Assembly: GCA_977017575.1 (NCBI GenBank)
Contig: CDRNVI010000043.1
Location: 620,001 to 684,000 of the forward strand
DNA: 64,000 nucleotides
Source of the DNA: Paramoeba atlantica
Lineage: Eukaryota; Protista; Discosea
Direction of reading: 5' to 3'
Shown here: positions 1 through 64,000 of the stretch, one piece after another
Layout of the letters: each line of letters starts with the position of its first letter
Position numbering within the stretch: position 1 is the stretch's first letter
Notes under the pieces: model-generated
Told to the model about the DNA's origin: nothing
What the model saw: only the letters and a program-made list of their open reading frames with translations
Databases searched by the model: none
Position numbers and translations under genes: made by a program

Positions 1-20
1 TCGTATTCTTTTTGGTTCAA

Positions 21-2438
21 CTACAGCTGTAAAATGGCTTGAGAAACCTGAAAAGAAACGTCATCCTCAGCTCCGGCATCATCAGAAGATGTACCACGGT
101 GTAGTAAAGTTTCCTGTTCTAATTTTATCAATGACTCTCGAATAAGTTGATACAACTCCGTGGAATTGACGCCACCCGCGATTTCTGGCGCACTGATGGC
201 GAGGTAGTCCGCTATATCGGAAACACGAAATCCTTCTTGAGGCAATTCTGCAATCTTACTTTTTACAAGATCGTATATCTCCGACCCACGCGAGGACGAT
301 GATTGATTTGACGCGTTGCTTTCATCAATATTAGGAATGCCTTGGTTCTCTTGTGCAAAGTCGGAACTGATGTCTGTGTGTGTCATTGAAGCCTTCATAA
401 GTGTCAATGCCATTCGAACGTGATCCGTTCGGACTTCGTCGTCGAGGTGCAGTCGTGCAACGGCTTCGGATAACCGAATCATCGACTCAAGTTGCCTCGT
501 GGTGTATCGAAACATTCGATGCGTCACCGTGCGCGTCTTCTCCATCCGAAGGTCTCGAAAAGCAATGGAGAGAAGGTCGCACGCACTCTCCGAAAGCCGA
601 GGTTGTACACTCGTCGCATAACTCAGGTAGAGCATAAAGTCCTCATGGCTTAGTGTTTCGTTTGTGGTGTCTTCCGGTTGCTCGGAATTATGACGATGAA
701 GGTCGGTGATTTTCTTTGCAAGCATTCTGTCCGATTTATTCGATGTATCAGCGAGAATAAATATCAAGTCAAAGCGTGAAATGATAGGTTGCGTCATGGT
801 TACATTTTGGTGCAACGGTTTGCTGATGTTATAAATTCCACCAATAGGACTGGCAGCCGCAAGAATTGACGCTCGAGCTCTCAATGTGGCCTTAATTCCG
901 GCCTTAGCAATAGAAATGGTTTGCTGTTCCATCGCCTCGTGAATGGCCACCATATCCGCCGGGTCCATCTTGTCGAAGTCATCAATGCAACACAACCCAT
1001 TGTCGGCTAACATCAACGCTCCTGCCTCGATCGTAAACTCCCCCGTGTCTGGGTCCTTGGCGACACTTGCCGTTAGTCCTGCGGCGGTGGAGGTCTTTCC
1101 GCTGGTGTATATCCCACGCGGGGCAATCTTGGAGGCCCATTTCAGAAAGTGGGATTTCCCGACAGCAGGGTCTCCAATTAAGCACAAGTTAATGTCCCCT
1201 CGCAAGGAAGACCCGTCCCGGGTCTTTTTGTGCACACCCCCGACCTGCTGCAGGAGTACACCCAGCTTGACCAGAGCGTACCCGAACAAATTCGGGCACA
1301 CACTATGCACCAGGGTGTTAAAAAACCCATCCCGGGAGACAACACGTGACGCGACGCTCTCCTGTTTGCTTCGAAGCTCTTTGGAAAGACTAAACGACTT
1401 TGTTTTCTCGTCTGCAAAAGGACGGTTGGGTGCGTACCCGGCTCGATTCGTTACTGTCATTGCAATGAAACAAAGTTTATAGGCGAGTGTGCGGGCACCA
1501 AGTTTTTTAAGCCCCTCCACACCCTCGGTTCCCATATCCGCCCTCCTTCCCTCGTTTGCATTGGGTGCCGCATCATCCACTCGGTGGGTAAGTTCCCGTC
1601 TCTCCTGCTGCGAGAACAGTTTCCCCACCTCCGGAATCATCGAAATAAACCCAATAAACCGCAACTTGTCCCCGGGAAGGGCCCGTTCCACGGACTCCCC
1701 CCTTAGAATCACATCAATACTCCGTGGGGTGGATCCCGGAAGCAGGGCCTCGGAGTCTTCCTGTACTTTTAGCTTCTGCCAGTCATTTAAAATGGTGTTG
1801 CGGTTGTAGACGACTGCCCACTGGTCGCGGTTCCCGCACCCATCCTGTTTACACACGATCGGGGTGGTGTAGGTGTAATTCTGTAGCACCGGGTCACTCA
1901 CGCAGCCACAGTTCTGACACGAGAAACAGGTCTGTAGCAACTCCGGGCGGACTTGGGTCATCCGGGTCACGGTGGCATGGAGGTTGCAGAGCAGACCGCA
2001 CTGGGACGCGCGCAGCTCACGTACGGTGTATTGTGTCGGGATGTCGTGGAAGGCGACGCTGTAGCCGAGCTCATGAGACTCCGTGGCGTCGAGACCTAAA
2101 TCCTCGGTGAGGACACGGTAGAGAGCGTGGATGAGGGGGAGACGGAAACGAGGGTAGTTGAGACGGACCAGTTCCGCCTCGGCGTAGAAGAATTTTTGGA
2201 AATGAAGCCAGCTGACGGAGAGGGTGTAGCGAAGTTCGTCGAGATCGCCGTTGGGGTCTTTTTCTGTGGATGTCAGACGACTCAAGGCACGGCTGCAGGC
2301 CAGGTCATCATCATCTATAGATATGGGGCTATCGTCATTTGACGCTTGGTGTTCAAGAATTTGAGCAATTCTGGAAAGAAAGCGGTAAAACCCCTCTTGT
2401 ACGAAGGCGGTTTCGGCTTCTTGTCCGGCGTTGTTCAT
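21..2438 (-). CDS. MCM6: DNA replication licensing factor MCM6
   Basis: 805-aa ORF with MCM zinc finger (CFSC...CKQDGC), Walker A GDPAVGKS, AAGLTASV, MEQQTISIAKAG and Arg-finger SRFDLIF; closest by eye to Mcm6. Confidence 0.92.
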   Translation of the reverse strand: MNNAGQEAETAFVQEGFYRFLSRIAQILEHQASNDDSPISIDDDDLACSRALSRLTSTEKDPNGDLDELRYTLSVSWLHFQKFFYAEAELVRLNYPRFRLPLIHALYRVLTEDLGLDATESHELGYSVAFHDIPTQYTVRELRASQCGLLCNLHATVTRMTQVRPELLQTCFSCQNCGCVSDPVLQNYTYTTPIVCKQDGCGNRDQWAVVYNRNTILNDWQKLKVQEDSEALLPGSTPRSIDVILRGESVERALPGDKLRFIGFISMIPEVGKLFSQQERRELTHRVDDAAPNANEGRRADMGTEGVEGLKKLGARTLAYKLCFIAMTVTNRAGYAPNRPFADEKTKSFSLSKELRSKQESVASRVVSRDGFFNTLVHSVCPNLFGYALVKLGVLLQQVGGVHKKTRDGSSLRGDINLCLIGDPAVGKSHFLKWASKIAPRGIYTSGKTSTAAGLTASVAKDPDTGEFTIEAGALMLADNGLCCIDDFDKMDPADMVAIHEAMEQQTISIAKAGIKATLRARASILAAASPIGGIYNISKPLHQNVTMTQPIISRFDLIFILADTSNKSDRMLAKKITDLHRHNSEQPEDTTNETLSHEDFMLYLSYATSVQPRLSESACDLLSIAFRDLRMEKTRTVTHRMFRYTTRQLESMIRLSEAVARLHLDDEVRTDHVRMALTLMKASMTHTDISSDFAQENQGIPNIDESNASNQSSSSRGSEIYDLVKSKIAELPQEGFRVSDIADYLAISAPEIAGGVNSTELYQLIRESLIKLEQETLLHRGTSSDDAGAEDDVSFQVSQAILQL

Positions 2439-2693
2439 AGTGTAGAGTACATTTTCCTAAATAGAGTGATGAAAGAAAATGGAAAGAATTCGAAAGATTT
2501 CGTCTGACAAATATTTTTGTTATGCGGGATCAGTGCTCGAAGTTTCCCACAGTTAAGGGACAAGCAAAATTGCGTACTCTTTCTTATGAGAACTTGCGCT
2601 CAAGGTTTCATCAACTTTTTTCTTCAATGGCCTATCTTTCACCATACATTTTATGTGGTACGTCAATATCTTCTGTGGTAAAGAAATATTTTT

Positions 2694-3857
2694 TCACCTA
2701 TTTATATCGTACGTGTACAGCATTCCATTCGATGACCCTAAAGTTAATTCTTTCGACAAAGGCGAAAATGCGACACTATGGATACGCCCCACACTTTCCG
2801 CTCCGCGTGAGGGGAAGTTTGAAATTGTGCATTTACTATTCATCGAATACAATCGAACCGCATTCTTCTGGGTGTTTGACGCGTACAGTAAGTATTCTGA
2901 ATGGGGATCGAAGCACAGAACATTTACGGGAGAGCGCAGATTCAAAATCTCACCAAAGGGAATAGTCGCAGAACTGTTTGCATGAGTCGCCGACTGATTA
3001 CCGACGAGTACAGCGGTTGTACGGCTTCCTTCACGATCATACAGTGAAACGGCTCCAGAATCCGAGCCCACGGCGTAGTATTTCGCACATAACGCAAAGC
3101 TTTCAATCCTCACTCCTCCAGTGTCGGTGTGTCGCAGTAGACATGACCCACCTGCCTGTCCATCTACCCCCATTCGACGCATATCCCAGAGAAATACTTC
3201 TGCGTCGCTGCACGACCATAACATTTTGTCGGTTGCGTCAAAATCAACTGTTCGAGACATCCCCGCATTAAAAATCCGTCCCACGGACTGGTTACTTCTC
3301 AAATCCACCAGCGTTATGATTCCGGAGGCTTCGCCAGAAAATGCTGCTAAACTCGAGGAGCTGTGAATATCAAACGACCGCACTTTAGGATCATCCAACC
3401 TTTTCCATTCAGTCACCATACTTGAGGTTTCCATATCAATCTGGCAGAAACGACCATTTCTTGTATTCAAGCATGCAAGTTTTAACGCGTCTTGTGGTAC
3501 AAATTTGACTCTATCCGCGGCTACTCTCACACTCGAATCCAATGTATATTTCCCCAGGTTCTCTACGGCGTAGAGCTGGACCAGTGGATTAGCACTGCCA
3601 CAGCAAACCACAACGTAGCGACTACTGGGGTGAAAAGTATGAAAACTGACACTGTTGTTATCTGGAGCTTCTACTCGTAGGGATCCAATTCGTTTGTATC
3701 TAAGCACACCTTTGCGTAGCCCCGAACGTAGGGGAATGTCGTCGTGACAGGATGGAAATGTCGGGCGCGGAGATTTGGAGGATTCGTGGGCTTCAAAGGA
3801 TGATTTTGCCCAGGATGGGAGGGTGTGGGGTGTGTGTGGTTTAATTACCTCGGACAT
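2694..3857 (-). CDS. UTP18: WD40 protein, U3 snoRNA-associated UTP18-like
   Basis: WD40 repeats; C-terminus KNAVRLYSMNSKCTISNFP...IHSVAFSPLSKELTLG resembles the UTP18 end; first ATG at 3857. Confidence 0.7.
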   Translation of the reverse strand: MSEVIKPHTPHTLPSWAKSSFEAHESSKSPRPTFPSCHDDIPLRSGLRKGVLRYKRIGSLRVEAPDNNSVSFHTFHPSSRYVVVCCGSANPLVQLYAVENLGKYTLDSSVRVAADRVKFVPQDALKLACLNTRNGRFCQIDMETSSMVTEWKRLDDPKVRSFDIHSSSSLAAFSGEASGIITLVDLRSNQSVGRIFNAGMSRTVDFDATDKMLWSCSDAEVFLWDMRRMGVDGQAGGSCLLRHTDTGGVRIESFALCAKYYAVGSDSGAVSLYDREGSRTTAVLVGNQSATHANSSATIPFGEILNLRSPVNVLCFDPHSEYLLYASNTQKNAVRLYSMNSKCTISNFPSRGAESVGRIHSVAFSPLSKELTLGSSNGMLYTYDINR

Positions 3858-5007
3858 GGGAGTAAGGAGGGAAAGTGTAATGTGCAAGGATTTATAATGT
3901 GATCTTTTTTGTAATACAGGGTTGTAAATTTGGATGTTGAGGGGTATCTAAAATTCGTAAAGCTTGACCAATTTTGCAAAATAATAGCGCATTCGAGAGC
4001 TCCCGGCCAGGACGCAGCAACGTGAATATACGGAGTCTGCGTCAATGGCTTTTCGGATGCACATAAAATAATTAGTTTTTTGGAGGGCGAACTCTTACAT
4101 TTTTCATAGTTCTTCTGTATTACCTCTGATTCGTACCACAAAAGCAAGCTGGTACACGGTTTTTGTTGCCATTACGAAGCAACATAATCATTTTCCCTTA
4201 CTGCGCGCAATTTTCAGGTTCACGAAGGTACTGTGAAGCGCTGAGTGGAGCTATATCGTGATACTGGGGAAGTACACTCCAAGAACAAGAACCACGCCCC
4301 AACGAACATTACTGTGACACCTGAGTTGCGGGAGGCTGTTTTGAAGGCAATAGAAGAGAGGGTGCGAGATCAGCCCTATGGCATCAGGAGCTGGAGTGAG
4401 TTCCATCCGCTAATGGAAAATCTTGGACTTTCTTGCTCTCGTCTTTGACGACCCAAATCATATGACAATGTTTTAGGCACAGTTCGCAAATCCCCTGCAC
4501 TCATAGCTGCAATAATAATTTTTGTAATAATCATTATTAATAATTATTATTATTCAAAAAATCAAATTATTAATATTATTAATAATTCAATATGCATTTA
4601 CACGAGGGGCTGCGAGTGACACATGAGGATCCCCTCGCATGTAGACATATGGTCGGCATTTGCAGCAGTATGATGGCAGCACCAGGGAATACCGCGAGGA
4701 GATCCAGAAAGCTCATTTTCGTTGCGACACATCATACAAAAATACGGAGTTTGACATTTCCCGGCCCTCGATATCAGCACTCCACAAGGAGTTGTTGTTG
4801 GTACAGCACATTTACCTGCGTCAGGCGTAGGCTCCTACTTCCCGCGTAGGTTGAGGTGCACATAATGATGCTCGAAGCATTAGCATCGACTCCATAAGGA
4901 GATCCCTATCAATGCACCTTTTCGGCATGAAAATATTGTTTGATACAAAATTAAGGGCGAGAAATCTGAGTGTAAAAAGCCCAATAATAATTTATTAATA
5001 ATTTATT

Positions 5008-5130
5008 AATTTTCTGTTTTAGGCTCTTCGTTAAACGGGGTGGTTGTTTTCAACTTAGAAGTCACTCATGCTGCGCACTTCGCGGTGAAAACTACCGCCG
5101 CGTTTAACGAAGAGCCTAAAACAGAAAATT
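5008..5130. repeat. Perfect 30-bp inverted repeat with 63-bp spacer
   Basis: 5008-5037 AATTTTCTGTTTTAGGCTCTTCGTTAAACG is the reverse complement of 5101-5130. Confidence 0.85.
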
Positions 5131-5899
5131 TAGCCTGGAAAACGGAAAGATTATAGCCAAAAATAGCCGAATTTCGGGTAAAAATGGGGTGATTTTCGCG
5201 TATTTTTGCTCTCAGAGCACTAAATCCGACATTTGCGCGTGGGAAATCACTCGTAGGCATGAATGGAAGCCTACCGAACGTATTGGGTAGAGAATGCGAC
5301 TCCAACCATACCATTCTTTCGACACAAAAATGCCCCTTTAGGTCCGAAAAATACTTTTTCTCCTTTTTTAGTCAAAAATGGGTCATATTGAGGGGCGCAC
5401 CACGGTTCGAAGAAGTGATACCTTGCGAGTGTTTTATCATGCACTTATAGTGCAGAGATTTGCTCACCATGTCCTTATCCCGCATACGACGGGTGGATCA
5501 TGTGAGGTTTCGTCCTCGCCGGAGGTGTGCGGGTGCGGAGAGCTGGCGTCCCAGGTGCAGAGAGCTCGGTTGTCATGTGCAGGTGCAGAGAGCCGGATGC
5601 GTAATCCCCATATTACAGTTTCGGGGGCAATCCGGGTGCAGAGAGCTGCGACAGAGCCGAGGTGCGGAGAGCTGGGCGACCGCCAGGTGCAGAGAGCCGA
5701 GTCTCGTCGGCGGAGGACACGTCTAGTGGTCCTCAAGGGAGGCCACCGTGACGCATGGCCCTCTCGGAGAGGAAAAAGACAAGTCGAAAAAAAGCCGAGA
5801 GGGGGAAGCACACTCACTCCAGGGGAGTGAGTCGGGGAGGGGTGAAGTGGTGAAAGCGCGTCCCCTGCTTCAGCGACAAGAGGGACAGTTCCGACCTTA

Positions 5900-6020
5900 G
5901 TGCCGGCCGGCAACGGGCATGAAAATACAGTAAGAGTATGCCCGTTGCCGGGGAAAGAAAGGATGAACTAAGGAAAAAGTACCAACAAGGTACAGAAACT
6001 GTATCTTTGGGACAACTGCG
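5900..6020 (-). ncRNA. Spliced-leader (mini-exon) RNA gene-like copy 1
   Basis: 6008->5983 reads AAAGATACAGTTTCTGTACCTTGTTG followed by GTAC donor, matching the kinetoplastid ACAGTTTCTGTACT..TTG|GTA core; downstream 14-bp stem 5907-5920/5938-5951. Confidence 0.72.
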
Positions 6021-6496
6021 GAGAAAGCTAGTGTAGGTCCCAATCTATCAAAATACAATAGGGGAAAAGATTTTGGAAAAATATTTTTTTTGTCATTTTT
6101 TTCGCCAAGTTAAAATTTTTTTCAATTTTTTTTTCCGAAAACATCCGAACTTGGCGGACCCGTCCTGCGGATACGCGGGGGGGTCACCCCCGGGTAGGGG
6201 GGTGGAAAATGCGCGCCATGACCCCGGCTACCCTTTCTGCGTCTTTTTTCGAAAACTAATTTTTTCGAAAAAATTTGCTCGACCAGGAAGGTTATTTTTT
6301 TAACATTTTTTTACATGTTTTCGTAAAACAAATTGGAGATGCATAGAGATATTGCTAGATAGAAAATTATTTGCGATATTTTTTAACATGTCATTACTCA
6401 ATCATCTTTAATTAACAGTGGGTTAAGCTTCGTCCCCCTCTTCCTCGCGTTGGACTCCCCAACGAACTAACAGTTTCGACCCCCGAGCCGGCGACT

Positions 6497-8343
6497 TTGT
6501 CAGTGTCTGTAGGTTCACCTCAGGGAAGGAAGAACCTCACGATGCAGGAGAAGTTGAATGTGTGTCACTCCAGTAATAGTGCACAACAACTTAGTGACAA
6601 ATACGGCATTTCGTCGCGAAGCATCCGATCCATCCGAAAAAATGGTGCCGGATTTTACCAGAAAAAGGTAAATCTAGTAAAATCTAGTAAAAGCTCAATG
6701 TATTTCCCCCAAAGACATCGATAATCGAATCAAGGAGTGGGCACAAAATTTTTACGTGCAGTACACGGTTCGAAAATATAATTATGTGTTGTTCGGGGAC
6801 GAAACTTCGCTCTCTATTGACGGACCAACCACAGGTATGAGCCTTGCTTCCATTGGTGCTCTGAACGTGCGAGTGAAGAGCACCAATGAGAAAGAGAATG
6901 TAAATGTTTTTCTGGCTGGGATATATGATGTGTCTGCGAAAAAGGCGCTCCCGTTACCTCCAACAGTCATTTTTCAATCTTCGACGAAGGAAGAAAATTC
7001 CCGCATATTAAAGGACCTCAAGAGCGTTGAAAATAAATTTGGGAAAATTTACTTTCGCGTAACCGAGTCCGGTTGGACGCAAGAGGAAATATATCCACCT
7101 ACATAGCGCTCACCGGAGATTCAAAACTTCCATCTGCAATTGTAGTTGATGATTTCACGGCGCATCGCACCAATAAATTGCCCGCGAACTGCGACGCACA
7201 CAGGATTCCTGGTGGATGTACTCCTTTCTTGCAGGTACATGATTTGATTATTATCAATTTATTCAAACGTATCTCTGAAACAGGCCTACGGGAGTGGAAA
7301 GTAAAGTTTCCTACTCAGAAAATAAAGCGAAAAGAAGTTTTGGAGCTAGTCAAAGATGCGCACGAAAAAACATGGTCCGTTCACTTCGAACAAATTAACC
7401 GTAAATGTCAACGGTACATTTTGGAACCGATGACCAACTGCCCTTGGGAATGGAAGGATCCAGGAAAAAGCTCGACTACAACCAAGCGAGAGTCGAAAAA
7501 AAGAAAAAAAGAGTCTAAGCGGAAAAACTTGCTTGGTACCCCAAATGTGACCACTCCACTTTCTTCCACACCAGTTCTCTCTTTCCCCATCAATGAATCT
7601 CCTACCCCAGCTCCAGAGCATGATTCTACTTCGACCGCAAGTGATGTAATCCCTGCTGATTCACTTCCTCCTGCATCCACTCCTCACCCTCACAGACGCC
7701 TCCCAATTAAAATCCCATTGAGCCCCAGTAAAGCGCGTGTAATGATGCAAGCAGCTCTCCCGACACCTTTACCCCTACTTCTTGATGAAGATTCTGAAGA
7801 AGACAGTACACCAGACGATTGGAAGCGCTTTCGCCGTGGTAACGTAATGATTTCTTCTCTCGTTTTGGACACCTTCTGCACAAGGGTTTTGGAATTGTAT
7901 TTGTCCGAAACCAAAGAGTCTAACATTGTCTACTGGAACATCTGGGTGACACAGAATATGTTAGCTAGAGGGATACTTCCGAAAAATGTAAATCATGCTA
8001 CTCGCATTTATGCTTTCTCCACTATGAGTATCACTATGTACTCATAGAAGTCCGGGGCCACATTATCGCCGTACATGGCAGTCAGCGCTTACACTGCTAC
8101 AAAGGCGAATCTAGATCGTTTCAAAAACTGTCTCATGAAGGTTCTGCTGGTAGATCGTCCCAATACGTACTCACTAGTATACACTAGTATGTTGATTGTC
8201 TACAACAGGAACCCGGCAACAAAGATTGTGCCCTGCATGTCATCAACAATCTAAATAATGCGTTGCGTGAGACGAAAAGCATTGTGATCACTCGCAAGCA
8301 AATTTCTAAAGAATGGTTTCCTCGAAAACAATACTTTTGTTAA
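6497..8343 (+). pseudogene. pogo/Tc2-like DDE_1 transposase with C-terminal Ulp1-like cysteine protease domain, frameshifted
   Basis: CENP-B-like HTH (RKNLTMQEKL...KYGIS), GDET, VVDDFTAH...IPGGCTPFLQVHD; after a Pro-rich linker RIYAF/LHYEYHYVLIEV and CLQQEPGNKDCALHV; several frameshifts and a stop at 8185. Confidence 0.75.
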
Positions 8344-8963
8344 AAACTTTAACAAAATATTTTAAAAGGATATTGCTCATGCAGTATGGTTTTATGCTTA
8401 CCGCCCACGTGTTTTTCTTGATTGTGCTAACATCTTTTTAATTCTCGAATATTCAGTTTATATTCTATACTCGTTGCTCTTCAACAAAAAATTTGTGCTC
8501 TCATAACTTCTCTACCATCTTATTTCTGCAATTAAGCTGTGCTCTTTATGTAGTGAACAAAATGCATTGTGCTGTTTTTGAAGTACGTTGCGCGACACTT
8601 AGTTCCCGCGCATCATGTGAGGATTGGATATATTAAAGCGAAAAGATCCAAGGTACTTTGTGCAAGTAAATAAAGATACCGTTTCTGTAAATGCGAGAGT
8701 CCTTCCACTGCGAACATCTCAGCCCTCCAACTTTTTTGAGATTAGAAGATTGGGTTTGCGAGCGCCGCGAAGCGGCGAAATTTTTTTTTTCGTCCATTTT
8801 TCAAAAAACAAAAATTCAGCCCCCCCCCCTTTATACTTCCGAAAGTCAGGTTCCCCCCTTTATACTTCCAAAAGTACTGAAACCGGCGGAAGTATAAAGG
8901 GGGGGGGGTGAGAGCAATAACAATTATTACTACCGAACTGAATTATTAATAATCCTGCAGCTA

Positions 8964-10460
8964 CCGTCACCCCCCCCTCACTTGTCCGGGCGAAAAGGCC
9001 AAAAAAGCGGAAAAGGCGGATAATTCGCGTGGTAGGACAAGTCACGTAGCATTAAGAGGAACTGTATGACACATTTTTGTATACATCCGTATACATGAAA
9101 AAAATCTTTTTCGAACTTAAAGGGGGGGATCGTTTATTGTTAACATTCGACTATTGTTAACATTCGACTATTGTTAACAATGAATTAATTTCGGTTTTTT
9201 CGTGTGACTTTTGATTTTTTTTGTTACCTATGGTCATGTTGTATAGCGTCCATGATAAGGAAAATGGTGCGCTTAACGATATGCGAAACAATGTTATTGA
9301 AACAACCTCCAGAGACACAGTTTTGGGTGAAACTGGATGGCAATTGAAAACTACATAGTTCCCTAAAGAGGTGTCATTGGAGAGTCGTTAGTAGCTCCGG
9401 CGATTGCAGTGATCTTCAGTGACCTCCAGAGAGTGCCCAAATACCCCCCATTGTTAACAATATTCGAACTTTCATTGCAACTCGTATAATGTTAACATTG
9501 GGGGGTAAATGTTCGATTATTGTTAATATTCGATTTTTTTTGGCAAAAAATGCTCGAAATGTTAACAATAAACGAGCTCCCCCTTTATTAGGTCGGCGTC
9601 AGCACCATCATCGAGTTCAGCTGGTTTAGCGAGTTCAGCGAGAGCAGCTGGTTCATAAAAGTGTTCATTGAACCATAGAACCACTGAACACACACAAGTG
9701 TTCATAGAACACATAGGTATGCTTTGTATAACCCTACGCACGATATAGAAATGACGTGGCCAAAACGTTCTAAAAATCGCTCATGTACGAGAGCGTTTTT
9801 GCACTCGCCTCGCGTATTCTCGAAAAGCCACTCGCGCTCTTCACGATTTAAGTTTTTCGCAGTCGACTGCATGTTTCTACCAAGTTCGATGTCGTTGGCA
9901 GTGATGAAGTGATTTTGGATATCCATAACAGAGGGTTCAAATAATGACAAAAAAAAAGATTTTACTCCGGAAAACCGAAATAACGACCATTTTTAATAAA
10001 AAAAACATTAATTTTTGTCCCACGAATATTAGCGACATTAAATTTTGGCTTCACTGTAAGTTTATTCTGATTTATAATACAGCTATCATTTTTAATAAAA
10101 CAGTTTCTGATCTTTCTGACATTTCCAGACGTGTCTCCCACATGGGGCATTACCGCTGTGTTTTCAGTTTTCAAAGTGATGAGTACTAGTACTTGACTAG
10201 CGTTGAATGGTTCGTAGTTTCGCTTCTTTCTGGACATCATGATTCAAATAGTTTTTAAAGAGATAATATCTGTAGACTGAGTGTCGTACTTTGTAGAGAT
10301 AGTCGTAACTGTTTTCTATTAAATATCTGCAACTTAAAAATACGAAAACTAAATTTTCAAAAATGACCTAGGGCAGAGGGGCTACCACATGACTTATCCG
10401 CCTTCAAATTCTCAAAAGCGGATGTGTCACGTGGTAGGACAAGTGAGGGGGGGGTGACGG
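8964..10460. mobile_element. Non-autonomous Tc2/pogo-type element (CCGT termini, TA TSD)
   Basis: Perfect 24-bp TIRs at 8964-8987 and 10437-10460, flanked by TA. Confidence 0.85.
9121..9584. mobile_element. MITE with AGGGGG termini nested in the CCGT element
   Basis: Imperfect TIR AGGGGGGGATCGTTTATTGTTAACATT / AATGTTAACAATAAACGAGCTCCCCCT; left flank TTAA; internal ATTGTTAACATTCGACT repeats. Confidence 0.6.
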
Positions 10461-11419
10461 TATGCCCGCACTTACACCATTGCATAAAGAGAAACGAGTA
10501 CTTTTCTATGAAGAAATGCTTACGTGGCATGACGCGGAACTGTTCAATATCATTGGGACAGATGAAAAGAAGCTCACCTATGGAAAGAGAGGAGGGCAAA
10601 TTACGTACTTCTGCCGCAAAACTGACGCTCCCAAGGAGCAGCGGGGTGAATTGGGTGCACGGCATAGGGGGAATGATCTTATGGTTTGGATGACGGTGAG
10701 CTTTCACCTTCACGTTTTGCCTTCTGTTCGTTCCCTAGGATCGCGGCACACAGTGAAGGGATTTTTTTTGATGAAGCTATGAAGAAGCGTGACGGGCTTC
10801 TCTCGTATCTTAAACTGCACCGTTCTAGTATGAGTTATTGTTTCTAGTATAATGAGTTATTGCGCGCACAATCTGACTAGGACAAGCTTTCAAGAGGCAA
10901 GCTTTCAAGTAGGACAAGCTTTCAAGAGACAAGAATTATTGTCCTTCCTTGGACAGCAAACCACCTGATCTCACGCCTCGTGAAATTTTAAGTTTCACAA
11001 TGGACGACCTCAAAAATGGATTCGTCCCTCGAAATCGTGCAGATTTGTTCGCTGCGATCGAATCAGTGTTTCAAGATATTCAAACGACACATTCTGTTGA
11101 CTCTCGAAACGCTATGATCTTTCGAAAGTGATGCCGCATTGTGATTGAAAAAAGCGGTGGTAATTGCAATTATTTTTATCTCGATTTTTGTCGCATTCGG
11201 GAGCACCTTGTCGAGGGGGCAGCAGCCCTTTGTACCTATTTCGGCAATGTTACATTCATGAGCCCTGGTCTAGAGCTCTCGAATTCGTTACTATTTTTCA
11301 AAATAATCCAAGTTTTACGAATTTTAGACACCTCCACATTCAATTTTACACCCCTGTATGAGGCACGATACATTGTATATCTGATGGTATATCTTTTCTG
11401 TTTTTGATATACATACAAT

Positions 11420-11600
11420 ATGCACATACAATATATCAGGGTTCGCAGAAACTATAATATAGTAAAATATAGTTTTTTTCATTGAATATAGTTACTATAT
11501 AGTACTATATTTTACACCCTGGATGTGGTAATGTGGTAATTTACCACATGTGTGGTAATAGGTGGTAATTACCACATTTCAATTACCCAATTACCACATT
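11420..11600. repeat. Composite repeat (84-bp CAGGGT...ACCCTG mini-element plus GTGGTAAT repeats), inverted relative of 17380-18430
   Basis: CAGGGTTCGCAGAAACTATAA at 11438 is the reverse complement of 18404-18424; ACCAC/GTGGT repeats also at 17380-17420. Confidence 0.55.
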
Positions 11601-12265
11601 CAAAAGCTACCTGAGATTTGACGCACAATCGTCGACGTAACGTGTGGGTAACAGATCGTCTGGGGTTATCGGACGCCATCGCGTAGAATCGCGTGTCGAA
11701 CAGGACGTCATCGCGAAGAAACGCGAGTGTTTACCACGGAGCAGAGTATTTACGTGGAGGAAGATCCTAGTTACAAGAAAAATGAGTCCGGGAGGTAATC
11801 AAATTCATGTACATGAATACCTACATGTTTAGAAAAGTAGGGAAAGTTTATAAATTAATTTAAAAGCATTACGATTAATGATGTGTTTAAAAATATAGCC
11901 TCAATGGCGTGTACGAATAATATGAAAAGTAGCGCGCGTTACAAAATTCAAATTAAGTGTTAGTGCGGGGAAAAAGTATAGCTCTCATGCTTCCTAGAAG
12001 CATCAAACAAATCATGGAAAAAACCCCAAAACAAAAAAATTTGGTGTACACCCCCTAGGCCCATCGGAAGCCTACCCCCCAATTGTATTCCATATAACTA
12101 CCTTTTTATAACTATACTGTATGCTTCAATATAACTAATCTTGAAAAATACAAGCATAATAAGAAACTAAACGTGGTTAGATCACGTGCTGCAGAATTCA
12201 GGGATTTTTTAGGATATAATTTATAAAGAAAATGTAATTCAAACTATATGTCGTGCTCCGATCCG

Positions 12266-15216
12266 CTAGGTTTCATCTTCCCCTTCGCTTTTGTATCCGT
12301 CTTCATTTGTCTGTGTATCGGCTGGAGCTTTACAAAGATAAGTCAATTTATTTAGATTACCTCGAAGAAACATTTGAGTGGCGATTACATCGCTATTAAG
12401 GGAGGCTTGACGCGGGTTATACTTCCATCCCATAATGGAAAGCAGGGAATCACATGCTGTGACGACTGGCGGCACCCACAAGTAGTGACGAGCGGCTTGG
12501 TATATAAACCCCTGGCCAAAATAAGGCACCCCCCTCTAAAAATTCGATGCTTTTGGCATCGAATTTTGCAGATCTCAGTTCGGGATTTATGTCCTCTCAC
12601 ACTTGGTCACTAGTCCTATAGCTATTTATAAAGTGGAAACTATTTACCACTTTTTTACCTTTTCGCCACCTAGTTCGACGCAGGCCTTCAGTCTACGATC
12701 GAAACTTAAGATGGTATCATTTATCATCTCAGGCGGTAAAGAACTCCATGTGTTTAGAATACACCTTTGCAGTTCGGAAACTGTAGATGGTAGCTTTTCA
12801 TTTACGTCTTGTTGTACCATTGACCATATGTTTTCAATGGGAGAAAGATCGGGAGAATTTGGGGGCCAATTTTTTAGTAGATTAATTTTTCGTTTGTTCA
12901 GGTAATTTATGGTGGCCTTGGCCGTATGAGCGGTGGCACCATCTTGTTGAAATATTCTTTTGCGGGGGAAATAAACATGTTTTAGTGTGTCTATGTATGT
13001 TTCGTGGGTAATAGAGGTCCTGCTGGATAAAATTTTTAAGCATCTCCAGTTAATTCCTATAGCACCCCACACCTGACACTTAGGCGCCCAGCGCACCTTT
13101 AGTCTCTTTGCAGGGGTCTCTCCCCTTTATTTTTTTATTTTTTTATTTTTCATGAGCTAAAAACAGCGGGAACGTACAGATCTCAAAATTTTGAACGAAA
13201 ACATGGTATGATAACCCTACCATACCCCCTCATGCAAAAAATAAGGGGGGGTGCCTTATTGGTGGCCAGGGGTTTAGATGGAAAGTTTTCTTTTCCGACA
13301 TCTTCCCACCATTTCCATACGGAGGTGTGCACGGAGGGTTGCCAATCAAAGTTCTTACAATTAATATAAGAGTTCCACTCGTCTTCTGAAATATGAAAAA
13401 GAGGTTCTCCACTCTGAAAAACGTCGTTCGCCACATCAACGCTAATGACGAGGTATTGTGCTGTCGGATGCTTCCTGCTCAAAAAAATGTGCAATGGAGA
13501 AAAACTCATTACTGCGCACCAATAATACGTGTATGCTTTATTTTCAAGTCGCTGTTTATCCTTCTGTAGGGATTTTATTAACTCAGGATTAGCATTTTCC
13601 TTCTCACTTTCAGACTTCAATCGCTGTAAAATTGGATATGGGACCAACGCCATGGGCTCATTAGGCATATCTGACAACTGTTTCAACGACTTATGGACAA
13701 CCTCTAACTGTTTTAATATTTCGCGTGCTTGTCCCATCAAATCTTGGGGGTCGCTTTCTTTTATAATTTCCGCACATTTCTTGATAAAATCCGACGCATT
13801 TCCCGAAGTAACTTCATCATATACAAACCGAGTAATGGTTGGGAGATTTTCTGCAATGTACTGCAAACTTTCGAAGCGGCCGGTACACCATCTGGTAGCT
13901 CCACCCAATTTAGGGGCAGGTACTTTATTTATTCGCTTCGTGCGTTCCACAGCTTCCATGATCAACGGGCCTTTTTCTACTAGTTCAAAGTGCTTTTCCT
14001 CAAAGGTACCATTCCCGCGTAACGTCACAAGAAGAGACTGCACAGGCTCTACACATACATTTTTAATAATTTCAAGAGCGCTGCAAAGATCATTGACATG
14101 AGATGAACGGAATTCATCGGGCATATTGATATCCCCCAGAATTTGGTACCATTGAGAGAACAGTTGCACAGCATCACGGGTTTCTTCATCCACGGAGCAC
14201 AAGATTTCTTCGATCGCACGTCCCATATACTTACCTTTCTTTGCACTCGGTTTTCCTCCTGACCAGAAAATATGCGCAAAGGCATCTCTGAGACACATAA
14301 CGGGTAATGATTGATACGGTACAATAGTATCTCCGGCAATTAGGTTGAGAATGTGTCCGAAGCACGATAATTCTTTCACGCACGGTACAGCCATGCGAAT
14401 CCCATTACACACGTTTGTGACATCCTCAGTCCCGACAGGAGATATTCGATCATAAATATCACGAAGTTCACGCTCCGTGGCCTGTCGTGCAACGTGATTC
14501 ACGCCGCACCCATCGACCATGAAGTAACGAAGCTTTTGAACTCCGTCACCTAGGCCGCTGCGTAGCATACTAACGATAGATTTCGCCATCTCAATCCCAT
14601 TAAACGCTTTGAAACGTTTGTGATAGATTGGAGGCAGAACAAACGAATTGGCTCCTGCGTACAAAACACTGACTAATATGTTTTGATGCTTCACGTTGTC
14701 GATCCCTCCGTCCACAGCTATACCAAAGAAGGCGCTTTCAGAAACCGTCTTGTGGACTAGCTCCCATATTTCGGTAGCCAGGCCTTTCTCGGAGAGGTGG
14801 AATTTTTTAGCGCACGGTAGCTTCGAAATAATTTGGTCCGGGGAAATGTCAGGGCATGCTCCTTCGTATGCACTTACGAACTTGAGAAGGCCCTCGGTAG
14901 ATAAATTTGCCTGTGCTCCGAGGCACGGCAATGCTTTCGAAAGAAAAGTTTGAGCCGTGAGGTTAGTTTTTGGCGATTCATGGGCGCATCCTTGTCGTTG
15001 TTTCTTCAGTGCTTTGCAAGATTCATTTTTGTGGGTGTAGTATGTTTGCTTACACCTACTGTGAAGGGTAATGCCACACGAGCGACACACCGCATGTCGT
15101 CTTCGATTTGCGGAGTCTTTCAAGAAGGATGCCGACCCTTGTATATAAAGATACAGTTTCTGTACCTTGTTGGTACATTTTGCTAGCCCTTCCTTTCTTT
15201 TCCCGGAAACGAGCAT
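12266..15216 (-). mobile_element. hAT-family transposase, interrupted once by a Tc1-type insertion
   Basis: BED-like CRSC...H, GIAVDG, FMVDG, CFGHILNL, GATRW; dimerisation domain split as WWEDVGKENFPS | IYQAARHYLWVPP...SLNSDVIATQMFLRGN. Confidence 0.88.
12507..13274 (-). mobile_element. Internally deleted Tc1-type element (DD35E C-terminal half)
   Basis: TIRs AACCCCTGGCCA..ATAAGGCACCCCCC, TA TSD at 12505-6 and 13275-6; ORF 12644-13096 with QQDGATAH and WPPNSPDLSPIE. Confidence 0.9.
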
Positions 15217-15250
15217 ACATTTTCCTTTTAAATGCCCGTTTCCGGCTGAC
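15134..15250 (+). ncRNA. Spliced-leader RNA gene-like copy 2
   Basis: 15147-15172 identical to the 26-nt core of copy 1, followed by GTACAT; stem 15203-15216/15232-15245; flanking homology to 5400-6010 (inverted) over about 600 bp. Confidence 0.75.
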
Positions 15251-15321
15251 GGCTATCAGGGACTGTCCCTCTTTGTCGTGGAAGTAGGGGACGTACTTCC
15301 GACTTTTCACCCCTCCCCGGC

Positions 15322-16137
15322 TCACTCCTTGAGTGAGTTTTCTTCCCTCCCCGGCTTTCTTCTTCTCGCGCCTGTCTCTTCCCGGGAGCTATGCGCCATG
15401 GTGGCCTCCCTTGAGGACCACTGGGCGTGACTCTGCCTCGCATTATCGCGAGGCAGCGGTCGGTTGCAGTGCGCCCCTCCGGCTGCGTAAAGAGGTGGTG
15501 AGTTGCCTGGACCACCTCTACCGACTGGGACCGAGTCGGTTGCAGTACGCCCCTCCGGCTGCGTAAAGAGAGGGCGAGTTGCCTGGACCCCCTCTACCAA
15601 CCGAGTCCGTGTCGAACCCCCTTTGGCGACATCCGTTGTGGGCGGATTATGTGCCGATGATATCGGCCGTCGCATTAAGAGGATTATCTCTGCGCCAAAG
15701 AGCGCATGATAAACAAACATATGCTCCATTTCCTTAATGCACAGCTTTGAAGGCAAACTCCCGTTTGGCTTGAAAGAGCATAACTCATAGTAGAAAAAGT
15801 TGGATAGGTCTTCATACTTCAGCGGATCCTCCACGTTTCCTGAACGCCGGTCCTTCTTCTTAAGTGCAGTGTTCAGCGGGGATTCCTGGAGAATTGAGAG
15901 GCTGAGCTGGCTGGGCCCTTCCACAATGCGTTGAGCAACTGCATCGGAAAGTTCTTTGGATTTTGACCGAGTTCTGCTTTTCTTCGGCGGTAAATCTGCA
16001 AAATTGAGCTGATCTGTTTTGCTCTGAGAGCTCCGACAAACTGTGCCATCGACCGTATCTTGTACAGGCTCCGGGGTATGACTGGTATGTTGAGATAGGG
16101 TGTCATCGTGGGAGCTCCGGCTGCCAGGAGAGTACAT
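15322..16137 (-). CDS. Hypothetical ORF within the SL-associated repeat; coding status doubtful
   Basis: 271-aa ORF with no recognised motif; its 3' half runs through internal repeats. Confidence 0.2.
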   Translation of the reverse strand: MYSPGSRSSHDDTLSQHTSHTPEPVQDTVDGTVCRSSQSKTDQLNFADLPPKKSRTRSKSKELSDAVAQRIVEGPSQLSLSILQESPLNTALKKKDRRSGNVEDPLKYEDLSNFFYYELCSFKPNGSLPSKLCIKEMEHMFVYHALFGAEIILLMRRPISSAHNPPTTDVAKGGSTRTRLVEGVQATRPLFTQPEGRTATDSVPVGRGGPGNSPPLYAAGGAHCNRPLPRDNARQSHAQWSSREATMAHSSREETGARRRKPGREENSLKE

Positions 16138-16181
16138 AGAAGGGGGTCCATTCCCTTGCGAGGTGGAAGAAATTATATTAA

Positions 16182-17103
16182 ACCCCCCACAGCGAATAAA
16201 TCACCCCCCTCTTTTTTTGTACAACGAGGCTTAGGGGAGTTGCGGCACCGCTTTTTCGTTCAAAATTTTGAGATCTGCACGTGCCCCCTGTTTTTAGACC
16301 TCTTCACAGATAACAAATTAAACCTCATTTTTTTAATGACGTTTTTACATAGTCATGCCTATATTACCCGAAAAATCTCATGTTCCTCGACCAGGGGGGG
16401 AGAAGGGGGTCAACATGAAAATGGTGTCACAGATCTTCGCTAGGGGAACGAGATCTCTCGATTGCAACAAAAATGATTAAAAACAGAAAACAAACATTGA
16501 ATTTGTCACGTGGTGGAATATCTGGCCTTGATTGGTTCTTTCTTGAAACGGTGATAAATCAACTTTTTTAAGCTGTCCCCTTTACTTTTTGCTTGAAGGG
16601 GCCTAGGGGGGTTAAGATATCATTTTCTCGTTCAAAATTCTGAGATCTACACGTTCCCACCATTTTTAGATCATTTTAGAAACTGAAAAAGAAAAATATT
16701 TTTAGGTTCTATTTTTTTGCATCGTCATACCACACTAATTTAAGAAAACAAACACTCCGCGGCCAGGGGGCACAAGTGGGTCAATATTAAAAAATAGCGG
16801 CAAAGATCTTTGCTAGGAGAACGAGATCTCTCGTTCGCAACAAAAGTCAGCAAAAACGGACAAAAATAATTGAATTTCTCATGGGAGACGAATATTTATT
16901 TTGTTAAAGTGTGAGAAATTGGTCTCTTGAAAAATGTGAAGAAAGTGATAATCCATCTACCGGATGCACGCATTTGAGAGCCTTGGTTCCATGCTATAAC
17001 GCGCAAAGTCTTTGTGTTGGGAACAGCAAAATGCAACAAAAATGAGCTCAAACGGACACTTGGCTGATAAGTTAGAGGGGAGTGACTTTTCGCTGTGGGG
17101 GGT
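16182..17103. mobile_element. MITE with TTAA target duplication (piggyBac/Kolobok-type)
   Basis: TTAA|ACCCCCCACAGCGAA...TTCGCTGTGGGGGGT|TTAA; internal direct duplication of about 260 bp (16250-16510 vs 16620-16880). Confidence 0.78.
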
Positions 17104-17419
17104 TTAATTTGGTTATCAGGGATTGCGGATGGCCGATGGGGAGGCCTCGGAATGCGTACTGGTATGTTTGCGACGGGCGGTCGTCCTCTCATCAATTAGA
17201 ATTTCTCGGAGGAATAAAATAATGTTAAACAGCAGTCTAAAGAAAATGTCATAGCGTGTAGAACAGACCAGTAATTACGTCGCATAGCATATGCATTGTT
17301 GTTTAAAGACATTTCTTGAACTATGTATCGATATCATAGGGAATATTTTTCTATGCTGGAGTAGCCAGTAAAATGTGGTATTAGGTGGTAATAGGTGATA
17401 AATTACCACCTATTACCCA

Positions 17420-18424
17420 CCAGGGTATGATATTTACTATATTTTACTATAAAACTATAAAAAAACTATAAAGTTTTTTTCACTTTACAAGTGATATTTT
17501 TTGAGTCCTCTCCGCTTGTGAAGGACATACACACGCCTCTACATGCGTTCTTACACGCTTACATACGTATAATATGACAAGAAATTCTGAAAAAAATATA
17601 ACCCAAGCTAAAGTGGACGAAGGAGATACTAAAAGCACCTTTGGCAAACCACCATAAAAATGGAAGGGTATGTCCCTTAAAGATTCTTTTGGCACGTCGG
17701 AATCCTTTACAAACCGGGAGATCATTCCATTTTTGTGGTGGTTTAAAGGTGCTTTTAGAACCTCCCTCGTCCACTTTATCCTGGGTTACATAGCTATCGA
17801 AACATCCTCCCTCTTCCCCGCGATTCCATCACCGCCGAAAAATATCATCAACTAGCGTGTCATCTCCTCGGAAATAGCAATGAAACGCATGCGAAAGGAG
17901 TGACGATAGGAAGTACAAACTCTCCACTCGACAACACACCGCGTAATTTATTCAGACTCACATGATTGTATTTATTCAAACTCATAGAATTGTGAGCAGC
18001 AGTTGTTCAGTCCCAAGACATAACTTCGGTGGCTCCAGCCAACGCGCGGCGACAGCGATGCAGTGAGAAGATGTTCGGGACGCAAGATTCGCACAATGCA
18101 ATCTGTCAAGGCCACGCGATGGGACTGGGGTACGTCCCCTCCTGACACAAGTTACATTCAACCGCTTGTTTACTTCCCTCCGTGTGCAGCAGTTCAATAA
18201 AATAATCTTTGCAGAAACTACCCCTCGTAACTTTAATTTCGGGCATCAATTTTCGGGTTTAAAAATAAGAAAAATCGTACACAAATGAATTCGCCGTGTA
18301 TTTATGGCGTATTGGTGAGCTTCGGAGTGCTTAAAATGTGAAACAAAAAAATATAGTTTTTTATAGTTTTCGAAAAAAGTTTATAGTAACTATATTGATA
18401 GTTTTATAGTTTCTGCGAACCCTG
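17420..18424. mobile_element. Putative non-autonomous element with CAGGGT...ACCCTG ends
   Basis: Terminal hexamers plus ACTATA subterminal repeats; no TSD found; contains a 190-bp palindrome. Confidence 0.45.
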
Positions 18425-18544
18425 CAATATATTTAAGTTCTGGTTGCGCTTTCTTGACCAATTGTTTTTTAGAAAAGTATTGGAGTCATCGTATTCAAAA
18501 ATTGAAGAGCATCAGGCCTTTTGCTTTGTATGATTACAATCGCT

Positions 18545-19279
18545 TCATGTGTGTACGTTGCAAGTTAATCTCCAATAGTACCAAAAAAGAATAGGAGCTT
18601 GAACCGCAGCGATACTGTACACGAAACCAGTGGGGTGATTGTTTGAAAAATTTGTCGCCCTGAAATGCTCTTGAAGTGTGCGAAACATATAGAAAATCCC
18701 GCAGATTGTAGTCCAAATCAGGAGGACAATGATAAACATAGTGTTGCGCAACACAAAGTGAGAGAGCAGCAATACACACACAAGTGCTTGTTTATGCCCA
18801 CACCAGGAAACTAAGTCTAGCCAATTAAAGGGACGCTCTGCGAAAGTATAACTTGAGATTTTGATAATGATCACCTCGAGTAACACGTAAAACCCAATCA
18901 TGAGTATGTTGTAATGCAGTAAGTCTGGCCGAGGTTCACTGGTGGCAAGGGAAAGAAAACTAGCAAGAATCGAGTGTGTCATCGTTGCCATAAGAGGGAA
19001 ATACAAATCTGGCAGTCTTTGGCGCTCAGAATCCAGGGAGTAGATTAGCTCATCACGCTCCGTAGAAAACACGAAAGGAAGGAAAAGGCGTTGCATGGTT
19101 TTTAGTACCTCCGTGTCAGTGGTCTGGAAGTAAGGACGTAGCGCCGCGATAGGTGTAAAGAGACTTCGCTGAGTTTCCTCGGGGGCCTTTGACAAGATTT
19201 TCTTGCCGTACTCCATTCCTAAGTGCATCATCGTGGGATTTATGTCCGGAAATGCCCCCTCTGTCGAAGCGGCATTCAT
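18545..19279 (-). CDS. YIF1: YIF1 (Yip1-domain ER-Golgi membrane protein)
   Basis: LRPYF...LFLPF and PDLYFPLMA motifs, five hydrophobic segments. Confidence 0.85.
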   Translation of the reverse strand: MNAASTEGAFPDINPTMMHLGMEYGKKILSKAPEETQRSLFTPIAALRPYFQTTDTEVLKTMQRLFLPFVFSTERDELIYSLDSERQRLPDLYFPLMATMTHSILASFLSLATSEPRPDLLHYNILMIGFYVLLEVIIIKISSYTFAERPFNWLDLVSWCGHKQALVCVLLLSHFVLRNTMFIIVLLIWTTICGIFYMFRTLQEHFRATNFSNNHPTGFVYSIAAVQAPILFWYYWRLTCNVHT

Positions 19280-19467
19280 AGACGTGTGAATGATATGAAA
19301 ATATCGGATGAGATAATTTATCAACTGAAAATAATGAAAACTTGGATTTAGATAAAAGCATAGAGGTAGATTATCTACCTCTTGCTACGATATTCCCCGG
19401 AACACACGTACAGGGGCATCCCATGAAACGATTCTTCATTTAGGATAAAATCATTTAGGATACTGAC

Positions 19468-20286
19468 TCACGTTTCCTCTGTTATGTGACGCAGATACCA
19501 TGGCGACCAAAGTTTACGTTCGTCTTCAGGTATTGAGTTGTACGAAAGTCGAGGAGCACTCATGCTCTTGTTTTTCAGCATGTTACACGCGAGCAGATCT
19601 TCCTCCTGAGTTTGAAATGATGTCTTTGGATACAGTTCATTCAGCAATAAATTGATTTCTCTGTCGCTAAGTTGGCTCAGATGATCTTCCTCTTGATCAT
19701 CGCTTTCAGAGCAGTATTCGTCTTCCTCTTCATTGTTAACGGAAGTAGTATAAGGGTTGAATTCTGATTTTGAATCATCTTGCGACATTAATTTATCAGG
19801 GTGTTCTCCATTATCAGTTAACCAATTTGGAAAGTTTTGATTGTCAAGTTTCCCTCGCAACTCTTGAAGAAATATCGTTTGTGCTAGAACATCCGCACTG
19901 CTTGTGTCCAACGCATCTGATTCAGGGGAGGATTCATACCCATCAAGTATCCCCTTTTTTAATGTCTGGTGTCTCAGGTCTGAATCGTAGCGGTGCAAGT
20001 CAGGGCTAAGGTGATTTAGAGAATTGCTTTTTAATCCCCATCTTCGGTAGTGATAATCTCGAATCGATTCGTGTATCTCCTGTCTTTTCGACACATCAAA
20101 GAGATATGATGTCGCACGACTTCTTTGCTCATGAAGGTAACGATGTTTCCAGTCTCGGCCTTCTTCCCCACTTTGCCACTGAGACCTGTACAAAAGAACT
20201 CGAGTAGAGTATAAGGCTCTCTGTGAATTCCAGACAGGATTTGTGACTCCTCTAGTTGAGGAAGTAAGGCGCATACAAGTTTTCAT
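19468..20286 (-). CDS. Hypothetical protein, possibly mitochondrion-targeted
   Basis: 272-aa ATG ORF co-oriented with neighbours; Arg/Ser-rich N-terminus. Confidence 0.7.
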   Translation of the reverse strand: MKTCMRLTSSTRGVTNPVWNSQRALYSTRVLLYRSQWQSGEEGRDWKHRYLHEQRSRATSYLFDVSKRQEIHESIRDYHYRRWGLKSNSLNHLSPDLHRYDSDLRHQTLKKGILDGYESSPESDALDTSSADVLAQTIFLQELRGKLDNQNFPNWLTDNGEHPDKLMSQDDSKSEFNPYTTSVNNEEEDEYCSESDDQEEDHLSQLSDREINLLLNELYPKTSFQTQEEDLLACNMLKNKSMSAPRLSYNSIPEDERKLWSPWYLRHITEET

Positions 20287-20417
20287 ACAAAAAAGTGTAC
20301 GTTAAATACCGAAAAAATGGCGTAGATCGGTATAAATTAAATTCAGTTTACCATGTTCTTTACATTTTTTCTAAATCCAAAGAAATAAAAAGAAACCATA
20401 GTTGGTCGGTATTTTAA

Positions 20418-21425
20418 TCACTGTTCAAGCGTCTCTATGTCCGCAAGAACCGATTTTGCCATTTCATCTATGTACTTCTGCGTTTCCACGCTGCGATGGG
20501 AGGTTTTATCTGCAACATCAGTGGACTCCCTCACAAAATCTCCCATGCTCATTCCTCGTTCCGACGCACGCATCATTTCGTACTCAAGTGGAATACTGCC
20601 TATGAGCTTGGTTCCGAATTCATTAACGAGACTTTGAATGGTATTTTCAGACTGCTGAGATGTCACATTGGTACAGTCGACACTTTGGTCCGTCGTAGGT
20701 CTCGGAAGTATGCTTGACTCTTTTCCACAGTTCGGACAGTGAAAACTGGTCATGTTCTCAATCACTCCTAAAATAGGAAGCTTTACTTTCTCACAGAAAG
20801 CCATTTCACGGCGAACATCCACAATACTCAACACTTGGGGAGTTGTCACAATAAGGGCACCTGAAACCGAAGAAATCTCTTTAAGCATGGAGACAATACT
20901 AATGTGTTCGTCTGAAGTCCCCGGTGGGGTATCCACTAAGAGAATGTCCAGATTACCCCAATTGACTTCCGCAAGAAAGTTGCGAATCAAACTATTCTTC
21001 TTAGGTCCACGCCATATCACGGCATCCTGGTTGTCCTTTAATAGCAGACGTGTACTCATGACCACAACATTGTCATTTATAGCTACCGGCTCCCAGCCTT
21101 CATTGGAGCGATACACTTCATCATTTTCGCATCCCGTCATGCGAGGCAGAGAAGGACCGCAGATATCCGTATCCAGAAGCCCAACATTCAGACCCATGCG
21201 ACCAAAGGCAAAGCCTAATTCCTTTGTCACTGTACTTTTCCCCACGCCTCCCTTCCCACTGAGTATGAGTACAATGTGTTTAATAGAACGTAGCCGTTGG
21301 TTCAATAATTTGTCTTCCTCCTTGTCTTTGCGAAAGGCTCCGGATGAACACTGTGATTGACTGGGGCAACCTTCACACGTAGGGGCACTACCTGCACTCT
21401 CGCTTTCAGGTCCGACACAATGCAT
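20418..21425 (-). CDS. NBP35: Cytosolic Fe-S cluster assembly factor NBP35/NUBP1
   Basis: N-terminal C-x13-C-x2-C-x5-C, SGKGGVGKST, DTPPGTSDEH, CPNC. Confidence 0.95.
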   Translation of the reverse strand: MHCVGPESESAGSAPTCEGCPSQSQCSSGAFRKDKEEDKLLNQRLRSIKHIVLILSGKGGVGKSTVTKELGFAFGRMGLNVGLLDTDICGPSLPRMTGCENDEVYRSNEGWEPVAINDNVVVMSTRLLLKDNQDAVIWRGPKKNSLIRNFLAEVNWGNLDILLVDTPPGTSDEHISIVSMLKEISSVSGALIVTTPQVLSIVDVRREMAFCEKVKLPILGVIENMTSFHCPNCGKESSILPRPTTDQSVDCTNVTSQQSENTIQSLVNEFGTKLIGSIPLEYEMMRASERGMSMGDFVRESTDVADKTSHRSVETQKYIDEMAKSVLADIETLEQ

Positions 21426-21818
21426 AAAAAAAATCTGTTCGATTATGTGGCAGCAGAAAGACCAAAAGTTAGAAAAAATGAATTATAATGACACTTGATT
21501 TCGCTAGAAGAGAAAATCAAAGGAATCTTCCAAGAACGTAAACATCTTCATAAAAAACTTGTCCAACTTTCTCTGCTAGTACACTAACAAATAAAATATT
21601 TGCGTAGAAATTAAATGTGAAAATGATCATTGGGCTATTGAAAATTTAAGCTTTCGTATAATTTTATTGCTTATACAATGCTAGCTTTGTGTTACATGTA
21701 GCTAGCGTGTGCTCATGATACGGTGATTATAAACTTCAACTGCTTTCTCCCGTCTGAAAATACAATATGTCAATCATATGAACAAGAAAAATATGACCTT
21801 GTAGTGCTGAGTTTGACA

Positions 21819-24800
21819 TTACTCAGAATATGGCGTGAGGTCCAAAGTAAGTACAGAACTTGACTCAATATTTTTGTTTTTGTACACCCCAATAAGTGAA
21901 TCCGCACGATGAAAGAGCTCATTTTTGAGTGATATAACCAGAAACTGGCACGCTGCGCTATGTTTTCGAATATGTTGAGCCAAACGCTGAACGTTGGCTT
22001 GATCCAGAGCCGCGTCTACCTCGTCGAGCACCAAAAACGGAGCCGGTCGAATCGAATGCATCGCAAAGAGCAACGCAAGGGCGGCCATAGTACGTTCTCC
22101 TCCGCTGAGTGCTTCCATTCCCATAAACCGCTTCATCGGAGGTGTTGCGTGATATTTCGTTCCAAAGTTATACGGCTCTTCCTGGTTGTCCAGCGTGAGA
22201 TAAGCAGACCCGTGAACGCCCGCGGCTCGTGTGCCCTCGGTAAGTTCTCGGTAAACTCGACCTACGGCATCGTTGATTTGCTCAAAAGTGTTCATAAACA
22301 TGGCCGTCCTCTGCTCTCTGATTTTACTAAAGTTGATCAGCGCCCGCCGAGCTTTGTCTTTTCGTTGCTCTAGATTCTTGATTAGGTCATCCAGGTGGTG
22401 TTCCGAGCTCGCAAGTTTCTCTCCTGCCTTCATATTGGGAGCTAAGCGCTCCATTTCTTTTTCACATTCTTCGAGCGACCGCTGAAGTTCACCTTTCGCT
22501 TTTTCGTATCCTCCCGAAATATGGGCGGTGCGAAGGCGGGCGGGAAGATCGCTGAATTCAATCGTAATTTTATCCCGTGCGCTTCCCTTCTTGCGAGCAA
22601 TATCTGCTTGAAAGGGCTCACTGAAGGACACTTCCTGCATTTCATTGTTGTCGGTTACGTTACGTTTCCTCCGCTTTCCACCCACAGATGCATTCGCGTG
22701 ATCCGTCGTTTCCTTCTCGTTGCTTGATACAGGTATGGTAATATCTTCTAGTACGCACTCATTAAAGATATTGGTCCTTTGGCGCCGTAGTTTCTCACAC
22801 TGTAGTTTTATCACAGAAACTCGCTTTCTTGTCTGTTCCGATCGTAGCGTGACGTCTGAGTTTCGTCGAGTAATATCACGCATTTCTTTCTCAAGTTCTG
22901 AGAGATTGTGTTGCGCAGTCTGGAGTTCTTTGTTTAAATTCTCAGTATTCTTTTCTGCACTTGTGACATTTTTTTCTAGACTTTTTAGCTCCTCTTTTTT
23001 CTTTTTCAAATCTTGTTCAATGGATGATAAGCCACGCTCCATAGGAGCAGAGTCCTTAATTCCAATCCGCTTCTTTTCGCTTTCTAATTGATTTCGCAGT
23101 CTCGCCAACATTACCATTTTCCGATGACGCTCTTCGGCACGCATTAAAACCTTCTTTGTATCCTGAGTCTCTAACATAGAAATATCCTCTATTCCAGTCT
23201 TCTTTTTAAATTTTTCAAAAATTGAGCTTTCTACCGCACATATCTTTGTTTGAAGTGACTTAATTCGAAGATCAATATCATCGGTTCTCGCTTTAACGGT
23301 ACTCCGCGTATCTGCGGCTTGTACAGATTCTTTTCTGCATTGTTGAAGCTCCAATTGAAGGCTCTTCTCTCTCTTATGCAACAATCCCCTTTCTCGTATC
23401 GCTGAATCCTTTGTGTGCAAACACAACTCTCGGTTTTTCTCACGCATAGTTAGCTCACTGTGGAGCTTCGTCTCGGCAAGATCAGAATGGCCACGAAGGT
23501 CAGTCTCGAGTTCATTCATCTTGTTGCGAAGAACAGTGATGGACTGCTCATCCCATTTACGTGCCCTCTCGCGTACAGTTTGCGATCCTCCTTGCATGGC
23601 TCCACTCTTTAGAAGCATGGAGCCATCCAACGTGACCACTTTATGTCGCCGGCCATCCTCGGCATTGTACGCAATCCGACGACCTTCCTCCATTGTCTCG
23701 CTCAGCAGGGTTTGGCCCACAGCGTAGTGCACGGCAAGCGCAATATCGTCCTCAAACTTGAGACAATCAATCACGCGCGTGTGCTTCCCGTGTGGACGGT
23801 GGCGCGCGTCGAAGTCCCGAAGGCTGTTCAGTGGTATGAACTCCATGGTCCCTATGCGGTTTTCTTTGAGGTATTTGATACACTCCATTGCACTCTCCTG
23901 GGTGTCGACCACAATCGCGTCGAGGTGTTTGCCCAGAGCCACGGTACACGCCAGTGTATGTTTCGGATTCGGAACGCTACAGAGATCCACCAGACGGCCG
24001 CGGACTCCTCGTGCAATCGTTTTAAACGCTAGTATTGCATCCGCGAGTACTTTTTGGCGACGACTCTCGTCTCTGGAGGACCGAAGCTGGTCAAGCTGTT
24101 TACGAAGGGAATTGAGTTCCTGGTTCTTGCTCTCGCGATTTTGCTGCAACCGACTCAGCTCGGCATGTAGCTCCACATGGGTGCCCGAAAGTTGTCCTGC
24201 TTCCTTCTCCTTCTCATCTATAATGGTGCTCTGTCTCGTGATTTGTCGTTTTACGTCGTCCAGACTCTCCAGTAGAGCACTTTCCTTCGCCTTGGAATCC
24301 TCCAAAATGGTCTCGGCTCTGCGCGCGGCGTCGTTTTCAGCGTTTCGTCGAATGGTCTCTGCAGTGAGCGCCTGGCGTATGGCTACAGTCTCACAATCGG
24401 CCTCTTTTCTTAACGATTTGTACTCCTGCAATTGGGAAGAGGAAAGTGACGTGTGGCTGGCAGCATCTTCTACTGCGCAATCATGTTCGAACTTTTCTAA
24501 GTCTTTTTGCTCTTGATTTAGGCTGGATTCCAGGCGGACCACTTCCGATTGGTGGGTTGTATTAGCCGCACGATTGTGTTCCAAGTCTTTTATTTCCTTT
24601 AAACGACGAACCTCAAGGTGTTCAATGGTCGTTCGAAGTTGCTCGAGTGAAGCTTTCTGATCACGAAAAATGGTGCCGCTGTCCCTTACTTTTTTCAAAG
24701 TCATCAAATGAGATTTGTGAAGTTCGGAAAATAGACGTTTTTTATCCTTTGAGCTACTGATGGATTCGTTATATTTCTCGGCAATCTCCTTTGCGGCGCT

Positions 24801-25538
24801 CTCCTCTCGGGCAAGTGAGCTTTTCTGAGCGTTCAACTCAAGTTCAATAAAATAGAGTTGCAAGAGAGCCAGTTCTGTACGCTCGCGATTCGTTCGAAGC
24901 ACCAACTCGTGAAACCGTTCACACTCTTTCTTCTGAGTTCGATAGCGGTGGAGTTCCGAGCTCGTTTCACGCTTTTCATTCACAAGCGACAGGACACTCT
25001 TATTGGCGTCCTCCACCGCACTTCGAGCGGCGTGGTAGAGGGGAAGAAATTCATCACTTCCACTCGCGGCTTCAATCATTTCCGTTAACTCTCGGGACCT
25101 CTTTTGTGCAACAGCCTCTACCTCATGTTGGAACACTAAGAAATTCTTGATTTGTGAGCTGATGTTGTATTTGGAAAGAAAAGCGTTGAGTTCTGTCTCG
25201 TTGATGGTATTCTCGTTGAGCTGAATCATTGACTTTTCTGTATTCTTCGTGGGGTCGATTGAAATGGTGCGACAAATGCGGTATTCGGTTGAATCCAACA
25301 ACAAAGTTACGGTTACGCTGGCGGAAGTGCACTCGGCATGAATTACATCCCGTAGCTTATTCAGTCGCATGGAAGATACGGGAACCCCGAGCGCAAAACC
25401 GATCGCATCCATGATGTTGCTCTTCCCGGACCCGTTTGGACCAATGACACACGATAGAGGAAGCAATGGGCCGATTGTGTGCTGGCCTTTGTAGGATTTG
25501 AAATTCGTCAAGTCAATACGTTGTAATGCGGTGCTCAT
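21819..25538 (-). CDS. SMC1: Cohesin subunit SMC1
   Basis: NFKSY, GPNGSGKSN, hinge, LSGGERTMAALALLFAMH, LDEVDAALD; head motifs typical of SMC1. Confidence 0.92.
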   Translation of the reverse strand: MSTALQRIDLTNFKSYKGQHTIGPLLPLSCVIGPNGSGKSNIMDAIGFALGVPVSSMRLNKLRDVIHAECTSASVTVTLLLDSTEYRICRTISIDPTKNTEKSMIQLNENTINETELNAFLSKYNISSQIKNFLVFQHEVEAVAQKRSRELTEMIEAASGSDEFLPLYHAARSAVEDANKSVLSLVNEKRETSSELHRYRTQKKECERFHELVLRTNRERTELALLQLYFIELELNAQKSSLAREESAAKEIAEKYNESISSSKDKKRLFSELHKSHLMTLKKVRDSGTIFRDQKASLEQLRTTIEHLEVRRLKEIKDLEHNRAANTTHQSEVVRLESSLNQEQKDLEKFEHDCAVEDAASHTSLSSSQLQEYKSLRKEADCETVAIRQALTAETIRRNAENDAARRAETILEDSKAKESALLESLDDVKRQITRQSTIIDEKEKEAGQLSGTHVELHAELSRLQQNRESKNQELNSLRKQLDQLRSSRDESRRQKVLADAILAFKTIARGVRGRLVDLCSVPNPKHTLACTVALGKHLDAIVVDTQESAMECIKYLKENRIGTMEFIPLNSLRDFDARHRPHGKHTRVIDCLKFEDDIALAVHYAVGQTLLSETMEEGRRIAYNAEDGRRHKVVTLDGSMLLKSGAMQGGSQTVRERARKWDEQSITVLRNKMNELETDLRGHSDLAETKLHSELTMREKNRELCLHTKDSAIRERGLLHKREKSLQLELQQCRKESVQAADTRSTVKARTDDIDLRIKSLQTKICAVESSIFEKFKKKTGIEDISMLETQDTKKVLMRAEERHRKMVMLARLRNQLESEKKRIGIKDSAPMERGLSSIEQDLKKKKEELKSLEKNVTSAEKNTENLNKELQTAQHNLSELEKEMRDITRRNSDVTLRSEQTRKRVSVIKLQCEKLRRQRTNIFNECVLEDITIPVSSNEKETTDHANASVGGKRRKRNVTDNNEMQEVSFSEPFQADIARKKGSARDKITIEFSDLPARLRTAHISGGYEKAKGELQRSLEECEKEMERLAPNMKAGEKLASSEHHLDDLIKNLEQRKDKARRALINFSKIREQRTAMFMNTFEQINDAVGRVYRELTEGTRAAGVHGSAYLTLDNQEEPYNFGTKYHATPPMKRFMGMEALSGGERTMAALALLFAMHSIRPAPFLVLDEVDAALDQANVQRLAQHIRKHSAACQFLVISLKNELFHRADSLIGVYKNKNIESSSVLTLDLTPYSE

Positions 25539-25698
25539 ATTCTATTGCAAGAAGTGGGATAAAAAAATAAAGATTTTCTACGGTCGCATTGAATAAGATG
25601 GAGTGATATGACAATTCATGTGTACGACAGAAAGGGATTTAAATTTTGAAAATCAAAGAAACACAAAGATTTAGCCTGTCTAACTCAAAATCATTGAT

Positions 25699-27147
25699 CT
25701 ACGCTATCCCTTTCTGCATTACAATAAGTATGCGTTCGGACTTTAAATTTAATTTTTGTGGGTGCATACAAACCAGATGTAGCCTATGATCGGAGGGTAT
25801 CACCGGAGTCTGCTCACTTAAGAGCCTCCAGTGCCAGTAGACCAGCCGCCCGCCTACCCGAAGATAATCTGCTGCAAAGGTTACCAGTTCGGATTCCATC
25901 TGATGCTGTCGGTAACGAATTCGGGGAGGGGGAGAGGGACTTGAATGGATTTGTTTATCTTTTTCGTCCTCTGTGTACCGAAAGCGTTCGCTATCGACGT
26001 GTTTCATACTCTCACGTTGGCCATAGGGAGGGTCTGCGAGAATGACGTGAAAGAGACCTCGAGAGGTTGTGCAACTTGGATTTCGCAAAATTCGGTTACA
26101 TAGAGTGGCATCGGCACGTATGAGATTGAGCGAAGTCTTCAAGGCATATTGGGAAAAATTATGGTAAATGCTTCGTGGAGGGCGAGTACTTTTTTGCTGT
26201 GATTTTCCTTTTCTTCTTTCTTTACTCGTTCCCTCGTTTGTATTTTTAACGTTTGTTTCAGTGGTAGACGTAGAAATTGGTTTTCGCATTGTTCGCGCAT
26301 CCAAGTCGGATCCAACGCAATGTGCTCCTAAATGTGCACAAGCGACCAGCGTACTTCCGGATCCACAAAAGTTGTCGTAGACGAGATCACTACGGCGCAC
26401 GCGGCCAAGGTTTGCCATTAAGAAGGCTAGCTCAGGGGGCAAGGCGGTGTTGCCTACATGATGTCGTGTGCTCAGAGGATAGGAGGAGTAGATATGACGA
26501 CGTAAACTCCGGGTGAGTAATTTGCCAAACATGACCGCGTAATTGGTAAAGATTTCGTCCTCTCCTCGCAAGCTTTCTTCTGTAGGTGACCTCATATTGA
26601 GGAAAAGAATAAATGTGTGTTGTGGTTGTTTTAATTCGATTCTGGCTTCCTGGGGCAGAACAGTGCCCAGAAACTCATAAATTCGTATTTTAGTTTCCAA
26701 CGACAGCGTCGCTCCGTAGCACTCAATATCAAGTTTAAAAGTTTCACCCTTACCCATTCCATTGGCCTCCAGTTGGCATCGAAGTTCAGCTAATTGAGGT
26801 AATAAGCATGTGAGACTTGGAGCTTTACAGAGGTATTCAGATACGCTGTGCAGAAGAACTGATCGGCGGGTGATAGATCTCGCATGGGATAACGAAGGAA
26901 CGTCCACGCGGATAAAAACTTCTTCCCCTGAGTGAGTTGGATCATCAACAAATTGAATCGCACCTTCATGTTCATCTAAAGTAAACCCGTGAATATTTTT
27001 CGCATATTGGCTTCCACTGAGGGAATCCAACCAATCTTCATTTAGTGCTACGTCAGACAGAGATAAAAACTCTGATTTTCTGAATTCATGGAGTTTTGAG
27101 AGGGATGAGGCAAAGTGCGCAATGACTCGCTCTGTTTTTCCGGTCAT
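25699..27147 (-). CDS. TRM11: tRNA (guanine-10-N2) methyltransferase TRM11
   Basis: DNFCGSGS SAM motif, ADPPYGQRE, HHVGNTAL. Confidence 0.88.
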   Translation of the reverse strand: MTGKTERVIAHFASSLSKLHEFRKSEFLSLSDVALNEDWLDSLSGSQYAKNIHGFTLDEHEGAIQFVDDPTHSGEEVFIRVDVPSLSHARSITRRSVLLHSVSEYLCKAPSLTCLLPQLAELRCQLEANGMGKGETFKLDIECYGATLSLETKIRIYEFLGTVLPQEARIELKQPQHTFILFLNMRSPTEESLRGEDEIFTNYAVMFGKLLTRSLRRHIYSSYPLSTRHHVGNTALPPELAFLMANLGRVRRSDLVYDNFCGSGSTLVACAHLGAHCVGSDLDARTMRKPISTSTTETNVKNTNEGTSKERRKGKSQQKSTRPPRSIYHNFSQYALKTSLNLIRADATLCNRILRNPSCTTSRGLFHVILADPPYGQRESMKHVDSERFRYTEDEKDKQIHSSPSPPPRIRYRQHQMESELVTFAADYLRVGGRLVYWHWRLLSEQTPVIPSDHRLHLVCMHPQKLNLKSERILIVMQKGIA

Positions 27148-27343
27148 ATAGTAAGTATTAAAATGACATTTTCAAATTTTACTCCACCAAATCAAGACAG
27201 TAGGGAATGCAGCATATTTTTTTGAGATAAATACGTAGATAAGGCGCTCAGGCTGAACAAAGCGCTCAGAAGAGCGTGTTACGTGAAGTACTAAACTTAT
27301 TTTTATGTGCAAGTTGTAATCAATAGTGCACTCCCGATCCATC

Positions 27344-27859
27344 TCAGCTTTTGAGGTATCGATTTAACGCTTGCATTACACCTGAAGTTCGAACACTCTT
27401 TGACGGGATGTTTGGTACCTGACTTGCCACGTTTTCCACGGATAAATCCATAATGTTTCCGTGATCAATGGCAGCATCAACCAAGAAGGGCAAAATGTGA
27501 TATTTGAGATACAAATTGTTTAGCGAAATGGGGCTACCAAGAGAACCGAACGAATTCACAATGGTCTCAAGAACTTGGGAGGCGAGTATTGGGTTTTCAC
27601 TTTTCCTACACGTAACAAAGAGAAGCAATCCATCGCAAACCGTATAAATCATCGTATACTCTTTGTCGTGTACGATTTGAAGGTTGATTCTTGTGCTGTT
27701 GTTAGCGTTACGGTCTGAATTATCCGACATTTTCCGAGCCGCGTGCTCAGTAACATGGCGATTTAGGGAGGAGCCCTTTTCTTGGTCGATTTCTTGTTCG
27801 TAGTATTTTGAGAACAGTACATCACCGTCGTACTTCAGAGCAACGAACGCTGAAATCAT
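27344..27859 (-). CDS. COPZ1: Coatomer subunit zeta (longin/adaptor small-chain fold)
   Basis: ISAFVALKYDGDVLFSKYY resembles the zeta-COP N-terminus; length 171 aa. Confidence 0.65.
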   Translation of the reverse strand: MISAFVALKYDGDVLFSKYYEQEIDQEKGSSLNRHVTEHAARKMSDNSDRNANNSTRINLQIVHDKEYTMIYTVCDGLLLFVTCRKSENPILASQVLETIVNSFGSLGSPISLNNLYLKYHILPFLVDAAIDHGNIMDLSVENVASQVPNIPSKSVRTSGVMQALNRYLKS

Positions 27860-28081
27860 GTGCTGAATGTATTATGAACCGTATAGTTATACTCGTAAAA
27901 TACAACGTAAAATCATTAAAAGAAAGCAGATAATATAATTTTGATTGTATGTGAGATTAGATTCGAGTACTGCATGAAATTTTGATCAAACTAAATATTT
28001 TTTTTATTTCTTATGCTTTATGATCCGTGCAGTAGGTAAGAGACGACCACTCACTTACTCTTATTTAACACATAGTGAATC

Positions 28082-28423
28082 TTACTCCTCTTGAACACTC
28101 TTTCGCACCAGTCGGGTGTAAATCTTACAGCTCTTTCCAGCGTTCACGGCGCGAATCAAACCTTGCGCCTCGAGATAACGAAGAGCCTCACGTGCGAGGG
28201 AACCCGCGACCTTGAGTCGGTCGGATATCACACTGACGGTAATCACTTTCCACTTCGGCACCTCCGCTACGAGTTTATCCATGGCGGCCGTATCCCACAT
28301 CGTGGCGTTGTCGAGCGGGTCTCTAATTTTTCCTTTGGACCACTTCTTCTTTTTTGCTTTACTCGCGCTCGCGGCTGCCGCCGCCTTCTGTTCTTTAGTC
28401 TTGGAGGGGACTTTAGGGGGCAT
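28082..28423 (-). CDS. RPS25: 40S ribosomal protein eS25
   Basis: KKKKWSKGK, VISDRLKVAGSLAREAL. Confidence 0.97.
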   Translation of the reverse strand: MPPKVPSKTKEQKAAAAASASKAKKKKWSKGKIRDPLDNATMWDTAAMDKLVAEVPKWKVITVSVISDRLKVAGSLAREALRYLEAQGLIRAVNAGKSCKIYTRLVRKSVQEE

Positions 28424-28856
28424 TCAAATTTAAATAAATCGAATCGAATGCAAAGACTTGAATCTGATCAAAAACATGAGTATGAATTTATGAGATGAAC
28501 ATGGATCAAAATTTATGTTTTAAAGTGGATACACTTGCAAGAAGCTTCTTTTTAAGACCCGATTAACAGAACAAATCCGATTTAATGAACTTGATTCCAT
28601 TAAACCATTGAAGAAAATTTCATTTTTTAGTCAACGGTGAATGCATATAAAATACATGTACATGTTACCTGAACGCGCCCAAGAAAAGTTTAGTCCCCTA
28701 AAATTCAATTTTGTGTGTACATTTAATCCAATTTGGAATAAAAATTATACTGCTGAGCATTATCTACAAGAATGCATCTAGCAAGTGGTATTCCATAAGA
28801 ACGGAATCGCGCTCCTCACGTTCAACCTACTATCCTGAGCGTTCCTATACACACCT

Positions 28857-29489
28857 CTACCTACACTTCGAAAAATTGGGTTTACACGCGATCATGAGAA
28901 TCACAAAAATCAGAATACACAACACAGCGAAACCGATGAACAGCATTTTCACGTTTCGAAACCATTCCATTCGTTTCATTTTCGTCGCGCCGTGCTGGAA
29001 TCGCGAGGCCTCGTCCACAAGCTGTGCCGATCTCTGTGCCATGGACTCTAAGTGATCGCCGCGAATAATAACGCTATCCATATTTTTGATCATAATGTCC
29101 TTCACGTTGTCGATCTCTTTCGAGACGTGGGAAAGCGTGTCCACAGAAGTCGCGCGCTCCATTTTGGTTTTCAATAAACTCTCTGCAGCAGAGACACTCC
29201 TCGGGGTGTTGATAAAACCGTTATGTAAGTCCTCCAAGAAATGAAAGGCGGTAGCAATGCGTATATCAGAGCTGGCAGCTACAAAATACGTCACCCCTGT
29301 GCCATCGCTAAGTAAATGGTAGTTCACACCTCTTCCCATGTCATCCTCTAACGTTTTTCGAATGTATTCTCCACTTGGCAAGCGAGCCATAGTTTTCTGT
29401 AAAACCTCCGCGTGGTAGGATTGCTCACTGATCGGGTAGGAGGCAAAAATAGTACCATCGACGACAATACAGACGTACTTAAAGGGCAT
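28857..29489 (-). CDS. VAMP7: Longin R-SNARE, VAMP7-like
   Basis: Longin N-terminus, synaptobrevin coil with zero-layer Arg (IIRGDHLE), C-terminal TM. Confidence 0.85.
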   Translation of the reverse strand: MPFKYVCIVVDGTIFASYPISEQSYHAEVLQKTMARLPSGEYIRKTLEDDMGRGVNYHLLSDGTGVTYFVAASSDIRIATAFHFLEDLHNGFINTPRSVSAAESLLKTKMERATSVDTLSHVSKEIDNVKDIMIKNMDSVIIRGDHLESMAQRSAQLVDEASRFQHGATKMKRMEWFRNVKMLFIGFAVLCILIFVILMIACKPNFSKCR

Positions 29490-29711
29490 GGTAGGAACGA
29501 AATATTGAAAATAAAAGTGGGATAAGGTTTCATAATCTTTTTCGCTTCGTCCCCAGTAATACTAAGCTCAAACATCGAATTTCTTCTACACTACTAGATT
29601 CAAAAATCAAAATTTGAATGTACATTTGTGATCTTCTCACAACCCTAAGCTCTTGTTACAATGCTCCTTTATAAACATTACACATTAACTCCCTTCCCAC
29701 CCACCCACCCC

Positions 29712-33497
<3,786 letters not shown>

Positions 33498-33636
33498 TTA
33501 AATTTTCGCACAAAACATAAATGACACCAGCAGACTAATACGCGTCGAATTCCGTCTCTTGTATTCGTGCTATCTAAGCACGCTGACACCGGATGTAATA
33601 AGATAATAAAAGAAACCCCCCACTCTCGAACACTAG

Positions 33637-35229
33637 TTATACTGCACAAGTAATGACATCGTCCACCTTAAGTATCATACGAACTACCTGTGTGGCCAGT
33701 CGCAGTTGTACGAGTTTTCCATTCAAGGTTTCGAAAACTCCTTGTTCCTTCATATTCGGGGTCCCCACACTCATACAATCTATTCCTAGGCTCGATATGC
33801 CACTCGTAAGCTGCTCCCGTTTGATTTGTGTCAGGGTATTGATCGCGCTGAGGCCACTGTTTTCCGCCAAGGCTATCGGAACGGCATCGAGTGCCTCTGC
33901 AAAGGCCTTAACGGCATACTGATCGGAGCCCACCATTGTGTTGACTTCATCCAGCAGAGCGAGAGAACAGGCGATCTCGGCCGAGCCACCGCCGTACACA
34001 ATTCGGTTGTCGGTGACAAGATTCCGTGCCACGCAGAGTGCGTCATGCACGGAGCGCTTTGCCTCCTCTAAGGCCATGGAGGATCCCGCCCGGAGAAAGA
34101 TCGTAACAGCAGACGAGTTACGACAGCCCTCGACAAAAATCATCCGGTCCTTTGAGCTGCCAAAGGATACCTCTCGCACAGAGCTTGCGTATCCCAGCTT
34201 CTTTTCCGTAATCTCATCGAACTTTGGCACAATCCTGGCACCAGTCGCAATAGCCAACAGCTCCATCTCCACTCCCCCTACCCACCGGATTGCGGGCAGA
34301 TGCTCCCTGTAGAGCAGGTAATTCGCTTCGTCATCGAACCCCCACTGGCAAATCACCAGGGAGGCGCCATTGGCTTTGCACAGCTCCACTTGTTTTCGAA
34401 AACTCTCCTGCTCCAGATTGGACAGCGAAAGAAACTGTTCCGCGCTTGTCACCCCGACCACATGCTTCGTCTTGGGTTTCGGAGGCTCAAACGGACAAGT
34501 CAAAATCACAATCTTAGCGTCCGCAATATGCTTGGGCATTTGCGGGTGGGACATTTCCTTATCCAGCACAATACCCTTAATGAGGCAGGACTCCTGGAGA
34601 TCACCCCCTACCCTACCCTCCACTTTAATCAGCTCCATGTTTACGTCACTTCTGCTCATATCCGCCACCGAGAGCACGGCCTGGACACAAATCGAGGCCA
34701 GATGATCGCGGCATCGATTCACTTGTTTGGAATTCAGTGTGGATCGCACGGTGTGAGCCAGTGACTCTTCCAGGTTAATCTTTTCTGAAATTCCACCTAG
34801 CCTCTCGCACGCAATGTCGCAAGCCTTTTCGAAACCATCTGCAATGCGGGAGGGGTGGATGCCCTTGTCGAGCAGTTTTTCCGCTTGCTCGAGCAGTGCC
34901 CCGGCGAGTACGACGACCCCCGTGGTGCCGTCCCCGACCTCCGCATCCATACTTTGACTGAGTTGAACCACCAGCGAGGCAATTTCATTGTCCACATCCA
35001 TTTTCGAGAGAATCGTGGCCCCATCGTTGGTGACCGCGAAGTCGTTGTCACTACTCACCAGGATTTTATCCATCCCGCGGGGTCCGAGACTCGTGCGTAG
35101 CGGATTGGCCACGGCTCGTGCCCACCGGATGTTTTGCTTGACCGCATCGATGCCTTTGATACGCTCCCGCTTTTCTTGTTCCTTCAGGATCACAAAGGGG
35201 CGACCGAACTCGTCAAAAGCCAGAGACAT
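33637..35229 (-). CDS. CCT5: T-complex protein 1 subunit epsilon
   Basis: [36 protein letters not shown]. Confidence 0.97.
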
Positions 35230-35908
35230 GTTGCAAAGTTTTTTAATGGTATACGACTTATGATGAATGAAAAGTAAAAATGGTACATACCTCGATATAC
35301 ATTCGCATGGTATTGATAACTTACTATCACCGTACGTCGTAAAATTTTCCTACATGTTTGACCACGTTATTCTAGAATTATACAAAAACCTACTACAAAT
35401 CAACCCTTAGATGAACCCTGTATGTACACATCGACGGAACCCTACCAAACCCCTATGGCTCCAAGACACAAAGTCTTTTTTTTGAATACACTCTATTCTA
35501 TAGACCACAGCACACCCCCTTCGAACACTCTCTGATCACCACGAAAACAGACAAATCCTCAAATGTACGAGTACGCACAAACAAAAGGTTTGTTCACCCT
35601 TGATTTACAGTCAAAGAATGCGACAGCTTCGCGTCAAAGAAACGCACTCGGGAAATTTTCTACGCCAGTACGAGACGAATAGCTAAATAAATTCCCTTCT
35701 GATGCGTCAAAGCAATGACTTCCGTCCCAAACGGCCGCAGGACAGTGAATCCAGAATTGCCTTTCGTGGAGCCTCATAAAACAGTACAACGGAATAAGAC
35801 TACAGTCGGCAGCAACACGCCTTCACCACGTAAAACTGCCTAGCCTGTTGAAATACCCACAAACCCCTTACCCCTCCCCTCACCCCTCCTTCCCAAACAC
35901 CCTCCTCC

Positions 35909-36643
35909 TCATCTCCCCCATCCCCTCCTCCGTGACCACAAACACCCCCTCATCCCTCTCCCCCCCTCCACCCCCCCCTCCCGTCTCACCCCCTCCTGGA
36001 ACGTCCGGCTCCTCCTCGCCGCCCCCCGCGCCTTGCGCCACTCCCCGAGGTACAGCCGTTTCACCGCGCGCTCGTACGCCCCCTCATCACCGGACCACCA
36101 CGGGAGGAGGGTGTCCCCCGCGATGGGGTCCACCGCTGCCCCCCCCTCCCCCCCTTGCGCCCCTCTCACCTGTCTCCGGTACTGCAGCACCGACCCCCAG
36201 GCACCGCCGAGGACCAGCGCGACCGCGAGACACAGCGTGAGGAGGAACTCGAGGCCGCGGTGGAGCTGGGTGACCTCGTGGGTGTTGTGGAAGAGCTCGG
36301 CGGCGGTGGTGCCGGGGGACCAGGACGCGGGGGGCTCGTGGGCGAGCGCGGCGGCGATCTGCGTGTAGGCGGTTTCAAGCTCGTGGTAGGCCCGGGGGTC
36401 CCCCCCACAGAGGGGGTGGCGGAGACGACACTGGAGGAGGTAGTGGAGTTTGAGTTGGGGGAGGTCGTAGGTGGGGAGGGGACGGGGGAGGGCGAGGGTG
36501 CGTTGGTGGTGGGAGAGGGGGGGGGAGAGGGGGGTGGGGGTTACGGGTTTAGGGGTGGGGGGTGCGGCGGTGGGGGAGAGGAGGAGTGTGGTGGTGAGAG
36601 GGTTTCGACGGGAGTGGAGAAAGCGTTGGGGGGGTGGAGGCAT
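35909..36643 (-). CDS. J-domain-like membrane protein (HPD replaced by HPL)
   Basis: LKLHYLLQCRLRHPLCGGDPRAYHELETAY followed by a TM helix. Confidence 0.55.
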   Translation of the reverse strand: MPPPPQRFLHSRRNPLTTTLLLSPTAAPPTPKPVTPTPLSPPLSHHQRTLALPRPLPTYDLPQLKLHYLLQCRLRHPLCGGDPRAYHELETAYTQIAAALAHEPPASWSPGTTAAELFHNTHEVTQLHRGLEFLLTLCLAVALVLGGAWGSVLQYRRQVRGAQGGEGGAAVDPIAGDTLLPWWSGDEGAYERAVKRLYLGEWRKARGAARRSRTFQEGVRREGGVEGGRGMRGCLWSRRRGWGR

Positions 36644-36899
36644 GGGTGGGGGGTAAGAAGAGGCACCTTGTGGTGATACCTTTAAAAGGTAAAAGAAGAG
36701 TTAACTTCTTTAAAAATAGAGTTGCAGAGAATACTGAAATGACGTATTTAGTATTCCAGTGGATGAAGAATAAAAGAAATGTATATTTCTTACTGTCGCC
36801 AACTACAAATTCGTTTTATAAAAATACGGGGCTATATCTATATCCACTTTATACAGTGGAGAACAAACCCCCCCCCTATGTACATACGTGTGAGGGGCT

Positions 36900-39164
36900 G
36901 CGGGTATGACCCCGCTTGATCTCACGTGATCTCGTTTTGAGATTGCCCAACCACCCTCCGGAGCCGAATAGTGAGGTCGATAGGTCTCCCTATAAAACTC
37001 GCCAATCTCCTGCAATATCTGACCCTCTGTTGAAGCGAGCACTCGATCTTATTGATCAAACAACAAGGAATGAAACCTATGGTATCGCTTCTTGGGGCCA
37101 CCTTCTTGTAGGAGACGGTTTCAGATGCTCCCGTCGCGCTCTGATACGTTCCCTCAAGAAGGAGGGTCGTTAAGTCGTTAAGCCCTATTACAGGGCGCTG
37201 GCTCAACATAAAGCTAAGCCAACACCCTGAGCTTTGGCCACTAAGGGCTGTGGGCTGCTCGATTTAAGTGTCGAGAACTTTCAATATTAGTAAGCCATTT
37301 GCTGTGCGAGCCAGCCATGTTTCCATGGCCTTGGCTTGTATCTCACTGATTAAATCAATGAATACTACCGGCGTCGCTTTAATCAGCAGCTTTGTATTTG
37401 TCTCCAATAAGAGATGGCCAGTTTTTGGGGAAACCCCCTAAAAAAAAGGCAGGCATCAGTACTGCATCACCGCCTGCTTGCTGGCACAGTTCGGGAGTGT
37501 CGAGTCTCAGCTTCAACGGCTTAGACTCCTCAGCTTCAACGGATCAAGTCCTCTAGAGTGGCACACCCTCGAGCGGACTTGACTCCTCAGCTTCAAAGGG
37601 CTAAACCTCAGCTTCAACGATCTCTTATCTCTCCGAATTATTGCCCTAGCCCCGTTTTCATGGGCTAGTTGCAAGCCGCAGATGTGCGGTACTCGACCCG
37701 AAATGCGGTATGAAGTTCCCCTTAGGGGCTCATCTTCAGAGTGCACTCCGGGTCCATCCGAGAAGAATCTCCTCTAAAACATTAGCCCGAATGGCACCCA
37801 CCCTAGTTGCCTAGTACCTTGTTATATTCGGTACCGGGCGGTGCCACCCATTCTGCGTTGCCAGGATGACAGCTACCCTACATATTTAGTGCCTCGTTAT
37901 GTTGGCACCGGGTAGTGTCGCGAAGGGAGTGGCGCAACGAGGGGGGCGAGGAGGACAGCGCGGTCGGTGAAGGGGGCGGCGAAGGAGGCGGCGGAGAGAG
38001 CGGCGGGGAAGGCGTCGGGGAAGAGAGAAGGCAGCGACAGAGGGCGACCAAGATGGCAGCGAGGGGGCGGCGAACGTGGCGCAGCGAGGGGGCGGCTGGG
38101 GTGAGGGGGGGCGCAACGAAGAGGGGGGAGCGAGGAGGGGGCGAAGGGAGCGCACAAGTCGGCACAGAAGGAGGACGTAGAATTGGGCGGCGAGGAGGGC
38201 AGCCAGAAGGGTGACCAGGAGGGCGGTGCGGGAGGGCGCAGCTGGGCGGTTTATTCTTCGCCCAGGAGGGGTGAAAGGGGTCATTGGGGGGGTGGGTCAA
38301 AAAATAAATTAGGTCAACAACAAGGTACAACAAGGTACACACAGATTGTTGCCTCATACGTTCCCTCAAGGAGGGTATCATATCCCGCACAGTCCCCCGA
38401 AACCCTGCACTCACAAAGGAGCACAAAAGGAAACCAGTAGAGCTATGCCAGGAGTTGGCAACATGGACCCCTGCTCAGCTTGAGGCTATCGTCTGGACAG
38501 ACGAGAAAAAATTTACTTGCGGGGGCAGCCGCAAAATAACCTACCTTTGCCGTCGTTCAGACCCCCCAACGGAGCACGCCGGTGAGCGGGAAAAGTGTTA
38601 GGGAGGCGACGATATTATGGTGTGGATGGGGGTCAGCATTAAGAGTTTCTTTTTTTATGAATTCCCTAATAAGGATCAACAGGGTAATAAAATTTCAGTG
38701 AATGGGGACCTTTTCAAAAAAAAGTGCTACAACGTAACGGTTTCTTATCTTTTTTACGAAGACATCGGGGGGCAGTCGTTGCTATGGATAATTGTACAAT
38801 TCACAATAGCACTCGTCGTACCTTTATTGACGAAGGGGTGAAGATGTTGCGTTGGCCACCCAAATCCCCAGATTTAAACTCAATAGAAAACATTTGGGGA
38901 ATGATGGACGAGCATAAAAACTCGCTTTGTCCAACGAATCGTGACTTCTTTTCTCAAATCGTGAAGATTTGAGACGAGCGATCGCTTCTGGGGTCGAAAA
39001 ATTAAAAGGGGGGCAATACAATGTATTTTTGAGGGCTTTAAAGAGTGTAAAACGTAATATCACATGACACGTAACTCTGTGAGAGCGTCTCGAATGCGGT
39101 ATTATTTCCCAAAATTGGCCGAGTTATAAGAATTTTGACCCCCATATTTTCGTGCACCCCCCTG
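36900..39164 (+). mobile_element. Decayed Tc1 element, same family as 3917-11356, interrupted by a retroposon
   Basis: YGIASW...FRCSR (36916-37173), NPALTKEHKR, IVWTDEKK, MDN, WPPKSPDLNSIE; right end CCCCCCTG|TA at 39164; left end not located. Confidence 0.75.
37168..38355 (-). mobile_element. SL-headed non-coding retroposon (SINE-like) with target-site duplication
   Basis: Stacked SL 3' fragments at 38339->38318, GC-rich body, two hairpin motifs at 37799-37914, ATACGTTCCCTCAAG duplicated at 37144 and 38356. Confidence 0.72.
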
Positions 39165-39223
39165 TACATGTATGTTGACGAACAAGACTGATAACGGATA
39201 ATACTCACAAAGTTATAAACTGA

Positions 39224-39646
39224 TCACTCGTTCAATTTTTCCATCTTGCTTACTCTAGAAAGAATTTCTCCCTTTGAAGTCTCTTGTATTTCTCCTGCAA
39301 GGATAATTTCATCCACAACCATATGCACACGATGGTAATTGAAAATTATGTCAAGCTCACACACATTGCCGAAGTAGTGATCTAAAACTTCTACCAAAAG
39401 GTGTAGGAGTTCCAAATTTGCTAAGCTATTCGATTCCGAATCGGTGCACAAAATAAAGAATAGGCCAGCGTAACGACGGAAAACTATATTGAAATTTCCA
39501 TATTCATGAAAATTACAAGTGAGTTCTCGATTTCGCAGAAGTTTGTATAAATTCGCCTTCAATATTCGCCCATCAATATTTCTGGTGAACCACTTTTCGA
39601 GACGAGTTTTGCCCGCCTTATTTTGTATCAGTAGGCAATGAATCAT
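39224..39646 (-). CDS. AP2S1: AP-2 complex sigma subunit
   Basis: MIHCLLIQNKAGKTRLEKWF, FRRYAGLFF, YFGNVCELDIIFN. Confidence 0.8.
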   Translation of the reverse strand: MIHCLLIQNKAGKTRLEKWFTRNIDGRILKANLYKLLRNRELTCNFHEYGNFNIVFRRYAGLFFILCTDSESNSLANLELLHLLVEVLDHYFGNVCELDIIFNYHRVHMVVDEIILAGEIQETSKGEILSRVSKMEKLNE

Positions 39647-39975
39647 CAAACAAAATTAATAAAAAATCATGTACAAAAACATGTGGAACTATCACACGCC
39701 TCGATAGGACGGCAGATGCATTGTCACTAACGTGAATACGAATAGATTTAAAGTCTGATTCGTGGTAAATCTCATAATTCGGAATGAACTGTGTTTTCGG
39801 TTTACATATTGATTTCACTGAATCATTTCAGGGTGTACATTGACTGACCGGATAGATTATTTATTCATGAACATATTAATATCATCTTATTCATCTACAA
39901 GCTATTCATCTACAAGCTATTCATCTACAGCTATTACAAGCTGCATTCAATACCGAGCATAACTTGAAAACGTTT

Positions 39976-41188
<1,213 letters not shown>

Positions 41189-41552
41189 TTCGGTTTCAAA
41201 GTAGTGAGGTGCAAACAAATAGGTACTATTTTTCGTATAATGCCCAGTGAAAATGTATCAAAACAATTAAGAAAAAAATGAATTTTTCAGTTGGTTTTTA
41301 ATCCTGGGATACTATTCACAACTTAGAGGGCTGAAGCCTATGAAGGGCAAAACCTGGCAAACCCCGCAAAGTCCACTCTGACGTAGCGAAGAAAAGTACT
41401 TGGTCAAAAGTAGTGAAGGATAGTTGGCCTCCGTCGAGCCCCTTACTGACACTATTCTGATAACATTATTCGTTCTGCTTAAACATTTTCTTGCTCATCC
41501 GATTGGAATGTTTGCGAAACTTTTCTCTTGGAAGTTTGTCCCCCCTTTTGGA

Positions 41553-41651
41553 AGGGGGAGTCCAGGGGGGGAGTCCAGGGGGGGGGTCAGGGGGGGTCCA
41601 GGGGGGGTCCAGGGGGGAGTCCAGTGGGGGTCCAGGGGGGGTCCAGGGGGG
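41553..41651 (+). repeat. G-rich tandem repeat (GGGGGGTCCA)n, potential G-quadruplex
   Basis: About 9 runs of 5-8 G. Confidence 0.8.
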
Positions 41652-41989
41652 ACCACGCGACGTAAGCAAGCAAAGCGCGTCTTTTCATCATACTGAGAGA
41701 TATGCCCGGCACACAACCAAACGTCACGTAAACCAAGCACGTGACTGACGATACGGCAAACCGTACCACATCGTTCTCCCTGGAACCATGTAAATACAAG
41801 ATGAAACACAGAACCATGCAAACATAGATGTCTTAACAAAGAGATCTACAAGCTCCCCTGTTGCGCCATATAGAAAGCGCCATATAGAAAACTCTTGAGC
41901 TCGCAGCAAGACTTGTCCTTGAGCACCTCGAAAATTGGACCCACTGACTGCATATTAATCGACATATTGAAGAACTCTAGTACAACATG

Positions 41990-42073
41990 GTACACGCACA
42001 TTATGTAACCTTGTTGGCCAAATAATGTTTTATTGGGCGTGTGGTCAGGTTCCATTCTAGCTAAATGTCCCAC
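41990..42073 (-). pseudogene. RTE-like RT C-terminal remnant
   Basis: GHLARMEPDHTPNKTLFG, homologous to GHVARMGPERTPNKVLFG at 43535-43590. Confidence 0.55.
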
Positions 42074-42406
42074 ATACCGAAGTATCTTGTTAATCTTGTT
42101 AATCTTGTTAATAAAAGGGGTCGGTGTCTACGCTGTAAATAATTACAGTTTCGACACACGTGTCGCTAAACGATATCCCCTCGAGGGAGAAAGCTCTCGT
42201 CAACCTCCCGTGAGCTCATTAAAATAATGAGCTAGAAAGTCAAATTTTGACTTTCCACCAGGGGAGGTCACTCGCTAGGGTACGCGGAGCTTGCGAAGCT
42301 CGCTCACCAGCGGCCTTCGAATATACCGAAGTATCCTTCTTTATACTCTGAAGATGAGTTCAAACGAGTGAATTAATCAGATAATTGCGCGATGCTCTTC
42401 AATTAG

Positions 42407-42646
42407 GTGTTCGTTTCAACCCTCCCCCAATTCGAGAGCGCTTGTTTACTTACCAATTCGATTTATGCGGTGCGCGACCTAGGCACATGGACGGATGATT
42501 TCGTTGCTATCGCGACCATGCTGATCCAGGAGTTACGCACACACTATTGGGTAGCGGCTGGAGTGCCAGTCGATCGTGTTCAAGGCCCAACTGTGAGCGT
42601 AGCCCTGGGACCCCCCCCCGTTTATAATAGCCTCGCTTTTGCCTGA
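42407..42646 (+). pseudogene. Fragment of the gag-like ORF of the YR element family
   Basis: WTDDFVAIATMLIQELRTHYWVAAGVPVDRVQ aligns with WTDENFYNIAKIIIEELRNHYWAAAGAPVEKVQ. Confidence 0.75.
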
Positions 42647-42659
42647 ATGAACTTATAAA

Positions 42660-43170
42660 AAAAAAAGGGGGGGGGGGTACAGTAAAGGGTACAGTAAAGA
42701 GGGGGGTGTAGTAAATTGGTGTAGTAAATTACTACATTTGAATTGAACATTACTACATCTTTTGCCGTAGTATGATGTGACGTACAGGGGCGGTTGTTGA
42801 TCTTGCCCCCTCCTGGGAATTTTTAATTTTTCTATCCGTTTTTGCTCATCTTTGCAGCATTGAAGAGATCTCGTTCCCCTAGCGAAGCTCTTTGCCACCT
42901 TTTTTTCATAGAGACCCGCTGATGCCCTGTCGGCGACTCGAAAGATGACAAAAATCGGAAATTTTGGATTTTTAATCATATTCAGAAAAAATGATTTCAA
43001 CAAAAAAAATGTTTGTCCTAGAAGAAGACCACAACGAATCAATATCCAGAAGGTCCTCCATTGTTTTGCAGTACGTTTCGAAGCCTATTGCAAACCGAAT
43101 CAATGGAGTTGAACACTTTTTTTTCTGTGCGATATTAGGGGGTATTTTTGCCCATTTTCTTTCCACCCTT
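42660..43170 (-). mobile_element. Tc1-like 3' remnant plus shared subterminal motif
   Basis: KWAKIPPNIAQK resembles a Tc1 C-terminus; GAGATCTCGTTCCCCTAGCGAAG is the inverse of the motif at 16435 and 16810. Confidence 0.4.
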
Positions 43171-43177
43171 CTACATA

Positions 43178-43990
43178 TTCTGTACCTTGTTGCCCCCTTT
43201 ATTACTACCACTACTACTACTACATGTACCCCTTCACCCCCCTCGCGACGACGTTGACCGCCTTCCGATTCCCACGGCCAAAACAATTAGTCCAGACTTC
43301 ATTCCGCGAATACTTGCCATATATCGAGACATTATGCAACCGTACCATCAAAGCGACTATCCGCAAAGGAACAAAATATGGAACCAAGTTCTGTCTGCTA
43401 TGAAACTGTCTCTTGCAGAGGTCCGTCAATCCAGTGTCTGTACCTTGTTGTATTTCACACAAGAAAACGCTAGATACTGCCGGTCTCGACAACTTGCAAA
43501 TTAAGATAGACACACGTACACTCCAATTCTCAGGACATGTAGCCCGCATGGGCCCTGAAAGAACACCCAACAAGGTACTCTTCGGCAATTACATGAAAAA
43601 ACATGCAAGGCCAGTCAAGTCAACAGCAGCGTATGAGAATACAATAAGAAATGCCCTAACGAGGACCGGAATGCCTACGGGCAACACATGGAAATATAGA
43701 GCCCAAAATAAAGTATCGTGGAAAACTGCTATAGAAGATTATCAAGAAGGTGGAAGGAAGAGAAAGAGGCGCAAAATACAAAACAACAAAATCCAAACAC
43801 ACAAGACTCTGAAATCAAGGTACGATCAAGGTCCCGCGGATGACACTACCCGGTGCCAACAAAACAAGGCACAAAATAACTAGGGTAACGGTCACCCAGA
43901 CATCGCAGCGTGAGAATGACACCGCCCGGTACCGGATATAACAAGGTACTAAGAAACTAGGGTGGGTGTCATTCAGCATAATCTTTGGAG
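43178..43990 (+). mobile_element. SL-headed 3' fragment of an RTE-clade LINE with paired hairpin motifs
   Basis: SL junctions at 43178-43192 and 43437-43450; ISHKKTLDTAGL...FSGHVARM...PNKVLFG...WKYRAQNKVSWK; motifs at 43847-43887 and about 43912-43975. Confidence 0.7.
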
Positions 43991-44229
43991 TGTGTTGTGT
44001 TTTTCACTTCAAAAGAAGTGTTTTTTTCATAAAGAATCTTTTCTTGTAGTATATAAAAGGGGTTAAAAAAGATAAGCTGGCTGCTCGCGCTCGATCTGGT
44101 CAAATCTTCGGATTTGACTTGCGTGCTGCGTGGCACAGCTCCTAGCAAGCGATAAGGGGGGGCTTGTCCTAGGGAGGTAACATCTCCTCGGAGATATATT
44201 GCCTTTTTTCAATCAATCAATCAAAATCC

Positions 44230-45090
44230 AGTGTCAGACAAAGACGCCGAAGACCTCTACGAGACCCGTTTAATGACGACAAGGCGGAAGAAGAAGAAGT
44301 AGCGAAAGAGGACCGAAGAGCCATCAAGAGAGTAACACGTCTTGCCTTAGAAGGCTGCGTTTCCAAAGCATGTAAAGTACTTGATCGTTCGTTTCAGAAT
44401 AAGTCACTTACAGACCAAGAAACCATACAAAAGCTGCGAGACCTGCATCCGGAACAAAACAGCAAATTTGACGCACCCGAAGATGCACCCATCATAGCTG
44501 CAGTTTCGCCGATCGAAATTCGCAGCGCCAGCAAACGGTTGGCGAAAGGCGTCAGCCCGGGTCCCACAGGAACAACGGATAGTGTTATTAGACTACTGGT
44601 TGACGACGAGCCATGTTGTGGGAGTATGTGTCACATGATGGGGGACCTGATCAACGGATTTCTTTCACGCCAAGTGATGCAAAGACTTAATCGGGCCCGT
44701 CTGGTTGCAATAGCAAAACCCGACGGAGGAGTTCGGCCTGTAGCGATTGGCGAAATATTTGGTAAGCTAGCCGGCCTGATATTGCTGCAGAGGTATGAAA
44801 AAACGCTGGAACCCCTTTTTTCTCCAATGCAACAGGGGGTGTTTTCGCAGGCGGGGTGTGAAAGAATCGTCCACAAGCTACGCGACCGATATCGAGACGG
44901 TCACACGATTCTATCTGTCGACATGAGGAATGCATTTAACACCCCTTCAAGGACCGAAATGGCCAAAAGCGTCTTTGCATTTGCAACACTCAAACCTTTC
45001 CAGAGGTTCTTCACCGCCGAATACTCCGAACCCTCTGACCTGCTGTATTTCGGTTCTGATGGCAATTTAGCGAGCATTATACCGAAATCC
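44230..45090 (+). pseudogene. CRE/SLACS-clade RT fragment (N-terminal RT subdomains)
   Basis: RRAIKRVTRLALEGCVSKA, KGVSPGPTG, GVRPVAIGE, VDMRNAFN; truncated before the QG/YxDD motifs. Confidence 0.85.
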
Positions 45091-45610
45091 ACACCGAGGG
45101 GCCGCACAGGACATAAAAGAAAATAACTATAAAGATGAAATAATAATTTATTTTCACATGAGTTCACCTATTCATATCATATACATGAAAAGCAAATTGA
45201 AACGTATGTAGCTTCTACATCATCTTGACAAAATAGGCCTTTCAAAACAAACAATATAAATTTATAATATATCACTATGTTAGCGGGTTGCACCCGCCAA
45301 ACCCGGCGGCAAAAAAAAAGTACGCGCTGTATTTTAAGCATATTGAGCGTTGAAAAAAACAATTCTATTCGTAAACTTCTAGAATTGCACTCCGGGAAAG
45401 AAACATTAATTTCACAAGTACATACTACTCGAGTCCTAATATTAATCTGCTATTGAAATATCTCAAAATATTTTAACATACATGTATTTCTCATTATCTT
45501 TTAAACCTACTATCCATCTGTATACTGAATTTCCAATATGATGCATCTTTCATTATTTGTACGCAAAATAATCAAATATTTTATACCTATCCTTTTCACC
45601 TCCCAGAGAG

Positions 45611-45817
45611 GTACCTTGTTGGCCTTTTTTCACTACTCATAGTTTAAAATTTTTATGGTTTCAACACGTTCTCAACTGGCGGATTCGTCTCAAGCTGCAC
45701 CTGAGTCGGGCCCGCTCTCTGAAGAACCTGTTATGGTTCAGCCTTGTGGTGGAGATAGCTTTACTGTGGGTACGGGGGAAGATTCGAACATTAATCAAAC
45801 CTTACAGATAATATTAC
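45611..45817 (+). pseudogene. 5' part of an SL-headed gag-like retrocopy
   Basis: GTACCTTGTTG at 45611, ATG at 45655 (MVSTRSQ...); joins in frame to 50650 when the YR element is removed. Confidence 0.6.
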
Positions 45818-46500
45818 GAAATCCGCAGCGAGGCGTCCGAACATTCAATAAAGCAGAAACAATATAAAGTATCTAATTCCAGAAATACACACTTCTGTCT
45901 CTTTTCACTGAACATACAATATTTTTATAGAACAGGAATACATGTATACTACGATCTATAATGCGCACGCTAATAAGATAATAACTTGGTACCGAATCTA
46001 AAATCAATAATAAAACAAGTAAATACTATGTGAAGGGGCTAAGCCCCCCAACACTCGCAGCCGTGGCTGGGGGTTGGGTGGGTGGGCTTCGAAAACGTGT
46101 AGATTTTGTATTTGAATAGTCCCTAAGCACATACACATCCGTTAATAACTTTTCTAATGAATTTACGAAATCAATCAATCAACAGTCACATTTTCAATGA
46201 TAAGTAAAACTATACGTAATAAGCTCTCGCCTGAATTTCTTACCGTAAACTATTAGAAATCCGCAGCGAGGCGTCCGAACATTCAATAAAGCAGAAACAA
46301 TATAAAGTATCTAATTCCAGAAATACACACTTCTGTCTCTTTTCACTGAACATACAATATTTTTATAGAACAGGAATACATGTATACTACGATCTATAAT
46401 GCGCACGCTAATAAGATAATAACTTGGTACCGAATCTAAAATCAATAATAAAACAAGTAAATACTATGTGAAGGGGCTAAGCCCCCCAACACTCGCAGCC
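45818..46500. repeat. 3' split direct repeats B2 (45818-46062), A2 (46088-46255), B1 (46256-46500)
   Basis: Two 245-bp copies that appear identical by eye; 168-bp A2 matches 50482-50649. Confidence 0.92.
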
Positions 46501-46690
46501 TACAACCCGCTCACGCGTAGCTATTGAGCTCCTTTCTCGCGTTTATCCAATGTCGCTTGTCATGATAGAATGCCAAAAAGGGTGACCAAACCTTCGTGAC
46601 ACGCTTTTCCGAGGAACTAGCCCTGCCTAGATTCTGAACTAAAGAAAACAATTTTTTTTTTTTTTTTTTAAAACTACATGTATATGAACG

Positions 46691-47250
46691 TCACTCGAAA
46701 TTCCGACTAAAATGATCTGCAGGATTGAGCTTTGTCGAAACGTAATTCGCTTTGATGCAAAGGTGTCGTTCTTTCGCCCACTCCAAAACACTGCACAACT
46801 CTGGTGCAATCCCGTCTGATTTACAAATTTTTCTGTTGAATGCGGCCTTGCAGGAAGTGTTATCGATCCACAACTGAAGACACGTTTGTTGCTCAAATTT
46901 GTCCGCAAATTTTTCAAGTGCGAGTCGTACCGCTTGAGCTTCGGCCTTGTTGACTTCATATTCTGTCCCCGGCTCCCACGGACTTCCGACAATACATACC
47001 TCCCCATTGTCGAGATATAAGATCGCCCCCCATCCCTTGGCTGACGCATCGGTATAAAGGTTATGACGCGGCGGTGATAACTCCGGATGCGGAGAGGGCT
47101 CAACGGGTACGTTTTCAAGCAGTTTGTTGCGCCATTCTCCCAGCTTAGAACGAATCTTATACGGAAGGTCCACGACTTGATTAGCCATATGCGGCACTCG
47201 GTTGAGCAAATTTATTCTGCGCTGACAGATTTTTATTCGAAAAGATATTT
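46691..47250 (-). CDS. DIRS-type RNase H domain (frameshifted from RT)
   Basis: LYTDASAKGWGA, VNKAEAQA, WIDN, NPADHFSR. Confidence 0.88.
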
Positions 47251-48489
47251 GGGGATTATGAGTCCTAAGATTGCGGAGCAATACAAAAGGCGCCCCACCG
47301 CCGCCTCTAGCTCCACAAATGTCGGCTTCATAAATGAATCTTCGCGTAGTTTGAGCAACACTTTGGGCCCCAGGCTGACCCTATGCGTGCTGTGGTTGTA
47401 CTGTGCCCCATTAAAAACATACTTTTTCATAGGCAACATACCGGAATCCTTGAATCCTGCGTTCACACCTTCCGCCCGGCGATCAACCCACGTCGTATAA
47501 CGCAACGCTTCGTGCGTCGCACCAGCAAAACGAACTCCATCGACATATACATCGATGTGGCCCTTATCAAAAGTGGCCGGCTTAGAACAATAATCACTTG
47601 ATCCAGCGATAGTCCCCATAATGGAATGCATGATTTCAGGGGCACATCTGTGCCCCATTGGGAGAACGCACATCTCGTACACTTCTCCTGCTTCGTCCAA
47701 AAAACGAAATTTCCGGCGAGATTTTTCTGGTATCGATATTTGGTAAAAGCCGCACACCAAATCTCTCTTCACTCCCGAACTTTCTTTTACGCGGTGCAAA
47801 TATTTCGCGGGATGCATTAACGGAACGAAAGGTTCATAACTAGAAAGACGTGTGTTATCAGATTTGGTCCAGGAAATGAATCGCCTGCGTTGTCGCCCTT
47901 CATCATCCGATTCTACCACCGTAAATGGAATAAGGTACTGCATTGAAGGTCTCTTAGCAACGTCCTCCGCCGTTAGTTTCTTAATGATATTATGCTTTTC
48001 AAGTAGTTGAAAGTCTGAGGAAGACAGTCCGCTTTTAACCGCAGGAGGTTCTTCTGGATGTACGGGCATCTTAAGCGCTTCTTGCCATACTTCTTGAAAT
48101 CTCGTGTCAACAGCTGGGGACATCCATTTCCGGACCTTATTAACATCAAGTTTCGGAATATTCGGTTTGACATGCAACGGAATCGCGAAATCCTTTTCCT
48201 TAGCTAGCTTAGAGCTACGTCGTGTGCAAATTAACGAATGTCGCTTTAAATATGGAACTTGTTTATAACACTCCTGGATCATCTCTGGGGTCACAGCCCC
48301 GGAAGCAGTGCTGAAACTCTTTGGGTCCCCAAGGCTCGCGCGGTCGTCAATTGGTTTGCATTGTAGCGAAGAAGACTTTCCAGGTTCAAATGTTTTGTGA
48401 GGTACTGAATCTCCGACAAGGTGAGGCGGCCCTCGACCACGTGTTGGAATAGATGTGTTATTGCCCCGCGTTTGATTGAGTGGGTACAA
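47233..48489 (-). CDS. Reverse transcriptase of the YR element
   Basis: RRRFISW, DLVCGFYQI, LPMGHRCAP, YVDG. Confidence 0.88.
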   Translation of the reverse strand: MYPLNQTRGNNTSIPTRGRGPPHLVGDSVPHKTFEPGKSSSLQCKPIDDRASLGDPKSFSTASGAVTPEMIQECYKQVPYLKRHSLICTRRSSKLAKEKDFAIPLHVKPNIPKLDVNKVRKWMSPAVDTRFQEVWQEALKMPVHPEEPPAVKSGLSSSDFQLLEKHNIIKKLTAEDVAKRPSMQYLIPFTVVESDDEGRQRRRFISWTKSDNTRLSSYEPFVPLMHPAKYLHRVKESSGVKRDLVCGFYQISIPEKSRRKFRFLDEAGEVYEMCVLPMGHRCAPEIMHSIMGTIAGSSDYCSKPATFDKGHIDVYVDGVRFAGATHEALRYTTWVDRRAEGVNAGFKDSGMLPMKKYVFNGAQYNHSTHRVSLGPKVLLKLREDSFMKPTFVELEAAVGRLLYCSAILGLIIPKYLFE

Positions 48490-49336
48490 ACCCTCTTCCT
48501 AGAATTTTTCTTATTTCCGCATCCATTTCCCGCACGGGAGTATGGCATATCTTCTGTTTTGGCGGAAGCCCCTCTATGTAGCGTGCTAGCTCTGGCGTCC
48601 CCGGACCCGTTATGACGGCATGCATATACGGCCGGAAGGGGTTTAGGCGTGTTGATTTCGTCGCCCGACCCCAATAAATCACTATCTCGGTTGAGGATAC
48701 CTTGAGAAACTTCTCCCTGCAGAGTTCGGCGACCTCTGTCCACCGCGCCGCCGCTTTCCAGCACAGCAGCACGGCCATGGTCTGTGAGACTGTTATCCTG
48801 CTGCACAATTTCCGTAGCAGATACGGGGTCAGTGGCTCCATCTGACGTTGTGGCTCCAGCCCCCCCTGCGCTTGTAGTGCCTTCGAGTATAGCTTGAGAG
48901 GGGTGTTGTCCTCGTTTATGCATGTGTAAATGGTGTGTAGACTTCTTGTGTAGGCTAGCCGCGTCGTTACCGCAACGCTTAGGGAATCCAGAAACAATAT
49001 TGCGTGCAGCGCAGTTGGACGTATGCTTCTTTTCTCGCAGAACTCGTTTAGTCGCATCCAAATACGTTCCCTTGTGGCCCACGTCGTTTCCGTCCACATC
49101 GGGTATACTGCCCTCTGAAGAGCCGGCGCCAGCGCGTCGTTTGGATCCATACGGAGGAGTTGGCACGTCAAGTTCAACCTTCTTGTTTTCGCTAAGGGGC
49201 CTGATAGGTCCGTTTGGTGTCCTGCGGGACGATTTATCCTCTTTTGAGTTCGACCCGTACCTGTAGTGTTTGTTTGACTCATTGTTTGAGTCACGAGTAT
49301 TTGCTGCGCATTCCGCAGTGTGCTGACATATCGCAC
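48291..49336 (-). CDS. Tyrosine recombinase (frameshift at about 48488)
   Basis: WKAAARWTE (Arg), ATKS (Lys), then in the next frame HSIKRGA (HxxR) and KH...LLRY (Tyr). Confidence 0.85.
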
Positions 49337-49447
49337 ACCGTTCCATACATAACTTGGAGATGAACGTGTAAAATAGCCTGGTAAGTTCTCCCGCCTTTTG
49401 TATAAGGCAGGAGCACGAGTAGTTGTTTTCGGGGTGGGGAACGTTTC

Positions 49448-50476
49448 CTAGTGGATCGTTCGTCTTTCGGCACGAGTGTAGCTCACAGGTGTCTTCGTAC
49501 CGCCACTCGCCACCCCCCGGTGAAAATCCTTTAAACGTGGACAATTGGCCCGCAAGTGCCCAGGCATGCGACAGTTGAAGCACAGCGGAGGCTGGGTCGC
49601 ACGTACCCGACGAGACTGCTTTGAAGTTTCCTCTAGCATAATACGTCCATAGGTGTCGTCAGGGTTCTTCACCTGGTGAAGTCGCTGCTGTACTTTCTCA
49701 ACTGGAGCGCCGGCCGCGGCCCAATAATGGTTTCTTAGCTCCTCTATAATGATCTTAGCTATGTTGTAGAAGTTTTCGTCTGTCCATTCTGCCAACTTGC
49801 GCGCCGCATAAATCCACTGAACGAGCATTTCGAATAAGCGTTCCCGAACAAGCGGAGGATTGAACCGTACGCCGAATTCTTTCGTATCGCGGAGCTCTCG
49901 CACCAGTTCCCGTGGCTTAAACTCATCTGGGGATTCTATCCATGGACCCCATGTTTTTGGTTCAATGGGAGAGAAGTTCTTGGGATCAGAGATGGTCAAA
50001 CGGTCTACAGAAGGAAGATGCTCAACTCGCTCACCGCCTGGCATCCGAGCTTGTACTTTAGCAATCGCCAATGAGTAATAGTCAATATCTGGGAACGGGA
50101 AGCTGTACTCCATATCTTCTTCATCATCCCAACGCGCCTTTAATTCTGAGTGGTCAGGGTCATTGCGATTTTTCAAGTACACTTGGCCGATTACTGTATA
50201 TTGCTCGGTCTCTTCCTTGTGGCCCCATACTGCCTGAATCCAAACCTTATGACCTCGAGAGAGAAGCAATCGCATCTTATGAGCAAATTCATATTTCGCA
50301 TCATCCGTCATCGGCAAACGTACATCGTTTCCAAGGAGGGCTTCAACCTGGTCAGGGTTGAGGGTACCGCCTCGTCGGCTATGTCGGGAAACCTGGGGCT
50401 CCGGAGCTTGAGGCTCAGGGCTGTTTGCTCTAGATCGTGAAATTGCCCTAGTAACAGCTTGGACGATTCCAGACAT
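49448..50476 (-). CDS. Gag-like ORF1 with CCHC zinc knuckle
   Basis: CFNCRMPGHLRANC; ATG at 50476 just inside repeat A1. Confidence 0.85.
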   Translation of the reverse strand: MSGIVQAVTRAISRSRANSPEPQAPEPQVSRHSRRGGTLNPDQVEALLGNDVRLPMTDDAKYEFAHKMRLLLSRGHKVWIQAVWGHKEETEQYTVIGQVYLKNRNDPDHSELKARWDDEEDMEYSFPFPDIDYYSLAIAKVQARMPGGERVEHLPSVDRLTISDPKNFSPIEPKTWGPWIESPDEFKPRELVRELRDTKEFGVRFNPPLVRERLFEMLVQWIYAARKLAEWTDENFYNIAKIIIEELRNHYWAAAGAPVEKVQQRLHQVKNPDDTYGRIMLEETSKQSRRVRATQPPLCFNCRMPGHLRANCPRLKDFHRGVASGGTKTPVSYTRAERRTIH

Positions 50477-50481
50477 AAAAA

Positions 50482-50649
50482 TTCGAAAACGTGTAGATTT
50501 TGTATTTGAATAGTCCCTAAGCACATACACATCCGTTAATAACTTTTCTAATGAATTTACGAAATCAATCAATCAACAGTCACATTTTCAATGATAAGTA
50601 AAACTATACGTAATAAGCTCTCGCCTGAATTTCTTACCGTAAACTATTA
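50482..50649. repeat. 5' split direct repeat A1
   Basis: 168 bp matching 46088-46255. Confidence 0.92.
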
Positions 50650-51712
50650 AGCAGATTTCCGAATTTCGTACGGACGTAAGGAAAGTTTCAACTGCGCAAG
50701 AAAATCTCCAAAAAGAGTTTGGAAAACGTGATGCGGAAGTACGGAATGAAATGAAGATATTGCGCTCCATGACGATGGAAGTGACCCAAAGGTTGAACGA
50801 CCGTCAGAATCAAAAAGGGTCAAGCATAGGAACCTCTGATGCGGGTACTAGTGAAGTGCGCCACCACGAATAAGTGAACCCGAATCATTGTATGAGTCCC
50901 GACGAGTTGAAAAAAGTTATTTGCAAAGTTACTTCTCTTCTAGACAAGTACACCGTCGAGCTGGATGTTTCGTGGTACTATGAAGAATTGGGTCCAAGTG
51001 CTTTGCAAGTGTGGAAAGGAATAGCCTATCCCGGAATTGATGAAAATGGACAACCCTTTTTACAAGTCGACTATGGCCAGGGCCTGTACGCTTTACCTGA
51101 GGAAGGTGTCATGTACAACAATATTAAGATCGTATCTAAGGTTCCGAAAGATGAGGAAACTTCAGATATCTCAGGATCCGAACTTCGTGGTCAATTCTTT
51201 TTTTTTTTGGTCAATTCGAAGAGAGTTCATTTAAATGGCAGAAAGTACGAACCTGGTCTGGAATACTAAACTCTGGTGAACCGTTCTCTCTAGATATTTT
51301 GGAAAATCGGCTGAAAGAAGCATTGCAAATGCCAATTTATCTGAATGAAGAATTGAAATTTCTGTGGGAATTATTAAAACAATGGATGCGAGCAACAGCA
51401 GATCGCCAGAATGAAGCTGAAGATTCAGAAAAACATTTTGAAGTTGGACAGTTGACACTTGATCGTTTACGCATTAAACTGGGGTCATTAAAGGGCTCCG
51501 ATACTAGTTATGTGCAATCTCATTATAATGCCCACCGAAATTCAGATGACGTCTTGGGGAATTTGATCAATACAAGCGTAAATTATAACCGGGGCAGAGG
51601 ACGAGGTTTCACGCCAATGCGGGGATACCGATCAGGACAACAGAATGTTTCCGCAACATATTCACAAACCGAAACTAATCAAAAAAATCACTATGGTAGG
51701 GACATTCAACGG
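50650..51712 (+). pseudogene. 3' part of the gag-like retrocopy
   Basis: Coiled coil, stop at 50871, then VSWY...YALPEEGVMY, KVRTWSG, LWELLKQW, homologous to the YR Gag; frameshift from a poly(T)+TSD insertion. Confidence 0.7.
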
Positions 51713-52576
51713 CCTTGTTGTACCTTGTTGATGGCCTTGTGCCTGTACCTTGTTGTACCTTGTTGATCTTTTCAGTCAATTTCCCCCATGCACCCCTTCA
51801 CCCCTGGGGAAATTAAGCCCCCCTTCCGCCTCCCACTTCACCCCTAGCGCCGCCCCCTTCGCCGTCCTCTCCACCCTGCTCCGTCGCCCTTCCCGCGACC
51901 TGTTTCGCCCCCCCTCTTGGGGAGGGAGCTTGAGCTACCCCATGCGCCGCCGCCGCCGCGCTCCCCGCCGCGCTCCCACCGCGCTCCCCGCCGCGCTCCC
52001 ACCGCGCCACCCGCCGCGCTCCCGCCGCGCCACCCGCCACGCCTCTCGCCCCGCCTCCCCTTCCGCCGCTCCCTTTGCCGCCACCATTTCCGCCCCGTTT
52101 TCGCCGCCTTCTTTCGTCGCCGCTTCGCCGGCCCTTTCTCCGTCCCCCCAGTCGCCGTTCCCCTCCCCGGCCCCTTGTGTGGAGCTACCCGGTGTCAGCA
52201 AAACAAGACGCCAAGAAACTAGGGTAGTCTCCATATGCAAAAATTTAAATTGTGAAGGGCACTGGTCGAGCTCCATTGTGAGCCCCGCTGGTGAGAGAGC
52301 CTCGCAAGCTCCACACACCCTAGCGTGAGTCATCCCTGGTGGTGGAACAGAATATAACGACTGTTCCACTACTTCTTTGCCCCAGGATGCGAATCCATCG
52401 GGCATTGAAGTCACGGATAACAAGTCAGACCACGCAACCTGACAGGTATTGCTTGTCTCTCTGCGAGTGCGGCATCCCACTGGGAAAGTCTGCGCGCGAC
52501 TGACAGCGTACCACCCACGGAGTACGGTAATACCCGGTGCCGTTTCACACGAGCACTAAATAACTAGGGTGTACTC
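51713..52576 (+). mobile_element. SL-headed GC-rich SINE-like element with two hairpin motifs
   Basis: Four stacked SL fragments at 51713-51765, CCCCTTCACCCC, CCG-rich body, motifs at 52186-52226 and 52531-52571. Confidence 0.7.
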
Positions 52577-52844
52577 TGAACCCATAGCCAGTCATGGCCA
52601 AACGGGTTAAACAACAACAACCTCCCAGAGAGATATACATCCCTCCCTATCGCGAACGGGTGTCCACGCGGGGAGTGGTTTGGGGGCTGGTGGGTGGGAC
52701 AAAAAGTTTTGTATGGAGAAAAACACTTCTTCAAATAAAAGCGATAATCGTATGGACTAAACTGCATATTCAAATCATTCTAAATACAAGCGTACAATGC
52801 CCGCCGGCCATTTATCGGCGTATAAATCCCTTCGAACAATTTCT

Positions 52845-54211
52845 GCTCACGGAAAGCTACGGGAAACGTGCCATGAGGACTTGTCTGCGCGAAGCGTGAT
52901 GGTTTCTTATCCGCAGGTTGTGATTTCTGGCCTCGAGCGCCCAAACCTCCTTTCAGCTCGGCTGGGTTTCGTCAACTTCCGGATGAGTAATCTTCGCGCT
53001 CACGGAAAGCTACGGGAAACGTGCCATGAGGACTTGTCTGCGCGAAGCGTGTTGGTTTCTTATCCGCAGGTTGTGATTTCTGGCCCCGAGCACCCAAACC
53101 TCCTTTCAGCTCGGCTGGGTTTCGTCAACTTCCGGATGAGCAATCTTCGCGCTCACGGAAAGCTACGGGAAACGTGCCATGAGGACTTGTCTGCGCGAAG
53201 CATGTTGGTGTCTTATCCGCAGGTTGTGATTTCTGGCCTCGAGCGCCCAAACCTCCTTTCAGCTCGGCTGGGTTTCGTCAACTTCCGGATCAGTAATCTT
53301 CGCGCTCACGGAAAGCTACGGGAAACGTGCCATGAGGACTTGTCTGCGCGAAGCGTGTTGGTTTCTTATCCGCAGGTTGTGATTTCTGGCCTCGAGCGCC
53401 CAAACCTCCTTTCAGCTCGGCTTGGTTTCGTCAACTTCCGGATGAGTAATCCTCGCGCTCACGGAAAGCTACGGGAAACGTGCCATGAGGACTTGTCTGC
53501 GCGAAGCGTGTCGTTGTCTTATCCGCAGGTTGTGATTTCTGGCCTCGAGCGCCCAAACCTCCTTTCAGCTCGGCTGGGTTTCGTCAACTTCCGGATGAGC
53601 AATCTTCGCGCTCACGGAAAGCTACGGGAAACGTGCCATGAGGACTTGTCTGCGCGAAGCGTGTTGGTTTCTTATCCGCAGGTTGTGATTTCTGGCCTCG
53701 AGCGCCCAAACCTCCTTTCAGCTCGGCTGGGTTTCGTCAACTTCCGGATCAGTAATCTTCGCGCTCACGGAAAGCTACGGGAAACGTGCCATGAGGACTT
53801 GTCTGCGCGAAGCGTGTTGGTTTCTTATCCGCAGGTTGTGATTTCTGGCCCCGAGCGCCCAAACCTCCTTTCAGCTCGGCTGGGTTTCGTCAACTTCCGG
53901 ATGAGTAATCTTCGCGCTCACGGAAAGCTACGGGAAACGTGCCATGAGGACTTGTCTGCGCGAAGCGTGTTGGTTTCTTATCCGCAGGTTGTGATTTCTG
54001 GCCTCGAGCGCCCAAACCTCCTTTCAGCTCGGCTGGGTTTCGTGAACTTCCGGATGAGTAATCCTCGCGCTCACGGAAAGCTACGGGAAACGTGCCATGA
54101 GGACTTGTCTGCGCGAAGCGTGTCGTTGTCTTATCCGCAGGTTGTGATTTCTGGCCTCGAGCGCCCAAACCTCCTTTCAGCTCGGCTGGGTTTCGTCAAC
54201 TTCCGGATGAG
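52845..54211 (+). repeat. Tandem array of 153-bp units (9 copies)
   Basis: GCTCACGGAAAGCTAC recurs at 52845, 52998 and onward with few substitutions. Confidence 0.95.
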
Positions 54212-54714
54212 AAATCGGCGTCTTCTTTCTCACACATAATGAACAAGAATAAATAAAATGAAACCAATTCCTAAATCATGTAATATCTTTCTTCATAAAG
54301 CAATTCAAAGAATTCAACTGCTTTAGTATCCTCACCACCTATCCATGAAAAGAAATTAAGGTACCTGGCCATTTCAATCAAACTTACAGTATTTGAAACA
54401 AATCCACAACAAACTCCTTTACTTACGAACGGGCATCCCGTCCGCCAACTCCGCGAACCAGCCCAATAAAAAGGTTAGAGAAGGAGTGTCACTATACCAA
54501 ACTAAATAAATGAAATCTCTAAGCAAAACAAACAAATCATATCTCATAATATAAATATTATGTGCCCCCAAGGGCCATTATATCAATCATCCTAAATTTC
54601 TAAACGTACACTTATATAAACAAAACAAACAAATCATATCTCATAATATAAATATTATGTGCCCCGAAGGGCCATTATATCAATCATCCTAAATTTCTAA
54701 ACGTATACTTATAG

Positions 54715-55047
54715 CAATCTTCGCGCTCACGGAAAGCTACGGGAAACGTGCCATGAGGACTTGTCTGCGCGAAGCGTGTTGGTTTCTTATCCGCAGGTTG
54801 TGATTTCTGGCCTCGAGCGCCCAAACCTCCTTTCAGCTCGGCTGGGTTTCGTCAACTTCCGGATGAGTAATCTTCGCGCTCACGGAAAGCTACGGGAAAC
54901 GTGCCATGAGGACTTGTCTGCGCGAAGCGTGTTGGTGTCTTATCCGCAGGTTGTGATTTCTGGCCTCGAGCGCCCAAACCTCCTTTCAGCTCGGCTGGGT
55001 TTCGTCAACTTCCGGATGAGTAATCTTCGCGCTCACGGAAAGCTAAG
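54715..55047 (+). repeat. Second block of the 153-bp array (about 2.2 units)
   Basis: Same unit, resuming after an AT-rich spacer that contains its own 95-bp duplication (about 54525-54713). Confidence 0.9.
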
Positions 55048-55150
55048 AGAAACGTGAGGACTAGTCTGCGTCCTCCCGCAAGTTGTGATGTAAAGTCGAT
55101 AAGAAGTTGATGTGCGAGATGAACTTATCGAGTCACGTAAAAAAAAAAAA

Positions 55151-56690
55151 TTCTGTACCTTGTTGATTTTATTTTTCCTACTACTCTCAACCTTTATGCA
55201 GCAGCGAGTTCTAGTCATCCACAGCGAACCTGCACAGACAAGTGCACCAGTATTCACCTTTGGACAGGCCGAAGAAAAGCCCACGGAGCCAGATACAACA
55301 TCGAAGGAGCGCCTCGAAAGCGAAGCCCGAAAGTCATCCAAACCACACACCCGAAGTTCCGGACCCATAGTTGTTGAAACGCTAGACGATATCGGCTTTG
55401 GTAGACGCAAAAAGAAGCATCGACGTCCAACCTGGCGCCGTTTGATTCAAGGGAAACAGGAAGGCGAATCATCCGGCTCCGAAAGCGAGAAGCGCGATCC
55501 GCCACGGAAAGTCTCCCAGAGCCGTGAGGCCCAACGTCATGAACCTGCCAAGATCTCGCTTTCCCAAGATAAAGCGAGCTACGCACTGAAAAACGAACGA
55601 AGATCCTTTGTTCATAACCCCTGCCAACTCACAAACGGCCCGAACACCCACTCGAAGAAAGAATCACAAGCTCATAAATCCATGTCAAAAAAGCGGTGCG
55701 ATGAACAGAAACCCTCTGCCAAAGAAACATTGTCGCGCCACTGCCCCGAGTTGGACACGGAGACCGACGCTGATTATGATAGCGCTGGAACCGTCACGGC
55801 GAAAACCGTCACGGAAGAAAATTCCCCCATATCCCCAGACTACGTCGTCGACCAAATCTCGAACTGGGGAAAAGGCACCGAATGCAGCGTACGATGGTCT
55901 TTCCGCAGCTCCCAGAACTTGGTTTACGATTCGATCGGCGAAGTTGTCTCACGGAAGGTGAGAAAGAAAACGCTGAGCATCAATCTCTCGTACAAGCCCG
56001 CCCCCGGGGCGACAGGTCCCTCAGGAAATCTTTATTTGCCTCAGTCGTCCAAGATCAGGATCCTCAGCATTGACGCCACGAAACTCCACCGAGTCCCTAG
56101 GTACGAACCTCAAACCATGGAGAGTGCAGCAGGTGATGCTGAAGAAGTTGACCACGGAGTTGATTTAGAACCGCTACCGCCTTTCGCGCAAATTGACTCG
56201 GCTTTCTCTGTGCACGTAGTTGCCATTTTTCGTTCCATCATCAAAGACTATCCAAGACTAGAACTGACATCGGAGATTGCTTCATGTTTAGATTTAATAT
56301 ATATTGACCTAAACGTGGATATAAACACTTTCCTTGGCAGGACGGCTCGTGCGCACAATTCTGCTAAATATCGTAAAGACCAATTAGCAGTACTTCGACT
56401 ACCGACCAAGAAAGGAGGATTAGGTCTAACTGACTGCTTCTCGATCCGTGAAGCGGCTTTTAGCTCGTCACAATATTCAATCTTCGAGCGCCAAATCGAA
56501 AATACAGCTCAGTTTGGAAACGGTGCGACAAATGCCCCTTCGGACGCGATCTGTCAGCGGAGACCTCCCCCGGACGACGAACTGACAAAAGCAGCAGAAC
56601 TGCACACACAGACATGGAAAAAACTGAAAGACTCTACCTCGCGCGCAGCAAAGGTTCTGGAAAAGGTGTCTTACAAAGGGAATCGACTCG
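55151..56690 (+). mobile_element. SL-headed CRE-like element with the RT core deleted
   Basis: A12 + TTCTGTACCTTGTTG, ATG at 55196 (MQQRV); N-terminal region joined via filler to LPTKKGGLGL...EKVSYKGN. Confidence 0.78.
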
Positions 56691-56817
56691 TTCCTTCTCC
56701 TCGTTTTTCCTTCCCCCCTTCTCTCGCTTCTTTGAGAGAAAACTACAACCGCACATCTCTAACTATATATTAAAAAACGAGTGTAAGAAATCCATTCTAA
56801 AGAAATTAAAGCTAAAT

Positions 56818-57600
56818 CTAGAAGCCATAAGTATCCTCCTCTGTACGGGGCTCCAAGAACCGACGCAACTGGCAGTTTAACACTGCCCCATTCAATTCTT
56901 GCAAATGCAGCGCAAAGTCTCGTTCCACCGCCTGCGGATTCATGGACGATTTCTCGGCCAAAATGTGTAGTAGCTCTCTTGTGTTGGCGTGAAGTGATCC
57001 GCTTGCAAGGATGGGTAAGCACCGAAAGTTGTCCTCTCTTAATATTTTGGTCGCCACGTACTTGGTGCGTTTCCTCGTGATCGCGTCTTGGAGTGCTTTT
57101 GCTGGCTTGGTACCGAGAAGGAGCGAGCTCGTGTACGACTGTAAGGTCATAAAAGATCTCCCCTGTGGCCCAATATACTACCAAATCGGGGCCCGATCGA
57201 TGCAACGCGCTGCCTTTGCACGCTGTTGCATGCTCCCTCTTTCGCTCTTCGGAAATTACCTCCGAGCACCCGAGGCACGTGTACGATGAAAACTGACGGG
57301 GCTCCCGCTCGCATGGGATACCGGTCTTCATGCAAAGGTCGTAGATGTAACGAATCAGACAATTGTGCTTCGTAGTCGAATTCGTTCCGGTGCACCTGAC
57401 GCATCCCGGCACGTGGGTGAGAGCGGTCTCGCCGTTGATTTCCGTTTTGCAGCCCGGGCAGAGAAAGGATGAAGGGAGCTCCGGGTGACAGATACCGAGC
57501 CTCGGCATCACTGCTAGGGTGTATTGTCGCGTCGGTATAAATCGTTCGGTCGCGTGCAGCCACGAGTAGCTTCCTTTCCGAGTAGTTGCCTGCATTATTT
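56818..57600 (-). pseudogene. CRE-like 3' fragment: zinc fingers and RLE endonuclease, frameshifted
   Basis: CPGC...HVPGC, TTKHN, CLGC...HATAC, GPDLVVYW...YDLTVVH. Confidence 0.88.
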
Positions 57601-57643
57601 GCGCAGTTTTCTTGGTTTCACACAGACGCGTTTTTATCGCCTT

Positions 57644-58995
57644 GTTTCTGTACCTTGTTGACTTTTTTTACTATCTCTCTCACGCATTATGCAGCAGCGA
57701 GTGCTTGTCATCCACAGTGGAACTGTGCAGGATAATGACTCAGTCTTCACCTTCGGTTCGGCGAAAGAGCAGGTGTGTGATACGGAACAAAAATCTGTTT
57801 CGCAACCGCGCACGCGAAGAGGTGGACCCATCACAGTACAAACTTTGGACGACATTGGTTTTGGAAAACGTAAGAAAAAGCATCGCCGGCCAGTGTGGCG
57901 TCCGCTCGACCTTGATCCAACTAAAGAGGGAAATTCCACCAGTTCTGACAGTGAGAAACGTGAAATGCCACGCAAAGTGTCCAGGAGCCGCGTTCCGGAT
58001 TCGCCGCAACCCAAAAGCTTGGGAAAAGCAGAGAAGCCGAGTGCGAAAACGAAAAGCCAAAATAAAGGGCAAAAAGGCGAGATTATGGGGAAGGAGGGCG
58101 CGCAAAAGAAGGATCAACACTCATTCGAGAGCAAGAGTTTACAAAGCCCACCTCCCCCAGTAAATATACAAGACAACTGGACGAAACAAGGACGGGGCGT
58201 TTCCAAACAAGAAAACAATGAAATATCCGAATCCAAGCAACAGACGCCCTCGACTGTGAAGGGACACAATCCACGAGAACGTGCGCCAGTTGAACACCTT
58301 GTACCTCAAGAACGCGATTCAGACATAGAGGCCGACGCTGAGTACTGTGACTCGTCGGAAGATAACGAAAATGCAGGAAACTCGCCCATAGCTCCCGACC
58401 ACGTTCTTCGGAAAATCTCGGATTGGGGTAAAGGAACGACGTGTGCAGTACGGTGGTGTTTTCGAAACTCTCAGAATCGAATCTACGAATCGATTGGTGA
58501 AGTTGTTTCCAGAAAACTGCGAAAGAAAGCGTTGAACATCAAAATTTCGTACCATCCAGCCCCTGACGAAGCCGGGCCCTCTGGAAATCTTTATCTTCCC
58601 CAGTCGACGAAAATCAAGGTTTTCGGCATCCGAGCAACTCATCTACGCCGTGTTCCAGATTGTGAAGTTTCAACGACGATATGCGCGGCAGAAGATGCGG
58701 ACGGCACAGATCACGGGTGTGACCTAGAGCCTTTGCCTTCTTTCTCCCAGATCGATCCGACGTTTTCTGTGCATGTGGTAGCTATTTTCCGTTCGATCAT
58801 AAGAGACTATCCGAGACTTAAACTATCCTCAGAAAAAGATGCATTATGGCAAAAATTCCTCAACGCCCCACGAGACTCACTAGTAAGCGTGCGGAAAGCT
58901 ATCCAAAGACGGGAAAGCATCCCGCATAGCCATAAGTTTGATCATGAATTTCGTGGTCAGCCCAAATTGGAGAAATGTCTTTTCCTGTGCTTTTT
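57644..58995 (+). mobile_element. SL-headed CRE-like 5' region, 3'-truncated
   Basis: GTTTCTGTACCTTGTTG then ATG at 57689 (MQQRV); paralogous to the 55196 ORF. Confidence 0.78.
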
Positions 58996-59073
58996 TCAAC
59001 AGTCACATTTTCAATGATAAGTAAAACTATACGTAATAAGCTCTCGCCTGAATTTCTTACCGTAAACTATTAA
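58996..59073. repeat. Solo 78-bp terminal fragment of YR repeat A
   Basis: Matches about 50573-50650. Confidence 0.88.
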
Positions 59074-59088
59074 CAACTATGACTAATA

Positions 59089-61759
59089 TTTTTTTTTTTT
59101 TTTGTGTTCTTTATAAAAAGTGTGTTCTTTATAAAATTTTGTTTAGTGTCACTGTCTGTGAACATTCATCTCAGTTTCTTTTCATAGACTTTCAGTCGTC
59201 TAAACTTCAACTCTTATATCAATAGTCAACGCCTACCGAAAAACTCGCACGTGCCTAAAAAGCCGTATTGTCCACTTGAGTTGTGGCTATGTATTTGCGG
59301 AGTTGGGACATCACCACTGAACCGTTAAGTTCCTGTAGTCGAAGGGTGAAATCCTGTACTACGAAGTCCCGTTCGAGTCCACATGCATCAGCCAGGGTTG
59401 TGATAAGCGCTTTGGTGTTGCTGTGCATTGCACCGCCGGAGAGCATTGGTACACATTGGAATTGCTCATTAGGAATAAGCTTAGACGCCACGTATTTGGA
59501 GACTTTGCGTTTTATGGCATCACGGAAAAGCTGAGCGGTGCTACGTCCAACATTTGATTGCGATAGCTCGTGGACGATGGTGAAATCGTAGTATACATCT
59601 CCGCTTGCCCAATGAATCACGATATCTGGGCCCGAATGATAAAAAGATCCGGATCCGCAGGTTCTTTGGTGATGGGATTTGCCGTCGCCATCCACGCTTG
59701 CTCCACATTTTGCGCAAGTATAGGTGGAGAACTGTCTGGGTTCCAGCTCACAGGGCAGACCTGATTTTATGCATAATTCATAAATATTCCGAACCATCCT
59801 GTTGTGCTTTGCCGTTGCGTTATTGCCTGAACATTTGACGCACCCGGACACGTGCGTGAGCGCTGTACGGGGGGTAAGTAATGCATGGCACCCTGGACAC
59901 TGTAAATTGGAGGGGAGGCTCGGATGTGCAATCCCAATGCGTGGCATAACTGCTAACTTGAAAAGTCGCGTAGGTACAAGTCTAGAATTTGAGGTGAGCC
60001 ATGAATAGTTACCTTTGGAGCTAGCTGCTCGTATTATGTGGGCTTGCGTTTTATCTGTCATTAATTTGTCCCGTATGTCGTTGTGGTAGAGTTCCTCGGT
60101 GACTTCTTCTTCCTCCGTAGGGGCGTGCTGGCTGAGTTGAGGTTGGCTCTGCACTACGCCTAAACGAGCGGCGGGAGCTGAAAGGTGAGATGGTCGCTCC
60201 GTTGCTGCAAGTTTCGAACGAGTGTAGGCTGCCTCTCGAAGAGGTTCTGAGGGAGTAAGTCCAAGCCCGCCTTTTTTGAGGGGAAGGCGTGCCCAAGAAA
60301 GTTGTTCTGCTGTGAGTTCTCCAAACCACGTCTGTAGCGTATCTGATACCCTGGAGTCGAATTGTCGCGTAAGGTGCAATGATGTGTCTGGGTGGTGGAC
60401 GCGAATGTGATATCTGTGGCGCACGTTGACACAGCGTGATAGGAGGAGGAGAGAAACGTTGCTTGCCCCCATAAGCTGTAGACGACGGAAGATAGTTTGG
60501 TGCTTTTCGAGCTTTTGCAGAAGCTTCTCACTTACGATGTCTGGTTCTCCAACAAAAGCCCCCAGAACCTTTATCGCTTGTGCTTCAGTTGCCACGCCAG
60601 CTCCTTGTAATGGATTCGGAAGAGGGATTTTTTGTGTTCCTTCGAACCAGACACACTTTTGAGGGGCCATATCCACTCGTTTCTCGAGCAGCAGTTCCCT
60701 TAGGCGGAAGTAAGCTTTTGCGATAAGTTCCGGCTCGGTTGACGCAATGCTGATATCGTCAATGTAGGCATAGATCCGTAGAGTCGGGAATTCAGAGGCG
60801 AGGGTTTCAAGAATGGGTTGGAGGAAAGCGCAGAAGAAAATTGTGGACAAAGGAGATCCTTGGCGTACTCCCGCCGCACTTTTTATAATGCTGTTCAACC
60901 GACCCTCACTGCCATAATAGAGGAGCTCTGACGGATTCCTGTATTCCGCATTAAAAAGACGATAAAACCCTCGGAGGCCGTGGAAAGCAAAAACAGCCTT
61001 AGCGATTTCATCCCGCGACGGAGAATTGAATGCGTTTTTCAAATCTATTGTAAGTATGGCGCAACCATTCTCGTGACGCTTATTCAGCTTATGTATGATG
61101 TGTTCGCATCCCGATTTCACCATGACACCGAATTGATAAGGTGCAAAGAGGGGTACAAGTTTTTTTTCGTGTCGCTGAAGTAGAACAATTTCTGCTAGCT
61201 TTAACCAAACCTCGCCCACCGCAATGGGGCGCACTCCCTGCTGTGGTTTTGGAACTGCTACGAGCCTCGCCCTTTTGATGCGTTTCATGACTTCTTCGGC
61301 GAGCTCCCCGTTGATTAAGTCCGTTATCATGTGGCACAAACTTAGGCAACATACCTCGTCGTCCAATAGGATTCGTAAAATCGAGTCTGTCGTACCTGTG
61401 GGTCCGGGGGCTGCTCCTTTCGCTAAGCGACGTCCTGCCTCACGTATCTCATTGGGCGTGACGCATGCAGTAGTTGGGGCGTCGTATGGCATCTGAAACA
61501 TGGTAGGTAAATCCGGGTGAAGTGCACGCAGCTTCTCAATCGTTTGGGTGTCGTTTAGGGTTCTGGGTGTGACTTCTTGATCAAGAAGGCGAGTTGCTTT
61601 TGAGACGCAGCCGTCGATCACTAGGCTTGTTGCTTTCTTGATGGCGCGTTTATCCGAGACAGTATCTGGGCCGTTGTATACGAGGTTCCGTGACTGTGAT
61701 GAATCCGAGTGTTCTGATTGCGTGTCGCAGTCCGTTTGCAAGATGTTCTTTATATTCAA
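59089..61759 (-). mobile_element. CRE/SLACS-clade non-LTR retrotransposon, 5'-truncated, open RT-RLE ORF (59255-61759) with A15 tail
   Basis: GVRPIAVGE, DLKNAFNS, GVRQGSPLS, AYIDD, LPLKKGGLGL, CPGC...H...C, KHN, PDIVIHW...YD; poly(T) at 59089-59103. Confidence 0.92.
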
Positions 61760-61897
61760 AGAACTTGAATTTGAGATTTTGATTCACTTTTTATAAAGAA
61801 CAGTGACAAAGAACACTACATAAGAAAAAGGTCTGTTTCAAAGTAAACTTCGTAGCCTGACATCTTCGTCTTCTTTTCTTCGTCTGACGCAATCGTC

Positions 61898-64000
61898 TCA
61901 AAAGGTGAGTTCACTTTCTTTTCTGTCCCGTGATATGTATTTCCTAAGTTGTGAGTACGCCACTGCACCATTCAGCTCCTGTAACAATACCTGGAACTCT
62001 GATTTGATTTGTTGTCTCTGACTTCCGCTAGCGTCCGCAAGTGCTGAGAGCAGGGATTGCGTGTTCGTGTGCATCGCGCCTCCTGACAGGATGGGGATAC
62101 ATTGAAAGGAGCTTTCCGATATTTTTCCAGATTTCACGTATGTGTCGTGTTTGCGCTTGGAGGCCTCTCGAAACAGCTGGGCGCATTTCGTCGCAAGATT
62201 GGAGGGAGCGAGTTCATGTACAACGGTTAGGTCGTAATATATTTCCCCACTTGCCCAATAGATAACGAGATCTGGCCCGGACCGACGGAAAGATCTGCCT
62301 CCACATGCTCGTTCGTGGGTCCGTTTGTGGTTTGGTTCAACCATCTCGTTGCATTGTGTGCAACGGAGGGTGGAAAAAGTTCGAGGCTCCTTTTCACACG
62401 GAATGCCGGTTTTTAAACACAATTCGTATAGGAAGTTGACCAGGGTGCTGTGCTTTACCGTTGCGTTTAAACCAGCGCATTTTGAGCATCCTGTAATATG
62501 ACGTATCATGTTGTCAGAATTCAGAAGAATTTTGCACCCTGGACAAATAATATGGGAGGGCAAATCCGGATGTGCAATTCCAAGTCTCGGCATTATGGCA
62601 AGTCGGAAGAGGTGGGGTGGAATTAATTTTGTGTCCGACAGTACCCACTCGCTGTTTCCTTTGAATGCTACTTTCTCGAGTATTTTGGACATGTCCGATG
62701 TGCCGCTTGTCAATTTCTCCCAGGTTCTAGAGTGTATCTGGGCTGCCGTAGTTGTTGTGTCATTGGGAGGAATATTTGTGTGCTGCTGGTCGTGGGCGCT
62801 TTGTATTTCGAGGTTGTCGGTCCGAGCTGAGTTGTTCACTTGTTGCTCAAGAACCGAGTACCTGGATGATTCATATGCTGCCCTTCTTGTCGTTGCGCAT
62901 GCTGTTAATCCTAAGCCCCCTTTCTTCGTTGGCATGCGTATTAGCGACATTTGTTCTTCATTTAATTCTCCGAACCACGATTCGACCACTTTCTCAGTTT
63001 CCGTGTCAAAGCCCTCCGCTGAATTTTCGGAGGCGGCGGGATTGTGAACACGCATATGATATGTCTGTCTTACATTGACACACTTGGAGAGAATCTTGCA
63101 TGACAGGTTGCTAGGGCCCATGCGCTTGAGTCGACGGAATATGTCATTGTGTTTCTCCAGCGACTTCGACAAACATTGACTCACAACTTTATCATCTCCA
63201 ACGAACGCTCCCAGTACTTTGAACGCCTCGTCTTCCCCCGTGACTCCCGCGTCTCGAAGTACGTGTGGCATACGCTTTTTCCGTTTCCCACCGAACCATA
63301 TGCATCTGTGGCTCGCCACAAATAAGCTTTGATGCGTCAGTAGCTCGCGGAGGTATAGGAAAGCATCTGTCAACTCTTCGGGGCTGTGAGAAGCTAGTGT
63401 GATGTCGTCAACATAGGCATTTATTTTAACTTTCGGATACTTTGCCGCCAGAGTTTCCAACACTGGTTGAAGCAACGCGCAGAAGTACACCGTCGAAAGG
63501 GTCGAGCCTTGTCTTACTCCGTTCGTACTTAGAATGGTACCGACGTGCTTGCCTTCGTGACCGTAATAGAGAAGTTCTGAAGGAGCTGCGTACTCGGCAT
63601 GAAAGAATCTTTGGAATGGTCGAAGTGTCGCCAATCCGTAAACTGCTCTGGCCAGGTCATTTCTTGATGGGGCGTTGAACGCGTTCTTGACGTCGATTGA
63701 CATGATACATGAACCTTCCTTGTATAGGGAATTCAATGTATGTACAACCCTTTCGCAGCCGGACTTCGCCATCACTCCCTGTTGTATCGGAGCGAAAAGT
63801 GGTTGGAGAGTGACTTCGAAACGTTGCACCAAAACCAAACCTGCTAGTTTCATTATCACTTCCCCAACTGCCACTGGACGGACACCCCCATTGGTCTTGG
63901 GTATTGCAATGAGTCTTGATCTCGTTAACCGCCGCATTACGTCTTTTGAGAGAAAGCCATTCACAAGGTCCATGAGCATATGACAGAAATTCGCACAACA
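61898..64000 (-). mobile_element. Second tandem CRE-clade RT-RLE ORF, running off the window end
   Basis: GVRPVAVGE, DVKNAFN, GVRQGSTLS, AYVDD, PDLVIYW...YDLTVVH. Confidence 0.92.

Follow-up and report, generated by a model that had tools for sequence, protein, structure and literature searches.

Background

Among euglenozoan retroelements, the trypanosomatid pairs ingi/RIME and L1Tc/NARTc each consist of a LINE and a short non-coding derivative with terminal sequence modules in common. The module common to these pairs is the 5' Pr77, which comprises a promoter and an HDV-like ribozyme, and the short partners are deletion derivatives that belong to a LINE clade different from the one considered here. 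In Mason-Pfizer monkey virus, the constitutive transport element is a duplicated 3' module whose helices present A-rich unpaired bases to a protein. In stringent-type LINEs, the stem-loop of the 3'UTR is recognised by the ORF2 protein of the LINE, and both the shape of the stem and the sequence of the loop are conserved (PMC4176376). The central domains of SINEs, namely CORE, V, Deu, Nin, Meta and the mollusc domain, are kept while the tails are exchanged, and their function is unknown (PMC4758252). The transposable elements of the lineage that hosts the motif described below are hardly described, and the Diplonema genome paper leaves the non-coding parts of transposable elements for later work (PMC10161547).

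Here we analyze a recurring RNA hairpin of ~60 bases with a large A-rich bulge, which is located in the 3'UTRs of several RTE-like LINEs and in their non-coding partners. The window, that is, the whole stretch of DNA that was analyzed, spans 64,000 nucleotides. As in the tails of stringent LINEs (eel UnaL2/UnaSINE1, zebrafish ZfL2-1 and ZfL2-2), a 3'UTR structure is shared with non-autonomous partners, the carriers being six LINE families and three kinds of composite elements. However, the stem-loops of stringent LINEs are located directly upstream of the terminal repeats whereas the motif is mostly internal, and unlike these stem-loops, it occurs in 1-3 tandem copies, possesses a large conserved 3' bulge, has no sequence similarity to them, is absent from sister families and coexists with a better-fitting terminal hairpin. 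In its placement between a variable head and LINE tails of different origin, the motif resembles the central domains of SINEs, from which it differs in having a clear covarying fold, in being present also in the 3'UTRs of autonomous LINEs and in coming so far from one genome; furthermore, the heads of the composites are spliced-leader (SL)-capped, Pol II-type transcripts, not tRNA, 5S or 7SL as in SINEs. Pr77 shows no similarity to the motif, which is a hairpin in the 3'UTR of RTE-like elements, and the resemblance of the motif to the Mason-Pfizer monkey virus constitutive transport element is limited to architecture, the host lineage being different. The motif represents an RNA family that is new but of a known kind, and it shares logic, not sequence, with the LINE/SINE stem-loops and the SINE domains.

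Fold and conserved bases of the motif

The motif consists of a variable outer helix closed by ACCC/GGGU, a single unpaired G, an inner 5-bp hairpin with a loop of 10-11 nt that ends in AACAA, and a bulge of 10 nt (consensus YAARNAACUA) that is present on the 3' side only. All six copies that an earlier note had reported for the window are found where it had placed them (Table 1), with the inner stems GTGCC/GGCAC, GTACC/GGTAC and GTGTC/GACGC and the outer stems GAATGACAC/GTGTCATTC, GAGTAC/GTACTC and GGAG/CTCC as described there. When folded singly, the six copies give one common shape, with z-scores from -2.75 to -6.1. The strict pattern CCCGGTRYC-N8-14-GRYRC-N8-12-TAGGGT matches five of them, the expectation from 100 shuffles being 0.00; the sixth copy (52533-52570), in which the 3' arm is GCAC, is missed by this pattern but scores 61 bits with the covariance model.

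The unpaired bases are conserved more than the helices, across LINE families with only ~40-50% protein identity. Four bulge positions (A39, A43, U46 and A47) never vary, and two more (A44 and C45) hardly do; 15 of the 16 distinct copies have the G at the junction (G16), and 13-14 of the 16 share A-AAC-A as the 3' half of the loop. No tertiary contacts were detected: the loop and the bulge show no complementarity, and a mutual-information scan revealed nothing outside the two helices.

Table 1. Coordinates and positions of the motif and associated features; positions without a locus prefix are those of the window
Feature	Location	Strand	Context
Motif copy, type I	43837..43898 (core 43849-43886)	+	first of the pair in the LINE A 3' region
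Motif copy, type II	43913..43975 (core 43925-43963)	+	second of the LINE A pair; perfect 9-bp outer stem
Motif copy	52176..52237	+	body of composite non-autonomous element, just 5' of the borrowed LINE 3'UTR
Motif copy	52521..52582	+	part of the 3'UTR of LINE family P0002; 39 nt to the (CAA)n end of the element
Motif copy, type I	37863..37924	-	composite element
Motif copy, type II	37788..37850	-	composite element
Motif pair of P0001 (LINE A)			0 nt from the stop; the stop is the motif's own UAG
Single motif of P0007			+21 nt from the stop
Single motif of P0011			+28 nt from the stop
Single motif of P0015			+119 nt from the stop
Motif pair of P0005			+131 nt from the stop
Single motif of P0002			+311 nt from the stop
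Terminal element, P0002-type	52579..52621	+	ACCC/GGGU helix, AUA, 4-bp hairpin, CAAAC bulge, (CAA)n
Terminal element, other loci	L004 4533-4575; L007 9942-9984; L008 10570-10612; L010 10773-10822; L012 5567-5606
CUAGCCC/GGGCUAG hairpin	37672-37640 (-); L009 10335-10367; L003 about 5735-5755
GCUUGCU-loop hairpin	L008 10495-10530; L009 7095-7130; L010 10705-10740		between the motif position and the terminal element
SL relics	51712-51766; 38340-38317 (-); 43174-43190; 43432-43452
ATG-N-ACCCCTTCACCCC	43224-43240; 51787-51804; 38284-38268 (-)

Copies beyond the window and covariation

The LINE fragment at 43452-43880 was translated and used as the query for related contigs. A word-indexed protein search with this 143-aa fragment gave no match whereas an exhaustive HMMER search succeeded, and ~15 further protein fragments were obtained with this query at 37-50% identity. 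The sequence examined amounts to ~195 kb of one genome, that is, the window and ~130 kb more of the assembly ENA ERZ24900291; three short environmental contigs were searched alongside the assembly contigs. A covariance model built from the six window copies (R1) identified 19 copies in the ~195 kb, 16 of them distinct, all with E < 2e-7, the next-best matches being below 14 bits. No diverged copies were added when all 195 kb were searched again, without filters, using a broader model (R2). All 19 copies are on the sense strand and belong to the RTE-like LINE lineage or its composites; none was found in the other retroelements (YR, CRE-like and others) of the window or of the loci. A pattern scan of metagenome contigs produced a single match, which was rejected as a chance match because its inner arms are unable to pair, and a pattern scan of viral contigs gave no match. 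The motif is absent from two environmental relatives of the LINE (L006 and L013), both with 3' flank.

In the model-fitted alignment of the 19 copies, 90.2% of the cells in paired columns form pairs, compared to 34-45% when the 3' partner columns are slid by 1-3 positions, and 17 of the 19 base pairs vary on both sides; covariation in this larger alignment is strong, and its score was not matched in any of 500 shuffles (0/500). This alignment leans to the model and also holds several near-copies. RNAalifold applied to a plain MAFFT alignment of the 16 distinct copies yields the same fold, with compensatory changes in 14 of 16 pairs. The diverged families have the inner stems GCAUC/GAUGC, AUGCC/GGCAU and GUGAU/AUCAC, and in L009, the closing helix of the core has changed coherently, from ACCC/GGGU to GUCC/GGAC. 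Genomic contigs matched to the window, with loose ends at 43848 and 43886, contain further copies, with the additional outer stem ATTCC/GGAAT. Given that G-U pairs are frequent in the helices and that the reverse strand scores 11-12 bits compared to 72-79 bits for the sense strand, the structure is that of the sense-strand RNA. The motif is a real, selected RNA structure of the sense strand, and the 19-copy alignment supports the earlier proposal that it is common to the RTE-like LINE lineage and SL-headed non-coding retroposons.

Several copies are near-identical and come from young repeat families, as would be expected if the motif had no function and simply reflected recent common descent of the repeats, or if it were a signal at the DNA level. 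However, the motif is kept across LINE proteins that are ~40-50% identical while the surrounding UTR is unalignable, and the many compensatory and G-U changes are sensible only for a sense-strand RNA. This explanation appears extremely improbable; the covariation counts already bring it close to refutation.

The comparison with Rfam agrees with the view that the RNA is undescribed: there was no match at the gathering score in the whole window, and nothing relevant at E up to 10 on 43780-44020. Retroelements often host ribozymes, and the small size of the motif, with covarying helices around highly conserved unpaired nucleotides, would be compatible with a new small self-cleaving ribozyme, one of the readings put forward in the earlier note. 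However, the hammerhead, HDV-like, twister, twister-sister, pistol, hatchet, hairpin and other Rfam models remain unmatched at E up to 10, and loop-bulge complementarity and tertiary covariation are absent. Moreover, the motif is located between the ORF and the tail that is required for reverse transcription, and every retrocopy of a LINE or composite spans it, holding both of its flanks. The RNA templates were thus uncut, and efficient self-cleavage at this location would be self-defeating. The chance that the motif is a ribozyme therefore seems exceedingly small.

LINE families and the position of the motif

The LINE fragment in the window matches residues 700-842 of an RVT_1 protein of 842 aa at 99% identity. 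The best LINE relatives are APE+RT proteins of ~1050 aa encoded on contigs of 3.2-4.5 kb, with alignments that cover 93-98% of the query. The RVT_1 domain is clear and the endonuclease is weak (Exo_endo_phos_2 in P0006, E 0.001); the 3' ends of these LINEs are short tandem repeats of (CAAT), (CAA) or (ATC). The LINE is a single-ORF reverse transcriptase (RT) element with an RTE-like architecture.

The region 43428..44227 (+) is a retroposed, 5'-truncated copy of LINE A that comprises, in this order, an SL relic at the head, the C-terminus of the ORF up to 43883, the motif pair and a 252-nt tail that ends in a (CAAT)-like repeat. In genomic contigs from two runs, 43427 is followed directly by 44225, so that 797 nt are missing, and 11 letters fit either side; this empty-site form indicates that the SL-headed LINE A fragment inserted as a discrete unit into another repeat. 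The motif pair had been described as sitting at the end of an RTE-like RT fragment: it does lie at the end of the RT ORF, but the 3' end of the element is 252 nt further downstream, at 44227. Another 5'-truncated copy of the LINE A tail, at L012 7609-7880 (-), starts at the 3' edge of motif II and has a 14-bp target-site duplication, ATGCACGAGTTCTT, on both flanks, which places the 3' terminus of LINE A precisely behind the (CAAT) repeats.

Among ten diverged RTE-like LINE families, six contain the motif 3' of the ORF stop (Table 1), and it was not found in the four related families P0006, P0008, P0012 and P0013. In a tree of the C-termini, the presence of the motif is scattered: P0007, which has the motif, is the sister of P0012, which does not (support 94/95), and the remaining tail is common to both. 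The environmental relatives form a separate clade in this tree, and the branching within the within-genome clade is unresolved. In LINE A, the stop codon UAG at 43881-43883 is located inside the conserved CUAGGG of the motif, and the ORF comprises 877 open codons in L002; the other LINE families stop upstream of the motif. A stop within the motif thus seems to be particular to LINE A.

The possibility that the UAG of the motif is a regular in-frame termination or recoding signal was considered and rejected, given that it is the true ORF stop in LINE A only. The long open frames in the composites are explained by the C-rich stretch, which is free of stops in any frame; the other two frames of the composites are closed by stops inside the motif.

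Composite non-autonomous elements with spliced-leader heads

The composites share a common plan, in which spliced-leader relics are followed by a C-rich stretch, then by 1-3 motifs and finally by a LINE tail, and are of three kinds. The first, 37165..38345 (-), contains SL relics, a C-rich stretch and a motif pair that is 83% identical to that of LINE A; its tail has 87-88% identity to the 3'UTRs of P0006 and P0008 copies, both of which lack the motif, and a long imperfect direct repeat is present on its flanks. The second, 51712..52621 (+), starts with stacked SL relics followed by a C-rich stretch and one motif, and then includes a complete 3'UTR of the P0002 family (52245-52621), which brings that family's own motif. 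A second copy of this type was identified at L007 9175-9984, and since its flanks differ, this composite is a propagating family. The third kind, in L002, carries three tandem motifs. In the first kind, in the second kind and in the L007 copy, the motif is located between the C-rich head and the tail.

The word depth in contigs is 20-125 times higher for the motif than for the LINE A ORF, which implies that most motif copies are outside full LINEs, although depth does not equal copy number. Within 43400-44300, the highest word depth is that of the motif copy 43913..43975.

The genome encodes SL RNA genes with the exon end CAGTTTCTGTACCTTGTTG and is that of a euglenozoan protist. Relics of the SL 3' end, GTACCTTGTTG, are found single or stacked at the heads of retroposed units, which suggests that trans-spliced RNAs were reverse transcribed, in some cases through repeated cycles. 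Both the SL head and the word CCCCTTCACCCC previously noted in the element heads were found. In addition, ATG-N-ACCCCTTCACCCC is present in all three heads, soon after the SL relic, where the C-rich stretch begins, with slight variation in one copy; it may be a shared 5' module.

A separate terminal element at the 3' ends

The distance from the motif to the 3' end of the element is 39 nt in the P0002 tail, ~150 nt in P0007, 252 nt in LINE A and ~620 nt in the composite 37165-38345. At least four LINE tails (P0002, P0007, P0012 and P0015) end in a separate conserved hairpin and a microsatellite. In this terminal element, the two arms of a 4-5 bp helix enclose AUA, a 4-bp hairpin and CAAAC (or CAAAA), and the microsatellite follows. 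The arrangement parallels that of the main motif, and both helices show covariation from family to family.

These observations bear on the proposal in the earlier note that the motif itself is the RT-recognition signal, which would set up target-primed reverse transcription as in stringent-type LINEs. The motif is indeed common to LINE 3'UTRs and their non-autonomous partners, in P0002 it is only 39 nt from the (CAA)n end, and the ORF2 protein of stringent LINEs likewise recognises a stem and a loop (PMC4176376). However, in the other families, the motif is ~150-250 nt from the 3' end, and in one composite ~620 nt; the distinct covarying terminal hairpin with its microsatellite is present in four tails, including that of a motif-less family; and the sisters P0007 and P0012 share a tail yet differ in the motif. 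A role of the motif as the RT-recognition signal accordingly appears quite improbable. The terminal hairpin with the microsatellite is most likely the priming signal and is to be ranked above the motif in this respect, given that it occupies the place of the stem-loop that is recognised by the ORF2 protein in stringent LINEs.

Two further hairpins were observed in the 3' regions. The 3'UTRs of P0006 and P0008, which lack the motif, contain a hairpin composed of CUAGCCC, the loop AUGAUAACG and GGGCUAG, followed by GGU, in which the motif words AUAAC and CUAGGGU are present in a different arrangement. Another covarying hairpin, with the loop GCUUGCU (e.g., GCCAGCCGUGG / CUACGGCUGGC), is common to three LINE tails.

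The motif as a putative accessory docking site

The explanation that we tentatively favor is that the motif is a docking site, most likely for a LINE-encoded protein, and plays an accessory role, apart from the terminal priming hairpin. Under this explanation, the motif would act in cis, as a structured RNA module in the sense transcripts of the retroelements, and docking would depend on both sequence and shape, with the two helices presenting the invariant unpaired bases. The LINE protein would be captured at its site of synthesis, close to the stop codon, and the terminal hairpin with the microsatellite would position the start of target-primed reverse transcription. Non-autonomous elements could then exploit the LINE protein in trans via the motif, which would have been copied, singly or in tandem arrays of up to three, into the SL-capped, non-coding retroposons with their borrowed LINE 3' tails. 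The closeness of the motif to the stop in five of the six families and its confinement to the LINE lineage and its parasites favor a LINE protein as the partner; the four families without the motif and the distance to the stop that ranges from 0 to 311 nt speak against it.

The partner could instead be a host factor, for which the motif would be a position-independent docking site serving nuclear export, stability or translation of the retroelement RNA, with a logic similar to that of the constitutive transport element in simian type D retroviruses. The conserved unpaired bases of the motif are A-rich, as is common in host-protein sites of such kind, and the position of the motif is flexible, at 0-311 nt from the stop and at 39 to ~620 nt from the 3' end. 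The number of motifs varies as well, from one to three tandem copies, P0007 has the motif and its sister P0012 does not, and the motif is joined to tails of different LINE families, some of which resemble motif-less 3'UTRs. The composite 37165-38345 is a case in point: it combines a motif pair with a tail of the motif-less type, which is no harder to explain by a host factor than by a cognate LINE protein. However, in the sequence examined, the motif is found in only one LINE lineage and its composites although the YR, CRE-like and other retroelements there would profit equally from such a factor, and it has no similarity to curated cis-elements in Rfam. We consider a host factor a close rival, albeit a somewhat less likely one.

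Returning to the LINE protein as the docking partner, this reading can be extended to a two-signal system, in which the position-independent motif would dock the newly made LINE protein and the terminal hairpin with the microsatellite would prime reverse transcription. Non-autonomous elements would then combine the capture module with the tails of whichever LINE family is active. In this complete form, the scheme is speculative and, on the present evidence, unlikely.

Implications

To our knowledge, no such element has been described for the RTE-like elements of Euglenozoa, and few 3'UTR structures shared by LINEs and SINEs have covariation support as clear as that of the motif described here. 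The motif is a candidate for an RNA family entry and a marker for the annotation of repeats in this genome. It is small and abundant, and on account of its invariant unpaired bases and its separation from the putative priming hairpin, it is also a tractable system for the question of how the protein of a LINE without poly(A) finds its RNA, and it may inform the role of the conserved middle part of SINEs. If the two-signal system is true, it would provide a concrete function for the long-unexplained central domains of SINEs.
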